Origin: a virus
Lineage: Duplodnaviria > Caudoviricetes
Strand: one strand, 5' to 3'
Length of the DNA: 54,569 nt
Virus record (IMG/VR): IMGVR_UViG_3300025886_000032
Location: 1 to 54,569 of that record
Shown: positions 1 through 54,569 of the stretch, in pieces
How the letters are laid out: every line of letters starts with the position of its first letter
Numbering within the stretch: the first letter of the stretch is position 1
Made by a program: the position numbers and the translations under genes
Notes under the pieces: model-generated
Databases searched by the model: none
Seen by the model: only the letters and a program-made list of their open reading frames with translations
Told to the model about the DNA's origin: nothing

Positions 1-334
1 TCCAGCGTATGGGAAAAGATTCATTAGCACGTCCTTTACATTCAATAATGAAATCAGTTCCAATAAAATCTGGAGTATACTTAATGTTAAGTATTTTTTT
101 ATTACCCCTATTGCGGTATTCACCTTTTCCATTGCCTTGTCGTTCATAAGCTTCTTGTTCGAAGTTAAAAGAAGGGACAAGCTCGTAAGTTTGTCCCTCG
201 TAATGCGCCTTAATCTTAGCTTTTTTCAAAGCTATGTACATATGTTTTTCTAAACCTGAGGCAAATTGTATGCCATCATGTTTAACTTTTTTAGATCTTA
301 CCGGACCTTTCTTTCGTTTAAACCGGCGCGACAT
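1..334 (-). CDS. PD-(D/E)XK endonuclease, T7 endonuclease I / DUF1064-like (3' end outside window)
   Basis: Manual translation from ATG at 334: MSRRFKRKKGPVRSKKVKHDGIQFASGLE...IKYTPDFIGTDFIIECKGR; F-x-S-x-LE, YTPDF and ExKG motifs. Confidence 0.75.
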   Translation of the reverse strand, partial: MSRRFKRKKGPVRSKKVKHDGIQFASGLEKHMYIALKKAKIKAHYEGQTYELVPSFNFEQEAYERQGNGKGEYRNRGNKKILNIKYTPDFIGTDFIIECKGRANESFPIRW

Positions 335-644
335 GATCGTCCCAGTCTAGTTGTGCTGCGTTAGAAGGATGTGGTGGTCTAAAGCTAGCTTTATTAGCTT
401 CAGCTATAGATTCATCAGCTATCTTATCACTAAGCTCTTCTTTAGCAGCTTGAATATATAGAATAGCATCCATTAACTCTTCTTGTACATCATTAAGATA
501 ACCAGCTAGATCTTTATGTCCACCAGTTCTTTCATCGTGTAATGTTCTACCATACTTAGCATAGCCAACATCTGATCTTGTAACGAACTTATCGCATACT
601 CTCTCTACAACAGGATCTCTAAATAATATAGTCTTACTTTTCAT
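318..644 (-). CDS. all-alpha NTP pyrophosphohydrolase (MazG superfamily)-like / nucleotide-modification-associated protein
   Basis: RSDVGYAKYG...QEELMDAILY (EExxD); start moved to ATG 644 (MKSKTILF), overlapping the upstream stop. Confidence 0.55.
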   Translation of the reverse strand: MKSKTILFRDPVVERVCDKFVTRSDVGYAKYGRTLHDERTGGHKDLAGYLNDVQEELMDAILYIQAAKEELSDKIADESIAEANKASFRPPHPSNAAQLDWDDHVAPV

Positions 645-1521
645 CTTTAACAAATGTTCCGTTAACCATTTTACCAGTTCTTTTAGATATAACCTTGTAT
701 GCAGCATCGATACACTCTTCAATAGTTGTACCGCCAAGATGAGCCATATTAGTTAATACTACAACCATATCGCCAATAGCATCTACAAACTCTTCATCAT
801 CATTTTTAAGTACAGCTCTACCTAATTCACCAGCTTCTTCCATAAGCTTACAGAACTGAGTTTTAGTATCGCCTTTAGTATAAAGACCTCTTTCACCTGC
901 CCAGTCTCTTATCTTTTGAAACCTTTCACTTTCAGATGAATCATATCTCCAGTTACCATTGCCATTAGCTCTAGTAGTTAAAGTATCTAAATAAGCTTGG
1001 TAAGCATCTTTACCAAATGGAAATCTTTCAGCTTCTGTAGCGTGATCTTTAACTTGAAAGTACTTAGCAAATGCTTTATTATATATGTAAGATCTTTCTG
1101 TAGTGTACATGGATGTCTTAACATTATCCATTATCCAAGCAATTGTATCCATGTTGATTTCAAATTCACCATGCATTGTTTCCCATGTTTTACCCATCAT
1201 ATCCATTAATCTTCCTTTTAATTTAGATACTGGTACTGGAAATGTGCTTGTCTGCTCTGTTGCGTTTATATACATTTTATTTTGGTTTTTTGGTTTATTA
1301 ATATACAAATCTTTGTATTTTTGTCTGTCAACCCTATAGCCGTAAGACTGTTGAAGTTCTAACTCGCGGTCGGATATATAATCTATATCTGTACTTTGTT
1401 CTAGAACTTCTACTTCGTCTAAGCTGTAACCTTGTTGGTCGACAACTCTGGATATAAGATCACGTGTAACACCTATTTTTTTACCCGGTATATGGTATAA
1501 ATAATAATTAATTTTATCCAT
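634..1521 (-). CDS. fusion: GIY-YIG-like N-terminus, unknown middle domain, C-terminal MazG-like NTP pyrophosphohydrolase
   Basis: N-term YYLYHIPGKKIGVT...EVLE; C-term KLMEEAGEL...DAIGDMVVVL...AYKVISKRTGKMVNGTFVK. Confidence 0.75.
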   Translation of the reverse strand: MDKINYYLYHIPGKKIGVTRDLISRVVDQQGYSLDEVEVLEQSTDIDYISDRELELQQSYGYRVDRQKYKDLYINKPKNQNKMYINATEQTSTFPVPVSKLKGRLMDMMGKTWETMHGEFEINMDTIAWIMDNVKTSMYTTERSYIYNKAFAKYFQVKDHATEAERFPFGKDAYQAYLDTLTTRANGNGNWRYDSSESERFQKIRDWAGERGLYTKGDTKTQFCKLMEEAGELGRAVLKNDDEEFVDAIGDMVVVLTNMAHLGGTTIEECIDAAYKVISKRTGKMVNGTFVKDEK

Positions 1522-2200
1522 ATGTTCTAGCTCTTGATGTTAATGTATTTTGTTCTGGTAATTGATCTTCATATAAGTGTAAGTTATGTGCAAAATGATA
1601 GTATTCACCCATTGCATAACCTGTTCTCTTAGACACTAGTTCTTGTAGCTTACTGAAACAATATTGATCAATACAGAAACCGAACCAGAGATCATTAGAT
1701 CGCATCGTAACACACATATTAAGCTTGTTATCTACAACTGTAAACTGTACAGCATACGTGCAGGGTGTATCATACTTATAGTTAGATATTTCCTTGCCAT
1801 CATATATAGATATTGCAGCTTGTCTAGTATTAGGATTATTCTTTAACATAGCTACAACTCTATCTAATTGATAGCCTCTTTCCCATTGCGCGCCATAGTT
1901 AGAATTAACCTTACCATTTTCATCAGCCATCTTTTGCCATATCTGAGGTATCTTACCATATATACTACCAAGAGTATCTATTGTAGGCTCACCAGATAAA
2001 TACCATTGCCATTCAGCTTCAGCATATTCAACGTTAAAGTTTCTAGCTTCATTAGTTATCATACGATCTAAAGGATTTTCAATAGTAAAACCTTGGTTAA
2101 ACATTGCCATCGTGTTATCAAACTTATTACCTTCATGTGGTATTACACCATAGTAAAAGTTAAAAGCTTCATTTGCGTTTTTAAATTTATATTCTATCAT
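1514..2200 (-). CDS. thymidylate synthase superfamily enzyme, dCMP hydroxymethylase (T4 gp42)-like
   Basis: EYAEAEWQWY, PQIWQ..A...G.VNSNYG, catalytic DTPCT, MRSNDLWFGFCID with Asp at the base-specificity position, HLY. Confidence 0.8.
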   Translation of the reverse strand: MIEYKFKNANEAFNFYYGVIPHEGNKFDNTMAMFNQGFTIENPLDRMITNEARNFNVEYAEAEWQWYLSGEPTIDTLGSIYGKIPQIWQKMADENGKVNSNYGAQWERGYQLDRVVAMLKNNPNTRQAAISIYDGKEISNYKYDTPCTYAVQFTVVDNKLNMCVTMRSNDLWFGFCIDQYCFSKLQELVSKRTGYAMGEYYHFAHNLHLYEDQLPEQNTLTSRARTYG

Positions 2201-2205
2201 ATGTT

Positions 2206-2237
2206 TATTATCCCTTACCTTTCGTATTTAGTTTGTA
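2206..2237 (-). promoter_or_regulatory. class A (early-type) promoter motif copy 1
   Basis: TACAAA ct AAATACGA aaggtaagg GATAATA; ATG (2200) 6 nt after GATAAT. Confidence 0.8.
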
Positions 2238-2477
2238 ATAATGTCTATACATTTCAAATAACTTAGGTAGTATTTCATGTTTTTTATATTCGCCTGGGCT
2301 AATCATTTCTTTGTTATTAGCTACAATCCTTATTTTCCAATTTTGATTTTTAAAACCTTCAGCAGCTGCTAGCATACCTATTTTTATTCCGTGGTTTATA
2401 CACCAACTGTATGCAGCTTGATCTTCTTTAGTTCTCTTATATGGATCAGGTTGTACGCATTTATCAACTAGTCCCAA
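2208..2477 (-). CDS. hypothetical protein
   Basis: 89-aa ORF coupled to the primase-helicase stop. Confidence 0.7.
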   Translation of the reverse strand: MGLVDKCVQPDPYKRTKEDQAAYSWCINHGIKIGMLAAAEGFKNQNWKIRIVANNKEMISPGEYKKHEILPKLFEMYRHYYKLNTKGKG

Positions 2478-4180
2478 GGCATTTTCTCATCTAAGTCAGG
2501 CATCTCATGTGGAACAAAGCAACCAGACTTTGGTTCCCAAGTAAAATGGGCTTCAGCTCCGTTCTCACCTAAGTTTTGAAACTTACATTTCAATACCTTA
2601 ACTTTTGTGGTTTTGTTTTCGTAGTTCCTATGAACTAATAAGCCGTGGTAACTAGCATCATACCATTCACCACCACCTTTTATATTATACATCGTTGGCT
2701 CTTCAATCTTACCGTCTTGCGTCTTATACATTTTAGTTGGATGTGCAACTATAAATACTAACACATCATACTTCTTAGCAAACGTTTCGATCTTAGTTAG
2801 ATATTCCATTGTGTAACGATTTATGTCCTCTGTCTTACAATCAACGTCTCTAACCTTATTAAATGGATCTATAACTAAACATTTAATACCTTTACGTTTA
2901 ACTAGCTCAGCACCTTTACGTAATACAGACTCCAATGTATAACGTTCCATATCGATAAAGAAAAAGTTATCGTTAACATGAGTTGCAACTTGATTCCATT
3001 TGTCTCCACCAATATGGCCTTTGTTAGGCATATCACCCCATACTTTACGCATTAACTTATGTGCATGTAAAAAGGTAGGAGCATTTTCAGGAGATGCAAA
3101 TGCTGTTTTCCATTCATACTCTTTATTGTAACCTACAACCATTTGATCTACAAAGTCTGACTTACCTGAACTAGGTATACCTGTAACAGTTATAAACTGT
3201 TTTGTATACGTAGAAAATATATTATCAAAGTTAGGTAAACCAATTTGAAAACCACGTTTAAAACCATTACGAACAAAATCTGTAACTTCATCTTCAATAT
3301 CTTTAAATGTTGTAACGTTTTCTAATGGCACAGGTCTTGCATCTAAGACCCTAGACTTGAGCTCTGACGCATTATATTTAATTAGATATTCATTTGCATC
3401 TTTGCAATCATCAAATGATGCTAGATAACAAACCTCAGCACCAAGACGCCTTACAAGCTCTGTTTGTAATGCTAAACCTGGTGGATCATTATCTACTGCA
3501 ATGATTATCTTTTCTTTATCGTCAAAGTAATCAATACAATTATCTAAGTAATCTAAGTTATTGCTATTTAGTGTAGCTCCATTTGGAACTGATATAGCAT
3601 TTGTAATACCAGCTTCATGCAAAGCTAATACGTCCATTTCACCTTCAACTATAATACATGTATCGTGTCCTACAGTGTTATCTATATTGTAAAATACTTT
3701 TTCTGCTCCTTTATATAGCTTAAAGTTTTTACGACCATCTCTATATTTAACATTTGTAAGTATTCCACCTACAAAATAATTAAACTGAATAGTATTCTCG
3801 GGTTTACCGGTCTGTGGCATAAACTCTTGACCAACACTTACTTCAACATCTTTTAATGTTTGTTCAGATATACCTCTTGTTTTAAACCACTCTACAATCT
3901 TATTATCTAAGTTTCCAACAGTAGTTTTTTCAGGCACTACATAATCACGTTCAGCTTTGCCTTTACGTTTAAATGTATGTAGTTGAAAAGTTTTATCACA
4001 GTTATGGCAAGTACCGATACCACGACCCCAATCATAAGAAGAGCATTTAGCTTTCTTATTCTCAGGTTTCCTAGAAGACGAACACAGGGGACAAATCCCC
4101 TGCGTTTTACCTACTTCTAAGCCGTGCTGATTAAAAGTTTCAATTAAGAAACCATTTATTTCTTTATCTTCGACTTGCAT
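2468..4180 (-). CDS. primase-helicase (T7 gp4 / Twinkle-like)
   Basis: Zn finger CPLC...CHNC, TOPRIM VEGEMD / AVDND / KDANE, Walker A GIPSSGKS, IDPFN, AHP motifs. Confidence 0.93.
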   Translation of the reverse strand: MQVEDKEINGFLIETFNQHGLEVGKTQGICPLCSSSRKPENKKAKCSSYDWGRGIGTCHNCDKTFQLHTFKRKGKAERDYVVPEKTTVGNLDNKIVEWFKTRGISEQTLKDVEVSVGQEFMPQTGKPENTIQFNYFVGGILTNVKYRDGRKNFKLYKGAEKVFYNIDNTVGHDTCIIVEGEMDVLALHEAGITNAISVPNGATLNSNNLDYLDNCIDYFDDKEKIIIAVDNDPPGLALQTELVRRLGAEVCYLASFDDCKDANEYLIKYNASELKSRVLDARPVPLENVTTFKDIEDEVTDFVRNGFKRGFQIGLPNFDNIFSTYTKQFITVTGIPSSGKSDFVDQMVVGYNKEYEWKTAFASPENAPTFLHAHKLMRKVWGDMPNKGHIGGDKWNQVATHVNDNFFFIDMERYTLESVLRKGAELVKRKGIKCLVIDPFNKVRDVDCKTEDINRYTMEYLTKIETFAKKYDVLVFIVAHPTKMYKTQDGKIEEPTMYNIKGGGEWYDASYHGLLVHRNYENKTTKVKVLKCKFQNLGENGAEAHFTWEPKSGCFVPHEMPDLDEKMPWD

Positions 4181-4193
4181 TTATTTGATTTAA

Positions 4194-4520
4194 TTAAAAT
4201 GGTAAATCAGGATCAGCAGCTACTGCTTGTGGTTTATTGTTTTGTGGCTGTTGCTGTTGACCTCCGCCTTCGTAAGGTATTTTTTCAGGAAATGTCCCAT
4301 TAGTCCATAAGACTTTTACATTACCAAGATACGTTTTAGCTACTTTAGCTTCTCTTTCTTCTTTCGACTGCTCTATACATACAGGACCTTGATTACCAAA
4401 CTGATCTGGTTCATCATTTACTGTAATCGTAATAGGTAGGTATTTACCTTTCTTGCCTTCGATTATTTTTGATTTATCAATTGCATTTAAATTGATACTT
4501 GCTTTTATTATTCCTGCCAT
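4194..4520 (-). CDS. single-stranded DNA-binding protein (probable)
   Basis: Beta-rich core, Q-rich linker, acidic C-terminal DPDLPF; position between helicase and recombination genes. Confidence 0.7.
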   Translation of the reverse strand: MAGIIKASINLNAIDKSKIIEGKKGKYLPITITVNDEPDQFGNQGPVCIEQSKEEREAKVAKTYLGNVKVLWTNGTFPEKIPYEGGGQQQQPQNNKPQAVAADPDLPF

Positions 4521-4521
4521 A

Positions 4522-5256
4522 TTATAGGGTTTTATTTATAAAGTAATTATTAGGATCGAAATCCTTATTGTTAAAGAACAGATCGTATATTTCAGATGCT
4601 TTTTCTACCTTTTCAAAACCTGTTTTGTAAAAGTTATCTGAGCAATCATATATACCGATTTGTCCTGTGTTCTTATCTATAGCCATAAACATCATATCAT
4701 AGCCAAATAAGTTCTTATATACATAAGCTTGTGAATCATAGTTGTATTTTTTAGCTGACCAATGAAACTTTTCTAAGTCTGCAGTAGTCTTTAAATCAAC
4801 AACTAATTTTTCACTGTGGTTAACAATATCAGCTTTACCTTTCCACCAGTTACCTGCTAATTCGCAGACACCAGGAACTTCAAACTCATTGCCTTCAGCA
4901 TGTATAAGATCACGACAAACTTTATTGTTCATCATCTTCTCAACTAATGCTTCGACCTTGTCAACCTCATGTTGTAGTAAACAAACTTCTCCGTTTGTTA
5001 TTTCTTTGTATGCTTTTGTATTACGTGAGCTAGCTTCTACTATTTTAAAATTCTTAATCTTGTCTGGTTCAAGAATAGCAGTATGGAAGTAGCCTCCGAT
5101 AAGAAAGTGAGGAGCTGATTCAGATGGCTTTTTAAAATCAAGTGGATTTGTCATCAGTGTTCTTATATCTGAATTAGATATAAACTGTCTGCCAAACTCA
5201 CCATAATAATCATCATCGTTCTTCAGCCTCTCTAGTATTTCTTTTTTATTTTTCAT
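4522..5256 (-). CDS. PD-(D/E)XK exonuclease (RecE/DUF3799-like)
   Basis: ISNS, G..FHTAILEP, KGKAD, VVDLKTT, YDSQAYVY. Confidence 0.85.
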   Translation of the reverse strand: MKNKKEILERLKNDDDYYGEFGRQFISNSDIRTLMTNPLDFKKPSESAPHFLIGGYFHTAILEPDKIKNFKIVEASSRNTKAYKEITNGEVCLLQHEVDKVEALVEKMMNNKVCRDLIHAEGNEFEVPGVCELAGNWWKGKADIVNHSEKLVVDLKTTADLEKFHWSAKKYNYDSQAYVYKNLFGYDMMFMAIDKNTGQIGIYDCSDNFYKTGFEKVEKASEIYDLFFNNKDFDPNNYFINKTL

Positions 5257-5786
5257 AATGTAGCTAATTCTTTCTCTTGCTCTTTTGTTAATTTATATTT
5301 AGATTTTATAGCATCTAATTTACCGCCGCTTTTAACGTATTCTTTAGCTTTAAGTAATTGAGCTGTTGATATAGCTGCTTGAGTAATAGTTTGTTTTTTA
5401 CCATGACTATTAGTTGCATCAGCGTCTTGTGTGTCATCAATTAAAAACAAATTACCTAATGCATATTTCTTACCATAAGAACTTGCTGCACCGTATCTCT
5501 GTGGCATTTGCATACCTTTCTGATCTAAATCAACACCAACTACAGCTTGAGATTTAATCTCAGCCTTACCATCTGATATTAATGCAGTAACTTGCATAAC
5601 AGCTGGATCGAATGATATTAACTCTTCATTAATAGTTACAGTCACATCTAACTCCTTTAAAAAGGGTTTTGTAGCTTCTAGGATGTCTTCAGCAGACCTG
5701 AAATAGTACTTGCCGAAAGAGTTAAATCTTGATTTCTTTGATTTAAACTCTGTTTGAATTTTGGTTAATTTTTGGTTTATTGTCAT
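5253..5786 (-). CDS. ERF-family ssDNA annealing protein
   Basis: NSFGKYYFRSAEDILEATKP and GAASSYGKKYALGNLFLIDDTQDAD. Confidence 0.88.
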   Translation of the reverse strand: MTINQKLTKIQTEFKSKKSRFNSFGKYYFRSAEDILEATKPFLKELDVTVTINEELISFDPAVMQVTALISDGKAEIKSQAVVGVDLDQKGMQMPQRYGAASSYGKKYALGNLFLIDDTQDADATNSHGKKQTITQAAISTAQLLKAKEYVKSGGKLDAIKSKYKLTKEQEKELATL

Positions 5787-5790
5787 ATAT

Positions 5791-5820
5791 ATATAATTAC
5801 ATATTTATTTGTTAATTTAC
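5791..5820 (-). promoter_or_regulatory. class B promoter motif upstream of ERF
   Basis: GTAAA ttaacaaataaatat GTAATTATA, same spacing as the plus-strand copies. Confidence 0.6.
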
Positions 5821-6572
5821 AGATAATCAATCACTTGCGAGTGATCTACATTATCTATTAACTTGTTTACTGCTTGCTTTTTAAGCTCTGATACTCTTAC
5901 ATATGCAGATACCCCTTTAATTTCTAAACCTGCTGCTATATCATTAGCAGACCACTTTTTTCCATCAAGGCCATAGCTTTTATTTAAAACAAATACTTCG
6001 TCAGAAGTTAGATGTTTATTTAATAAACTTAATATATAAGCATTAAGCAGTGTTTCATTGTAAGGATCTGATTTATCAGGTATTTGATAAACCATATCTT
6101 CATCTGATGGATTAGCATCGATACTTAAGAATATGCTATTAAAAAACATAGCAACCATCTTTTTATCTTTACCACCATCTTTACGCATTTCATTTAGCTT
6201 ATGCTCAGGTATACGCATTGTACCTCTATTTATATCAATAGCTCTACGTATTCCACCTCTTATTCTTTTAGCTAAAAATGATTTTAAAGTTTTTTCAATA
6301 TCTTCAGATTCAAATAATCTAGTTCTATCTATTTTATCTACAGCTTTACATAATTGTAAACTACCTTCTTGTATTATATCGTTTATAGACATAACACCTG
6401 AAGCTTCTTGCGATGTAGCAAACTTTCTTGATATATTTTCTACTAAAGGTAAGAATATTACTTTAAGTTCTTCAGGCTTATAATCAACAAATCTTTTTGA
6501 TTTAACTGCTTCAATAACTCTTTTAACATCTTCTTTATACCTAACGTAGTTTTTTACATTATATTTTTTCAT
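5817..6572 (-). CDS. RNA polymerase sigma-70 family factor
   Basis: Region 2: LPLVENISRKF...DIIQEG..LCKAVDK...IRGGIRRAI...MRIP; region 4: LTSDEVFVLNKSYGLDG...DIA...RVSELKKQAVNKL. Confidence 0.88.
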   Translation of the reverse strand: MKKYNVKNYVRYKEDVKRVIEAVKSKRFVDYKPEELKVIFLPLVENISRKFATSQEASGVMSINDIIQEGSLQLCKAVDKIDRTRLFESEDIEKTLKSFLAKRIRGGIRRAIDINRGTMRIPEHKLNEMRKDGGKDKKMVAMFFNSIFLSIDANPSDEDMVYQIPDKSDPYNETLLNAYILSLLNKHLTSDEVFVLNKSYGLDGKKWSANDIAAGLEIKGVSAYVRVSELKKQAVNKLIDNVDHSQVIDYL

Positions 6573-7179
6573 GTTGTCTATTTAATAATTCTTTTTCTCT
6601 TTTAAGTTCTTCACCCATGTTTCTATGTATTGTTCTTTGTGAGCATTTTAAAACTTCAGCTAATTTAGCTATTGTAATTTTACTTTGCTCATGTATGTAT
6701 AGCATTGCATCGTATATATCATCTTCTTTAATGCTTTTACCTTTACCAGCTATTGTACCTACAATGCTTAGTTTCTCACTAGTACTTAAACCTGTACCAT
6801 CTTTAAATACTATTTTACGTAATCTATTTTTAGGTGGTCGATCAAGATCTTCCATATACACTTCATAGATCATATTGTTTAGTATTTGTTCAGGTACTTC
6901 AAAAGTAATAAATCCATTGTTTTCATAACATATATACTCAGATAGGTTTCTAAATTCATCCATAGTTAATTTAGGATTTAGATACCATAAGGTTAATAGA
7001 TGCCATTTTAAAGACTTATAACTATTAATCTTAGCTTTAGTATTAAACAATGAATAGTAATCGTATGTACCTTCTTCATAATGCCAACCCCAACCATAAG
7101 TCGATGTTGGTGTATCAGAAGAATACTTACGATATATTACTCTGTTTTGGTTTAGATATTTTAAATTACGGTGTGACAT
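6559..7179 (-). CDS. DNA-binding protein with C-terminal HTH (possible replication initiator or repressor)
   Basis: KITIAKLAEVLKCSQRTIHRNM helix-turn-helix; central helical segment reminiscent of PriCT. Confidence 0.7.
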   Translation of the reverse strand: MSHRNLKYLNQNRVIYRKYSSDTPTSTYGWGWHYEEGTYDYYSLFNTKAKINSYKSLKWHLLTLWYLNPKLTMDEFRNLSEYICYENNGFITFEVPEQILNNMIYEVYMEDLDRPPKNRLRKIVFKDGTGLSTSEKLSIVGTIAGKGKSIKEDDIYDAMLYIHEQSKITIAKLAEVLKCSQRTIHRNMGEELKREKELLNRQHEKI

Positions 7180-7216
7180 TAGCCCCTTACTCTATATCCT
7201 TAGAGCCTATTGTCAC
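7173..7216. promoter_or_regulatory. palindromic site copy 1, overlapping the ATG of the HTH gene
   Basis: GTGACATTAG-N24-CTATTGTCAC; on the minus strand it contains TATAGAGTAA like copy 3. Confidence 0.75.
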
Positions 7217-7309
7217 AGTCATATCACCCTGCAATGTTTTAAAAATCATATCTTCGGCTTCCATATATTCTTGAAAAGAATCAAATATTGGTTTTGTTTT
7301 GTTTGTCAT
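7187..7309 (-). CDS. small hypothetical protein (40 aa)
   Basis: Manual: MTNKTKPIFDSFQEYMEAED...; ATGA-coupled to upstream ORF. Confidence 0.5.
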   Translation of the reverse strand: MTNKTKPIFDSFQEYMEAEDMIFKTLQGDMTVTIGSKDIE

Positions 7310-7476
7310 AAATTTCTTAAATGTTCTTTATATTTTAATAATTGTTTTCTTTTTTCTAAGTTTACTTTTCCAGTTGCTATAGCATCTTCAAATATTTCAT
7401 TACTTAATTCAGCCATACGATGTGTCACATATTTCCTATGTGATAGACATCTACGTTTTTTCATTAGTTCTTTCAT
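7306..7476 (-). CDS. small hypothetical protein (56 aa)
   Basis: Manual: MKELMKKRRCLSHRKYV...; ATGA overlaps on both sides. Confidence 0.55.
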   Translation of the reverse strand: MKELMKKRRCLSHRKYVTHRMAELSNEIFEDAIATGKVNLEKRKQLLKYKEHLRNL

Positions 7477-7592
7477 CTTTCCCAACTATATTTAGTTTTG
7501 TCTCTTATTTTATTTAGCTTATCAATTAGTTTGTAAGCAACGTCTTCGCTGATCTCATCAGCATAAAACATATCATATATTAATCTTCTCAT
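7473..7592 (-). CDS. small hypothetical protein (39 aa)
   Basis: Manual: MRRLIYDMFYADEISEDVAYKLID...; ATGA-coupled. Confidence 0.55.
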   Translation of the reverse strand: MRRLIYDMFYADEISEDVAYKLIDKLNKIRDKTKYSWER

Positions 7593-7759
7593 TGTATTAT
7601 TCCTTGTTTTAATAAGTTTTGTGCTGTTCTACCAAACCAGCCTTGCAATTTATATGCAAGACCAGTATCGTGTAAATGCTGCCAAGCATCTATTACTTGT
7701 TCTTCTGATTCAGCTGGTATAAAACCTTCAGCTAAACCCGTTGCTTCATAATCATTCAT
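7589..7759 (-). CDS. conserved small phage protein
   Basis: AWQHLHDTGLAYKLQGWFGRTA motif typical of phage early genes; start moved to ATG 7759. Confidence 0.7.
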   Translation of the reverse strand: MNDYEATGLAEGFIPAESEEQVIDAWQHLHDTGLAYKLQGWFGRTAQNLLKQGIIQ

Positions 7760-8600
7760 AGTTACGTATTGCTTTATAGTGTGGATGTCTGTAACTACCT
7801 GCTTTAGTTCGTTCAAAGTATGTGAATGTAGCATACTGACCGATGTAGTCGTGTATATTTTCTAGCATATTAGCTAAGTCTTTGTAGTTGTAGCCTTTAC
7901 CTGGAGGACAACCGAATTCATTACCTTCATAATCTTGCATAATGAACTTACCTAGTGTACCTTCACGCTTACCTTTACCTATTTCATAGCCAATAATTGT
8001 AGCTTCTGCATCGTGAAAGTCTTTAAACTTCATAAGATCCCATGATCTTGTACCTTTGTACTTGCCAGATGGTGTTCTGTATATAGAGCCTTCGTAACCT
8101 AGTTTAAGGTTTTTAGCATGAAACCTTTGTGCATCGTCAAAATCTGTAGCTAATCTAGTAGAAGTAACTTCTAGTATAGAGCTGTTTCTAAACAATGGTT
8201 CAGCTAGTAAGAATAAGTTTCTGTCCGTATAAGTGCCTATTGTCATACTAGCTACATCATACATATGGTATTGTACTAGTTCTTTAGCTTCAGCTCTATC
8301 AGCATCTGTTGGTTTTCTTTTCTTAACAAGAGATATAATCTTTTCAAAGTCATCTTTTAGACCGTGGTTATATAATTCGCCGTCAAGAATAGCTGTAGGA
8401 TTTTTTGCAAAGAAAGGCTTTAAAGCTTGTTCAATGTGTTCTACATTCATAAACTGATTATTAGCACGAGAGAACGCGCCTTTGGCAGTAAATAGACAAC
8501 GTACGCCGTCTAGTTTTGGTTGTATAAATGCAGGGTAATCTGCTTTATCTTCATTGTATTTATGCGCTAGCATAGCTTTAATATTTTCCTGATCCGTCAT
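7752..8600 (-). CDS. ATP-dependent DNA ligase
   Basis: QPKLDGVR (motif I), LDGELY, YD, GYEG, KFK, OB domain. Confidence 0.93.
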   Translation of the reverse strand: MTDQENIKAMLAHKYNEDKADYPAFIQPKLDGVRCLFTAKGAFSRANNQFMNVEHIEQALKPFFAKNPTAILDGELYNHGLKDDFEKIISLVKKRKPTDADRAEAKELVQYHMYDVASMTIGTYTDRNLFLLAEPLFRNSSILEVTSTRLATDFDDAQRFHAKNLKLGYEGSIYRTPSGKYKGTRSWDLMKFKDFHDAEATIIGYEIGKGKREGTLGKFIMQDYEGNEFGCPPGKGYNYKDLANMLENIHDYIGQYATFTYFERTKAGSYRHPHYKAIRNYE

Positions 8601-8883
8601 TTAGTTTTTTATTTATTTTTTCAATTTTCTTTAGTATAATAGCTGCTTTTTCGTATTCTTCTTTATCTTCAAGAATCATCATAATAGTCTGCATTTTAGC
8701 TAGTTCACCTACTAACTTTTCTTCTTCGTTCATGCCGAAGTTATCAGTTACATCATTTATAACAAAACCATTTTCATATAGTTTTCTTACTTGATTATGA
8801 TAATCTTCATCCATTTGTTCTTGCTTTTCAACTATTCTATCGAATATTAGATCAGCTAGCATTTGTATTTCTTTTTTTGTCAT
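8578..8883 (-). CDS. hypothetical protein with UVR-like C-terminal coiled coil
   Basis: EDKEEYEKAAIILKKI; directly after a class A motif. Confidence 0.7.
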   Translation of the reverse strand: MTKKEIQMLADLIFDRIVEKQEQMDEDYHNQVRKLYENGFVINDVTDNFGMNEEEKLVGELAKMQTIMMILEDKEEYEKAAIILKKIEKINKKLNDGSGKY

Positions 8884-8888
8884 AATTA

Positions 8889-8920
8889 TATTATCCGTTA
8901 GTTATCGTATTTAGTTTGTA
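8889..8920 (-). promoter_or_regulatory. class A promoter motif copy 2
   Basis: TACAAA ct AAATACGA taactaacg GATAATA; ATG (8883) 6 nt after GATAAT. Confidence 0.8.
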
Positions 8921-9136
8921 TTATACTGATTTTAGCTTTTTAAGTCTTTTATGCTTTTCTGCATTACTTAACTCATCCCAATCACTTGGTGGTTGCCAAT
9001 CAGGTATACTAGCTCTCATTGTAGCAAAAGCTATTTTTTCTTGGTATTTGACGGCCATATCTGATAGCTCGTCACCTTGTTTAGTTGATAGATCCCCTAA
9101 CAACATAAACGCTTTCATCATATTTATATTACTCAT
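8921..9136 (-). CDS. hypothetical protein
   Basis: 71-aa ORF, PSDWDELS..EK..RL motif. Confidence 0.7.
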   Translation of the reverse strand: MSNINMMKAFMLLGDLSTKQGDELSDMAVKYQEKIAFATMRASIPDWQPPSDWDELSNAEKHKRLKKLKSV

Positions 9137-9310
9137 ACCACGAAAAGCCCGTACCTTTTGAGTACGAGCCTGACATATGAGTAAGAGCAGTCATTTGATT
9201 AGTGTCACGGTTATCCATCCGATGGGAGTTCGACATTTGCCTATACGCTTTGTACCTCCATATCACACATATTATTTATTCGCTGAACATTTTCACATTA
9301 TTCGTGGAAA
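9129..9310 (-). ncRNA. putative structured non-coding / cis-regulatory RNA
   Basis: About 190-nt ORF-free, GC-elevated gap; CCACGAA (9301-9307) can pair with UUCGUGG (9138-9144); contains a hairpin shared with 11214-11257. Confidence 0.5.
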
Positions 9311-9325
9311 CTAAACTACTATTAA

Positions 9326-9766
9326 CTAACTAACAGTTTCTTCAATTTCTTCGGCTTCTAAGCCATATTCATCTTTTAATTCTTGTATTTCAGCTGGCGT
9401 TAAGCCATAACCTTCTTCATCATTATTTTCAATAATGTCGTCGATAGTTTCACCAAAATGTTCAAGCATTGCATCATCCATGTATAAGTCATCCCATAGG
9501 TATTCATCCATATGTAATAGAGTTTCGCTACCGCCATTGTATTGTATTTCTTCCATAACAGCAGATGCTAGATCAGATTCATAATAGTATACGTTTTCAC
9601 AGATGTTTATATCTTTTAAACTATGAGTCAATACCCATACATCATAGCCATCTACGGTGGATTCATTGTAGCAATACAAGTCACAGCCATCATTAAAGCT
9701 GTCAGTTATTGTTAAACCAAGAGCTTTCTTAGCTATTTTAATCATTTTTTCTTCAGTTAGTGTCAT
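9326..9766 (-). CDS. highly acidic hypothetical protein
   Basis: 146-aa D/E-rich ORF. Confidence 0.75.
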   Translation of the reverse strand: MTLTEEKMIKIAKKALGLTITDSFNDGCDLYCYNESTVDGYDVWVLTHSLKDINICENVYYYESDLASAVMEEIQYNGGSETLLHMDEYLWDDLYMDDAMLEHFGETIDDIIENNDEEGYGLTPAEIQELKDEYGLEAEEIEETVS

Positions 9767-9771
9767 ATTAT

Positions 9772-9864
9772 TTAATTTAGTATTGAGACAGTTAGTAAAA
9801 TTGTATAGATTAATAGCGCTAAAACTGCCAATATTAGCGCTAAATCTCTTTTATCTTTATGCAT
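9772..9864 (-). CDS. small single-pass membrane peptide (30 aa)
   Basis: Manual: MHKDKRDLALILAVLALLIYTILLTVSILN; fills the gap and overlaps the upstream stop. Confidence 0.5.
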   Translation of the reverse strand: MHKDKRDLALILAVLALLIYTILLTVSILN

Positions 9865-10207
9865 TTGACTTGTTGATTTGCTTTATTGTATATAATACAA
9901 GTCTTTTTAGTCTTTCAGCTCTGTTCCAGATTAACATTCTGTTGTTTCTTTCAAATTCAACTTTGTTACCATTCCAGTTTATAGACTTTTCAATTGTCTT
10001 ATATTGTGGATTTAGTTGATAACAAGTATATATTCCACCATTTTTGTTTAGTATATTTTTTCTAATATAACCTGTTTTGTGTTCAGATATACAGTCACCT
10101 GTTGGTAATGTAAAGCAAGTTGTACCTCTTTTTATTTGAGATGGACTTGATGTATCTTTAGCACCTAGTGCTTTCAATGTTTCTAAAGCTAGTTTTTCTT
10201 CGTTCAT
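9857..10207 (-). CDS. hypothetical protein
   Basis: 116-aa ORF in early gene run. Confidence 0.7.
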   Translation of the reverse strand: MNEEKLALETLKALGAKDTSSPSQIKRGTTCFTLPTGDCISEHKTGYIRKNILNKNGGIYTCYQLNPQYKTIEKSINWNGNKVEFERNNRMLIWNRAERLKRLVLYTIKQINKSNA

Positions 10208-10209
10208 AT

Positions 10210-10431
10210 TTATTTATTTATTAGCCATTCACCCCATATAAGTTGTGACTGAGTAAGATCATGGTAAAATACATCGCCAAATGTGCAAACAGATCTTAGC
10301 TCATCAATAGTTAAGTCAGAGTAATTGTTTTTTTGTTTTAGTTTATCAAATAACCAGTTTACAGATTCATACTCTTTAGCATTTTCTTTCAATTTGGCTT
10401 TGATATGTGGTTTTAATTTATCGTATAACAT
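10210..10431 (-). CDS. hypothetical protein
   Basis: 73-aa ORF directly after a class A motif. Confidence 0.75.
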   Translation of the reverse strand: MLYDKLKPHIKAKLKENAKEYESVNWLFDKLKQKNNYSDLTIDELRSVCTFGDVFYHDLTQSQLIWGEWLINK

Positions 10432-10436
10432 ATTTA

Positions 10437-10468
10437 TATTATCTTATAGTGTTCGTATTTAGTTTGTA
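10437..10468 (-). promoter_or_regulatory. class A promoter motif copy 3
   Basis: TACAAA ct AAATACGA acactataa GATAATA; ATG (10431) 6 nt after GATAAT. Confidence 0.8.
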
Positions 10469-10656
10469 ATTTGTTTTTTAGTCATAGTTTTAACCTTTTC
10501 TTTTAGCTCTTTTGATATTTGAGTATAAAAACCAGGTGCAAATATAGATGTTTTACCTTCTTTTTCCATCTGTAATATATCGCTTTCAACTTGAGCTACA
10601 TAAAAAGTAAGTGCATCTATTATAAGATGTGACTCCATTCCGTTAAATTTCTTCAT
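10459..10656 (-). CDS. hypothetical protein
   Basis: 65-aa ORF, TAATG-coupled. Confidence 0.7.
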   Translation of the reverse strand: MKKFNGMESHLIIDALTFYVAQVESDILQMEKEGKTSIFAPGFYTQISKELKEKVKTMTKKQITN

Positions 10657-10808
10657 TATTTTAAGTTTTCTCGTCTATTTACTAAGTATTGTTCAAGTGC
10701 GTTGTAGAAATCTAATCTACTATTGTTTTCTCTAATACGTTTTACCTCGTTTAAAGGTATATCGTAATCACTTGACGTTTGTTTTAAAAAGTTTAATGAG
10801 TAGTTCAT
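10656..10808 (-). CDS. small hypothetical protein (50 aa)
   Basis: Manual: MNYSLNFLKQTSSDYDIPLNEV...; TAATG overlaps at both ends. Confidence 0.6.
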   Translation of the reverse strand: MNYSLNFLKQTSSDYDIPLNEVKRIRENNSRLDFYNALEQYLVNRRENLK

Positions 10809-11197
10809 TATTTTAGTTCTTGTATTAGTTTATGTATAATTTTACCGTGATTTTCATGATAAAACTCGAACCATTCGTCTTCAAATAGCTCTAAACCTGC
10901 TTCAGTTAAGTATTCTGTTGAGTCAAATACATAGTGTTTATTCATTTCATCACAAACTGCTTGAAATATTAAGTCATAAATGTGGCCATCTAGATCTTCT
11001 ATTATATTTTTAACAGTTTGATCTACCATTGCATGCTCAAAAGGATTTTTGTGTCGAAGTTGATGTTCAGCTATTGCTTTAGCTGTAGACTCACTACATG
11101 GATGAGTTCTGTTGTCTTTAACTTTCTCAATTTGAATATCTAAAGCTCTTTGATACTCTTTTGATTGTCTAATCTCGTTTAGTGTTCTTTGTTTCAT
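10808..11197 (-). CDS. hypothetical protein
   Basis: 129-aa ORF. Confidence 0.75.
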   Translation of the reverse strand: MKQRTLNEIRQSKEYQRALDIQIEKVKDNRTHPCSESTAKAIAEHQLRHKNPFEHAMVDQTVKNIIEDLDGHIYDLIFQAVCDEMNKHYVFDSTEYLTEAGLELFEDEWFEFYHENHGKIIHKLIQELK

Positions 11198-11213
11198 ATT
11201 AGTTTATTTTATC

Positions 11214-11257
11214 TACCACGAAAAGCCCATACCGGTTAAGTATGAGCTATAATTCGT
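11214..11257 (-). terminator. conserved stem-loop (terminator-like or processing site), copy 2
   Basis: AGCUCAUACU-UAACC-GGUAUGGGCU then UUUCGUGGUA; homologous to 9136-9170. Confidence 0.6.
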
Positions 11258-11267
11258 CAGTTGTTTG

Positions 11268-11411
11268 TCAACTTGTTACGTAAGTTAAACCTTTGTAGTT
11301 AAACCACGATGTTATGTCATCTGGTATACTATCTATAGTGTAACCTTTTAATAATTTGCCATCTAATCTAATTAGTGATCTGTCGCTTGGGTAAAATTTA
11401 ATTGTTTTCAT
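11268..11411 (-). CDS. small hypothetical protein (47 aa)
   Basis: Manual: MKTIKFYPSDRSLIRLDGKLLKGY...WFNYKGLTYVTS; follows a class A motif. Confidence 0.7.
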   Translation of the reverse strand: MKTIKFYPSDRSLIRLDGKLLKGYTIDSIPDDITSWFNYKGLTYVTS

Positions 11412-11416
11412 GTTAT

Positions 11417-11448
11417 TATTATCTATTAGTGTTCGTATTTAATTTGTA
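11417..11448 (-). promoter_or_regulatory. class A promoter motif copy 4
   Basis: TACAAA tt AAATACGA acactaata GATAATA; ATG (11411) 6 nt after GATAAT. Confidence 0.8.
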
Positions 11449-11610
11449 ATCTTGTATTAGTTTTCTTACTTCTGCACCTAGTTCTTGATTATTAGGATGT
11501 TTTATAGCTAGTTCTTTAACTACTAGTGCAAAAGTTGCTAGTAAAGATCTATTATCTTCTATTTGTTGTAAATCTTTATCCATAAAATCCCACTCTCTAT
11601 CTCTATTCAT
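11419..11610 (-). CDS. hypothetical protein
   Basis: 63-aa ORF with HPNNQELGAEVR motif. Confidence 0.7.
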   Translation of the reverse strand: MNRDREWDFMDKDLQQIEDNRSLLATFALVVKELAIKHPNNQELGAEVRKLIQDYKLNTNTNR

Positions 11611-11773
11611 TTTCTACACTTAAACTTATTATTAAATCACCTTCATATATTTTCTTAGCTTGCATTAGTGAGTATGTCCACTTTTGCCACTCTGTTCCAC
11701 ATTTCTGTGTCCAACCGTAGATACCATCTTGTATATCTTGAGCTATTGCTTCAATTTTTTGTTGTTCAGTCAT
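11603..11773 (-). CDS. small hypothetical protein (56 aa)
   Basis: Manual: MTEQQKIEAIAQDIQDGIYGWTQKCGTEWQKW... Confidence 0.65.
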   Translation of the reverse strand: MTEQQKIEAIAQDIQDGIYGWTQKCGTEWQKWTYSLMQAKKIYEGDLIISLSVENE

Positions 11774-11961
11774 TGTTTTTCTATTATTTTTTGTATATAT
11801 TCTTCATTGTCTATTATGTCGACGGCTAAATCTAGCAAATCTCGCAAACCGTTTAACTCATACTCATTTAAGTTTTCTGTTTCGCCATTATTTATTGCTT
11901 GTACACAATCATTTAAATCTCTTGCAGTATTTTCAAACCTGCAGTAACTCATATTGCTCAT
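11770..11961 (-). CDS. conserved small phage protein
   Basis: MSNMSYCRFENT..DL.DC motif typical of phage early genes. Confidence 0.75.
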   Translation of the reverse strand: MSNMSYCRFENTARDLNDCVQAINNGETENLNEYELNGLRDLLDLAVDIIDNEEYIQKIIEKQ

Positions 11962-12110
11962 TTCTTTTTAGTTTTTAATATGTTAATCTCACTTTTTAAC
12001 TGGTGGATTTCAGTTTGACACTTTCTCATTTGTAGTTTATTACCCGTATCTTGGTAAAATTGATTCCATGAGTACAAATTTTGTAATGATTTAATCTTTT
12101 TTGCTATCAT
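11958..12110 (-). CDS. small hypothetical protein (50 aa)
   Basis: Manual: MIAKKIKSLQNLYSWNQFY...; ATGA-coupled to next gene. Confidence 0.6.
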   Translation of the reverse strand: MIAKKIKSLQNLYSWNQFYQDTGNKLQMRKCQTEIHQLKSEINILKTKKK

Positions 12111-12351
12111 TATCTTTTATTTTAGTTATTAAATTGTGTATTTCATCATAATTGAAAGTAGAATACACCTTATCTACTTCTTTTTGTACGTATTCGTACG
12201 TAAATTCTTTCATTGAAACACCAAACAGTGAGACAACTAGATCGCGAGGTGAATAACCATAAGGAGATTTATGTTTATTGAAGATCATGAGTTTGATATT
12301 ACCGTCACCGTAATTGATTGCTGTTAAGTTGTCTGTATTTATATATTTCAT
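12091..12351 (-). CDS. hypothetical protein
   Basis: 86-aa ORF directly after a class A motif. Confidence 0.7.
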   Translation of the reverse strand: MKYINTDNLTAINYGDGNIKLMIFNKHKSPYGYSPRDLVVSLFGVSMKEFTYEYVQKEVDKVYSTFNYDEIHNLITKIKDNDSKKD

Positions 12352-12356
12352 ATTTA

Positions 12357-12388
12357 TATTATCTTTTAAGTATTGTATTATTTTTGTA
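12357..12388 (-). promoter_or_regulatory. class A promoter motif copy 5
   Basis: TACAAA aa TAATACAA tacttaaaa GATAATA; ATG (12351) 6 nt after GATAAT. Confidence 0.8.
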
Positions 12389-12809
12389 TTAATTTTGAAA
12401 GTTTTATTATATTATTATATTGGTTTTGAGATATTTCTAAATTATCTAAAGCTCTATTAATATAACGCTTTGCAATTTCTTCGTCAACTTCTAAATAATC
12501 AATGTAAGTTTTACCTATGTGCTCATAAGATTTATCGTTACCGATAGTGGTTAATGAACATCCATTTATTATTTTAGCTTTACGTTGACTTGTTGAACCA
12601 CCAGACATTGATCTTAGTATACCAAAACCTGCTCTTCGAGTAAGTTTACTAGCTTTGTCTGCATCTTCACGTGACATTACTTGAATAGTATTGCCAGTTT
12701 TATGATGGATAGTGTCAATACAACCGAGTTTTTCTTCAGTTGAACACTCGACACAGACGGTATAGCCAAGATCTAATCTTGCTTGTGGAATATTGTGGTT
12801 ACATTTCAT
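12378..12809 (-). CDS. protein with N-terminal DksA/TraR-like zinc finger
   Basis: C...IPQARL.LGYTVCVECS. Confidence 0.6.
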   Translation of the reverse strand: MKCNHNIPQARLDLGYTVCVECSTEEKLGCIDTIHHKTGNTIQVMSREDADKASKLTRRAGFGILRSMSGGSTSQRKAKIINGCSLTTIGNDKSYEHIGKTYIDYLEVDEEIAKRYINRALDNLEISQNQYNNIIKLSKLIQK

Positions 12810-12814
12810 ATATA

Positions 12815-12846
12815 TATTATCTAACGGTGATTGTATTTATTTTGTA
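12815..12846 (-). promoter_or_regulatory. class A promoter motif copy 6
   Basis: TACAAA at AAATACAA tcaccgtta GATAATA; ATG (12809) 6 nt after GATAAT. Confidence 0.8.
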
Positions 12847-13068
12847 TTATTTTAAATCTTCATTAGTCATTGGTTGAAATAATTCACTTCTCATATACTT
12901 TACTATTTTTATAGTCATTTCATTGAATAAATTCATATAAGCGTCATTAGTTTCTGGGAAGTTTTCATGTTCCTGTAGTTCATATTCTAGCTCATTAGCT
13001 AGTTTTTCATATAGTGAGTCAACTACTCTCACAGTAATTTCGTCTTTTTCTTCGTTAGTTATTTTCAT
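12847..13068 (-). CDS. hypothetical protein
   Basis: 73-aa acidic ORF. Confidence 0.7.
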   Translation of the reverse strand: MKITNEEKDEITVRVVDSLYEKLANELEYELQEHENFPETNDAYMNLFNEMTIKIVKYMRSELFQPMTNEDLK

Positions 13069-13069
13069 A

Positions 13070-13288
13070 TTATTTATTTATTAGTAAATCTTCAGTTTCA
13101 TTTAATATATTTAAGTAGTATTCTGCATAAGTAGTATCCATACTTCCACTATTTAAATCTTCATATACCCAACTTTTAATGTATTGTACATTAGTAAGAG
13201 CTTCTTCAACTTTAGTTCCATCTTTTTTAGCTGTGTATCCAAGTAATCCACTTGCGATAACACTCATTGACATTATTATTTTATTCAT
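13070..13288 (-). CDS. hypothetical protein with N-terminal hydrophobic segment
   Basis: MNKIIMSMSVIASGLLGY. Confidence 0.65.
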   Translation of the reverse strand: MNKIIMSMSVIASGLLGYTAKKDGTKVEEALTNVQYIKSWVYEDLNSGSMDTTYAEYYLNILNETEDLLINK

Positions 13289-13358
13289 ATTATTTATATT
13301 TAGTTTTCTATCATTCCCATTATTATTGATAGAGTTGTTAAGGTTATAATTATTGTTA

Positions 13359-13517
13359 TCATATTACTTGTACTTTATATATTACTTCTTCCATTACTAT
13401 TCCTAGTTCTTCCATGAAATCTCTCATGTCGTCACAAATGTAGTTTTTATCATTAGTTAAATATAGTGGTTCTTCTATTTCACCATAGTATATTTCAAAT
13501 TCATAGTTATCTATCAT
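13359..13517 (-). CDS. small acidic protein (52 aa) downstream of the hammerhead
   Basis: Manual: MIDNYEFEIYYGEIEEPLYL...; A-rich leader. Confidence 0.6.
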   Translation of the reverse strand: MIDNYEFEIYYGEIEEPLYLTNDKNYICDDMRDFMEELGIVMEEVIYKVQVI

Positions 13518-13531
13518 ATTATTTATTTATT

Positions 13532-13581
13532 GTTTAAGACTACTTACGTAGTTTCGAGTATTAAACTCTCGTCAGTTAAAC
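13532..13581 (-). ncRNA. hammerhead ribozyme, type I
   Basis: GUUUAA CUGACGA GAGU-uuaau-ACUC GAAA CUAC-guaa-GUAG UC^UUAAAC: complete core with stems I-III all paired, intergenic. Confidence 0.92.
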
Positions 13582-13586
13582 TTATT

Positions 13587-13754
13587 TTAATATCCCCATT
13601 TATCAACTTCAGATTCATAAGGTGGATTTAACCACTTTGGATTATTTACCATTTCATCATGACACCATTGTTTCTCGTTGTCACCAAGTTGTTCGTAGTG
13701 CATATCAAATTCTGACATTGCTACTTTATCTATTGTAGTATTTATATTATTCAT
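13587..13754 (-). CDS. small hypothetical protein (55 aa)
   Basis: Manual: MNNINTTIDKVAMSEFDMHYEQLGDNEKQWCHDE...; ATGA-coupled. Confidence 0.65.
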   Translation of the reverse strand: MNNINTTIDKVAMSEFDMHYEQLGDNEKQWCHDEMVNNPKWLNPPYESEVDKWGY

Positions 13755-13951
13755 AGTACTTGATTTAGTAGTTCATAAACATCATCTTGTTGAGTTTTGT
13801 TTAGTGTCATGAAAACACCATTAGCTTCACCAGGATAATTTAGAACATGGTTTATACATTGTTGAGTAAGTTCAGCTTGATTTACTGTTTGATTCATTTC
13901 ATCAAAAGCTTTTGACCAAGACCAGTTTGAAGGATTATTTGGATTATACAT
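13751..13951 (-). CDS. hypothetical protein
   Basis: 66-aa ORF with A-rich leader. Confidence 0.7.
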   Translation of the reverse strand: MYNPNNPSNWSWSKAFDEMNQTVNQAELTQQCINHVLNYPGEANGVFMTLNKTQQDDVYELLNQVL

Positions 13952-13990
13952 AGTTATTTATTTTATTTAGTTATTAATTAGTTTGTGGTG

Positions 13991-14044
13991 AGTCAAGTGT
14001 TCGTTTTATTTAGAGACGCTAAAGTATGACTATCAACTACGTCT
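13991..14044 (-). ncRNA. putative H-type pseudoknot leader RNA
   Basis: AGACG/CGUCU stem; loop AGUCA complementary to downstream UGACU across an A-rich linker; immediately after class A copy 7. Confidence 0.4.
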
Positions 14045-14055
14045 GTTGTTTATTA

Positions 14056-14087
14056 TATTATCTTTTAAGTATTGTATTTAATTTGTA
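14056..14087 (-). promoter_or_regulatory. class A promoter motif copy 7
   Basis: TACAAA tt AAATACAA tacttaaaa GATAATA; followed by a ~100-nt leader. Confidence 0.8.
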
Positions 14088-14245
14088 TAAGCTGGACAGT
14101 TATTGTAGTTTTTATTTACATGCATTCCATATTTAGTTATAGATACTTTACTTGTAGTTTTACATGAAGTAGATAACATTGATAGTATTATTATTGAAAT
14201 TACTATTGTTAAAGTACCGACATGAGTTGTATTTAGTTTATTCAT
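14078..14245 (-). CDS. small lipoprotein (55 aa)
   Basis: Manual: MNKLNTTHVGTLTIVISIIILSMLSTS-C-KTTSK...NNCPAYTN; hydrophobic signal plus lipobox Cys. Confidence 0.65.
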   Translation of the reverse strand: MNKLNTTHVGTLTIVISIIILSMLSTSCKTTSKVSITKYGMHVNKNYNNCPAYTN

Positions 14246-14347
14246 TTTATTGTTTTTAAAAGGTGTATATTTATTTATTAGTTATTATTAGTTGTTAGGT
14301 CTAGCACTTGTTCTCTCATTAACTTACATAGTTAATATTATAAAAGT

Positions 14348-14392
14348 GTGACATTAGCTAGTTAAATAAGTAGAGTAACTACCTATTGTCAC
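14348..14392. promoter_or_regulatory. palindromic site copy 2
   Basis: GTGACATTAG-N13-TAGAGTAA-N4-CTATTGTCAC, intergenic. Confidence 0.75.
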
Positions 14393-14395
14393 ATA

Positions 14396-14647
14396 TTACT
14401 CAGATACTAAATGATCTAAGATTTCACTGTATTCTCTACAGAATTTTGGAACAGTATTACTATTTGTATAAGATTTGTACTGTTGGAAACATGGCATACT
14501 TTCAAACTTTTCTTGAAATGTTGAATAGATTTCATCATGATCATAAGTAAATTTATAGCCTTTTTTGTTAGTGAAAGTGATTACAGTATTTGTACCGAGT
14601 AAAGACTTTCTGATTACAAATCTTTTAGTTGTTATTTTATTATTCAT
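14396..14647 (-). CDS. hypothetical protein
   Basis: 83-aa ORF (RFVIRKSLLG...YTNSNTVPKF). Confidence 0.75.
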   Translation of the reverse strand: MNNKITTKRFVIRKSLLGTNTVITFTNKKGYKFTYDHDEIYSTFQEKFESMPCFQQYKSYTNSNTVPKFCREYSEILDHLVSE

Positions 14648-14692
14648 AGTTTATATTTATTTATTTATTTATATTTAGTTTAGTTATGTTAT

Positions 14693-14724
14693 TATTATCT
14701 TTTGTAGTTTGTATTTTGTTTGTA
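14693..14724 (-). promoter_or_regulatory. class A promoter motif copy 8
   Basis: TACAAA ca AAATACAA actacaaaa GATAATA. Confidence 0.8.
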
Positions 14725-14748
14725 ATTAATTAGTTTGTATTTAGTTAA

Positions 14749-14886
14749 TTATTTATTTAACTTATTTATTAAATATTTTAACGATTCTGATAAACCAAAG
14801 TCTGTTACGTTACCGTTTAAGTATTGGTTTAATTCGTCGATAGTTGCGAGTATTTCGATTTTAGTATTATTATTTATATTTTGCAT
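14749..14886 (-). CDS. first left-arm gene, small hypothetical protein (45 aa)
   Basis: Manual: MQNINNNTKIEILATIDELNQYLNGNVTDFGLSESLKYLINKLNK. Confidence 0.6.
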   Translation of the reverse strand: MQNINNNTKIEILATIDELNQYLNGNVTDFGLSESLKYLINKLNK

Positions 14887-14933
14887 AGTATTATTTTTAT
14901 TTAGTTATTATTTATTTATTTATCTTATACTAT

Positions 14934-14965
14934 TATTATCTTAACCACTCTGTATTATATTTGTA
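14934..14965 (-). promoter_or_regulatory. class A promoter motif copy 9
   Basis: TACAAA ta TAATACAG agtggttaa GATAATA. Confidence 0.78.
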
Positions 14966-14994
14966 TTAAATTTAGTTAGTTAATTGAAATGTCA

Positions 14995-15125
14995 AAGGCC
15001 TAATGGTATCGGAGGGGCCAGGGGTAAACGTCAAACGTATACGATATGGGGAATAAAACGAAGGGGGCCCATGAAATGAAAACGTAAAAGGTTATTGGCC
15101 TTGGTCGTAGGGGGGAGGGGGCAAC
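14995..15125. other. G-rich non-coding island at the strand switch (candidate origin, packaging or terminus region)
   Basis: Six G4-G6 runs on the plus strand and repeated AAACG in an otherwise AT-rich region; gene orientation diverges here. Confidence 0.5.
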
Positions 15126-15160
15126 ACAAATAATATACACATCTAATATAATTAAAAAAG

Positions 15161-15204
15161 GTGACACTAGGTACCTAGTATATAGAGTAACAGGCTACTG
15201 TCAC
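15161..15204. promoter_or_regulatory. palindromic site copy 3
   Basis: GTGACACTAG-N12-TAGAGTAA-N4-CTACTGTCAC. Confidence 0.75.
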
Positions 15205-15226
15205 ACTATTAATTCAGCTCGTTTAT

Positions 15227-15258
15227 GTAAATTATTCAAAAAACATGTGAATAGCTAT
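15227..15258 (+). promoter_or_regulatory. class B promoter motif at start of right arm
   Basis: GTAAA ttattcaaaaaacat GTGAATAGCTAT (downstream box slightly divergent). Confidence 0.55.
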
Positions 15259-15301
15259 TAATATACGTATAAAAAGAATATTCATTTAAAAAAACATAAT
15301 T

Positions 15302-15478
15302 ATGCCAAGTTATAATCCAGATAAAGGAGCAGTAAAAGGTTTAGCTGACAGAGGAAGAGCTAAGATATTAGGACACATGGGTGGAAGAGGAGTAGGAAAG
15401 AAGATTAATTTTGATTCTTCTACAAATAAAGGAATTAAAGGGTTAGGTAATCCTGATGCAGAGGGTAAATACATTTAG
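15302..15478 (+). CDS. small Gly/Lys-rich protein (58 aa)
   Basis: Manual: MPSYNPDKGAVKGLADRGRAKILGHMGG...; A-rich leader. Confidence 0.65.
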   Translation: MPSYNPDKGAVKGLADRGRAKILGHMGGRGVGKKINFDSSTNKGIKGLGNPDAEGKYI

Positions 15479-15480
15479 AT

Positions 15481-15711
15481 ATGAAAAAGATGGACAAGTA
15501 TGAGGATAAAAAAGCCTCAATGGACGATTACTCGCACGAAAGAAAACTAAGAATAGACGGTAGATATGAAGCTGCACATGGAAAGATGGCAGCAGCTAAA
15601 AACGATTTTGATCATGCACATGCTTTAAAGAAAGATGCACACTATGATGCTAAGAACAGAAGAGATAAGAATTATAGACATCCGATATTAAAACATAATC
15701 ACTCTAAATAA
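15481..15711 (+). CDS. small charged His-rich protein
   Basis: 76-aa ORF. Confidence 0.7.
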   Translation: MKKMDKYEDKKASMDDYSHERKLRIDGRYEAAHGKMAAAKNDFDHAHALKKDAHYDAKNRRDKNYRHPILKHNHSK

Positions 15712-15719
15712 TAAACAAA

Positions 15720-16460
15720 ATGAGTCTTGGAAAAAATTTATTAAAAAAAACAGGATCTAGCGGTGGTGGGCCAAATAATGGATTACCAGTAGGTAATAAA
15801 CCCATTAAATCTATAACATCGACTGGAATCCCAACAAAGACAGATGTTTTAGCAGGTCAAAAAGAAGCATATCCTGGCATGAAGTTTGGCCCAAATCAAG
15901 TTAACGTAGCTAAAAACACTATAAGTTCACAAGGCGCTAAACCAGGTAGCCAAGTTACTACAACTAAAAATGTGAAAGTTACAGAAGGAGCAACAGGAGG
16001 TAAACAAACTACAGATCAAAATGCTTACATGTCTGGTTTAGCTAAAAGATTTCCAGGTGCATCAGGTGAAGAATTAGCTAAAAAAATACCAGGTAGTAAA
16101 GGGAGTTATATTTCTTCAAGTATGATTGATAAGTATAATAAAAGTTATTATACACCTAAAACAGTAACTACTGGTACTCCTGGAGCAGAAGCAGTGGTAT
16201 CTGCACCAATAGAATTAGATAATGAAGCAGAAAAACAAACTACTGGTGAAAACACTGTAGAAACAAAGACAACTCCAGATGATAAGACAACTAAAGATAA
16301 TAAACTTGGTAACTTGCCAATTGGTTCTGCAAATATTACCAAAGGAGGCACTGGCAGGAAAGCTAGTAATCCTATAAATCCTGTATCTTTAGCAAGTGAC
16401 GCTTCTACAAGCAAAGATTTTAATCTAAAGCTTAACAATCAAGCTGTTAATAAAGCTTAA
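15720..16460 (+). CDS. low-complexity G/K/T-rich hypothetical protein
   Basis: 246-aa ORF, probably largely disordered. Confidence 0.75.
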   Translation: MSLGKNLLKKTGSSGGGPNNGLPVGNKPIKSITSTGIPTKTDVLAGQKEAYPGMKFGPNQVNVAKNTISSQGAKPGSQVTTTKNVKVTEGATGGKQTTDQNAYMSGLAKRFPGASGEELAKKIPGSKGSYISSSMIDKYNKSYYTPKTVTTGTPGAEAVVSAPIELDNEAEKQTTGENTVETKTTPDDKTTKDNKLGNLPIGSANITKGGTGRKASNPINPVSLASDASTSKDFNLKLNNQAVNKA

Positions 16461-16471
16461 AAAAAATTAAA

Positions 16472-19207
16472 ATGGCAATAATATATACATATCCAAAACT
16501 TAATAATCCTCAAGGTAACGAATTAGTAGTTGTATCTGATGTAAATAACAAAAATTCAACTAGATTAATTACATTACAGTCAATAGCATCGTTAATTCCT
16601 TCAGGAGGAGATGGATGTAGTAATGCCATAAGTGGTATTCAGACACCAGTAGGAACATACAACGCTAATTTATGCACAACAACTTCTTTCACCTCTTCAG
16701 GTGGAAGTGTTTCAATAAGTAACACTACTGAAGGCGTTAATTTTGAAACTAACTGTATAAATAACTATGTTTTAAAACCTGTAATTTGTCAAGGAGCACA
16801 ATGCAATGCATCTACAGCATCTGAAACTTGGTTATTTAGCTGTGATTCTTCATTGAGTCAATATGCTGGAATAAATACTCCTGTTATTTTAGAAAATAAC
16901 GGATCAATAGTACCACATTCACAAAATTTAGACCCAAATAGTCCTACTAATTGTTTTTATGTAGAATTATGGAGTCCAACTGTTTCTTTAGCTAGTACTT
17001 GTCAGTCTTGCTGCAACGGGACTCCAGCAGAATTAAAATGTTTATACACTAAATGCTCTGGTGGAGATCCAAACATGCCAGATAATTTAACTTTTGATAA
17101 AGTTAATGATGCTTGTACTACAGGTGTTATATATGCAACTCAAACTGCTAGTAACTATTCTTCTTGTTATACCTACCTTAGTGAGGTTGATGCTCCAGCA
17201 AGCACTGGTTACACTTTTATTTCAGCAACAGATTGCAACCAAGCTCCTTGTATATCTACACCACAAGAGAAAACTTGGTTTAGATGTGAAAATAGTTGTG
17301 ATTTTGGTACGCTACCAGAAACAGTTTACGGAAATCAAATAAACGGGGACGGATTAGTAGTTCTTGGAAATGGTGTTAACGAAGCTTGTTATACGCTTAA
17401 TGGAACTAGTGACAATGTTCAAACTCCTGGTATAATTCAAATATCAGTTAACAATGGATTAGATTGCAATACTAGTGTTGAACAAGGTGTTTGTAAAGCT
17501 TCTTTATATCACTTTGTTAAGTGTGCTGATGCTTCTTGCACCGGTGATGCTGCTAGCGTAACAAACGTATATGCAACATCTAATTTTGGTCTAAGTACTG
17601 AAGAAGTTATTTTATTTGAATTTGACGACAGATCATCTTGTTGTTATGTTCTACAGTCAGAGCAAGTGTGCCAAAAAGTTACTCAAGGTATAAACTTTTC
17701 AACCGCTACAAAAGTTGAAGGTTTAGATCCGTGTGCAAGTGAAGCTTGTGGCGAAACACCACCTCCAGCTGAAAAATGGGTGTACAACAGCTGTTCCGGC
17801 TGTGACCCAATAGTTTCAACTACTCCGTTGCATACGCCAGGAATTCATAACTCTTTATGGTGGAACTGCTGTTATTATTCTGTGCCAGCATCAGTTGAAG
17901 CAACAAGTGCTCCAGACTCTGGAATAACTATCGAACAAGTTATAAAAAGTGATTTAAATTGTGAGTCACTATTAGCAAATAATCAAATAGAGTGGAGTAA
18001 ATGTGGTGATACAAATACTAAAATATACACTGACTGTTGTAATATTAATGAAGATTTACACTTAGGCTTTGTTGCAAAAGGTTTTAGTGGACCAGATGGT
18101 TGTTATGAGATAACAAGTCTAAATAAAGAGCAAGACACTTCACCATGTGATAATATTACCGAAACAACTTGCGCAGATGAAGATTGTACTGTACAAGAGT
18201 TTAAATGGCAAACAAGACTTTGTGATACAGAAATATTTACAGATGTAAGTACAGATTATACTGGTGATGCAGATAATTTAAATGAAATTTATACATTTGA
18301 AGGTGCAGATAATTGTTTTCAAATTCAAAAAGTAATTGGAACTGCAACTGGTGCTGCTGGTCCAACTATTATATCTGGACCATATAGTAGCACGGTAGAT
18401 GAAACCGCTTGTGAATGTTGCAATAATAAAAACCATCATAGATATAGTAAATGCCAGGTAAGTGAACCTTTATCAGGATGTGCAAATTTAGATCCAGTAA
18501 TTGTATTGGATATTGCTAATCCACCAAACGTTATACTTGTCGAACAAACTGAAACAGGCGATACTTGTTGTTATGAACTAGAAGGCAGTACTTGTGAAAA
18601 TGCAACAGTTGGTTATACATCAATAGATACACCCAAAGATTGTAAAGATGCGAAGTGTGTAGAACCAGTTAATAACTATCTTCTTAAACAATGTCTTGAC
18701 TCCACTTTGTCCGGATGCGAAGAAATGCCATCAAACGTAATTGTTTCTATTGGTGCTCCACTAGGTAGTACAGTTATATTACGTGATGACAACACTAATC
18801 GTGAATGTTGTTACGTCGTTGATAGTACAACCACTAGTGCTCCTACCGGAGGTTATACTATTCTACAATCTGTTAGTGATTGTGCGAGTGAACAATGTTT
18901 AGAAGCTCCAGTAGATATTGTTAAGCAATATACTAAATGCCAGCAAACAATAGAAGAAGGATCTGCATCTTGTAATCTAATGGCTCAAAATGTTAACATA
19001 AACATTGGACAAGGTCCAGCACAAACCAACGTGATAATTAGAGATTCCGCCACTGGTAATCAATGTTGTTATGTATTAGTAGGTGATGCTGTAGAGCCAA
19101 CTGAAAACCACGCAATAGTTAGCCCTATAAATGGCTGTGACGTAGAATCTTTAACCATAGCGAATTGTCTTGCTGAACGAAGTGGTGAACCACCAGTCTC
19201 TGGATGA
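16472..19207 (+). CDS. Cys-rich repeat protein, probable virion fibre or decoration
   Basis: N-terminal fibre-anchor-like MAIIYTYP...LVVVSD...TRLITLQSI; about 10 modules of about 75 aa with Y.KC, (C)CY and C....C. Confidence 0.7.
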   Translation: MAIIYTYPKLNNPQGNELVVVSDVNNKNSTRLITLQSIASLIPSGGDGCSNAISGIQTPVGTYNANLCTTTSFTSSGGSVSISNTTEGVNFETNCINNYVLKPVICQGAQCNASTASETWLFSCDSSLSQYAGINTPVILENNGSIVPHSQNLDPNSPTNCFYVELWSPTVSLASTCQSCCNGTPAELKCLYTKCSGGDPNMPDNLTFDKVNDACTTGVIYATQTASNYSSCYTYLSEVDAPASTGYTFISATDCNQAPCISTPQEKTWFRCENSCDFGTLPETVYGNQINGDGLVVLGNGVNEACYTLNGTSDNVQTPGIIQISVNNGLDCNTSVEQGVCKASLYHFVKCADASCTGDAASVTNVYATSNFGLSTEEVILFEFDDRSSCCYVLQSEQVCQKVTQGINFSTATKVEGLDPCASEACGETPPPAEKWVYNSCSGCDPIVSTTPLHTPGIHNSLWWNCCYYSVPASVEATSAPDSGITIEQVIKSDLNCESLLANNQIEWSKCGDTNTKIYTDCCNINEDLHLGFVAKGFSGPDGCYEITSLNKEQDTSPCDNITETTCADEDCTVQEFKWQTRLCDTEIFTDVSTDYTGDADNLNEIYTFEGADNCFQIQKVIGTATGAAGPTIISGPYSSTVDETACECCNNKNHHRYSKCQVSEPLSGCANLDPVIVLDIANPPNVILVEQTETGDTCCYELEGSTCENATVGYTSIDTPKDCKDAKCVEPVNNYLLKQCLDSTLSGCEEMPSNVIVSIGAPLGSTVILRDDNTNRECCYVVDSTTTSAPTGGYTILQSVSDCASEQCLEAPVDIVKQYTKCQQTIEEGSASCNLMAQNVNINIGQGPAQTNVIIRDSATGNQCCYVLVGDAVEPTENHAIVSPINGCDVESLTIANCLAERSGEPPVSG

Positions 19208-19231
19208 TAAAATTTAAATATTCTACAAACC

Positions 19232-19264
19232 GTAGAAAACCAAACTATCATGTGATAGTATAAT
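19232..19264 (+). promoter_or_regulatory. class B promoter motif upstream of the chaperonin operon
   Basis: GTAGA aaaccaaactatcat GTGATAGTATAAT. Confidence 0.65.
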
Positions 19265-19287
19265 AGTAACCATATAAAAAATAAACC

Positions 19288-19572
19288 ATGACATTTTTAT
19301 ATACCAGCGGCTTTGCGGCCGCTACACAACCAGATCAGAGAGTGATTGACCTTTGGAAGTACATAACCAAGAAGAAAAATTGGAGAATTGTACAATTACC
19401 AAATGGGTTTTTTCAAACCGAATACTTGAATCCAGAAACTGAACAATGGACTGACGTAACTAGAAGAGAAACGATGGATGGAGCTGAAGCTGCCATTAAC
19501 GGTTCTATAGAACATTATGTTAAAAAATTGGAGTTTTTAAAAGGACCAAAAGTAGTTAAAACTTTCGAGTAA
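19288..19572 (+). CDS. hypothetical protein upstream of groEL
   Basis: 94-aa ORF (NWRIVQLPNGFFQTE...W.DVTRRET). Confidence 0.8.
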   Translation: MTFLYTSGFAAATQPDQRVIDLWKYITKKKNWRIVQLPNGFFQTEYLNPETEQWTDVTRRETMDGAEAAINGSIEHYVKKLEFLKGPKVVKTFE

Positions 19573-19598
19573 AAATAAATATAATTTAATTTAATAAA

Positions 19599-21155
19599 AT
19601 GAGTGAAACAATAGTTAAGCATTTAAACTTCGGTGATGATGCTAGAAATAAAATATTCTCAGGAATTGAAAAACTCACTAAAGCTGTTAGCTCCACATTA
19701 GGGGCTAGCGGCAAGTGTGTTATAATGGAGGATAATACGGGTAAACCAATAATAACCAAAGATGGTGTAACAGTTGCAGATACTATTACATTGTTAGACC
19801 CTGTTGAGAATATGGGTGCTAGACTCTTAAAAGAAGCAGCTCAAAGAACAGTTAAAGATGCAGGTGACGGAACAACAACAGCCACTATATTAGCAAAGTC
19901 TATATTGGATGAGGCTTACAAACACGAAAAAGCAGATACATTAAGAAATATTAAAGAAGGTATAAATCAAGGTGTAGAAAATGTTGTTAATTACTTACAG
20001 AAGAAAAGTAAAAAAGTTAGTGGTAAAAAAATTGATCAAGTTGCTACTATATCAGCTAACAACGATAGTACACTTGGAAAAATAATAGGTGAAGCATTTA
20101 GACTTGTAGATAGCACAGGTGTTGTAATGATGGAAACAAATGACGATACCACCACAGTAGTTGAAGTTGTAGACGGCGCTCAATATGAAAAAGGATTATT
20201 AAATACACATTTTGTAAATAATAAAGAAAAAAACTCTTGCGAACTAGATAACCCTTACATACTACTAATAGAAAATAGTATTGAAAACGTAAGACAGATA
20301 CAAAGTGTTTTAGAATTTATAATAAGAACTAACAAAAGCTTATTAATAATAGGAGATGCTGAACCAACTGTAGTTTCTGCATTAGCTATGAACAGGGTAA
20401 AAGGTAATATAAAGGTCAACATAATAAATGCACCTACACACGGCGTAAACAAACAAGTAACATTAGAAGACTTAGCTTTGATTACAGGTGCTACTTTAAT
20501 AAATGAAGACCTAGGTGACGATATGGATATGCTCACTGAAGAACATTTAGGTAGATGTAAAAAATCTACAACTACTCAAAGCGAGACTATACTACAGCTT
20601 GAAGATTTTAATGATGAGATTGAAAAAGTTATAGAAAGTATAAAAGACAAGTTGAAAAAGGAGAATAATCCAAATAAGATAGTTGCTTTAGAAAAAAGAT
20701 TAGCTAGATTATCAGGTAAGGTAGCGGTTGTAAAAGTAGGAGCTAACTCAGAAGTAGAATTAAAAGAAAAAAGAGATAGAGTTGAAGATGCTATTTGTGC
20801 TACAAAAGCCGCTATAAAAGAAGGTATAGTACCAGGTGGTGGGATTGCTTTGTTGAATGCAGCAAACAATCTTGAACCTAACAATATAGGAGAAGAAGTT
20901 CTATATAGTGCTATTAAAAAACCTTTTTTAGTTATATTAGAAAATGCTGGTATAACTGATTATAGTGCTCCAGATAACGAAGGCGAAGGTTTAAACGTGG
21001 TTACAGGAAAAACGGTGGATATGGTAAAAGCCGGAATAATAGATCCTTTACTCGTTACAAAAAGCGCTTTACAAAACGCGGCTTCTGTGGCTACAACTAT
21101 ATTATCTACTGATTGTGTAATTAATAATTTAAGAGCAAATGAAAGCGGTAGGTAA
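19599..21155 (+). CDS. groEL: chaperonin GroEL (phage-encoded)
   Basis: ITKDGVTVA, AGDGTTTAT, ATISANND, EKRDRVEDAICATKAA, GIVPGGG, GIIDP; no GGM tail. Confidence 0.97.
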   Translation: MSETIVKHLNFGDDARNKIFSGIEKLTKAVSSTLGASGKCVIMEDNTGKPIITKDGVTVADTITLLDPVENMGARLLKEAAQRTVKDAGDGTTTATILAKSILDEAYKHEKADTLRNIKEGINQGVENVVNYLQKKSKKVSGKKIDQVATISANNDSTLGKIIGEAFRLVDSTGVVMMETNDDTTTVVEVVDGAQYEKGLLNTHFVNNKEKNSCELDNPYILLIENSIENVRQIQSVLEFIIRTNKSLLIIGDAEPTVVSALAMNRVKGNIKVNIINAPTHGVNKQVTLEDLALITGATLINEDLGDDMDMLTEEHLGRCKKSTTTQSETILQLEDFNDEIEKVIESIKDKLKKENNPNKIVALEKRLARLSGKVAVVKVGANSEVELKEKRDRVEDAICATKAAIKEGIVPGGGIALLNAANNLEPNNIGEEVLYSAIKKPFLVILENAGITDYSAPDNEGEGLNVVTGKTVDMVKAGIIDPLLVTKSALQNAASVATTILSTDCVINNLRANESGR

Positions 21156-21399
21156 ATATATAGTTATAACAGATGTTGAAGAAAAAACAAAAGAAACTAA
21201 AGGTGGTTTACTTTTGTCATCTAAACAAAGAGAAGATATTAGATACAGACAAGCTGTGGTGCTTGAAATAGGTGCCGAAGTTGTAGGTATTAAAAAAGAT
21301 GATAAAATTTATTTTGATCGTCATGCTGGTTTTGATATAGAGATAGACAGTGATATATACAAGGTAATTAAAGATTCTGATGTTGTTATAGTAATATGA
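21139..21399 (+). CDS. groES: co-chaperonin GroES
   Basis: ETKGGLLL mobile loop, AVVLEIG, IKDSDV; overlaps the groEL stop. Confidence 0.9.
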   Translation: MKAVGKYIVITDVEEKTKETKGGLLLSSKQREDIRYRQAVVLEIGAEVVGIKKDDKIYFDRHAGFDIEIDSDIYKVIKDSDVVIVI

Positions 21400-21821
21400 G
21401 GCTAACATCATCTGATCTAAGAGATTTAAATATACTTAAACATTATAGGATAATACGTAAATGGGCTTGTAAAACAAACAAGCTAAATGATGCGGATCTA
21501 GAGCTTTTAATTTATTTAGACTCGTTAAAGTTATTTACAAAACATGATTTTAAACAAGGTACGTACTCCTACAGCTGGGATAATAGGCGCTGGAACAGAT
21601 TGTTAAAGAGTGGTTGGGTAGTAGTTTGGAGAAAACGAAATAGAACAACACAGAAATACAATATTTATAAAGTATCCGTAAAGTGTAAACAGCTAATAAG
21701 TCGTATGTACCGTATTATGTTAGGCGAAGAAGACATGCCTATTAATAAATTAAAAAACAACTATATGGATGTAGTTTTAAAAACTTCCATATTAAACGTA
21801 AACAAAGATAAAACAAGATAA
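21396..21821 (+). CDS. winged-helix-like hypothetical protein
   Basis: LNDADLELLIYL...RWNRLLKSGWV...Y.VS.K pattern. Confidence 0.55.
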   Translation: MRLTSSDLRDLNILKHYRIIRKWACKTNKLNDADLELLIYLDSLKLFTKHDFKQGTYSYSWDNRRWNRLLKSGWVVVWRKRNRTTQKYNIYKVSVKCKQLISRMYRIMLGEEDMPINKLKNNYMDVVLKTSILNVNKDKTR

Positions 21822-21823
21822 TT

Positions 21824-22060
21824 ATGGCAATGATAACTCAAGTTAATGGTAAAACATTAAACACTATTGACCAGGGATATGTAACTGGACAAAAACCTGT
21901 ACCAGCTGGACTTAGTTCTGCTGATAGTGCTCAAATATCTGGTATTGCCGGAAATATAAGCGCAGCACCAGGTGTTACGGGTGGAGTTGACCCAAGCACA
22001 AATGTTGTTGTACCTGGAAATACTCCAGTTGGACTAGGAGACATTAATCAACTAACTTAA
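21824..22060 (+). CDS. hypothetical protein
   Basis: 78-aa G/P/V-rich ORF. Confidence 0.65.
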   Translation: MAMITQVNGKTLNTIDQGYVTGQKPVPAGLSSADSAQISGIAGNISAAPGVTGGVDPSTNVVVPGNTPVGLGDINQLT

Positions 22061-22070
22061 TTAAAACAAA

Positions 22071-22250
22071 ATGCCAGAATACGGAAAAAAGCAAATTCCA
22101 GCAGGAATGAAAAAAAATTGTAATCCTAATTACTTTAAACCAATGGGTGAAAGATCTATGGAGTCTAGAATGACTACAGTTAAAACAGATTTGAAAATTG
22201 AAAACATTGAATACAAGGGTAACGCTGTAATTAGAGCAAATAAAGGGTAG
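22071..22250 (+). CDS. small hypothetical protein (59 aa)
   Basis: Manual: MPEYGKKQIPAG...IEYKGNAVIRANKG. Confidence 0.65.
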   Translation: MPEYGKKQIPAGMKKNCNPNYFKPMGERSMESRMTTVKTDLKIENIEYKGNAVIRANKG

Positions 22251-22399
22251 TGGGAGACATTAAATTATACTTATTAAATGCGGGAGCATTTGGTATAACG
22301 ATGATGGATTGGCTAGAGCCTGCATTAAAAATAATGTTGCTTATTTTAACAATTGGTTATACTGTTCATAAATGGGCATTAATAAACAAGAAAAAATAA
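22250..22399 (+). CDS. small membrane protein, holin-like (49 aa)
   Basis: GTG start; LYLLNAGAFGI...LKIMLLILTIGYTVHKW plus basic tail; immediately before the amidase. Confidence 0.6.
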   Translation: MGDIKLYLLNAGAFGITMMDWLEPALKIMLLILTIGYTVHKWALINKKK

Positions 22400-22402
22400 C
22401 TC

Positions 22403-22816
22403 ATGAGAAGTATAAATGAAATCATAATACACTGCTCCGCTACTAGAGAAGGTCAAGACATTCCAGTAGAAACTATTAAGAAATGGCATACTGAAGATAG
22501 AGGATGGACAGATATAGGTTACCATTTCTATATAGAACTAGACGGCACTATCAAAAAAGGTAGAGATATAGATAAATCAGGGGCTCATTGCAAAGGGCAC
22601 AATAGAAATTCAATAGGCGTGTGTTATTGCGGAGGCGTAGAAGCTGATGGTAAGACACCGAAGGATACTAGAACACAAACACAAAAAGAAAGTCTGTTAC
22701 ACGTTCTTAAAACACTAAAAGCGATGTATCCAGATGCTACTATTTATTCACACAATGAGTTTGCTAATAAAGCATGCCCATCGTTCGATGCAACTAAAGA
22801 ATATGAAAATATCTGA
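22403..22816 (+). CDS. N-acetylmuramoyl-L-alanine amidase (T7 lysozyme-like endolysin)
   Basis: IIIHCSAT, GWTDIGYHF, GAHCKGHN..SIGVCY.GG, H.....KACPSF. Confidence 0.95.
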   Translation: MRSINEIIIHCSATREGQDIPVETIKKWHTEDRGWTDIGYHFYIELDGTIKKGRDIDKSGAHCKGHNRNSIGVCYCGGVEADGKTPKDTRTQTQKESLLHVLKTLKAMYPDATIYSHNEFANKACPSFDATKEYENI

Positions 22817-23198
22817 AAACACTGAGTTTAAAATTGATGTAAAAACTGTAATTGGAATAATAATGCTAACTACAACTTTAGTCGGTATGTATTATACCTT
22901 GCAGGATGATATAGAGTTAGCTAAGAACTTACCACCAGTAGAAGTAGGTAGATTAGAGTATGAGTTAAAAGAAGAGTGGAACCACGAAAACATTGAAGAC
23001 ATACTTGAGAGAGTTAACATGCTAGAGCAAGTTGACGATGTAATTTTTGAAGAAATAGATGTATTATCTAGTCTAGTTAAAGATGGAACAGAGAGTGATG
23101 GCAAGCTTCAAGAACTTCAAAAAAGGTTAGAAGATCTTCAAAAAAGAAAACCAACTGTAATAGTTAAAGAAATTGAAGTAAATAAAAAACGTAGATAA
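22803..23198 (+). CDS. membrane-anchored coiled-coil protein (spanin-like)
   Basis: Start moved to ATG 22803 (MKISENT); one TM helix then coiled coil; in lysis cassette. Confidence 0.55.
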   Translation: MKISENTEFKIDVKTVIGIIMLTTTLVGMYYTLQDDIELAKNLPPVEVGRLEYELKEEWNHENIEDILERVNMLEQVDDVIFEEIDVLSSLVKDGTESDGKLQELQKRLEDLQKRKPTVIVKEIEVNKKRR

Positions 23199-23341
23199 TG
23201 GCTAAAAAGAAAACTAAAAGAGGAAGTTCTTGTTGGAAAGGTTATAAAGCTGATGGTAAAAAGCCATCGCCAAGTGGTAAAAAAGACAAAAACGGCAAAC
23301 CTAAAATGGTTAATAACTGCGTTAAGATTAAGAAAAAATAA
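23198..23341 (+). CDS. small basic protein with CWKGY...VNNCV motif (47 aa)
   Basis: Manual translation; TAATG-coupled at both ends. Confidence 0.7.
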   Translation: MAKKKTKRGSSCWKGYKADGKKPSPSGKKDKNGKPKMVNNCVKIKKK

Positions 23342-23589
23342 TGGCAATAAGAAAAACTACAAAAGGAAAAGGTCGTAATTTTAGAAGTACAGAAGAAGGT
23401 GCTGGTATGACGTCTAAAGGTGTTAAAGCTTATAGAAAAGCTAATCCTGGTAGTAAACTTAAAACTGCTGTAACTGGAAAAGTTAAAAAAGGCAGTAAGG
23501 CTGCTAAACGTAGAAAAGCTTTTTGTGCTAGATCTAAAGGTTGGAAAGGCGAAAGAGGTTTAGCTGCTAGAAGAAGATGGAAATGTTAA
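23341..23589 (+). CDS. small basic phage protein
   Basis: GAGMT.KGVKAYR..NPGSKLKTAVT...RRKAFCARS...RRRWKC. Confidence 0.8.
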   Translation: MAIRKTTKGKGRNFRSTEEGAGMTSKGVKAYRKANPGSKLKTAVTGKVKKGSKAAKRRKAFCARSKGWKGERGLAARRRWKC

Positions 23590-23601
23590 AACAAAATAAA
23601 G

Positions 23602-23685
23602 ATGGCATACGGTAAGAAAAAAATGACTAAAAAAACCACCAAAAAAAAGGTTGTAAAATCAAAGTCTAAAAAATCCAAAAAATAA
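23602..23685 (+). CDS. Lys-rich micro-protein (27 aa)
   Basis: Manual: MAYGKKKMTKKTTKKKVVKSKSKKSKK with A-rich leader. Confidence 0.55.
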   Translation: MAYGKKKMTKKTTKKKVVKSKSKKSKK

Positions 23686-23704
23686 TTTAACAATATAATA
23701 TAGA

Positions 23705-23881
23705 ATGGAATCAAATCAATCAAAGGGTTTAGGAGACTCAATAGAAAAGTTTACAACAGCTACTGGTATAAAAAAATTAGCAGATAAAATACCAGGAGGT
23801 TGTGGGTGTAAGGCTAGAAAAGAGAAACTAAACCAAATGTTTCCTTATGGAGAAAAAGAAAAAACAAAAAAAGAAGTTTAA
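23705..23881 (+). CDS. small protein with GLGD...CGC..R...LN motif (58 aa)
   Basis: Manual translation. Confidence 0.7.
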   Translation: MESNQSKGLGDSIEKFTTATGIKKLADKIPGGCGCKARKEKLNQMFPYGEKEKTKKEV

Positions 23882-24308
23882 CGAAACTAAGGTAGGTGTT
23901 TTTTTAAAAGAAAAAGCCCCTAGCATTATAGATAAATTAGGTGATTTTTTGCCTGATCAAGGTGGTCTTGGAATTGTAAAAAATATTATTACAAGCGATT
24001 CTAGTATAAAACCAGTAGATAAAGAAATGGCTTTAAATCTTTTAGAACAAGACATAGCTGAAATGAACAATATTTCTAGTCGCTGGAAAAGTGACATGAG
24101 TTCAGACTCTTGGTTAAGTAAAAACACTCGTCCACTCACATTAATTTATCTCACTTTATCAATGACAATTTTAATGGTGCTAGATTCAACTGTTATATTA
24201 GATATAAACAGTGGTTGGGTGTCGTTACTTGAAGCTTTATTAATAACAGTTTATGTAGCATACTTCGGAAGTCGTGGTGCTGAAAAAATAACAAAAATAA
24301 AAAAATAA
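23847..24308 (+). CDS. holin-like membrane protein (GTA holin-like)
   Basis: RWKSDMSSDSWLSKNTRPL, two TM helices, AYFGSRGAEK. Confidence 0.75.
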   Translation: MEKKKKQKKKFNETKVGVFLKEKAPSIIDKLGDFLPDQGGLGIVKNIITSDSSIKPVDKEMALNLLEQDIAEMNNISSRWKSDMSSDSWLSKNTRPLTLIYLTLSMTILMVLDSTVILDINSGWVSLLEALLITVYVAYFGSRGAEKITKIKK

Positions 24309-24309
24309 A

Positions 24310-24648
24310 ATGGCAACCGTATATAATACAAAAGATATTAGAGGATTAAAAGGAAATGAAAATGCTGAACCAAGAATACTTGCTCACGATGCCCTTGACT
24401 TAGGTCGAAATGGGATTATTCAAGAAAGAATTCCTGGTACAGAAGTAGTAGGGTGCACACTTTATGTAGGTGGTACTTTTGACACAATAGCAGTAACTCT
24501 TGAAGGCAGTAAAGAGCAAACATTCTTGAGAGGAATAACACCAGGTTCTTTTTTACCTATATTAATTATAGCTGTAGATGGTGTATTTGATGAAAACGGA
24601 GAGCCAATTGTAGAATTTAGTCCAGGTGAATTAGTAGCTTTGTATTAA
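24310..24648 (+). CDS. virion structural protein (probable)
   Basis: LYVGG...V.L......F..I..GSFLPI....ALY pattern. Confidence 0.55.
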   Translation: MATVYNTKDIRGLKGNENAEPRILAHDALDLGRNGIIQERIPGTEVVGCTLYVGGTFDTIAVTLEGSKEQTFLRGITPGSFLPILIIAVDGVFDENGEPIVEFSPGELVALY

Positions 24649-24651
24649 AAT

Positions 24652-25368
24652 ATGAAGATTGGAATAGGGATACCAATCCCATGTTTATCTAATCTACCTG
24701 GAGCATCAAGACCCGGTAGTGGCGGAGGCGGGGGTGGTGCTTGGACAAATACAAAGAGTTTATCTTTAGATGGAAATAATAGTTATGCCTCTGTTGCTTT
24801 GGGCAGTGGTTGGGCAGGTGCTTTTAGTTTTACAGCTTGGGTCTATGTGCCTGATTTAGTAGGTTACAAATCAATCTATGTAGGAAGTCAAAATGTAAAT
24901 GGCTCACCATGGTTTACAATATACAACGGAATTATAAGGTATTTTACTGGCTCTGCATTCACTAGTTCGGTAAGCACAATAACTGCTAATAACTGGCATC
25001 TCGTTTCCGTAACTAGAGATACAAGTTTTAATTTAAAATTTTACATAGATGGAATTGATGCTGGTTTTTCTGGTGGTAGCACTTCAAATAATGTTCAATA
25101 TCCAGCCTCCACTGCGTACATTGGTGTTTGGGCTCTTAACTTAAACACCACATTCAAAGGACAGATGGACGAACTTGCTTTTTTTGATTATGAATTAGAT
25201 GGACCTCAAATGCTTGATGTTTACAACGGTGGCGTAGCTAAAGACGTCAGTGACTTAAGCCCTGTAAATTATTGGAGATTTGAAAACAACGGAAATGATT
25301 CAGGCTCAAGAAATAATCCCATAACTCTAGTTAACGGAGCTACATTTTCAACAAACATACCTGCCTAA
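24652..25368 (+). CDS. LamG / concanavalin A-like lectin domain protein
   Basis: SLSLDG, FSFTAWV, NNWHLV, YIDG, FKGQMDELAFFDYEL, YWRFE. Confidence 0.85.
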   Translation: MKIGIGIPIPCLSNLPGASRPGSGGGGGGAWTNTKSLSLDGNNSYASVALGSGWAGAFSFTAWVYVPDLVGYKSIYVGSQNVNGSPWFTIYNGIIRYFTGSAFTSSVSTITANNWHLVSVTRDTSFNLKFYIDGIDAGFSGGSTSNNVQYPASTAYIGVWALNLNTTFKGQMDELAFFDYELDGPQMLDVYNGGVAKDVSDLSPVNYWRFENNGNDSGSRNNPITLVNGATFSTNIPA

Positions 25369-25391
25369 TATAGGTTCCTTAATTAGTTAAC

Positions 25392-25565
25392 ATGCATAGC
25401 AATTTAATAAAAAACACTGTTTATACTTTTAGAAATGTTAATTCTAGATCTCCAATTCCACCTGGTCCAAGACCTATAAATAATAAAATAATTCAGGAGT
25501 CGGGACCAATACCTGTTTTTATATTGCTAGAAAATAGCTCCACTGAAACAATAATACAAGAATAA
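25392..25565 (+). CDS. small hypothetical protein (57 aa)
   Basis: Manual: MHSNLIKNTV...ILLENSSTETIIQE; TAATG-coupled to the collagen gene. Confidence 0.6.
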   Translation: MHSNLIKNTVYTFRNVNSRSPIPPGPRPINNKIIQESGPIPVFILLENSSTETIIQE

Positions 25566-26599
25566 TGGCTAATAAAAAAATATCACAATTTACATCTGAA
25601 ACTGATATAACTAAAATAGAAGGTTTGGCTGGTTATAATCTTACTGACAATGTTAAAATTAGTGGTTCGGAATTAATAACCTCTTTAATAGATAACGGAC
25701 TTGGCGGTATACCAGGACCTCCTGGAGAGCAAGGAGAACAAGGTATTCAAGGTGTTTCAGGAATTCAAGGTATTCAAGGTGAACAGGGAGAACAAGGTGT
25801 TCCAGGTGAACAGGGTGAAAGAGGTTTACAAGGTGTTCCAGGTGAACAAGGTGACGAAGGACAACCAGGTAGAGACGGTACAAATGGAGCTAATGGAGCT
25901 CAAGGCGAACCAGGCAGAGATGGTGTAAACGGTACTAATGGAGCCCCAGGTGCTCAAGGCGAGCGAGGCGAACAGGGCGAACAGGGCGAACAAGGCGAGC
26001 CAGGCAGAGATGGTACTAACGGAACGAACGGTGCTAATGGATCTCCAGGAGAACCCGGACCCGCAGGTAGAGACGGCACTAATGGAGCTCAAGGAATACA
26101 GGGTGAACCAGGAGCAAACGGAGCAAACGGAGCTGATGGTAGAGATGGTGCTGATGGAGCACCAGGTGAACAGGGAGAACAAGGTGAAAGAGGTATTCAA
26201 GGTCCAGCTGGGACTAATGGAACAGATGGTAGAGATGGTGCTCAGGGAATACAAGGGGAACCTGGAGCAAATGGTACCAATGGTACTAATGGTTCTCAAG
26301 GAGAGCAAGGTGAGCAAGGTGAGCAAGGTGAGCAAGGCCAACAAGGTATTCAAGGTATTCAAGGGCAACAAGGCGCAACAGGTTCACAAGGACCACAAGG
26401 GCCTCAAGGGCCAGCAGGTGCCCAGGGCAATTCATTTATTGTTACTTCGGATTGGGTTAATATTGAAGGGGAAATTACAGGTATGAATGTAAATACAAAA
26501 ACTGGTTGTGTAACTGTTACTACAAAATCAGGCTTTCAGTTTGCGTTATCTCCAGGAGAATGTCGACCTGAACCTAATCCAGATGACGAAGGTAAATAG
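25565..26599 (+). CDS. collagen-like fibre protein
   Basis: About 80 contiguous Gly-X-Y triplets; MANKKISQF fibre-type N-terminus. Confidence 0.9.
   Translation: MANKKISQFTSETDITKIEGLAGYNLTDNVKISGSELITSLIDNGLGGIPGPPGEQGEQGIQGVSGIQGIQGEQGEQGVPGEQGERGLQGVPGEQGDEGQPGRDGTNGANGAQGEPGRDGVNGTNGAPGAQGERGEQGEQGEQGEPGRDGTNGTNGANGSPGEPGPAGRDGTNGAQGIQGEPGANGANGADGRDGADGAPGEQGEQGERGIQGPAGTNGTDGRDGAQGIQGEPGANGTNGTNGSQGEQGEQGEQGEQGQQGIQGIQGQQGATGSQGPQGPQGPAGAQGNSFIVTSDWVNIEGEITGMNVNTKTGCVTVTTKSGFQFALSPGECRPEPNPDDEGK
25706..26426 (+). repeat. 9-bp-period collagen-coding repeats
   Basis: Recurrent GGTGAACAA / GGTACTAAT / GGTATTCAA units. Confidence 0.9.
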
Positions 26600-26600
26600 G

Positions 26601-26632
26601 GTTAATAAATTAATTATCAAGTGATAGTATAA
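26601..26632 (+). promoter_or_regulatory. class B promoter motif upstream of the packaging operon
   Basis: GTTAA taaattaattatcaa GTGATAGTATAA. Confidence 0.65.
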
Positions 26633-26656
26633 GTAATAACAATTAAATTTAATAAA

Positions 26657-26914
26657 ATGAAAATAAAAGAAGAACACTTAAAAACAATTCAAGAACAACA
26701 ATCGAAGTTAAACAACTTATTAAATCAAATAGGTTATGTTTCCGCACAAAAACATTCTCTACTTCATGATTTCTCTAAAGTGAATCAAGAAACTGAAGAT
26801 TTTAAATCTATATTAGAAGAAGAATATGGCCAAATAAATATAGATGTAACTACAGGAGAATATACTGTAGTTGAAAAAGAATCAAAACTAGAAGTAGTTA
26901 AGGAGGATAAATAA
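26657..26914 (+). CDS. hypothetical coiled-coil protein
   Basis: LEEEYGQINIDVTTGEY motif. Confidence 0.75.
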   Translation: MKIKEEHLKTIQEQQSKLNNLLNQIGYVSAQKHSLLHDFSKVNQETEDFKSILEEEYGQINIDVTTGEYTVVEKESKLEVVKEDK

Positions 26915-27147
26915 TGTCTAATATTATAAGAAAAATTAGTATAGGATCTGATTACAAAAATGATGCCATGCATTACTCGGTAGGTCAAGAAGTGTATGGT
27001 GGTCATGTTATATGTGATATACTAAATAATGAAAATAAAGGTGAATATTCTATCTATATTAAAAAAGAAGGAGAAGTTTTACCTTGGAAAAGATTTAATT
27101 CTAATATGGCAATAGCTGTAGAATATAATTTACACTATAGTGAATAG
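26914..27147 (+). CDS. hypothetical protein
   Basis: IRKISIG.DYKNDAMHYSVGQEVYGGH. Confidence 0.8.
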   Translation: MSNIIRKISIGSDYKNDAMHYSVGQEVYGGHVICDILNNENKGEYSIYIKKEGEVLPWKRFNSNMAIAVEYNLHYSE

Positions 27148-27844
27148 TATATATGACTATATAGTAAAACCAATAGGCGAAAGATATAACAATACTAAAA
27201 AGGTTGGTAATAAAAATTTAATTTTAAATACTAAAATAGAAACTTTTAAAATTATCAATAAAAAAGCTATTGTAGTTTCCACACCATCTGGATATGAATT
27301 ACCTATAAAAAAAGGTGATATTGTTTACATACATCACAATGTATTTAGAAAGTATTATAATATGAAAGGTAAACAGCAAAATAGTAGATCTTATTTTAAA
27401 GATGATATGTATTTTTGCTCACCAGATCAAATATACTTATACGAGAGAGACAAAGAAAAATACTCTTTTATGGATAGGTGTTTTATCAAGCCATTAGTTT
27501 CTAATAAAATTGGTGAAAAGACTATTAAGAACATGGGTTTACTTAGGTATAGTAATAAAATATTAAGTAATCTAGGTGTAAATGAAAACGATATAGTTAG
27601 TTTCCCTAATAAAAGAGAGTGGGAGTTTGTTATAGATGGTGAGTTATTATATTGTATGAAATCTAAAGATATATTATTAAAACATGAACGTCAAGGAAAC
27701 GAAGAAGAATATAATTCAAGCAGCACAACTTGCTGTCAAGGAACTGATAAAAGTTGCAAAAGAACCAATAGTAGACACAGGGGAAGATGTGACTGCGGAT
27801 CGTTTGAAAAATGCCGCTGCAACAAAGAAGTTAGCTATATTTGA
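27140..27844 (+). CDS. GroES-fold-like protein (two tandem GroES-like halves)
   Basis: YIVKP...AIVVSTP...IKKGDIVYIHH and CFIKPL...GVNENDIVSF...F.IDGELLYCM. Confidence 0.5.
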   Translation: MNSIYDYIVKPIGERYNNTKKVGNKNLILNTKIETFKIINKKAIVVSTPSGYELPIKKGDIVYIHHNVFRKYYNMKGKQQNSRSYFKDDMYFCSPDQIYLYERDKEKYSFMDRCFIKPLVSNKIGEKTIKNMGLLRYSNKILSNLGVNENDIVSFPNKREWEFVIDGELLYCMKSKDILLKHERQGNEEEYNSSSTTCCQGTDKSCKRTNSRHRGRCDCGSFEKCRCNKEVSYI

Positions 27845-27959
27845 TGCATTTGAAATATTAACAAGAATTCAAGAGGAAGAAGATAAACTAAGTGTAAAAC
27901 CAAAAGAAGATAAAGAAGAAAGAAGTTTTAGAGGTTTTGCAGAAGGGCGTAGCAAATGA
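27684..27959 (+). CDS. probable terminase small subunit
   Basis: Small helical ORF (RLKNAAATKKLAIFDAFEIL) ATGA-coupled to terL. Confidence 0.55.
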   Translation: MNVKETKKNIIQAAQLAVKELIKVAKEPIVDTGEDVTADRLKNAAATKKLAIFDAFEILTRIQEEEDKLSVKPKEDKEERSFRGFAEGRSK

Positions 27960-30178
27960 CTTATGTTCAATCACTGTGGAAAAAAGTTGACAACGTTGTT
28001 AATGATAAGATATTTTCTAAAAATAATAGATTAAAAAAATGGAAGTATGGTTACAACTCTGATTATGATTTTATAGTAATAAGTAAAACTGGAAAAATTG
28101 GACAAATCATTGAAATACAAAATCTCAGGATTGCTTTACCAGCAGCAGATAAACCGTTTAAACGAAGCGAAAGCAAAACGGAACAATACTGGGAAAGAAA
28201 AGAATACCCGAAAGAATTAAGTAGAATAAAAAGCAGATTTGACTGGGAAGAATACCCAACTGAATTTAAAGAAAAGTGGTACGATTACATAGATGAAGAG
28301 TTTAAAAGAAGAGAACAAGGTTACTGGTTTTATAATAACAATATTCCTACTTATATTACTGGTACTCATTACATGTACTTACAATGGTCAAAGATTGACG
28401 TTGGTGCAGCAGACTACAGGGAAGCAAATAGATTGTTCTTTATATTTTGGGAAGCATGTAAAGCAGATAACAGGTGTTACGGGATGTGCTACCTTAAAAA
28501 CAGACGATCTGGGTTTTCGTTTATGTCATCATCAGAACTTGTTAACCAAGCAACAATATCTTCAGATGCTAGGTTCGGTATACTTTCAAAAACTGGATCA
28601 GACGCAAAAAAAATGTTTACAGATAAAGTTGTACCAATATCCGTTAATTATCCATTTTTCTTCAAGCCAATTCAAGACGGTATGGATCGGCCGAAGACTG
28701 AGTTGGCATATAGGGTTCCAGCTTCAAAGCTTACTAGACGTAAACTAGATGATAATGTAAAGCTAAAAGAGTTAAGAGGTTTAGATACAACTATTGACTG
28801 GAAAAACACAGGTGACAACTCTTACGATGGTGAAAAGCTAAAGCTATTAGCTCATGATGAAAGTGGTAAATGGGAGAGACCTGATAACATATTAAATAAC
28901 TGGAGGGTTACAAAAACTACATTAAGACTAGGTCGTAGGATCGTAGGTAAATGTATGATGGGTTCAACTTCAAATGCTTTAGAAAAAGGTGGAAACAACT
29001 TTAAGAAATTATACGACAGTTCAGACGTTACAAGAAGAAATAAAAACGGACAAACAGCTTCTGGACTGTATTCTTTATTCATCCCTATGGAGTGGAACTA
29101 CGAAGGATTCATGGATACTTTTGGATCACCTGTATTCGTTACGCCAAAAAATAAAACATTCGGAGTTGATGGTATTGAAGTTGAAACAGGAGTTATCGAG
29201 CACTGGGAAAACGAAGTTGACGGGTTAAAAGACGATCCTGACAGTTTAAATGAATATTACAGGCAATTTCCAAGAACTGAAAAACACGCTTTCAGAGACG
29301 AAATTAAATCTTCATTATTTAATCTAACTAAAATATACGAACAAATAGATTTTAATGAAGAATTAAATAATACAGTACAAACGACTGTTGGTAATTTTCA
29401 ATGGTTAAAAGGTGTTAAGGATACTAGTGTTGTTTTTTTACCTTCTAAAAATGGTAGATTTAATGTTAGTTGGGTTCCTCCATTAGATTTACAAAATAAC
29501 GTAATAAATAAAAATGGAGTTAAATACCCAGGTAACGAACACATTGGAGCATTTGGTTGTGATTCTTATGATATTAGCGGTACTGTTGACGGTCGCGGTT
29601 CTAAAGGAGCGTTACATGGACTAACTAAATTCTCTTTAGAAGATGCTCCACCAAATCACTTTTTTTTAGAATATATAGCTAGACCACAAACAGCTGAAAT
29701 ATTTTTTGAAGATGTTCTTATGGCTTTAGTTTTTTATGGTATGCCTATACTAGCTGAAAATAACAAACCAAGGTTGTTGTACTATTTAAAAAGAAGAGGC
29801 TATAGGCAGTTTAGTATTAACAGACCAGATAAAGTTTGGAATAAACTTTCTATAGCGGAAAAAGAAATAGGTGGTATACCAAACTCAAGTGAAGACATTA
29901 AACAAGTTCATGCTGCAGCTATTGAGGCTTATATAGAAGACTTTGTAGGTCTACGTGAGTCTGGTTATGGAGACATGTATCATCAACGCACTTTAGAAGA
30001 TTGGTCTCAATTCGATATAAATAAAAGAACTAAACATGATGCTTCTATTAGCTCTGGTTTAGCAATAATGGCTTGTAATAAAAATAAATACAAACCAAAC
30101 TTGAAAAGACAAGTTAAGAGCATGGATTTAGGTTTTAAAAGATATGACAACGACGGAGTAACTTCACAAATAATATAA
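27956..30178 (+). CDS. terL: terminase large subunit
   Basis: Walker A-like LKNRRSGFS, Walker B LLAHDESGK, motif III GSTS, RNase H GCDSYD, AENN, HD. Confidence 0.9.
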   Translation: MTYVQSLWKKVDNVVNDKIFSKNNRLKKWKYGYNSDYDFIVISKTGKIGQIIEIQNLRIALPAADKPFKRSESKTEQYWERKEYPKELSRIKSRFDWEEYPTEFKEKWYDYIDEEFKRREQGYWFYNNNIPTYITGTHYMYLQWSKIDVGAADYREANRLFFIFWEACKADNRCYGMCYLKNRRSGFSFMSSSELVNQATISSDARFGILSKTGSDAKKMFTDKVVPISVNYPFFFKPIQDGMDRPKTELAYRVPASKLTRRKLDDNVKLKELRGLDTTIDWKNTGDNSYDGEKLKLLAHDESGKWERPDNILNNWRVTKTTLRLGRRIVGKCMMGSTSNALEKGGNNFKKLYDSSDVTRRNKNGQTASGLYSLFIPMEWNYEGFMDTFGSPVFVTPKNKTFGVDGIEVETGVIEHWENEVDGLKDDPDSLNEYYRQFPRTEKHAFRDEIKSSLFNLTKIYEQIDFNEELNNTVQTTVGNFQWLKGVKDTSVVFLPSKNGRFNVSWVPPLDLQNNVINKNGVKYPGNEHIGAFGCDSYDISGTVDGRGSKGALHGLTKFSLEDAPPNHFFLEYIARPQTAEIFFEDVLMALVFYGMPILAENNKPRLLYYLKRRGYRQFSINRPDKVWNKLSIAEKEIGGIPNSSEDIKQVHAAAIEAYIEDFVGLRESGYGDMYHQRTLEDWSQFDINKRTKHDASISSGLAIMACNKNKYKPNLKRQVKSMDLGFKRYDNDGVTSQII

Positions 30179-30181
30179 TAA

Positions 30182-32590
30182 ATGATTTACACTAATACAC
30201 AAAGTTCCTTTCCTGATCAGGTAGTTCCACAAGAAGAGAAAATGACACTTGACTATGGTTTGCAAGTAGGTAGAGCCATTGAAGACGAGTGGTGGGCTGC
30301 TGGGGTTGGCGGAGCTAGATACACAAATAATTATAACGTATTTCATAGAAGAAGATTATATGCAAGAGCAGAACAATCTATACAGAAGTACAAAGATGAA
30401 ATGGCTATTGATGGTGATTTATCTTACTTAAACCTAGATTGGACACCTGTGGCTATTATACCTAAGTTTGTAGATATAGTTGTTAATGGTATGTCAGAAA
30501 AAATATATGACATAAAAGCTTATGCTCAGGATCCAGCTTCTCAAAGAAAAAGAACTGCCTATGCTGAAAAATTGCATAAAAATATAGTTACTAGAGACTT
30601 TATAGAAGAGGTTAAAGCTCAAATGGGAGTTGACATATCTGAAGTAAAAGATATGAGTAACCCTCCAGAAAACGAAGAAGAACTTGAAATACATTTACAG
30701 TTAGACTATAAGCAGTCTGTAGAAATAGCTGAAGAAGAAGTTATTAATAATACTTTAGATAGAAATAAATACGAACTAACTAAACGTAGGCTTTATAGAG
30801 ATTTAGTTGAACTTGGTATTGGTGCTGTTAAAACAACCTGGAATAAATCAGAAGGTGTTGTTGTTGATTATGTTGACCCAGTTAACCTTGTTTATTCATA
30901 CACTGATGATCCTAATTTTGAAGATATATACTACGTAGGTGAAGTAAAAAATATTTCATTACCAGAACTTAAGAAGCAGTTTCCAGACATAACAGATGAA
31001 GAGTTAGAGAACATTCAAAAAATGCCTGGTAATACTAACTACAGAAGATCTTACAGAGGTAATAGAGATAGCGACACGATACAGGTTTTATATTTTGAAT
31101 ACAAAACTTATAGTGATCAGGTTTTTAAAATAAAGAAAACAGCTAATGGACTAGAAAAAGCTTTAGAAAAGCCAGATTCTTTCGCTCCGCCACCAAACGA
31201 TGGTTTTGAGAGAGTAAGTAGATCTATAGAGGTTCTTTACCATGGTGCAAAAATATTAGGGCATCCAATAATGCTGGATTGGAAGGTTGCAGAAAATATG
31301 ACTAGACCTAATTCAAACCTTTGTAAAGTAAATATGAATTATACTTTGTGTGCTCCTTCAATGTACAAGGGTAGAATTACTTCTTTAGTTGAACGTATGA
31401 TAACTTTTGGTGACATGATACAATTAACATCACTTAAGTTACAACAAGTTTTAGCTAGGATGGTTCCTGATGGTGTTTACTTAGATGTTGATGGCTTAGC
31501 AGAGGTTGATTTAGGTAATGGAACTAGCTATAATCCTCGTGAAGCTTTAAACATGTACTTCCAAACTGGTAGTATTGTAGGTAGATCGATGACGCAGGAT
31601 GGTGACATGAACCCTGGTAGAGTACCAATACAAGAGTTACAAACGTCAGCTCATCAAGCTAAAATACAAAGTTTAATACAAACTTATCAATATTACTTAC
31701 AAATGATAAGGGATGTGACGGGTCTTAATGAAGCTAGAGATGGGAGTAATCCAGATAAAGATGCTTTATTAGGTTTACAAAAACTAGCTGTTGCTCAATC
31801 AAATGTTGCAACTAGACACATACTAGATGCAGGTTTATATGTTACATTAAAAACTTGTGAAAACGTAGCTTTAAGAGTTGCAGATTCTTTAGAGTTTGAA
31901 TTAACTAACGAATCATTAGTTAATAGTATAAGTTTGTATAATGTTGCTACTTTAGAAGAAATAAAAGACTTACATCTTTATGATTTTGGTATTTATTTAG
32001 ATTTAGAACCAGACGAAGAAGATAAACAAATATTAGAGCAAAACATTGAAATAGCCTTAAAGGGTAATCAAATAAACCTTGAAGATGCTATTGATATAAG
32101 AAATATACACAATCTTAGACTAGCTAACCAGTTGTTAAAACTTAAAAGAAGACAAAAAGCTAAACAAGATCAAGAAGCTCAACAAAGGATGATACAGTCT
32201 CAAGCACAAGCTAATGCTGAATCAGCTGAGAAAGCAGCTATGTATGAAGTACAAAAAAGAGAGGCTATAGCACAAACAGAACTTCAATTAGAAAAAGGAA
32301 AATCTGATTTTAAAATTCAACAAATGAGTGCTGAGCTGCAGAATCAATTAACAATAGCTCAACAGAAGTTTGAATTTGACAAACAATTAGCTCAAATAAA
32401 TATACAAAAAGATGTTAATAGAGAGCAGATGATTGAAGATCGTAAAGATCAAAGATCTAAAATGGAAGCTACTCAACAAAGCTCAATGATACAGCAGAGA
32501 CAAGATGGTTTATTACCAACTGACTTTGCTACTCAAAACCAAGGACCACCGTTAACAGAAGAACTAGGAGGTCAAGTTCCGAAAATGTAA
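30182..32590 (+). CDS. portal protein
   Basis: 802 aa after terL; IIPKFVDIVVNG, IRDVTGLNEARDG, Q-rich C-terminal barrel helix. Confidence 0.85.
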   Translation: MIYTNTQSSFPDQVVPQEEKMTLDYGLQVGRAIEDEWWAAGVGGARYTNNYNVFHRRRLYARAEQSIQKYKDEMAIDGDLSYLNLDWTPVAIIPKFVDIVVNGMSEKIYDIKAYAQDPASQRKRTAYAEKLHKNIVTRDFIEEVKAQMGVDISEVKDMSNPPENEEELEIHLQLDYKQSVEIAEEEVINNTLDRNKYELTKRRLYRDLVELGIGAVKTTWNKSEGVVVDYVDPVNLVYSYTDDPNFEDIYYVGEVKNISLPELKKQFPDITDEELENIQKMPGNTNYRRSYRGNRDSDTIQVLYFEYKTYSDQVFKIKKTANGLEKALEKPDSFAPPPNDGFERVSRSIEVLYHGAKILGHPIMLDWKVAENMTRPNSNLCKVNMNYTLCAPSMYKGRITSLVERMITFGDMIQLTSLKLQQVLARMVPDGVYLDVDGLAEVDLGNGTSYNPREALNMYFQTGSIVGRSMTQDGDMNPGRVPIQELQTSAHQAKIQSLIQTYQYYLQMIRDVTGLNEARDGSNPDKDALLGLQKLAVAQSNVATRHILDAGLYVTLKTCENVALRVADSLEFELTNESLVNSISLYNVATLEEIKDLHLYDFGIYLDLEPDEEDKQILEQNIEIALKGNQINLEDAIDIRNIHNLRLANQLLKLKRRQKAKQDQEAQQRMIQSQAQANAESAEKAAMYEVQKREAIAQTELQLEKGKSDFKIQQMSAELQNQLTIAQQKFEFDKQLAQINIQKDVNREQMIEDRKDQRSKMEATQQSSMIQQRQDGLLPTDFATQNQGPPLTEELGGQVPKM

Positions 32591-32628
32591 TAAACAACAA
32601 TAACACAATAATTATATAATATCATATC

Positions 32629-33780
32629 ATGGAAAATAACAAAGTAGAAAACACACCTCAAGAAGGTGAGTTTAAAATGAAAAAGAAAAAAGGTAGACCT
32701 AGAAAACTAGCAAACAACTCAAAAGCTGCAGCTAGAATAGATCTAAATAAGAAAGAAACAAAAACTGAAGAAGATGCCGTTCAAACACAAGAAACAAGCA
32801 ATAGCGATGTTATTGTCGAAGAAAAGAAAAACGAGGCAAGTGGCGAAAAAGTGGTTGAAGAAATACGGAATGCCGAAGAGCTAGTTGAGGAAAATACAAA
32901 ACCTGTAATAGAGGAAATATCAAACGAAGAAGATATTAAAGAACCTCAGGTAGCTGTTGAAGAGAAACAAGAATTACCAGAAGGTGTTAATAAACTAGTT
33001 CAGTTTATGGAAGAAACAGGCGGTAACATGCAGGATTATATTAGATTAAATGCTGATTATAATAATGTTGATGATGATGCTCTGTTAAAAGAATATTATA
33101 AAAATACTAAACCACACTTAGAACCTGATGAAATTGACTTTATAATGGAAGAGAATTTTAAGGTGGAAGAAGATTACGACGAAGAGCGAGATATACGTCG
33201 TAAAAAACTCGCAAAAAAGGAAGAGGTTGCAAAAGCAAAAACGTTTTTAGATAGTTTAAAAGATAAGTATTACGAAGAAATCAAGTTGAGGCCTACAGTA
33301 AACAATGAACTTACAAAAGCGAGAGAGTTTTTCAATAAATTTTCCAAAGACAAAGAGGTAGCGCAAAAGCGACATGAGATGTTTAAAGACGATACTAAGA
33401 CTTATTTCTCTGATTTCAAAGGTTTTGAATTCAGTTTAGGAGAAAAAAAGTTTAGATATGGTATTAATAATCCAGAAGATGTTGCTAATGCTCAATCTGA
33501 CATTTCAAATGTAGTTAAGAAGTTCTTAAATGATAAAGGAGAGGTTGTCGATGTTAAAGGCTATCACAAAGCTATTTACACTGCAAGAAACGCTGATAAT
33601 ATAGCACAACATTTTTATGAGCAAGGCAAGGCCGATGCTGTTAAAGATGTAGTTGCTAAATCTAAAAATATAAACAAAGATGCGCGACAAAGTGCACCTG
33701 AAGATGTTCATATAAAAGGGTTTAAATTAAAAGCGGTAAACGGTGTTAATACTAGTAAACTTAAAATAAAAAAACGATAA
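32629..33780 (+). CDS. capsid scaffolding protein (probable)
   Basis: Acidic disordered N-half, helical C-half; lies between portal and capsid. Confidence 0.65.
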   Translation: MENNKVENTPQEGEFKMKKKKGRPRKLANNSKAAARIDLNKKETKTEEDAVQTQETSNSDVIVEEKKNEASGEKVVEEIRNAEELVEENTKPVIEEISNEEDIKEPQVAVEEKQELPEGVNKLVQFMEETGGNMQDYIRLNADYNNVDDDALLKEYYKNTKPHLEPDEIDFIMEENFKVEEDYDEERDIRRKKLAKKEEVAKAKTFLDSLKDKYYEEIKLRPTVNNELTKAREFFNKFSKDKEVAQKRHEMFKDDTKTYFSDFKGFEFSLGEKKFRYGINNPEDVANAQSDISNVVKKFLNDKGEVVDVKGYHKAIYTARNADNIAQHFYEQGKADAVKDVVAKSKNINKDARQSAPEDVHIKGFKLKAVNGVNTSKLKIKKR

Positions 33781-33802
33781 ATAAAACTTAAAATAATAAA
33801 TT

Positions 33803-35242
33803 ATGGCGGGATTCACAAGCGTAGGTCCAGGTTTAACACCTACTCAAGATCAGTCAGTTCTCTCTACAAACTACTTACAGTGGAATGATAAAGATGGAGA
33901 TAACTTTGCTGATTTTGCACAACAGTATTTACCTGAATTATACGAACAAGAAGTAGAGAGATTTGGTAACAGAACGTTATCAGGCTTCTTAAGAATGGTT
34001 GGCGCTGAGATGCCAATGACATCAGATCAAGTAATTTGGTCTGAACAAAATAGATTACACTTAGGTTACGATACAGTGTCACGTAATGGTGAGACATTCA
34101 CCGTGACTCTAGGAGGTGATAATGAGCTAGTAATTAGAAAAAATCAAACTTTTGTAGTTTATGACCCAGCAAATGAGAAAACCTTAAAAGGTTTAGTTAC
34201 TGATGCTCCTAATCCAGGTAATGCAAATACACTAACTTTTGATGGAGCTTGCTATACTGCTGCAGACTTTAATGCTTTAGGAACAACAGGTCTTAAAGTA
34301 TTTGTTTATGGTTCTGATTTTGCTAAAGGATCACTTGGTATGGAAGGTTCTGTAACTCCAGTATTAACTCAATTTAGTAACAGACCTATTATCATTAAAG
34401 ATAAGTATTTAGTAAATGGTTCTGATACTGCTCAAATTGGTTGGGTTGAAGTTGCTACTGAAGACGGAACATCTGGGTTTTTATGGTATATGAAAGCTGA
34501 ATCAGAAACTAGATTAAGATATGAAGATTATCTTGAAATGGCGATGGTTGAAGGTGAACTTGCCGCTGCTGGTTCTGGTGTTGCTGGTTTAGCCGCAGCA
34601 ACTGAGGCTGGTAAAGGTACACAAGGTTTATTCTCTGCTATAGAAGAAAGAGGTAATGTATATGAAGGTTTTGCTGGCGCTCCAGCCCCTGGAACAGGTG
34701 CATTAACAGATTTTGATGCTATACTACAAGAATTAGACTTACAAGGTGCTATTGAAGAAAACATGTTATTCTTAGATAGAGCTACTGCTCTTGATTTTGA
34801 TGATATGATCGCTGCTATGGCTGGTGGAAGTTTTGCTTCTACTCAAGCTGCTTCTTTCGGTTTATTCGATAACGAAGCTGAAATGGCTCTTAACTTTGGT
34901 TTTTCAGGTTTTAGAAGAGGTTCTTATGACTTCTATAAAACTGATTGGAAATACTTAAATGATGCTTCTACTAGAGGTATGGTTGACAACATCAAAGGTG
35001 TGTTGATACCAGCTGGAACATCTACTGTATATGATCAAATGTTAGGATCAAATATCAGACGTCCTTTCTTACATGTAAGATATAGAGCTTCTGAAACTGA
35101 TGATCGTAGAATGAAGTCATGGATTACTGGTTCTGTTGGTGGTGCTTATACATCATCTTTAGATGCTATGGAAGTTCATTACTTATCTGAGAGATGTTTA
35201 TGTGTTCAAGCTGCTAATAACTTCGTATTATTTACAGCATAG
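33803..35242 (+). CDS. major capsid protein
   Basis: 479 aa after scaffold; QQYLPELYEQEVERFGNR, WSEQNRLH, strong codon bias, downstream hairpin. Confidence 0.85.
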   Translation: MAGFTSVGPGLTPTQDQSVLSTNYLQWNDKDGDNFADFAQQYLPELYEQEVERFGNRTLSGFLRMVGAEMPMTSDQVIWSEQNRLHLGYDTVSRNGETFTVTLGGDNELVIRKNQTFVVYDPANEKTLKGLVTDAPNPGNANTLTFDGACYTAADFNALGTTGLKVFVYGSDFAKGSLGMEGSVTPVLTQFSNRPIIIKDKYLVNGSDTAQIGWVEVATEDGTSGFLWYMKAESETRLRYEDYLEMAMVEGELAAAGSGVAGLAAATEAGKGTQGLFSAIEERGNVYEGFAGAPAPGTGALTDFDAILQELDLQGAIEENMLFLDRATALDFDDMIAAMAGGSFASTQAASFGLFDNEAEMALNFGFSGFRRGSYDFYKTDWKYLNDASTRGMVDNIKGVLIPAGTSTVYDQMLGSNIRRPFLHVRYRASETDDRRMKSWITGSVGGAYTSSLDAMEVHYLSERCLCVQAANNFVLFTA

Positions 35243-35262
35243 TATACAATTATTAAATAAAT

Positions 35263-35290
35263 GTGGAGGGTTAACGCTCTCCACTTTGTT
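35263..35290 (+). terminator. intrinsic terminator-like hairpin after the capsid gene
   Basis: GTGGAGGG-ttaacg-CTCTCCAC then TTTGTT. Confidence 0.6.
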
Positions 35291-35315
35291 AACACTTAAA
35301 AAAAAAAATAAGAAA

Positions 35316-35663
35316 ATGGGATATATATCATTTAAAAAAGCAGGTGGTGAAGTAGATTTACTTCCTGCTGAAAATATAGTACATGTTGGAAATGCAACAA
35401 GCACTTCAATTGTTATAGTGTATGGAATCGGTAATGGAGCTGGTTCAGGTAATGGCCTGTCACAGCCAAACCCTGACTTTCTCAATGCTACTGTAAGTTA
35501 TGGCGATACATCTAGTATTGATGATCCTAATGTAAGAGGATTAATTAATGCTGCTATTGAGTTAGCAAATGGAGCATCTGGCCCTGCTATACGTGTTGGT
35601 TTACCAACTTCGGTTGGCGGTGTAGATGTAAAGTTTGGCGCAGGCAGCGCAGGCCAGGGTTAA
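35316..35663 (+). CDS. probable minor capsid / decoration protein
   Basis: Start moved to ATG 35316 (MGYISFKK) after an A-rich leader. Confidence 0.6.
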   Translation: MGYISFKKAGGEVDLLPAENIVHVGNATSTSIVIVYGIGNGAGSGNGLSQPNPDFLNATVSYGDTSSIDDPNVRGLINAAIELANGASGPAIRVGLPTSVGGVDVKFGAGSAGQG

Positions 35664-35682
35664 AACAAACAAACAATAACAA

Positions 35683-35707
35683 GATCCCGCTTCGGCGGGG
35701 TTTTTTT
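35683..35707 (+). terminator. intrinsic terminator
   Basis: GATCCCGC-TTCG-GCGGGGTT then T run. Confidence 0.9.
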
Positions 35708-35729
35708 AAAAACAATTATATTATATATT

Positions 35730-36479
35730 ATGAAAAACGAAGAAACATGGGAGATTAAAGATAGAAATTACTACTTAAGTGATAACCGATCTCCACTAAC
35801 TTATACATTACCATCTAAACACTCAAGAAGATTTCCACTTCTTCATTTTGATGAAGAAACAAGAAGTCAAAGAGAGTTAAGATATGCTACTAATCAAAAT
35901 AGTCCTTTTGTAGACGAGCAAGACGGTATGGCTACATTAGAACACATAGTGTTTAGAAATGGAACATTAATGGTGCCAAAAGAAAAACAAGCTCTACAAA
36001 AACTTTTATCCATATATCATCCTGCAAAAGATAAAAAATATAAAGAACTAGACAGTAAAGTTGAAGCAACTAATGAAATAGAACATATAGAAATTGAGTT
36101 TGCTGCATTATCAGCTGCTAGAGATTTAGATATTGACCATTGTGAAGCTATACTTAGAGTTGAAATAGGTTCTAGGGTATCAGGGATGAGTTCTAACGAA
36201 GTAAAAAGAGATTTATATATATTTGCTAAAAGAAATCCTGTTTTATTCTTAGAGTTAGTAAATGATGAAAACGTAGAACTTAGAAACTTTGCTATAAAAG
36301 CTGCAGAAGCTAAAATAATTAAACTGTCTCAAGATCAAAGAACGTTTAGTTGGGCTAGTAATGGCAAGAAATTAATGCAAGTACCTTTTGACGAACATCC
36401 ATATTCAGCATTTGCTGTTTATTTAAAAACAGATGAAGGTATTGAAATCTATAAATCTATAGAGAAAAAACTAAAATAA
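35730..36479 (+). CDS. conserved hypothetical protein of the head-tail region
   Basis: RELRYATNQNSPFVDEQ motif; 249 aa. Confidence 0.75.
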   Translation: MKNEETWEIKDRNYYLSDNRSPLTYTLPSKHSRRFPLLHFDEETRSQRELRYATNQNSPFVDEQDGMATLEHIVFRNGTLMVPKEKQALQKLLSIYHPAKDKKYKELDSKVEATNEIEHIEIEFAALSAARDLDIDHCEAILRVEIGSRVSGMSSNEVKRDLYIFAKRNPVLFLELVNDENVELRNFAIKAAEAKIIKLSQDQRTFSWASNGKKLMQVPFDEHPYSAFAVYLKTDEGIEIYKSIEKKLK

Positions 36480-36493
36480 CAAGTGATTATAAT
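36463..36493 (+). promoter_or_regulatory. class B promoter motif upstream of tail genes (upstream box degenerate)
   Basis: caa GTGATTATAAT at 36483. Confidence 0.5.
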
Positions 36494-36494
36494 T

Positions 36495-36520
36495 AAGGCG
36501 GCTATGCGGCCGCCTTTTTT
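36495..36520 (+). terminator. intrinsic terminator
   Basis: AAGGCGGC-tatgcg-GCCGCCTT then TTTT. Confidence 0.85.
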
Positions 36521-36537
36521 ATTACAAAAATATTAAA

Positions 36538-37341
36538 ATGGCTATAAACGTAAACACAGTATATCAAACAGTCTTATTACTACTTAATAAAGAACAAAGA
36601 GGCTATATTACTCCTAATGAGTTTAACAAAATAGCCACTCAAGTACAGTTGGAAATATTTGAACAATACTTTGAAGATTTAAATCAACAACTTAGAGGAC
36701 CTGGTCTTCAAGACGAGTATGCAGATAGAGTAGATAATATAGAAGAAAAAATATCTATATTTAAAACATTTTCTCAAGCAAGTTACTATAGTGAAGATAT
36801 TAATGGACCTATAGCTAATCCTTATTTTTATTTACCCGCAGATGTGCATCGTATAGGTACTATAATGTATAAGGATGAACAACATTTGCAAATGACTAAT
36901 AGAGGTGAATATTTACATTTAAACATGTCTAAACTGACTCGTCCAAGTGTAAAATATCCATTATATATACAAGAAGGCAATGTTAGTCCTACCGAACCTA
37001 CTGAAAGCTTAGTTGTATTATGTTCAGACTGTATAAGAATATATGTTTACCCTGAAGAAATAATAAGTGATATAAGCGTTTCTTACATTAGAAAACCATT
37101 AGATGTTATATGGGCATATAGTGTAGGTAATCTTGGTCAATATATATGGGATCAAACACCAAATTCTTCTGGGTCGGTAATTCCAAATACTGGTTCTCAA
37201 AACTTTGAAATAGACAGCACTGAGCAAACGGAAGTAATAATAAGAATATTAATGTATTCTGGAGTAGTTATAAGAGATCCACAAATAATTCAAGCTGCCG
37301 CAGCTCAAGCTCAAGCCACTGAAGTTAATCAAAAAAGCTAA
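36538..37341 (+). CDS. tail tubular / ring (adaptor) protein
   Basis: LNKEQRGYITPNEFN, LPAD, YIRKP; position after head genes. Confidence 0.7.
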   Translation: MAINVNTVYQTVLLLLNKEQRGYITPNEFNKIATQVQLEIFEQYFEDLNQQLRGPGLQDEYADRVDNIEEKISIFKTFSQASYYSEDINGPIANPYFYLPADVHRIGTIMYKDEQHLQMTNRGEYLHLNMSKLTRPSVKYPLYIQEGNVSPTEPTESLVVLCSDCIRIYVYPEEIISDISVSYIRKPLDVIWAYSVGNLGQYIWDQTPNSSGSVIPNTGSQNFEIDSTEQTEVIIRILMYSGVVIRDPQIIQAAAAQAQATEVNQKS

Positions 37342-37347
37342 TAAGAT

Positions 37348-38676
37348 ATGTCATTTTTAAATAATACTCCCAACGGTGGTTCAATAAAAGAAACCAATCA
37401 ACAGTACTACGTAGGCACTCAAAGCAACATAGCTAGTTATACTAACTTAGTGTTAGATACTATGGTTTACACATTTGATGAAGTACTAGAAATAGGTTCT
37501 TTAGATTCTTGGGACCCTAGTAACTATCAATATCATTTAAACAATTTTTACGTAGAAGTTAGTCCTGACGGTATTTCTCCTTATGAGTTATGGGACGGGA
37601 CTGGAGGCGTTAACTCCCCAGCTGGACCAAATGGAACGGGCGGTGGTTTTACTATATCTAGATTTTCTAATACACAATCTTTTAGCGTTTTAAAATTTAA
37701 CAATCCCGATGCTGTTACAGACGGATACTACGTTAGAGTAAAGTTAAAGTCTCAACTAGTTGATGGTGCACCTAACTATGGTGATTATCAATATTTATCT
37801 ATATTTGAATTAGTTAATAATTTCATGATAGGTTATGTTGGTAACGATAAATTAATAAGTAAAGTTAAAAGATCTGATGTATTGTTTTATGCTAAAAGAG
37901 GTTTGCAAGAGTTTTCGTATGATACATTAAGAAGTGTAAAATCAATGGAGTTAACTATACCACCTAGCTTATCAGTTATAATTCCTCAAGATTACGTTAA
38001 TTATGTAGGTGTTGCTTGGATAGATGGATCAGGTATAAAACATCCTATATACCCAACTAACATAACTGGTAATCCTACAGAGTCACCTATACAAGATACT
38101 AATACAACTAATAACCCTTTCGGTTTTAATTTCCCTAGCTCTGGGTATGGTATACCTGTTCAAGATCAATTTGGTGAAAACCTAGAAGGAACGTCTATAA
38201 CAGAAGGTCAATGGCAAAATAACAACCCAAATGATCAACCTACTGAAGGTGCTATATTTAAAGATGGTATTGGAAACAATATATATGCAACTAGAGAAAT
38301 AGCTTTATTAGGTCAAAGGTTTGGTCTACAACCTGAGCTAGCCAACTACAACGGATGGTTTACAATGAACACGCGTGAGGGTAAAATATCTTTTAGCAGT
38401 AATCTAAGTGGTAAATTAATAATATTAGATTATATATCTGACGGTTTAGCTTATGATCAAGATACTAAAATACCTAAGTTAGCAGAAGAAGCTTTATATA
38501 TGCATATAGCTTATAGCATATTAGCAAGCAGGAAAAATGTTCCCGAGTATCTAGTTGCTAGATTTAAAAAAGACAGAAGAGCTCAATTGCGTAATGCAAA
38601 AATAAGATTATCAAATATAAAACCCAAAGAGTTTGTCCAAGTTATGAGAGGCAAAGCTAAGTGGATTAAATACTAA
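37348..38676 (+). CDS. tail ring / structural protein
   Basis: AKRGLQEFSYD, PQDYVNYV, ILDYISDG, LRNAKIRLS. Confidence 0.7.
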   Translation: MSFLNNTPNGGSIKETNQQYYVGTQSNIASYTNLVLDTMVYTFDEVLEIGSLDSWDPSNYQYHLNNFYVEVSPDGISPYELWDGTGGVNSPAGPNGTGGGFTISRFSNTQSFSVLKFNNPDAVTDGYYVRVKLKSQLVDGAPNYGDYQYLSIFELVNNFMIGYVGNDKLISKVKRSDVLFYAKRGLQEFSYDTLRSVKSMELTIPPSLSVIIPQDYVNYVGVAWIDGSGIKHPIYPTNITGNPTESPIQDTNTTNNPFGFNFPSSGYGIPVQDQFGENLEGTSITEGQWQNNNPNDQPTEGAIFKDGIGNNIYATREIALLGQRFGLQPELANYNGWFTMNTREGKISFSSNLSGKLIILDYISDGLAYDQDTKIPKLAEEALYMHIAYSILASRKNVPEYLVARFKKDRRAQLRNAKIRLSNIKPKEFVQVMRGKAKWIKY

Positions 38677-38680
38677 TTAA

Positions 38681-41600
38681 ATGCCAGAAGCTAAAAATAC
38701 ATTCATCCAGTCCAAAATGAACAAGGATATGGATGGTAGAATATTACCCAATGGTCAATATAGAGATGGTGAAAACATTCAAGTAAGTAGATCAGAAGGA
38801 GACGATGTTGGAGCATTAGAAACAGTTTTAGGTAATGTAAAACTTACAGACTTTGGTTTAAGCGATAGAGACTTAAAAACAATTGGAAGTTATTTTGACG
38901 ACAATAGTAATCGTATATTTTTATTTTTAACTAATTATAGCGATTCTTCACCAAACCAGTTAGACAATGAAGCTATAAACTCTCCAGGAGTTGCTTGTTA
39001 TATAGTTTCTTATAATGTACAAACACAAGTATCTTCAATATTAGTAGAAGGTGATTTCTTAAACTTCTCTCAAACACACCCAATTATTGGGGTGAATTTA
39101 TTAGAAAATCTATTGTTTTTTACAGATAATAGAAATCAACCTAGAAAAATAGATATTAATTTAGCCGGTTCTAATTACTATACAACTGAAGATCAAATAT
39201 CAGTAGCTAAATACTATCCATACACAGCTCCATTGTTGATGAAATATTTACCTAGCAATGCGCCACCTAGAATTAAATGGGAGTCTACAATGACTGACAC
39301 AACTAGCGAGTATCTACCTATACACACCGCTGCTAAAGTATCAGGTAATGGAATTCCAAACTCAGAAATTGTTCTTGATGGTTATTATTCAAATATCATG
39401 CCTAAAACACCTGGATATATTGGAAATCCAAATGGATGTTTAGTTACTGGTGATGGTGTTCCAGATGGTACTACTGTGGATTCTATAACTTTAGGTGTTA
39501 ATGATACAACTATACATCTTACTCCAACGCCACCTAGCACAATATCTACAGGTACAATATTATATTTTCAATTTAAAAATCCAGAATATGCAGTAAATTG
39601 GCCGGGTGATCCTGAATACTTAAAAGAAAGATTTGTTAGATTTAGTTATAGGTTTAAATTTGACAATAATGAATACTCTTTAATAGCTCCTTTCACACAA
39701 ACAGCTTTTATACCTCAACAAGATGGTTATTTTATAGGTAACAAATATACGGGAACGCAAACCAATAGTACAGATAATACTTCTATTTTTGGTCAAGAAG
39801 CAGAAACTTTTGACTCTACTGTTGTTCCTTTCATGCAGAACAAAGTAACTAATATTGAAGTATGTTTAATAGCACCAACCGCAGGTAATCTTAATAATTC
39901 TAGTTTTCCAGAATATATAAATTGGTCTGAAATAAACAAAACTTTAAAAGTTATAGAGATTGATATATTAATAAAAGACTCTTCTAGTAACAACGTGTAT
40001 GTTGTTGAAACACTTGGTTTATCACAATTTAAAAATGTAGATAGTGAATACTTACTATATGATTATCAAAGTAAGAAACCTTGGAGAGTTCTACCTACAG
40101 ATCAAGTAACTAGAGTAAGTGATGTTGTACCACTTAAAGCTCTAGCTCAAGAAGTATCTGGAAATAGATTAATGTATGCAAATTTTGTTGAAAAACACGC
40201 TTCACCCGAAAGGTTAGACTACCACCTTTCAGTTGGGCAAAAACCTTTTATACCTTACGATTTAGGAGAAGTTGGATTAAATGAAGAAACTAGTTATATT
40301 AGAAAAGAATATCAAAACCATACTCTAAAGCAAAATAGAACATATCAAGTTGGAGTAGTGTTATCTGATAGGTACGGTAGAAAATCAAATGTAATACTTT
40401 CTGAGTTAGTAGATTTTCAAGAAAATCCAAGTGCAAAAAAGAACTCAACTATATTCCATAACTACGCAAATTCTAATAGTTTAATAATATATGACAAGGA
40501 CCAAATACCTAACGAAGATGCTAACACTTGGCCAGGAGACAATTTAAGTATTACATGGAACAACGTGATACCAGAAGAACCAAGTCAAGATGGTTATCCT
40601 GGTGTGTATTCTGTTAATGATCGAACTTTACAAAGTGTATTATTAAACGTAGGTCTTACAGGCACTTTTCCACCAAATGATGATTGCAATATTTTAGTAA
40701 AAAATACTCTTGCTGGTGAAGCGACCGCGGAAGCATCTATAAAAGCTTATAGCGATGCTGAAGGAAAAATATCTGAAATTGTAGTTAACTCTTCTAACAA
40801 CGGGTGGGAAAACGGAATGAATGTAGTAGCTGATTTTTCTAGTGGGCTCCCGTGTAATGGTTGGGATGATCAAACTTTTACAGGTAATGCGGTTTGCCCC
40901 GCTGACAGACCTTTAGGTTGGTATAGTTACAATATAGTTGTAAAACAAACAGAACAAGAATATTATAATGTTTACATGCCTAGTGCTTTAGCTGGTTACC
41001 CATGTAATCAAAACGTTGATGGCGCTGTTGATGAGTTATATGGTGAAACTCCTAAAATGATTTATCCTTTAGGGCAAGATAAAGCAACATCTCATTTAAC
41101 TTTAATTGGAGATAATATCAATAAAATACCTAGAGACTTAAACGAAGTTGGTCCTGAGCAAAAGTCTTTTAGAAGTTCAGAAAGACTATTTCATAGAGTA
41201 GAAGGTATATTATTTAAAGATAATTTAGATCAACAACAATACTCTAGTCAACCTTATTCACCCTCTTTAACAGGAGATAAAGTTGTTACAATATCAAATA
41301 TGTCAAAATTAGACTTAGGTAATTTAATAACTAATCCTGCTTATCCTATACTACCCAATTCAATATACAAAGCAGAAACCGATCCTTTTGTAGCTAGAAT
41401 AAGTACAGATAAAAGGTTTGGTATAGTAGCTGGTGACAGTGTCAATCCTTGCATTAGTACAGATAGTAAACCAAATCCTGATGATCCATTACTACCTCCA
41501 CTTATAGATGTTAATAACACTCAGTTCGCTATTGGACCCGTGCTTAGTGTTAGTGAAACTAAACCTGTAGAAAGCTTATTAGATATATTTTGGGAAACTT

Positions 41601-43906
41601 CTACTAGTGGTTTAATAAGTGAGTTAAACGATAATATTAAAAATACAGATAATACAGCTCCGTCTGGTATTTCACCAGTTTCTATAAGTTGGAGTGAAGG
41701 TGATCCGTATGGTGCCTCTATATCTGGACAGTTTTCTGCAATTGGTCCAACCGGTTTAGTGTTAGTTGGTACTTCAGAAATATCTTTAGTTGGTGTTACT
41801 AGAGGTGATAATGTTCCTTGTCTTGATCAATTTGAGCTAGTTCAATTAGGTTTTGGTGAGGTTGAATTAAAAATAGCTTCATCAAGCCCAACCAATCCAG
41901 GATTTTTACATTGGCAAGATCAACTAAAAAACCAATACGATTTTGAGTTTGAAGTAAAAAACACAACAACAGGGGCTGTAGCTACAACCTTTTTAACAGG
42001 TTTTTTAAATAACAAGCCACCAGTAGAAAGATTAGAAGCTATTGATAGTAATAATAACGTTGTTGAAATAAACTGGGTAGATGTAAAAGAATCTATATGC
42101 TTAAGAGGTAGTCTAGACACTCAGTCACAAAGAGAAAATGCGCAAACAATGTCTTTAAAAGCTGTTGAAGGTAGTCAAAAGTTTGGTCTTAGATTGGAAT
42201 CTAATATGTTTATAGATTGGAGAAGTTACGTTGACCCTGAATCTTCTTTTGCAAATGGTGTAGTTAATTTTGGAGTTATAGAGCCAACCACAGTGAAGTA
42301 TATTAATGCTGCTCCATATTTCAATGAGTCTTCTCCTTGTTGTATAGACACAAATGAAGACAGTGGTAAAATTAGACAATCAGGAATGTACGATTTTGGG
42401 TGGTTTGGTGGGCCAACGTTACCCGGTACTCAAGCTGACAAAAATGGTGATGGCAGATTTAGGCCAACTACTTACCAACCAGGTGACAGTAACTTAAATA
42501 GTTGTACATATTCTCAAAAAATATATGCACCAGACCCTAGTTTATACCCTGTTAATAACGATATATATCCAGTTCCTGGTAATAGTAATGATAAATTAAA
42601 AATGCCTAAATACTTTAGAGGATCTCAAGGTTTTTCAAGTCAGCCAGATATAAAGTTTAATAGTTCTATACTTCAAGAAACTGCATTTACCAAAACTGTA
42701 GAAACAAACACAGGTGACGCTGATTGGGACGGTTCTTTTGCTGTTATGAATGGAGAATTTGGTAGTGAAATAGGTGAAAGTTGGCCAAATATAAGTGGTT
42801 CACCATCAGGCATAGGAACTGCATTAGAAGTACAGTGGTCTATTCCTAGAATGTACCAAGTTAGTATGATGATGCCGCATGGTAATGAAATACCACCCAG
42901 GTTCAACTCTGGCCTTGCACAAATTATGGAGTGTTTTGGAGATAAAAACTTTGTAACAAAATTTCCTTTTGACCAGCCTCGTTACTGGGAAATGCCTTCA
43001 AGAACATCCTTCCCTCAAGGTGTACCTAAAACATCAGGATCTAAGTATTTTGATATTCAACCTGGTGGTGAAGTTATATTCGGTTTAATACCTGAGACTG
43101 TAATAAACAGCTTAAATACAAACGATAGAAATTCTATATTAAAATATTTACCAAAGGGTCCAATATACTGGGATAATAGTTCTAATTCTACTAGAGGTGG
43201 TTTTCAAGGAGAAAGTCAATTAGATCCAGAGAATAAACTTGGAGAACAAATAGTTGGTATTAAATATAACAACTATACCACTAATGATGCACCATCAGCA
43301 TATGCTCACCACTATTGGCCAGATATAAATGGTTTACTTCAAACTGATCCAGATACTCTTTATGCAGACTTCAAAAGTGGTAATCTATCATCTGCTCCAG
43401 ATTTTATGAAAATAAGAAACGGCGCAAACACTTTTTATCAGTTTAACAATCAACACGCTGCTTATACAAGTTTAGTCAATTGCGGTGACTCTGATCAATA
43501 TGACTTTTTTCCATTCTTTTCAAATGCTGCAAAAACTATTGGTGAATGGTTACCTAACGCATCTCAAGTAGCTAATGCCATGGGTCATTTGTTTTATTTA
43601 GGAGGTATTAACAACTCTGGTTATGGTAGTTCTACAAATGGTCAAACGTTTTTTATACAACCTGAACAAATACAACCTGGCTATCGAAAAGCAAAAGCTA
43701 AAATTCACGCTGGACCTGTAGGTAGCGTTTCTGAAGCTTGGGATGGTCCTAATGATTTTGGTATTGGTTTACCAGGTGGTAGATATGTTGTTACAGTAAG
43801 AGCAACCGATGCAGGTGGCGATGGCGCTTTCGTAGAGTGGGATGTACCTGTATATTTACCATGGTGGAGCACTAGAACAAATACACCTTTAAGGTTGAAC
43901 TCGTAA
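38681..43906 (+). CDS. tail stabilization / muzzle protein, N-terminal part with large insertions
   Basis: SKMNKDMDGRILPNGQYRDGENI, LFFTDNRNQPRKI, RFSYRFKF, GNRLMYANF, Y.VGVV..D.YGR. Confidence 0.75.
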   Translation: MPEAKNTFIQSKMNKDMDGRILPNGQYRDGENIQVSRSEGDDVGALETVLGNVKLTDFGLSDRDLKTIGSYFDDNSNRIFLFLTNYSDSSPNQLDNEAINSPGVACYIVSYNVQTQVSSILVEGDFLNFSQTHPIIGVNLLENLLFFTDNRNQPRKIDINLAGSNYYTTEDQISVAKYYPYTAPLLMKYLPSNAPPRIKWESTMTDTTSEYLPIHTAAKVSGNGIPNSEIVLDGYYSNIMPKTPGYIGNPNGCLVTGDGVPDGTTVDSITLGVNDTTIHLTPTPPSTISTGTILYFQFKNPEYAVNWPGDPEYLKERFVRFSYRFKFDNNEYSLIAPFTQTAFIPQQDGYFIGNKYTGTQTNSTDNTSIFGQEAETFDSTVVPFMQNKVTNIEVCLIAPTAGNLNNSSFPEYINWSEINKTLKVIEIDILIKDSSSNNVYVVETLGLSQFKNVDSEYLLYDYQSKKPWRVLPTDQVTRVSDVVPLKALAQEVSGNRLMYANFVEKHASPERLDYHLSVGQKPFIPYDLGEVGLNEETSYIRKEYQNHTLKQNRTYQVGVVLSDRYGRKSNVILSELVDFQENPSAKKNSTIFHNYANSNSLIIYDKDQIPNEDANTWPGDNLSITWNNVIPEEPSQDGYPGVYSVNDRTLQSVLLNVGLTGTFPPNDDCNILVKNTLAGEATAEASIKAYSDAEGKISEIVVNSSNNGWENGMNVVADFSSGLPCNGWDDQTFTGNAVCPADRPLGWYSYNIVVKQTEQEYYNVYMPSALAGYPCNQNVDGAVDELYGETPKMIYPLGQDKATSHLTLIGDNINKIPRDLNEVGPEQKSFRSSERLFHRVEGILFKDNLDQQQYSSQPYSPSLTGDKVVTISNMSKLDLGNLITNPAYPILPNSIYKAETDPFVARISTDKRFGIVAGDSVNPCISTDSKPNPDDPLLPPLIDVNNTQFAIGPVLSVSETKPVESLLDIFWETSTSGLISELNDNIKNTDNTAPSGISPVSISWSEGDPYGASISGQFSAIGPTGLVLVGTSEISLVGVTRGDNVPCLDQFELVQLGFGEVELKIASSSPTNPGFLHWQDQLKNQYDFEFEVKNTTTGAVATTFLTGFLNNKPPVERLEAIDSNNNVVEINWVDVKESICLRGSLDTQSQRENAQTMSLKAVEGSQKFGLRLESNMFIDWRSYVDPESSFANGVVNFGVIEPTTVKYINAAPYFNESSPCCIDTNEDSGKIRQSGMYDFGWFGGPTLPGTQADKNGDGRFRPTTYQPGDSNLNSCTYSQKIYAPDPSLYPVNNDIYPVPGNSNDKLKMPKYFRGSQGFSSQPDIKFNSSILQETAFTKTVETNTGDADWDGSFAVMNGEFGSEIGESWPNISGSPSGIGTALEVQWSIPRMYQVSMMMPHGNEIPPRFNSGLAQIMECFGDKNFVTKFPFDQPRYWEMPSRTSFPQGVPKTSGSKYFDIQPGGEVIFGLIPETVINSLNTNDRNSILKYLPKGPIYWDNSSNSTRGGFQGESQLDPENKLGEQIVGIKYNNYTTNDAPSAYAHHYWPDINGLLQTDPDTLYADFKSGNLSSAPDFMKIRNGANTFYQFNNQHAAYTSLVNCGDSDQYDFFPFFSNAAKTIGEWLPNASQVANAMGHLFYLGGINNSGYGSSTNGQTFFIQPEQIQPGYRKAKAKIHAGPVGSVSEAWDGPNDFGIGLPGGRYVVTVRATDAGGDGAFVEWDVPVYLPWWSTRTNTPLRLNS

Positions 43907-43932
43907 AAAATTAAAAAATAAAGTGATTATAT
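43903..43932 (+). promoter_or_regulatory. class B promoter motif
   Basis: GTAAA aaattaaaaaataaa GTGATTATA, then TATT and ATG 43936. Confidence 0.65.
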
Positions 43933-43935
43933 ATT

Positions 43936-46212
43936 ATGGCTTATCAAATACCAATTAAATATTTCAACGCTTTTTGGTTAAAAAAAGTAGTGGGAAGCAC
44001 AGACAAAACTTCCACAGGTGATTATGCTTCTACAGTAACAACTGAAGTTAAAGTTGGAGGTTCTGAAAGCTCTATTGGAACTACTGAGGGTCGTTATGTA
44101 ATACCAACATGGCCTGGTTTACCTTGGGGTAGTAAATTATTTAAACCTGATTCTTCAGGTCAAAACCCTGATGTGTTAATGCCATATCCATGTTTTCCTT
44201 GGGGAGGAAGAAATTGGAATGATTATGCTCCTGTAGTTTGGAATTTTTATGATAATGCTCAAAATGGTGCTTATAGAGTTTCACAAGGGTTACCTCCATC
44301 ACCAACTAATGGTGGAAAAGTTGCTTTAACAAGCACAGCACCGGGTAACGGATCTGATGCGTATTTTTCTGTAGGTGATATTGTTAACGTACAACAAACA
44401 TCCACAACACCAACAAATCCACAATACAATGGTCAACATACAATATTAGAAAAACCAGATGCTAATACCATAGTGTTAGATGTATCATTTGGTGGATCTT
44501 CTCCTGTAGAGGGCGGAACTGTTACTCAAGGCAGTCAAGACTTACCATCTTGTGGTGGGAGTTTGGTTAGTAGAAATCCTAATGAAGAATTAGGCAAGGA
44601 GAGACAATGGGCAATTGAAGAAGCTAGAATATTTGGTGGATACAATAACACCACTTTGGATTTTGGTGTTAAAGCCTATACTGTTGAAGAAGATAATCAA
44701 CAAACAGTTAGAAGTTCTTCATTGATTTATTCTGGAATATTCAACTCATTAACTGGTATAAACAATACAAATGTTTTTTCCACAGCAAATCCAATAACAA
44801 AAAGTGTTGATCCAGAAAATGGGTCTATTCAAAAGCTTTATGCTTACGATACAAACTTAACTATATTTCAAGAAAACAAAGTTAGTAAAGCATTGATAGA
44901 TAAAGATGCAATATACTCCGCTGAAGGTGTTGGAACACCTGTTTCTTCCACTAAAATGGTTATAGGTCAAATTGTTCCATATACTGGTGAATTTGGTATA
45001 AGTAAGAATCCTGAGTCGTGGGCTCAATTTGGTTTTAGACAATATTTTACAGATAAATATAGAAATGCTGTGATGAGACTGTCTAGAGACGGTTTAACTG
45101 AAATATCTTCATATGGTATGACTGATTATTTTAGAGATAGGTTTTCTACTATAGATGACAAACCTTTAAGAAGATCTTTATCTTTTAAGTACTTTGACGA
45201 AGGTTTATTACCTGAACAATATATTAATAATTTTTTAGTTGTAAACGCAGAGTGTGGCGTTGAAAATATAGTTGTAGGTTCTTCTATGCAAATAAATAAT
45301 ATACAAGTTCCTGGATTATTTGTTACAAACGTACAAGGTAATCTTATAACAGTTTCACTTCCCTGGAGACCAGATACTTTTAACACTGAATCATATAGTG
45401 ATATAGTAAAAAACTACCCGGTTTCATTTATAAGTTATGTTTATGATGAGCTGTTAGGTGGTTTTGATAATCATAATAAAAATTATGTATTATCTATAAA
45501 AGATGGTGTTACACAACCATGTGCTGCGGTTTCAGAAGGTAGAGAAGTTGGTGATAATTTTGATTATACAGATCAGTTTAGAACATATAACACTTTTAAC
45601 ACTCTTAATTTTGATGAAAGTATAAATGGTTGGGTTAGTTTTTATAGTTATAATCCTACGGTAATAGGTAGTTTAAAAAATGAATTTTACACTGTTGATA
45701 ACTTCGACTTATACCAACATTATCAAGGAGGTCAACTAAATCATGGTAATTTTTATGGTACACAATATAAATCTTCAATAGAGTTTATATTTAATCCTAA
45801 GCCATCTATTTCTAAAAACTTTCAAACAATAGGATACGAAGGTAGTAGTGGTTGGCAAGTAGAGTATTTTGTGTCAGATAGTACTGCGGCGTTGTTTAAT
45901 ACTTTTACAGGTACTTACTACCCAGCTCAAGATACAGTAAATGCTATTCCAAGCTTGCAAGAGGGAGAATATACAGATCCTAATACTCAAATGCAACAAC
46001 ATGCTGGATTTTATTTAAAAGAAAACAAGTATGTAGCTAACTTGGTTAATGCTTCACAACCTTTTAATGGTGAGGTAGTTTTTGGTAACTCAATGAGCGG
46101 TATAAAAGGTTTTTATACGACAGTTAAATTAAGCACAGATGATTCTACTCAACTTGGTGGAGTTAAAGAGTTATACTGCGTATCAAGTAAATTTGTGGTA
46201 TCATCACAATAA
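43936..46212 (+). CDS. tail stabilization / muzzle protein, C-terminal part
   Basis: GSIQKLYA.DTNLTIFQENKVS, GEFGISKNPES, YFTD...AVMRLSRDGLTEIS, GWVSFYSY.P. Confidence 0.75.
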   Translation: MAYQIPIKYFNAFWLKKVVGSTDKTSTGDYASTVTTEVKVGGSESSIGTTEGRYVIPTWPGLPWGSKLFKPDSSGQNPDVLMPYPCFPWGGRNWNDYAPVVWNFYDNAQNGAYRVSQGLPPSPTNGGKVALTSTAPGNGSDAYFSVGDIVNVQQTSTTPTNPQYNGQHTILEKPDANTIVLDVSFGGSSPVEGGTVTQGSQDLPSCGGSLVSRNPNEELGKERQWAIEEARIFGGYNNTTLDFGVKAYTVEEDNQQTVRSSSLIYSGIFNSLTGINNTNVFSTANPITKSVDPENGSIQKLYAYDTNLTIFQENKVSKALIDKDAIYSAEGVGTPVSSTKMVIGQIVPYTGEFGISKNPESWAQFGFRQYFTDKYRNAVMRLSRDGLTEISSYGMTDYFRDRFSTIDDKPLRRSLSFKYFDEGLLPEQYINNFLVVNAECGVENIVVGSSMQINNIQVPGLFVTNVQGNLITVSLPWRPDTFNTESYSDIVKNYPVSFISYVYDELLGGFDNHNKNYVLSIKDGVTQPCAAVSEGREVGDNFDYTDQFRTYNTFNTLNFDESINGWVSFYSYNPTVIGSLKNEFYTVDNFDLYQHYQGGQLNHGNFYGTQYKSSIEFIFNPKPSISKNFQTIGYEGSSGWQVEYFVSDSTAALFNTFTGTYYPAQDTVNAIPSLQEGEYTDPNTQMQQHAGFYLKENKYVANLVNASQPFNGEVVFGNSMSGIKGFYTTVKLSTDDSTQLGGVKELYCVSSKFVVSSQ

Positions 46213-46218
46213 TATTAT

Positions 46219-46620
46219 ATGAAATTAAATACAAGACAATTACAACAAGAAGATTTAGATACAATAAGAAAATGGTGGGAAACTTGGCCTGATTGGGTTG
46301 ACCCGGGTGAAGGGTTTTTACCTAAAACAGGTTTAGTTGTAACTTCTAATGATAAATTAATAATGGCTTCTTTTGTGTATCTAACAAATGCAGATGTAGC
46401 TTTATATGAATGGATCATATCGGATCCAGACTATAGAGAAGAAGATAGACAAGAAGCTATAGAATTAATGACTATTGAAGCTGAAAAAATGGTTAAAAGC
46501 TTAGGATATAAGTTTTTATTTTCTATTTGCAGACACAAGAAACTTGGAGAAACGTATAAAAAATTAGGGTGGCATAAAGACGAAGAGCCATCATTTGAAT
46601 TTGTAAAACTTATAAAATAA
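46219..46620 (+). CDS. GNAT-fold-like protein
   Basis: WIISDPDYR, A.K..K.LGY, YKKLGW; usual position before podovirus ejection genes. Confidence 0.6.
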   Translation: MKLNTRQLQQEDLDTIRKWWETWPDWVDPGEGFLPKTGLVVTSNDKLIMASFVYLTNADVALYEWIISDPDYREEDRQEAIELMTIEAEKMVKSLGYKFLFSICRHKKLGETYKKLGWHKDEEPSFEFVKLIK

Positions 46621-46626
46621 ATAAAT

Positions 46627-47343
46627 ATGGCATTAGTAACAGCAGCCGTAGTTGGAACAGTAGTAGGAGCGGGTATGGGTATAGCATCCGCTGTAAAAGC
46701 TGGTAACGACCAACGTGAGGCAGAGAGAAAACTAAGAGAACAAGAAGCAATGATAAAAACTCTTGAAGACTCTAGACAAGAAGTAATAAACCCAATGGCT
46801 GGATTAACCAACGAAGCTGAAAAAGTTGGTGTTGCTACACAAGCCGCTAAGTTTCAAGCTGAAGAAGCAGATCAAGCTTTAGCTAACACTTTAGACACTA
46901 TTCTACAAACAGGTGGTGGAGCAGCTGGTGCTACAGCATTAGCTCAAATGGCTCTTAAATCTAAGCAAGGTATATCAGCAGATATTCAAAAACAAGAAAG
47001 ACAAAATGCTGTAAACATAGCTAATTCACAACAAGTTATTAACCAACAAATAGCTGAAGGCGAAAAATTTGCTTGGCAATATCAAGAAAGTAGAGAATTA
47101 CAAAAACTTAATAGAGCGCAGAATTTAGCAGATAAGTTTGAAGCTCAAAGTTTTGCTGCTGAACAAGCTAAATGGGAAGCTTACGGTAATATAGCTGGTA
47201 GTGTTGTTAGTGGTGTAGGTAATATTGCTGGTGCTGTAAATACAACACAAATGCAAGGTCAATATGATCAATACTTAGAACAGGCTGGTTCTAATGCTGT
47301 AGGCTATAATGAATTCGTTGGTCAAGGATCAATTAGAGAATAA
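46627..47343 (+). CDS. ejection / internal virion protein
   Basis: Hydrophobic G/A-rich N-terminus with A/Q-rich coiled coils. Confidence 0.7.
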   Translation: MALVTAAVVGTVVGAGMGIASAVKAGNDQREAERKLREQEAMIKTLEDSRQEVINPMAGLTNEAEKVGVATQAAKFQAEEADQALANTLDTILQTGGGAAGATALAQMALKSKQGISADIQKQERQNAVNIANSQQVINQQIAEGEKFAWQYQESRELQKLNRAQNLADKFEAQSFAAEQAKWEAYGNIAGSVVSGVGNIAGAVNTTQMQGQYDQYLEQAGSNAVGYNEFVGQGSIRE

Positions 47344-47358
47344 AAAATAAATAATATT

Positions 47359-49854
47359 ATGGGCTACGAAAATCCAAGAATACAGATAAACCAAACTAAC
47401 GCTGAAATTAACAAGCAGGTAAAGAACTTTAATCAAGATTTTAATGAAGAGTTCGATGCTATTAATGCTCAACAAGCTGCTAACATAGAAGCTAATATGG
47501 AAATATTGGAAGAACAGCAGAAGAAAAGAGCTATGGGTGACGAGATGTGGTATCAGCAAGTAGAAAAATATAAGCCAAAAGGTGACTATGCTAAAGATAC
47601 TAAAGCTTTTTTACACAATATGCATAATAAGTATTATGAACTTTTAGGATGTGAAACTAGTGAGTGTAGAGAACAATTAGAGAGTTTAAAAAATGTACCT
47701 AGACAGTTATCAGAAGTTGGTGGAGCATGGACGAGCATGAATGAAAAATATAATGAAGCTGGTGGTAAAAAACTATTCGCACCGGGATCATTAAATGCTA
47801 GAACACCAAACTACGTTATGCAAGTAATGGAAAACGGTGGTACAACTAAGAAAGTTTATAACGAAAAAACTGGCCATGTAGAGTTTGAGGTATATGATGC
47901 TAAAGGCGGTCGTGTAATGGAGTTGGATAAAAATGGTAAAAAAACAAATAATCCATTAATGGTTGATGCTGTTGATTTTACTAAAGGTGCTTTAAGTGGT
48001 GATATTAATGTTAATACTTACGGTGATCCATCTGGTTTGAGAAAAGAATTTCAAGCAGGTATAGCTAAAGACATGGAATACGATGACTATATTAAAAAAG
48101 TTGCTGACAACAGCAATCAGTATAATAAAAAAGGTTATGAAGACTATACAGAAGCTAATAATCTATATAAGCAAAATCTAGCAGGATCAAACGCTGGAGC
48201 TTTAATGGATGATAAAAAGATAATGACTGATAATTACCCTGTAATAATAAATGGTTTGTTTGAACAAGCTAAAGCTGGAGATCCTAAAGCTTTGGCTTCT
48301 TTAGAAAAACTAGATCAACAAACTGGAGGTAAAATACTAGGTGGCGATGGTTTAGGAGGTACTAATGATTTAGATTTATCAAGCGGTTTAGCTGTTCAGT
48401 CAGCTATAGGCATGTGGGACAATAGTGACATACAAAGAGAAGCAGCTGATGCTTATTTCAAGTATTATGACGAGTCTTCAAACTTGTTAAAGCCAGATAG
48501 AATAGACAAAACACAAAGTATTAGTTCACAAACTAGTTCTGAGAGAAGAGCTCAAGAAAAATTTAATATTAGTAAACTCGAAGGTATAGCTAAACTTAAA
48601 GCTGCAAATAATGAAAAGGAGTTTGTTACTAATTTTGATAATATGTTTGCTAATGCTAAATCAGAAAGCGATGTTGCCGAGATTTTAGATGATCTTAAGA
48701 ACTTTAAAATGAGTAATAGCAATAAAGGTAGTGGTAGTATTTTAGAGTTCACAGGCGATGAACCAAAAGACCGCAGAATGGACACAGAGGATAATGGAGA
48801 TGGTACTTTCTCTATAACCTTAAAGAAAATCTCTAGAGATCCTAAAACAAACGATATTATTGTAGGAGATGCGGTAAGAAGTTATAATACTGGTAATGCT
48901 AATGATATGAACACTCTTAGAAGAGACTTTGGCATAAACAACAAAACTTACAAATTACAAGGCGAAACTTCTACTAAAGAAGAAGAACAAACTACTCCTG
49001 CTGTTAAACAAAACAACCCACTAAATGCTGCTAGTTTTAATAAAAACAATCAACCTAAACCAAAAGTAGAGGCTAAAAGTAATTTTGTTCCAGATCCAAA
49101 TATAAACTATGAAAGTTTACCAATGATGGATAAAAGAAGAATAGAGTATGATAACTGGAAGCAATCACAACAACCTCAAACAACTCAAGCACCTGCTCCT
49201 GAAGTTAAACCTACTCCTGAAGTTAAACCTACTCCTGAAGTAAAAGCAACAACACAGTCAAGTAGAGACTTTAAATCTGAAAATAAAAAGCAAGAAGATT
49301 TAATGAGAAACTCTGAAGTTATTTATGGTGGTAGATCAGGTGATAATACTTATGGTTTAACAGATTATAAAGATTATGATTTTCAATATTACTTAAATAG
49401 TAAAGACCAAGTACAAGAAGGAGTTAATAAAGACGGTAAAAAGGCTACGTATTGGGGAGGTGATCAACCTAAAAAAGGTTTGAAAACAGATTTAGGTGGA
49501 AAAGTTTATGATGGATTATCTGATGGACAGCAAGCAATGATGAGAATGCAGCATGTTAATATAGGTTGGGATCCTAGAGTTACTATGCTATTAGCGTCTG
49601 GAGCAATCAAGCCTAGTGAAAGAGGAGAATATCTTAGAGATTACAATAAAACAACTACTAAATACAACGATAATAAAGCTAAGTTTAAAAATATAGATGA
49701 TCAAAAAATGTTTGATCAATGGGTGGATTTATATGCGAATAGTGAACCAAATGAAAAAGGGTTACAAAAACAATATAAAAGAAGAGTAGAAGATATTGCT
49801 AAAGGTTATGGATACACTTTAACAAAAGAACAACTTGCTAAGTTTAAAGTATAA
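47359..49854 (+). CDS. ejection / cargo protein
   Basis: 831 aa helical protein with P/Q-rich linker and separate C-terminal domain. Confidence 0.6.
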   Translation: MGYENPRIQINQTNAEINKQVKNFNQDFNEEFDAINAQQAANIEANMEILEEQQKKRAMGDEMWYQQVEKYKPKGDYAKDTKAFLHNMHNKYYELLGCETSECREQLESLKNVPRQLSEVGGAWTSMNEKYNEAGGKKLFAPGSLNARTPNYVMQVMENGGTTKKVYNEKTGHVEFEVYDAKGGRVMELDKNGKKTNNPLMVDAVDFTKGALSGDINVNTYGDPSGLRKEFQAGIAKDMEYDDYIKKVADNSNQYNKKGYEDYTEANNLYKQNLAGSNAGALMDDKKIMTDNYPVIINGLFEQAKAGDPKALASLEKLDQQTGGKILGGDGLGGTNDLDLSSGLAVQSAIGMWDNSDIQREAADAYFKYYDESSNLLKPDRIDKTQSISSQTSSERRAQEKFNISKLEGIAKLKAANNEKEFVTNFDNMFANAKSESDVAEILDDLKNFKMSNSNKGSGSILEFTGDEPKDRRMDTEDNGDGTFSITLKKISRDPKTNDIIVGDAVRSYNTGNANDMNTLRRDFGINNKTYKLQGETSTKEEEQTTPAVKQNNPLNAASFNKNNQPKPKVEAKSNFVPDPNINYESLPMMDKRRIEYDNWKQSQQPQTTQAPAPEVKPTPEVKPTPEVKATTQSSRDFKSENKKQEDLMRNSEVIYGGRSGDNTYGLTDYKDYDFQYYLNSKDQVQEGVNKDGKKATYWGGDQPKKGLKTDLGGKVYDGLSDGQQAMMRMQHVNIGWDPRVTMLLASGAIKPSERGEYLRDYNKTTTKYNDNKAKFKNIDDQKMFDQWVDLYANSEPNEKGLQKQYKRRVEDIAKGYGYTLTKEQLAKFKV
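49198..49245 (+). repeat. 18-bp tandem repeat encoding PEVKPT
   Basis: CCTGAAGTTAAACCTACT about 2.7 copies. Confidence 0.85.
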
Positions 49855-49860
49855 TATAAT

Positions 49861-52800
49861 ATGAACGAAGACTATTTACAGTTATTATTCTCTGCTTACG
49901 GCGACGAAGTAGGAAATGATTATGATGCTTTTAAAACCGCCATGAGTAATGAAGACTACTCAAGAATGTTATTTGAAACTCACTCTGAAGAATTAGGTGA
50001 TGATTATGCAGAGTTTAACAAAGCTGTAGGTATAAACATCGAACCATATGTTGAACCAGAGGAAGAAGTTTCTATATCTGGAGATTACGGGGTAAAAGAA
50101 CAAGATGTTTTTCAAACTACCGAACCAACTAAATCAAAGTTTAGTAAAGATATATCTTACGACGACTTTAACATGAAAGGGCAAAATTCAGCTTTTGATA
50201 ATGCTGAAGAGAATTTAGAAAAAAAGCTAGCTTCTCAATATCCTAATCTCACTTTTGACACGCCTATAATGAATGGTGGTGTGTCTAATGATATGCTAGA
50301 TGTAACTAATGAAGATGGAGAAGTATTTAGATGGCAGATGAATACAGATTACAATGCTGGTAAAAGAAGTTCAAGTGGTGAGTATACAGTTGTAGATCCA
50401 GAAAATAGAGAGCAAGAAAGTAGAAATAACTATATAGATTTTCTAGAGTTTGCCAATAAATCTAAATACAAAGATGGCAAGTATCAAAACTCTGATGATA
50501 TAAGAACTCTAGGTCCAGATTATGTGGTTAAAAATGAACAAGGTCAAGATGTAGAAATGCAAGTTACTCCTGGTTTAACTCAAAAAGCAATATCTATAAT
50601 GAGATCAAATCCAAATGTAACATCGTTAGATGAAGCTATAGATTTAGCTGTTGACACTGAGTTTGGACAAATGAATATAGCTTGGCAAGAGTCTATTCAA
50701 AATAAAAAAGCTAAGAAAAACTTTGATTTTAAAAACGAAGTTAAATCATTAGTTTCTAATAACAATTTTAACCCTAATATAATTGGTGATGACTTAGATG
50801 GTGATATAAACAAAACCATAGAAACTTTAGAAAGTCTAGGCATGCCAAAAGAAGTTATATCCTCTGCTGAAAACACCGCGCGTGTAAACAGTCAAGGTCA
50901 AAGCATTAGCCCTAAAGCAGATTACCAAGAAAAATTAAATAATGTCAGAGCTTGGTTAGATGGTTCACAAACATGGGGAGAAAATACTGAAGGACCATTA
51001 ATTACTAAGGCTTATAACGAACTTGTTGACCAAAGAAGTAAAGAACAAGTAGATAATGATATTAAACAAGGGGTAATAGAAGCTGGTGTTAACCAAGAGC
51101 AGGTATTAAAAAGACAAGAACAATTGTTAAATGCTGAAGGTAATACACTGAGTAAAGAGCAAGCTTTATTACAAGCGGAAAAAGATGTAATAGCTTTGAC
51201 TGTTCAAGATATTAAAACAAAAAAAGCTAAAGAAGATGGTGATAGAATTTTAAAAGCTGAACTACCTTATTATGAAGGTAAAAGTAAAGATAAAATAGAA
51301 GAACTACAGTCTGAACTAGCTGAAATAAAGAAATTAGAAGAAGGGCAAGAAAAAACAATAAAATATAAAGAGTATTTAGATAAAGTTAGAAGTTTCTTAG
51401 ATGATGATGAAATTAACTTATTAAAACAAGGTGATAAGTTTGTAAGAAAAGATAGACAAGAACAATTAGATAATTTAAATTCAAACGCTAAAAACATTGT
51501 TAAAGATTTACTTTTAGATGCTCCAGACAAGTTAGATGAAAAGTTACTAGATACAGATACTGAATTATTAAATTTAGCTAAAGAAATAAAAAGAAAAGGT
51601 TTAAGCGAGACACTTAATGAAGGTAGTATTTTACAAATGTTTGGAGCTGCAGGCCAAGAACTTGTAGGAGCAGAAGGAAGTGCTTATGAAGATTTTAGAA
51701 AAATAGAAAAATGGATTGAAACAGGTGAAATGCCTGATTTATTAACTCCATTACCAGTCTCAACAACAGACAGTTATTTATTCGATAAATATGGTGATGC
51801 TAGTGGTCAAGATCCTTTAGTGAAAAAATATAATGATTTACTTGAGTATAGGTCTACCTTACTCCTTGCGCAGAGTTTAAATGCAGATCCAACTTCTTTT
51901 GGTAAAACAGAAAGTGGTGTTGGTAGATTTTTAGAAGGTGTGGTAGAGGCCACTCCTGAAGCTGTAGGTATGAACAGTGGTTTAACTAAAGATAAACAAC
52001 GTGAATTAGGTTTTGACATCTTAGAGGATGTCTATGGTATCAAGAAAACAGATAAAGACAAAGCTAATCTACATCATATAGAACACGATCTGTGGAAAAG
52101 CTCTGGTGAAATGATACCTGGCTTAATGAGAATGGGAGCTGAGATATATTTAACAACTTTAGCAACTGGTGGTGTGGGATTTGGCCCTGCGGTTTTAAGA
52201 GCTGCTACTTTTAGAACTTTACTAAGAAGTGGAGTATCAAGCAGCATGGCTAAGAACATCGCTACTTATGGCAGCGCTGTAATGACAGAGTACGTAGGCT
52301 TGCAAGGTAGTAATGCAATGGAAAGATCTTTAGATTTTGGACCAGGTATAGAAAATCCAGAATTATTTGCCTTAACAGCTAGTGCTATAAGGTTAAAAGG
52401 TGCACAAGCTTCTAGCAAGTTTAATAAAGCCATTGTAGATACTTACAAAACAGGTTCTAATGCGCAAAGAAATGCTTTAGAATATTTTTATGCTTTTCCT
52501 ACTACAGCATCTACAGAAGCTGGAGCTTTAAAATATACTGGTAGTTTGATTGATAGATCAGTTAAGTCTTTAAGTAGAACCACAATAGCTGCTGGAAGTA
52601 AAGTAACTGGAGCTGCTGGTGGTGCTATGACTATAAGCACGGCTGATAATGTTGGTGCAGTTTTAGCAGGTGATAAAACCGTTGCTCAAGCTTTAAACGA
52701 TGTTACCAATCCTGATCATTTAATGGAGTTAGGCGGAGCTTTATTGTTTTTAGGTATGTCTAGACCAGACAAGTATAGTAAACAGACTATAGAGAGGTTT

Positions 52801-54569
52801 AGAACAGAGGTAGATTTAATAAGAGGAAACAACCCTCAGTGGAACAAGCTCAGAAGATCTCTTGGCATGAAAACTGTTTCTGATAAAAGTGAAGAGTATA
52901 GCCAAGGTGAAGAAGCTTTTTCTGAAAGAGTTGATGAAGCTTTAGAATTAAAGAAAGAAGAAATAAACAACAGTAATAAATCCGAGTCTCAAAAAAGTCA
53001 AGAAATATCTGCGTTAGAATTTAATGCTAATAGATTAAAATTAAAAATACCTTTAGATGTTTTAGCTAAAGATTTAGCAAATCCAGCAGTTATGGGTAGT
53101 TACAAGGAATTAGAGCAAGCTGCTTATGCTATATCCGTAGGAGGTTTTAATGCTAAGAACTTGTCTGTTATAGAAGCTGCATCTTTCACTAGTGATGGAA
53201 CGTCTGGTGTTAAAATGTTAGAGTTTTATGGATTAGATGCTGCTCAAGCTCAACAAGTTGTAGATTTTAGTTATTCAATGAGAGACGTAGCTAAAAGACA
53301 TTTTCAAGGAGACTTAACTAATGCTAATTTCCAAAAGTATATAGACGAATCTATAACAGAAAGTAGATTAGAATCTTCTAAGGAAAAAATAAAGAAAGAT
53401 TATGAAGCTAAACGTATAGACAAAGCTGATTATGAAACTCAAATAGAAGAAATAGATGCTCAACTAGATGTCAACTTAAGATCTAAAAAGCAATTACTTG
53501 AAGCTGCTAAAGTAGAAAGAGCAGGTAAAGAGTTAGAAAAAATTGAAGAGTACGAGAAAGCAGGTTTTCAAATTAAAAAAATGAACGATGCTGAAATGAA
53601 GAAATTCATGGAAGATAATGGTGGTAATTTTAGTTCAACTGGTTTTGGTTATCAAGGTGTTGTTAATGGTAAGTCTATAGCTCTAATTAATACAGATGCT
53701 ACAGCGAGAGAAAATGTTGGTGGAACAGAGGTACATGAAATATGGCATCATCCATTTGAAAGAAGATTAGGTAGTGAAGCTATGGCTAGCAGAGTAGAAT
53801 CTTTAATGAAAGATGAAAAGCTAACTAAAAAACAAGCAACTAACAAAGTTAATAAAGAAGCTAGAGATTATATAAATGGTCTTCAAAAAGCTTTAAAAAA
53901 TAGAGGCATACTTGACATTGTTAAAGAGGAAATGTCTAAAAGACCCGGTTATAGAGACGCAATATTTGATGAAATATTTCAAGGTAAAGAAATTCCTTTG
54001 TCTGAAATGAAGGAGTTTATCAATGAGTTTATACAACTTAATGAAAACGGAGCATTTAATAATTTAAAATCTGAAGCACAAAGAAAATCTAGTGACAAGC
54101 AAAGTACTAAAGAACTTACAGAAAAAGAATATCAAGAATCTTTAAATGATCCTATTAAGTTTGTAGACTTTGTTTTAACTGGTAAATATAATAGTAAAAA
54201 CATTAATGAGTTTTTAAAGCGTGAAGCAGATGCTTTAGGTGCTGAAAGTAAAACTACAGGTCTACAAGCATCGGAAAGAACTAATGATGTTAATGATCTA
54301 GCTTTGTCTTACGAGTCAAAAGGAGGAAACAACTTGTGGAAAGACTTTGGTGCTGATGATGCAATTAAACAAATGAAAGAAGATAAGATGTTGGATCGTC
54401 TTATAGCGTCTAAGTCTAAAGATTTTGAAGGTGCTCCTGAAGGTTTTGTAGATAAAGTTTATGCTGAATTGTTACCACATATAAGAAATTACAAACCTGA
54501 AAGACAAAACGAAAGTGGATTATTTGGTTGGGTAAACTCACAGATAAGAAATAAAGCCAACGCTGTATA
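49861..54569 (+). CDS. giant probable virion cargo / polyvalent protein (>1560 aa, runs off window) with zincin HExxH and a sigma region-2-like segment
   Basis: ATG 49861; no terminated ORF in the track here and spot translations are open; HEIWH at 53734-53748; last residues LDRLIASKSKDFEGAPEGFVDKVYAELLPHIRNYKPERQNESGLFGWVNSQIRNKA. Confidence 0.8.
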   Translation, partial: MNEDYLQLLFSAYGDEVGNDYDAFKTAMSNEDYSRMLFETHSEELGDDYAEFNKAVGINIEPYVEPEEEVSISGDYGVKEQDVFQTTEPTKSKFSKDISYDDFNMKGQNSAFDNAEENLEKKLASQYPNLTFDTPIMNGGVSNDMLDVTNEDGEVFRWQMNTDYNAGKRSSSGEYTVVDPENREQESRNNYIDFLEFANKSKYKDGKYQNSDDIRTLGPDYVVKNEQGQDVEMQVTPGLTQKAISIMRSNPNVTSLDEAIDLAVDTEFGQMNIAWQESIQNKKAKKNFDFKNEVKSLVSNNNFNPNIIGDDLDGDINKTIETLESLGMPKEVISSAENTARVNSQGQSISPKADYQEKLNNVRAWLDGSQTWGENTEGPLITKAYNELVDQRSKEQVDNDIKQGVIEAGVNQEQVLKRQEQLLNAEGNTLSKEQALLQAEKDVIALTVQDIKTKKAKEDGDRILKAELPYYEGKSKDKIEELQSELAEIKKLEEGQEKTIKYKEYLDKVRSFLDDDEINLLKQGDKFVRKDRQEQLDNLNSNAKNIVKDLLLDAPDKLDEKLLDTDTELLNLAKEIKRKGLSETLNEGSILQMFGAAGQELVGAEGSAYEDFRKIEKWIETGEMPDLLTPLPVSTTDSYLFDKYGDASGQDPLVKKYNDLLEYRSTLLLAQSLNADPTSFGKTESGVGRFLEGVVEATPEAVGMNSGLTKDKQRELGFDILEDVYGIKKTDKDKANLHHIEHDLWKSSGEMIPGLMRMGAEIYLTTLATGGVGFGPAVLRAATFRTLLRSGVSSSMAKNIATYGSAVMTEYVGLQGSNAMERSLDFGPGIENPELFALTASAIRLKGAQASSKFNKAIVDTYKTGSNAQRNALEYFYAFPTTASTEAGALKYTGSLIDRSVKSLSRTTIAAGSKVTGAAGGAMTISTADNVGAVLAGDKTVAQALNDVTNPDHLMELGGALLFLGMSRPDKYSKQTIERFRTEVDLIRGNNPQWNKLRRSLGMKTVSDKSEEYSQGEEAFSERVDEALELKKEEINNSNKSESQKSQEISALEFNANRLKLKIPLDVLAKDLANPAVMGSYKELEQAAYAISVGGFNAKNLSVIEAASFTSDGTSGVKMLEFYGLDAAQAQQVVDFSYSMRDVAKRHFQGDLTNANFQKYIDESITESRLESSKEKIKKDYEAKRIDKADYETQIEEIDAQLDVNLRSKKQLLEAAKVERAGKELEKIEEYEKAGFQIKKMNDAEMKKFMEDNGGNFSSTGFGYQGVVNGKSIALINTDATARENVGGTEVHEIWHHPFERRLGSEAMASRVESLMKDEKLTKKQATNKVNKEARDYINGLQKALKNRGILDIVKEEMSKRPGYRDAIFDEIFQGKEIPLSEMKEFINEFIQLNENGAFNNLKSEAQRKSSDKQSTKELTEKEYQESLNDPIKFVDFVLTGKYNSKNINEFLKREADALGAESKTTGLQASERTNDVNDLALSYESKGGNNLWKDFGADDAIKQMKEDKMLDRLIASKSKDFEGAPEGFVDKVYAELLPHIRNYKPERQNESGLFGWVNSQIRNKANAV

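Follow-up and report, generated by a model that had tools for sequence, protein, structure and literature searches.

We refer to the stretch of DNA analysed here as the window; it comprises a 54.6-kb virus record from IMG/VR with a completeness of 85%. Its plus-strand arm encodes GroEL, terminase, portal and virion proteins. The minus strand carries, beside a divergent switch region at about 15000-15300, a run of small open reading frames (ORFs), for which the label early micro-genes chosen in the initial annotation is fitting. Further on, the same strand encodes a DNA ligase, a sigma-like protein, Erf, an exonuclease, a primase-helicase, a thymidylate synthase and MazG. The GroEL-type chaperonin is located at 19599-21155 (E 2.5e-133), and the protein encoded at 5817-6572 weakly resembles an RNA polymerase sigma factor (E 4.1e-15). 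The large terminase and the TerL of the Flavobacterium elemo phages share 45% identity, and all 87 cultured phages with a matching terminase infect Flavobacteriia. The source is a marine phage of the Flavobacteriia type. The 1.5 kb around the site discussed below has no blastn match among cultured phages.

Two of the small minus-strand ORFs flank the element that we investigated. The upstream ORF (55 aa, 13587..13754) ends with a stop codon 5 nt before the first stem of the element, and the downstream ORF (52 aa, 13359..13517) begins MIDNYEFEIYYG. Both are as they had been described, reading 13754..13587 and 13517..13359 on the minus strand. They are followed by an ORF of 72 aa with a hydrophobic N-terminus (13070..13288, minus strand).

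Read on the minus strand from 13581 to 13532, the sequence between the first two ORFs contains a complete type I hammerhead ribozyme of 50 nt with every core position present. It begins with the 5' strand of stem I, GUUUAA (13576..13581), which pairs with UUAAAC (13532..13537), the outermost pair being G13581-C13532. The core segment C3-A9 follows as CUGACGA (13569..13575, with C at N7), and then stem II, GAGU/ACUC, which opens on G10.1-C11.1 and is closed by loop II, UUAAU (13556..13568), a loop that fits the UNANU consensus of the family alignment. The core residues G12, A13 and A14 (GAA, 13553..13555) lead into stem III, ACUAC/GUAGU with the loop GUAA (13539..13552), whose basal pair is A15.1-U16.1 (A13552-U13539), and H17 is C13538 and not G. 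In the descriptor scan the three helices around the core measure 6 bp (stem I), 4 bp (stem II) and 5 bp (stem III); stem I is open and the other two are closed by their loops, which is the type I topology. One A is located directly 5' of stem I (13582) and one directly 3' of it (13531). The initial annotation had every coordinate and sequence string right; for stem III the position and string stand, and the number of pairs is five instead of the four given, as A15.1 pairs with U16.1.

From the hammerhead consensus, the cut is predicted between C17 (13538) and the following U (13537..13538), as had been proposed. Hammerhead cleavage leaves a 2',3'-cyclic phosphate and a 5'-OH, predicted here on 13538 and 13537, respectively, and UUAAAC, the 3' strand of stem I, would become the 5' end of the downstream RNA. 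The A-rich spacer between the ribozyme and the ATG, AAUAAAUAAAUAAU (13518..13531), contains no Shine-Dalgarno sequence, and the leader that remains after the cut measures 20 nt (13537-13518), with the ATG at 13517. A-rich leaders without a Shine-Dalgarno sequence fit hosts of the Flavobacteriia type.

RNAfold returns the three-stem junction as the minimum-energy structure of the site; the folding energy is unremarkable on its own (z -1.01). When both strands of the whole window are scanned with the hammerhead descriptor, the only match is the site at 13581..13532. None of 400 dinucleotide-preserving shuffles of the window contained an equally good motif, and 10 of the 400 contained a loose match.

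Transcription context

No terminator-like site was found on the minus strand from 15200 to 10891, which makes the early polycistron suggested in the initial annotation a fair reading. Promoter searches were uninformative for this region: the scan for sigma-70 promoters returned 43 sites, no better than chance with 41.0 expected from shuffles, and the 81 matches to a Bacteroidetes-type -7 box are scattered, with nothing useful near the ribozyme. The intergenic regions also contain a repeated AT-rich element of 36-60 nt, found mostly just 5' of minus-strand start codons, with copies at 11396-11456, 12336-12396, 12804-12854, 14048-14088, 14672-14731 and 14913-14972; within two of these, 12354-12389 and 14053-14088 are 92% identical. 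We regard the repeats as candidates for promoters or regulatory sites that serve the early small genes. If they have such a role, the ribozyme lies inside a five-gene unit that extends from about 14050 to 12850. The repeats may also mean that the region is divided into several short transcription units, and the extent of the polycistron is therefore uncertain.

The divergent intergenic region, which otherwise has a GC content of 26%, surrounds a G-rich island at 14990-15125 that contains several stretches of 4-6 consecutive G on the plus strand. Considered as a structured RNA, this island folds no better than shuffled sequences on either strand and has no match in Rfam.

Related sequence is present in 19 runs of RNA data, as Logan contigs only and in small shares, displayed without their ends. 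For four marine metatranscriptome runs, all from one study, we inspected the interval 9000-18000; the contigs come from relatives, with many differences and joints, and none of those listed spans the ribozyme. Bins from 9000 to 15000 are covered and those from 15300 to 18000 are almost empty, a pattern that is not readable as expression. In two RNA libraries, contigs join position 13520 to position 14270 with three other letters in between, one side of the joint being only 20 letters long. This is a weak indication that a relative may lack the four genes and the ribozyme between 13520 and 14270, which would fit module shuffling.

Comparison with known hammerheads and a phage subfamily

Searched at gathering scores, Rfam has no match anywhere in the window. 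The initial annotation had proposed the Rfam hammerhead models as a check, and these models miss the site: RF00163 (Hammerhead_1, gathering threshold 34 bits) has no match at E <= 10 over the whole record, and RF03152 (RAGATH-1-hammerhead) aligns to the site with 24.1 bits, below its gathering score of 56.3 (E 0.047 in a search of 251 bases, E 0.0024 for the record). The other four rows returned for the 251 bases in E-value mode are snoRNA or sRNA noise. The site thus fails the threshold of every curated Rfam family, and comparative evidence is needed.

The element has the features of the class that RF00163 describes, i.e., the motifs CUGANGA and GAAA, the pairs A15.1-U16.1 and G10.1-C11.1, C17, an open stem I, and stems II and III closed by loops. 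It differs from that class in its stem I, which has only 6 bp and no internal bulge. RAGATH-1 is the only Rfam hammerhead-type model that aligns to the site, and it shares with the window element the type I topology and the short stem I; however, the upstream hairpin of RAGATH-1 is not convincingly matched, and the RAGATH-1 stem II is minimal, whereas there are four regular pairs here. The window element is not a member of RAGATH-1.

We built a covariance model, R1, from 40 phage hammerheads, none of them from the phage clade of the window; the training set was chosen for pairing, and its 100% paired figure is so by construction. Run without filters, R1 assigns 60.8 bits to the site (E 1.4e-13), and the runner-up in the window reaches 14 bits. 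Given this score, the absence of a Rfam match reflects a limit of those models and is not evidence against the hammerhead class. The Rfam hammerhead models overlook an abundant phage subfamily.

Two sequence patterns were used to collect further members from viral contigs. The first kept stem I and the core of the window element fixed and left stems II and III free. It returned 32 stretches: 29 perfect hammerheads, one with an A10.1/A11.1 mismatch, and two that are not hammerheads. Among the 24 distinct sequences, the window included, 99.4% of the cells are paired and seven pairs are changed on both sides. The covariation score of this set is 0.532, compared to 0.110 for shuffled alignments (0 of 500 reached it), and slid controls are about 35% paired. 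The second pattern fixed the core and the loop II consensus and left stem I free; it matched at least 120 stretches. The first 80 loci contain 104 matches, of which 102 adopt a type I hammerhead fold; their stem I sequences are widely different. In the R1 set, which was selected for pairing, all six stem I pairs and 13 of the 16 pairs overall are changed on both sides. Compensatory changes are found in all three stems, i.e., the stems covary. The sets used to measure covariation were partly selected by pairing criteria, and the 102 of 104 is the figure least affected by this selection.

The alignment reveals a subfamily with marks that go beyond the minimal motif. Stem I has exactly 6 bp in 187 of 198 distinct family hammerheads. 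Among 165 members, the outermost pair of stem I is G-C in 160, the base 5' of stem I is A in 164 and the base 3' of it is A in 163. Loop II has U at position 1 in all 165, A at position 3 in 161 and U at position 5 in 159, frequencies that are partly imposed by the second pattern; the loop consensus is also present in the set from the first pattern, in which the loop had not been fixed, with U26 invariant and A28 and U30 at 90% or above. H17 is C in 154 of the 165 members and A in 11, and N7 varies freely (U in 95, C in 46, A in 18 and G in 6). The window element has all of the subfamily marks (A13582, G13581-C13532, A13531, a stem II of 4 bp, and UUAAU); stem III is free in the subfamily. The complete core, the three stems, the covariation in homologues and the strong score with an independent model uphold, at the level of sequence, the canonical type I hammerhead identity proposed in the initial annotation.

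The conserved positions on both sides of stem I and in loop II could have reflected a pseudoknot, and we compared the free loop II positions with the 10 nt of either flank. Mutual information does not exceed 0.11 and pairing is at background level. With no Watson-Crick covariation between loop and flank, we read the conserved flanking A residues and loop II as a putative non-Watson-Crick tertiary contact rather than a pseudoknot. In hammerheads, fast cleavage at physiological Mg2+ is due to a tertiary contact that links the loop of stem II with stem I. In the Schistosoma ribozyme, mentioned in the available part of a review (PMC6155905), a bulge in stem I contacts loop II, whereas in the window element the candidate partners of the loop would be the invariant flanking A residues.

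The placement of the family in phage genomes is also characteristic. Measured over the 198 distinct members, the median distance from a same-strand stop codon to the beginning of the ribozyme is 1 nt (10 nt or less in 113 of 188), and the next same-strand start codon follows the cut at a median of 30 nt (40 nt or less in 129 of 185). Several family contigs have two to four copies on one strand. The viral contigs L068, L094, L136 and L137 each have three or four subfamily hammerheads on one strand, 300-1000 nt apart, and each copy is immediately 5' of a ribosome-binding site; the copies in L068 have a common stem I and differ in stems II and III.

A member of the subfamily is also found in a cultured phage. 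In the genome of Flavobacterium phage vB_FspP_elemoF_6-3D (NC_055853.1), R1 matches a hammerhead between gp65 and gp67 with 42.2 bits (E 6.8e-10; 1494-1557 in our excerpt L195, about 16042-16105 in NC_055853.1). Like the window element, it has a stem I of 6 bp, the A flanks and the loop UUAAU, it is located in a run of small same-strand genes, and the TerL proteins of the two phages are those that are 45% identical; unlike the window element, it has mismatches in two of the four stem II pairs and a longer stem III. NC_055853.1 annotates at this place not an RNA but the antisense gp66 of 35 aa, which is unlikely to be a real gene. An antisense ORF is annotated over the ribozyme in at least one deposited phage genome. 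A blastn match is present in the elemoD and elemoE records as well.

Phage hammerheads flanking small genes have been on record since 2011, and the window element is no new kind of RNA. According to the available portions of Perreault et al. (2011; PMC3088659), hammerheads in phages and prophages flank genes and cleave both in vitro and in E. coli, and in the haloviruses HF1 and HF2 a hammerhead that is located near a mapped transcript 5' end precedes the start of an early gene by 13 nt. The clustered phage hammerheads described in those portions resemble the window element in being intergenic and co-oriented with small, non-conserved phage genes; they differ in forming arrays, whereas hammerheads in the clade of the window occur as a single copy per genome, and the hosts of the window phage are of the marine Flavobacteriia type. 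As far as the accessible text of that study goes, the subfamily may already be contained in its alignments (Dataset S1, Figure S5). The Flavobacteriia-phage literature was sampled in part, and this sample contained no mention of hammerheads, which we regard as a weak negative.

Distribution among relatives and linkage to a gene cassette

Homologues of the upstream 55-aa gene occur at 19 loci in viral contigs, and a hammerhead follows the gene in none of the 19. Homologues of the downstream 52-aa gene were found at 13 loci; a canonical hammerhead is located upstream of the gene in one of them (L034) and a variant in two (L032 and L033). In the remaining loci the genes are joined by a short AT-rich spacer without a ribozyme. 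In L034 the element is at the same place as in the window, its stem II reads GAUC/GAUC, which amounts to two compensatory pairs, and R1 scores it at 60.7 bits. The contig L056 contains an identical copy of the window's ribozyme. Near-identical copies in the clade have an unaltered core; they differ at N7, in loop III and by paired substitutions in stem II.

The variants in L033 (2398-2485) and L032 (2395-2482), upstream of the 52-aa homologue, score 21.7 bits with R1. In the R1 alignment they have U10.1-U11.1, the loop UCAAU, A17 and an imperfect stem III of 49 nt. As a candidate for a different RNA, this insert matches no Rfam family, and its fold does not surpass those of shuffles; R1 interprets it as a variant of the hammerhead.

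We also searched the whole records of 25 relatives with R1 and found no canonical copy anywhere in them; 8 of these 25 records are at least 90% complete. Five records retrieved with the stem I pattern have one copy each, and one of the five is a 100%-complete genome of 63 kb. When eight loci are compared, the gene upstream of the ribozyme differs, with five different upstream genes preceding near-identical ribozymes, whereas the family of the 72-aa ORF (13070-13288 in the window) is found downstream in seven of the eight, either directly or after the 52-aa gene. The ribozyme behaves like the 5'-terminal component of a mobile cassette; it is sporadic, and dispensable for the clade.

What the cut may do

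We consider it likely that the element is a functional type I hammerhead within a minus-strand early mRNA of a Flavobacteriia-type phage. Self-cleavage is the part of this reading that we hold most firmly, and the element very probably cuts itself. That it lies inside one polycistronic transcript is probable, and that the cut matters for the expression of the flanking genes is a reading that we favour by a small measure.

Once transcribed, the element would fold into the three-stem junction and sever its own backbone directly 3' of C17, at the 13538/13537 bond. The upstream RNA, with the 55-aa gene and whatever precedes it, would then terminate with the compact ribozyme fold and a 2',3'-cyclic phosphate. 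The downstream RNA would begin with a 5'-OH and an unstructured, A-rich leader of 20 nt, and would carry the genes for the 52-aa, 72-aa and 73-aa proteins. In this way the cut would uncouple the downstream small-gene cassette from its upstream context, with respect to both stability and translation, and the ribozyme would act as a natural insulator. The linkage to the cassette leads to this proposal: the cassette would receive an identical leader wherever it is inserted. A comparable arrangement is RiboJ, which we take to be an engineered insulator derived from the ribozyme of a plant satellite RNA, of hammerhead type and placed just 5' of the ribosome-binding region. By analogy with RiboJ, which provides the downstream gene with a defined 5' end whatever lies upstream, the arrangement in the window would do likewise. 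We know of no phage hammerhead for which a natural insulating role has been shown.

The processing of a polycistron that yields a downstream mRNA with a 5'-OH, as proposed in the initial annotation, is consistent with the position of the family between stop and start codons, and it matches the hypothesis put forward in the available part of PMC3088659, and discussed in excerpts of two reviews (PMC6765202, PMC6155905), that phage hammerheads cut long transcripts into gene-length mRNAs.

An alternative explanation, which we regard as unlikely although it is the strongest of the rivals, is that the ribozyme is active but travels as a passenger of the mobile downstream small-gene module, with little or no benefit for expression in the phage. 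The patchy distribution described above (no canonical copy in the records of 25 relatives, one each in five others) is what a passenger would be expected to leave behind, as are near-identical ribozymes that follow five different upstream genes and precede the same downstream family; moreover, the same gene junctions work without a ribozyme. However, the differences within the clade are limited to neutral ones (N7, loop III and paired substitutions in stem II), and an untouched core with only neutral changes points to selection for activity. The placement of the family, close behind a stop codon and with a start codon about 30 nt further on, also suggests a role that is tied to translation units.

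The same placement can be read from the other side of the cut. If the main role of the ribozyme was to form the 3' end of the upstream RNA, then the cut and the retained fold would substitute for a terminator and protect against 3' exonucleases, and the downstream fragment would be a by-product or be degraded. The type I topology leaves nearly the whole ribozyme with the upstream fragment, the median gap between stop codon and ribozyme is 1 nt, no intrinsic terminator was found nearby on the minus strand, and a function of bacterial ribozymes in 3'-UTRs is discussed in the part of PMC6765202 available to us. Nevertheless, in 129 of 185 cases a start codon lies within 40 nt of the cut, and in the window a cassette of three genes follows; with a start codon and a cassette this close, the downstream RNA is unlikely to be waste, and we consider a main role in 3'-end formation improbable.

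Less probable still is cleavage that is conditional. A ribosome that terminates on the stop codon of the upstream gene, which precedes stem I by 5 nt, would cover the 5' strand of stem I and delay folding, or the cutting might depend on translation of the upstream gene, on Mg2+ or on the state of the host; we judge these variants jointly to be very unlikely. What speaks for them is geometry, with a stop codon no more than 10 nt away from stem I in 113 of 188 members, and the possibility of regulated cutting in phages that is raised in the accessible part of PMC3088659. However, no sensor domain and no alternative pairing is conserved with the ribozyme (mutual information between loop II and flank is at most 0.11), and the tight spacing may just reflect the compactness of phage genomes.

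That the site is a chance match or an inactive relic without cleavage, a reading prompted by the Rfam miss, the energy z-score of -1.01 and a rough estimate that the approximately 250,000 windows scanned would yield a few perfect motifs by chance, is extremely unlikely given the score of 60.8 bits with an independent model, the identical copy in L056 together with near-identical copies that differ at neutral or compensated positions only, and the presence of family features beyond the minimal motif (an A at both -1 and +1, the G-C pair closing stem I, and UNANU).

We return to the reading of the ribozyme as an element that separates the cassette from its upstream context. In its most general form, this reading would hold that the subfamily with a 6-bp stem I, A flanks and a UNANU loop is a natural insulator that travels with small-gene cassettes, and that the invariant flanking A residues form a novel contact with loop II. 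We offer this general form tentatively, and it may well turn out to be wrong.

In their available parts, two reviews (PMC6765202, PMC6155905) still treat the reason for the abundance of self-cleaving ribozymes in phages as an open question. The locus in the window is a clean natural test case for it. The downstream cassette is recognisable, and a cultured relative from the elemo group, which grows on Flavobacterium sp. BAL314, has a member of the subfamily. There is a single copy per genome, so that effects of other copies do not overlap with those of the ribozyme, and close relatives without a ribozyme at the same gene junction serve as natural knock-outs. If the insulator reading is true, the first gene of the cassette would obtain the same short 5'-OH leader at any recombination site, and the contact between loop II and the flanking A residues would be one not yet seen in a solved hammerhead structure. 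It would also explain why hammerheads recur beside shuffled, non-conserved phage genes.
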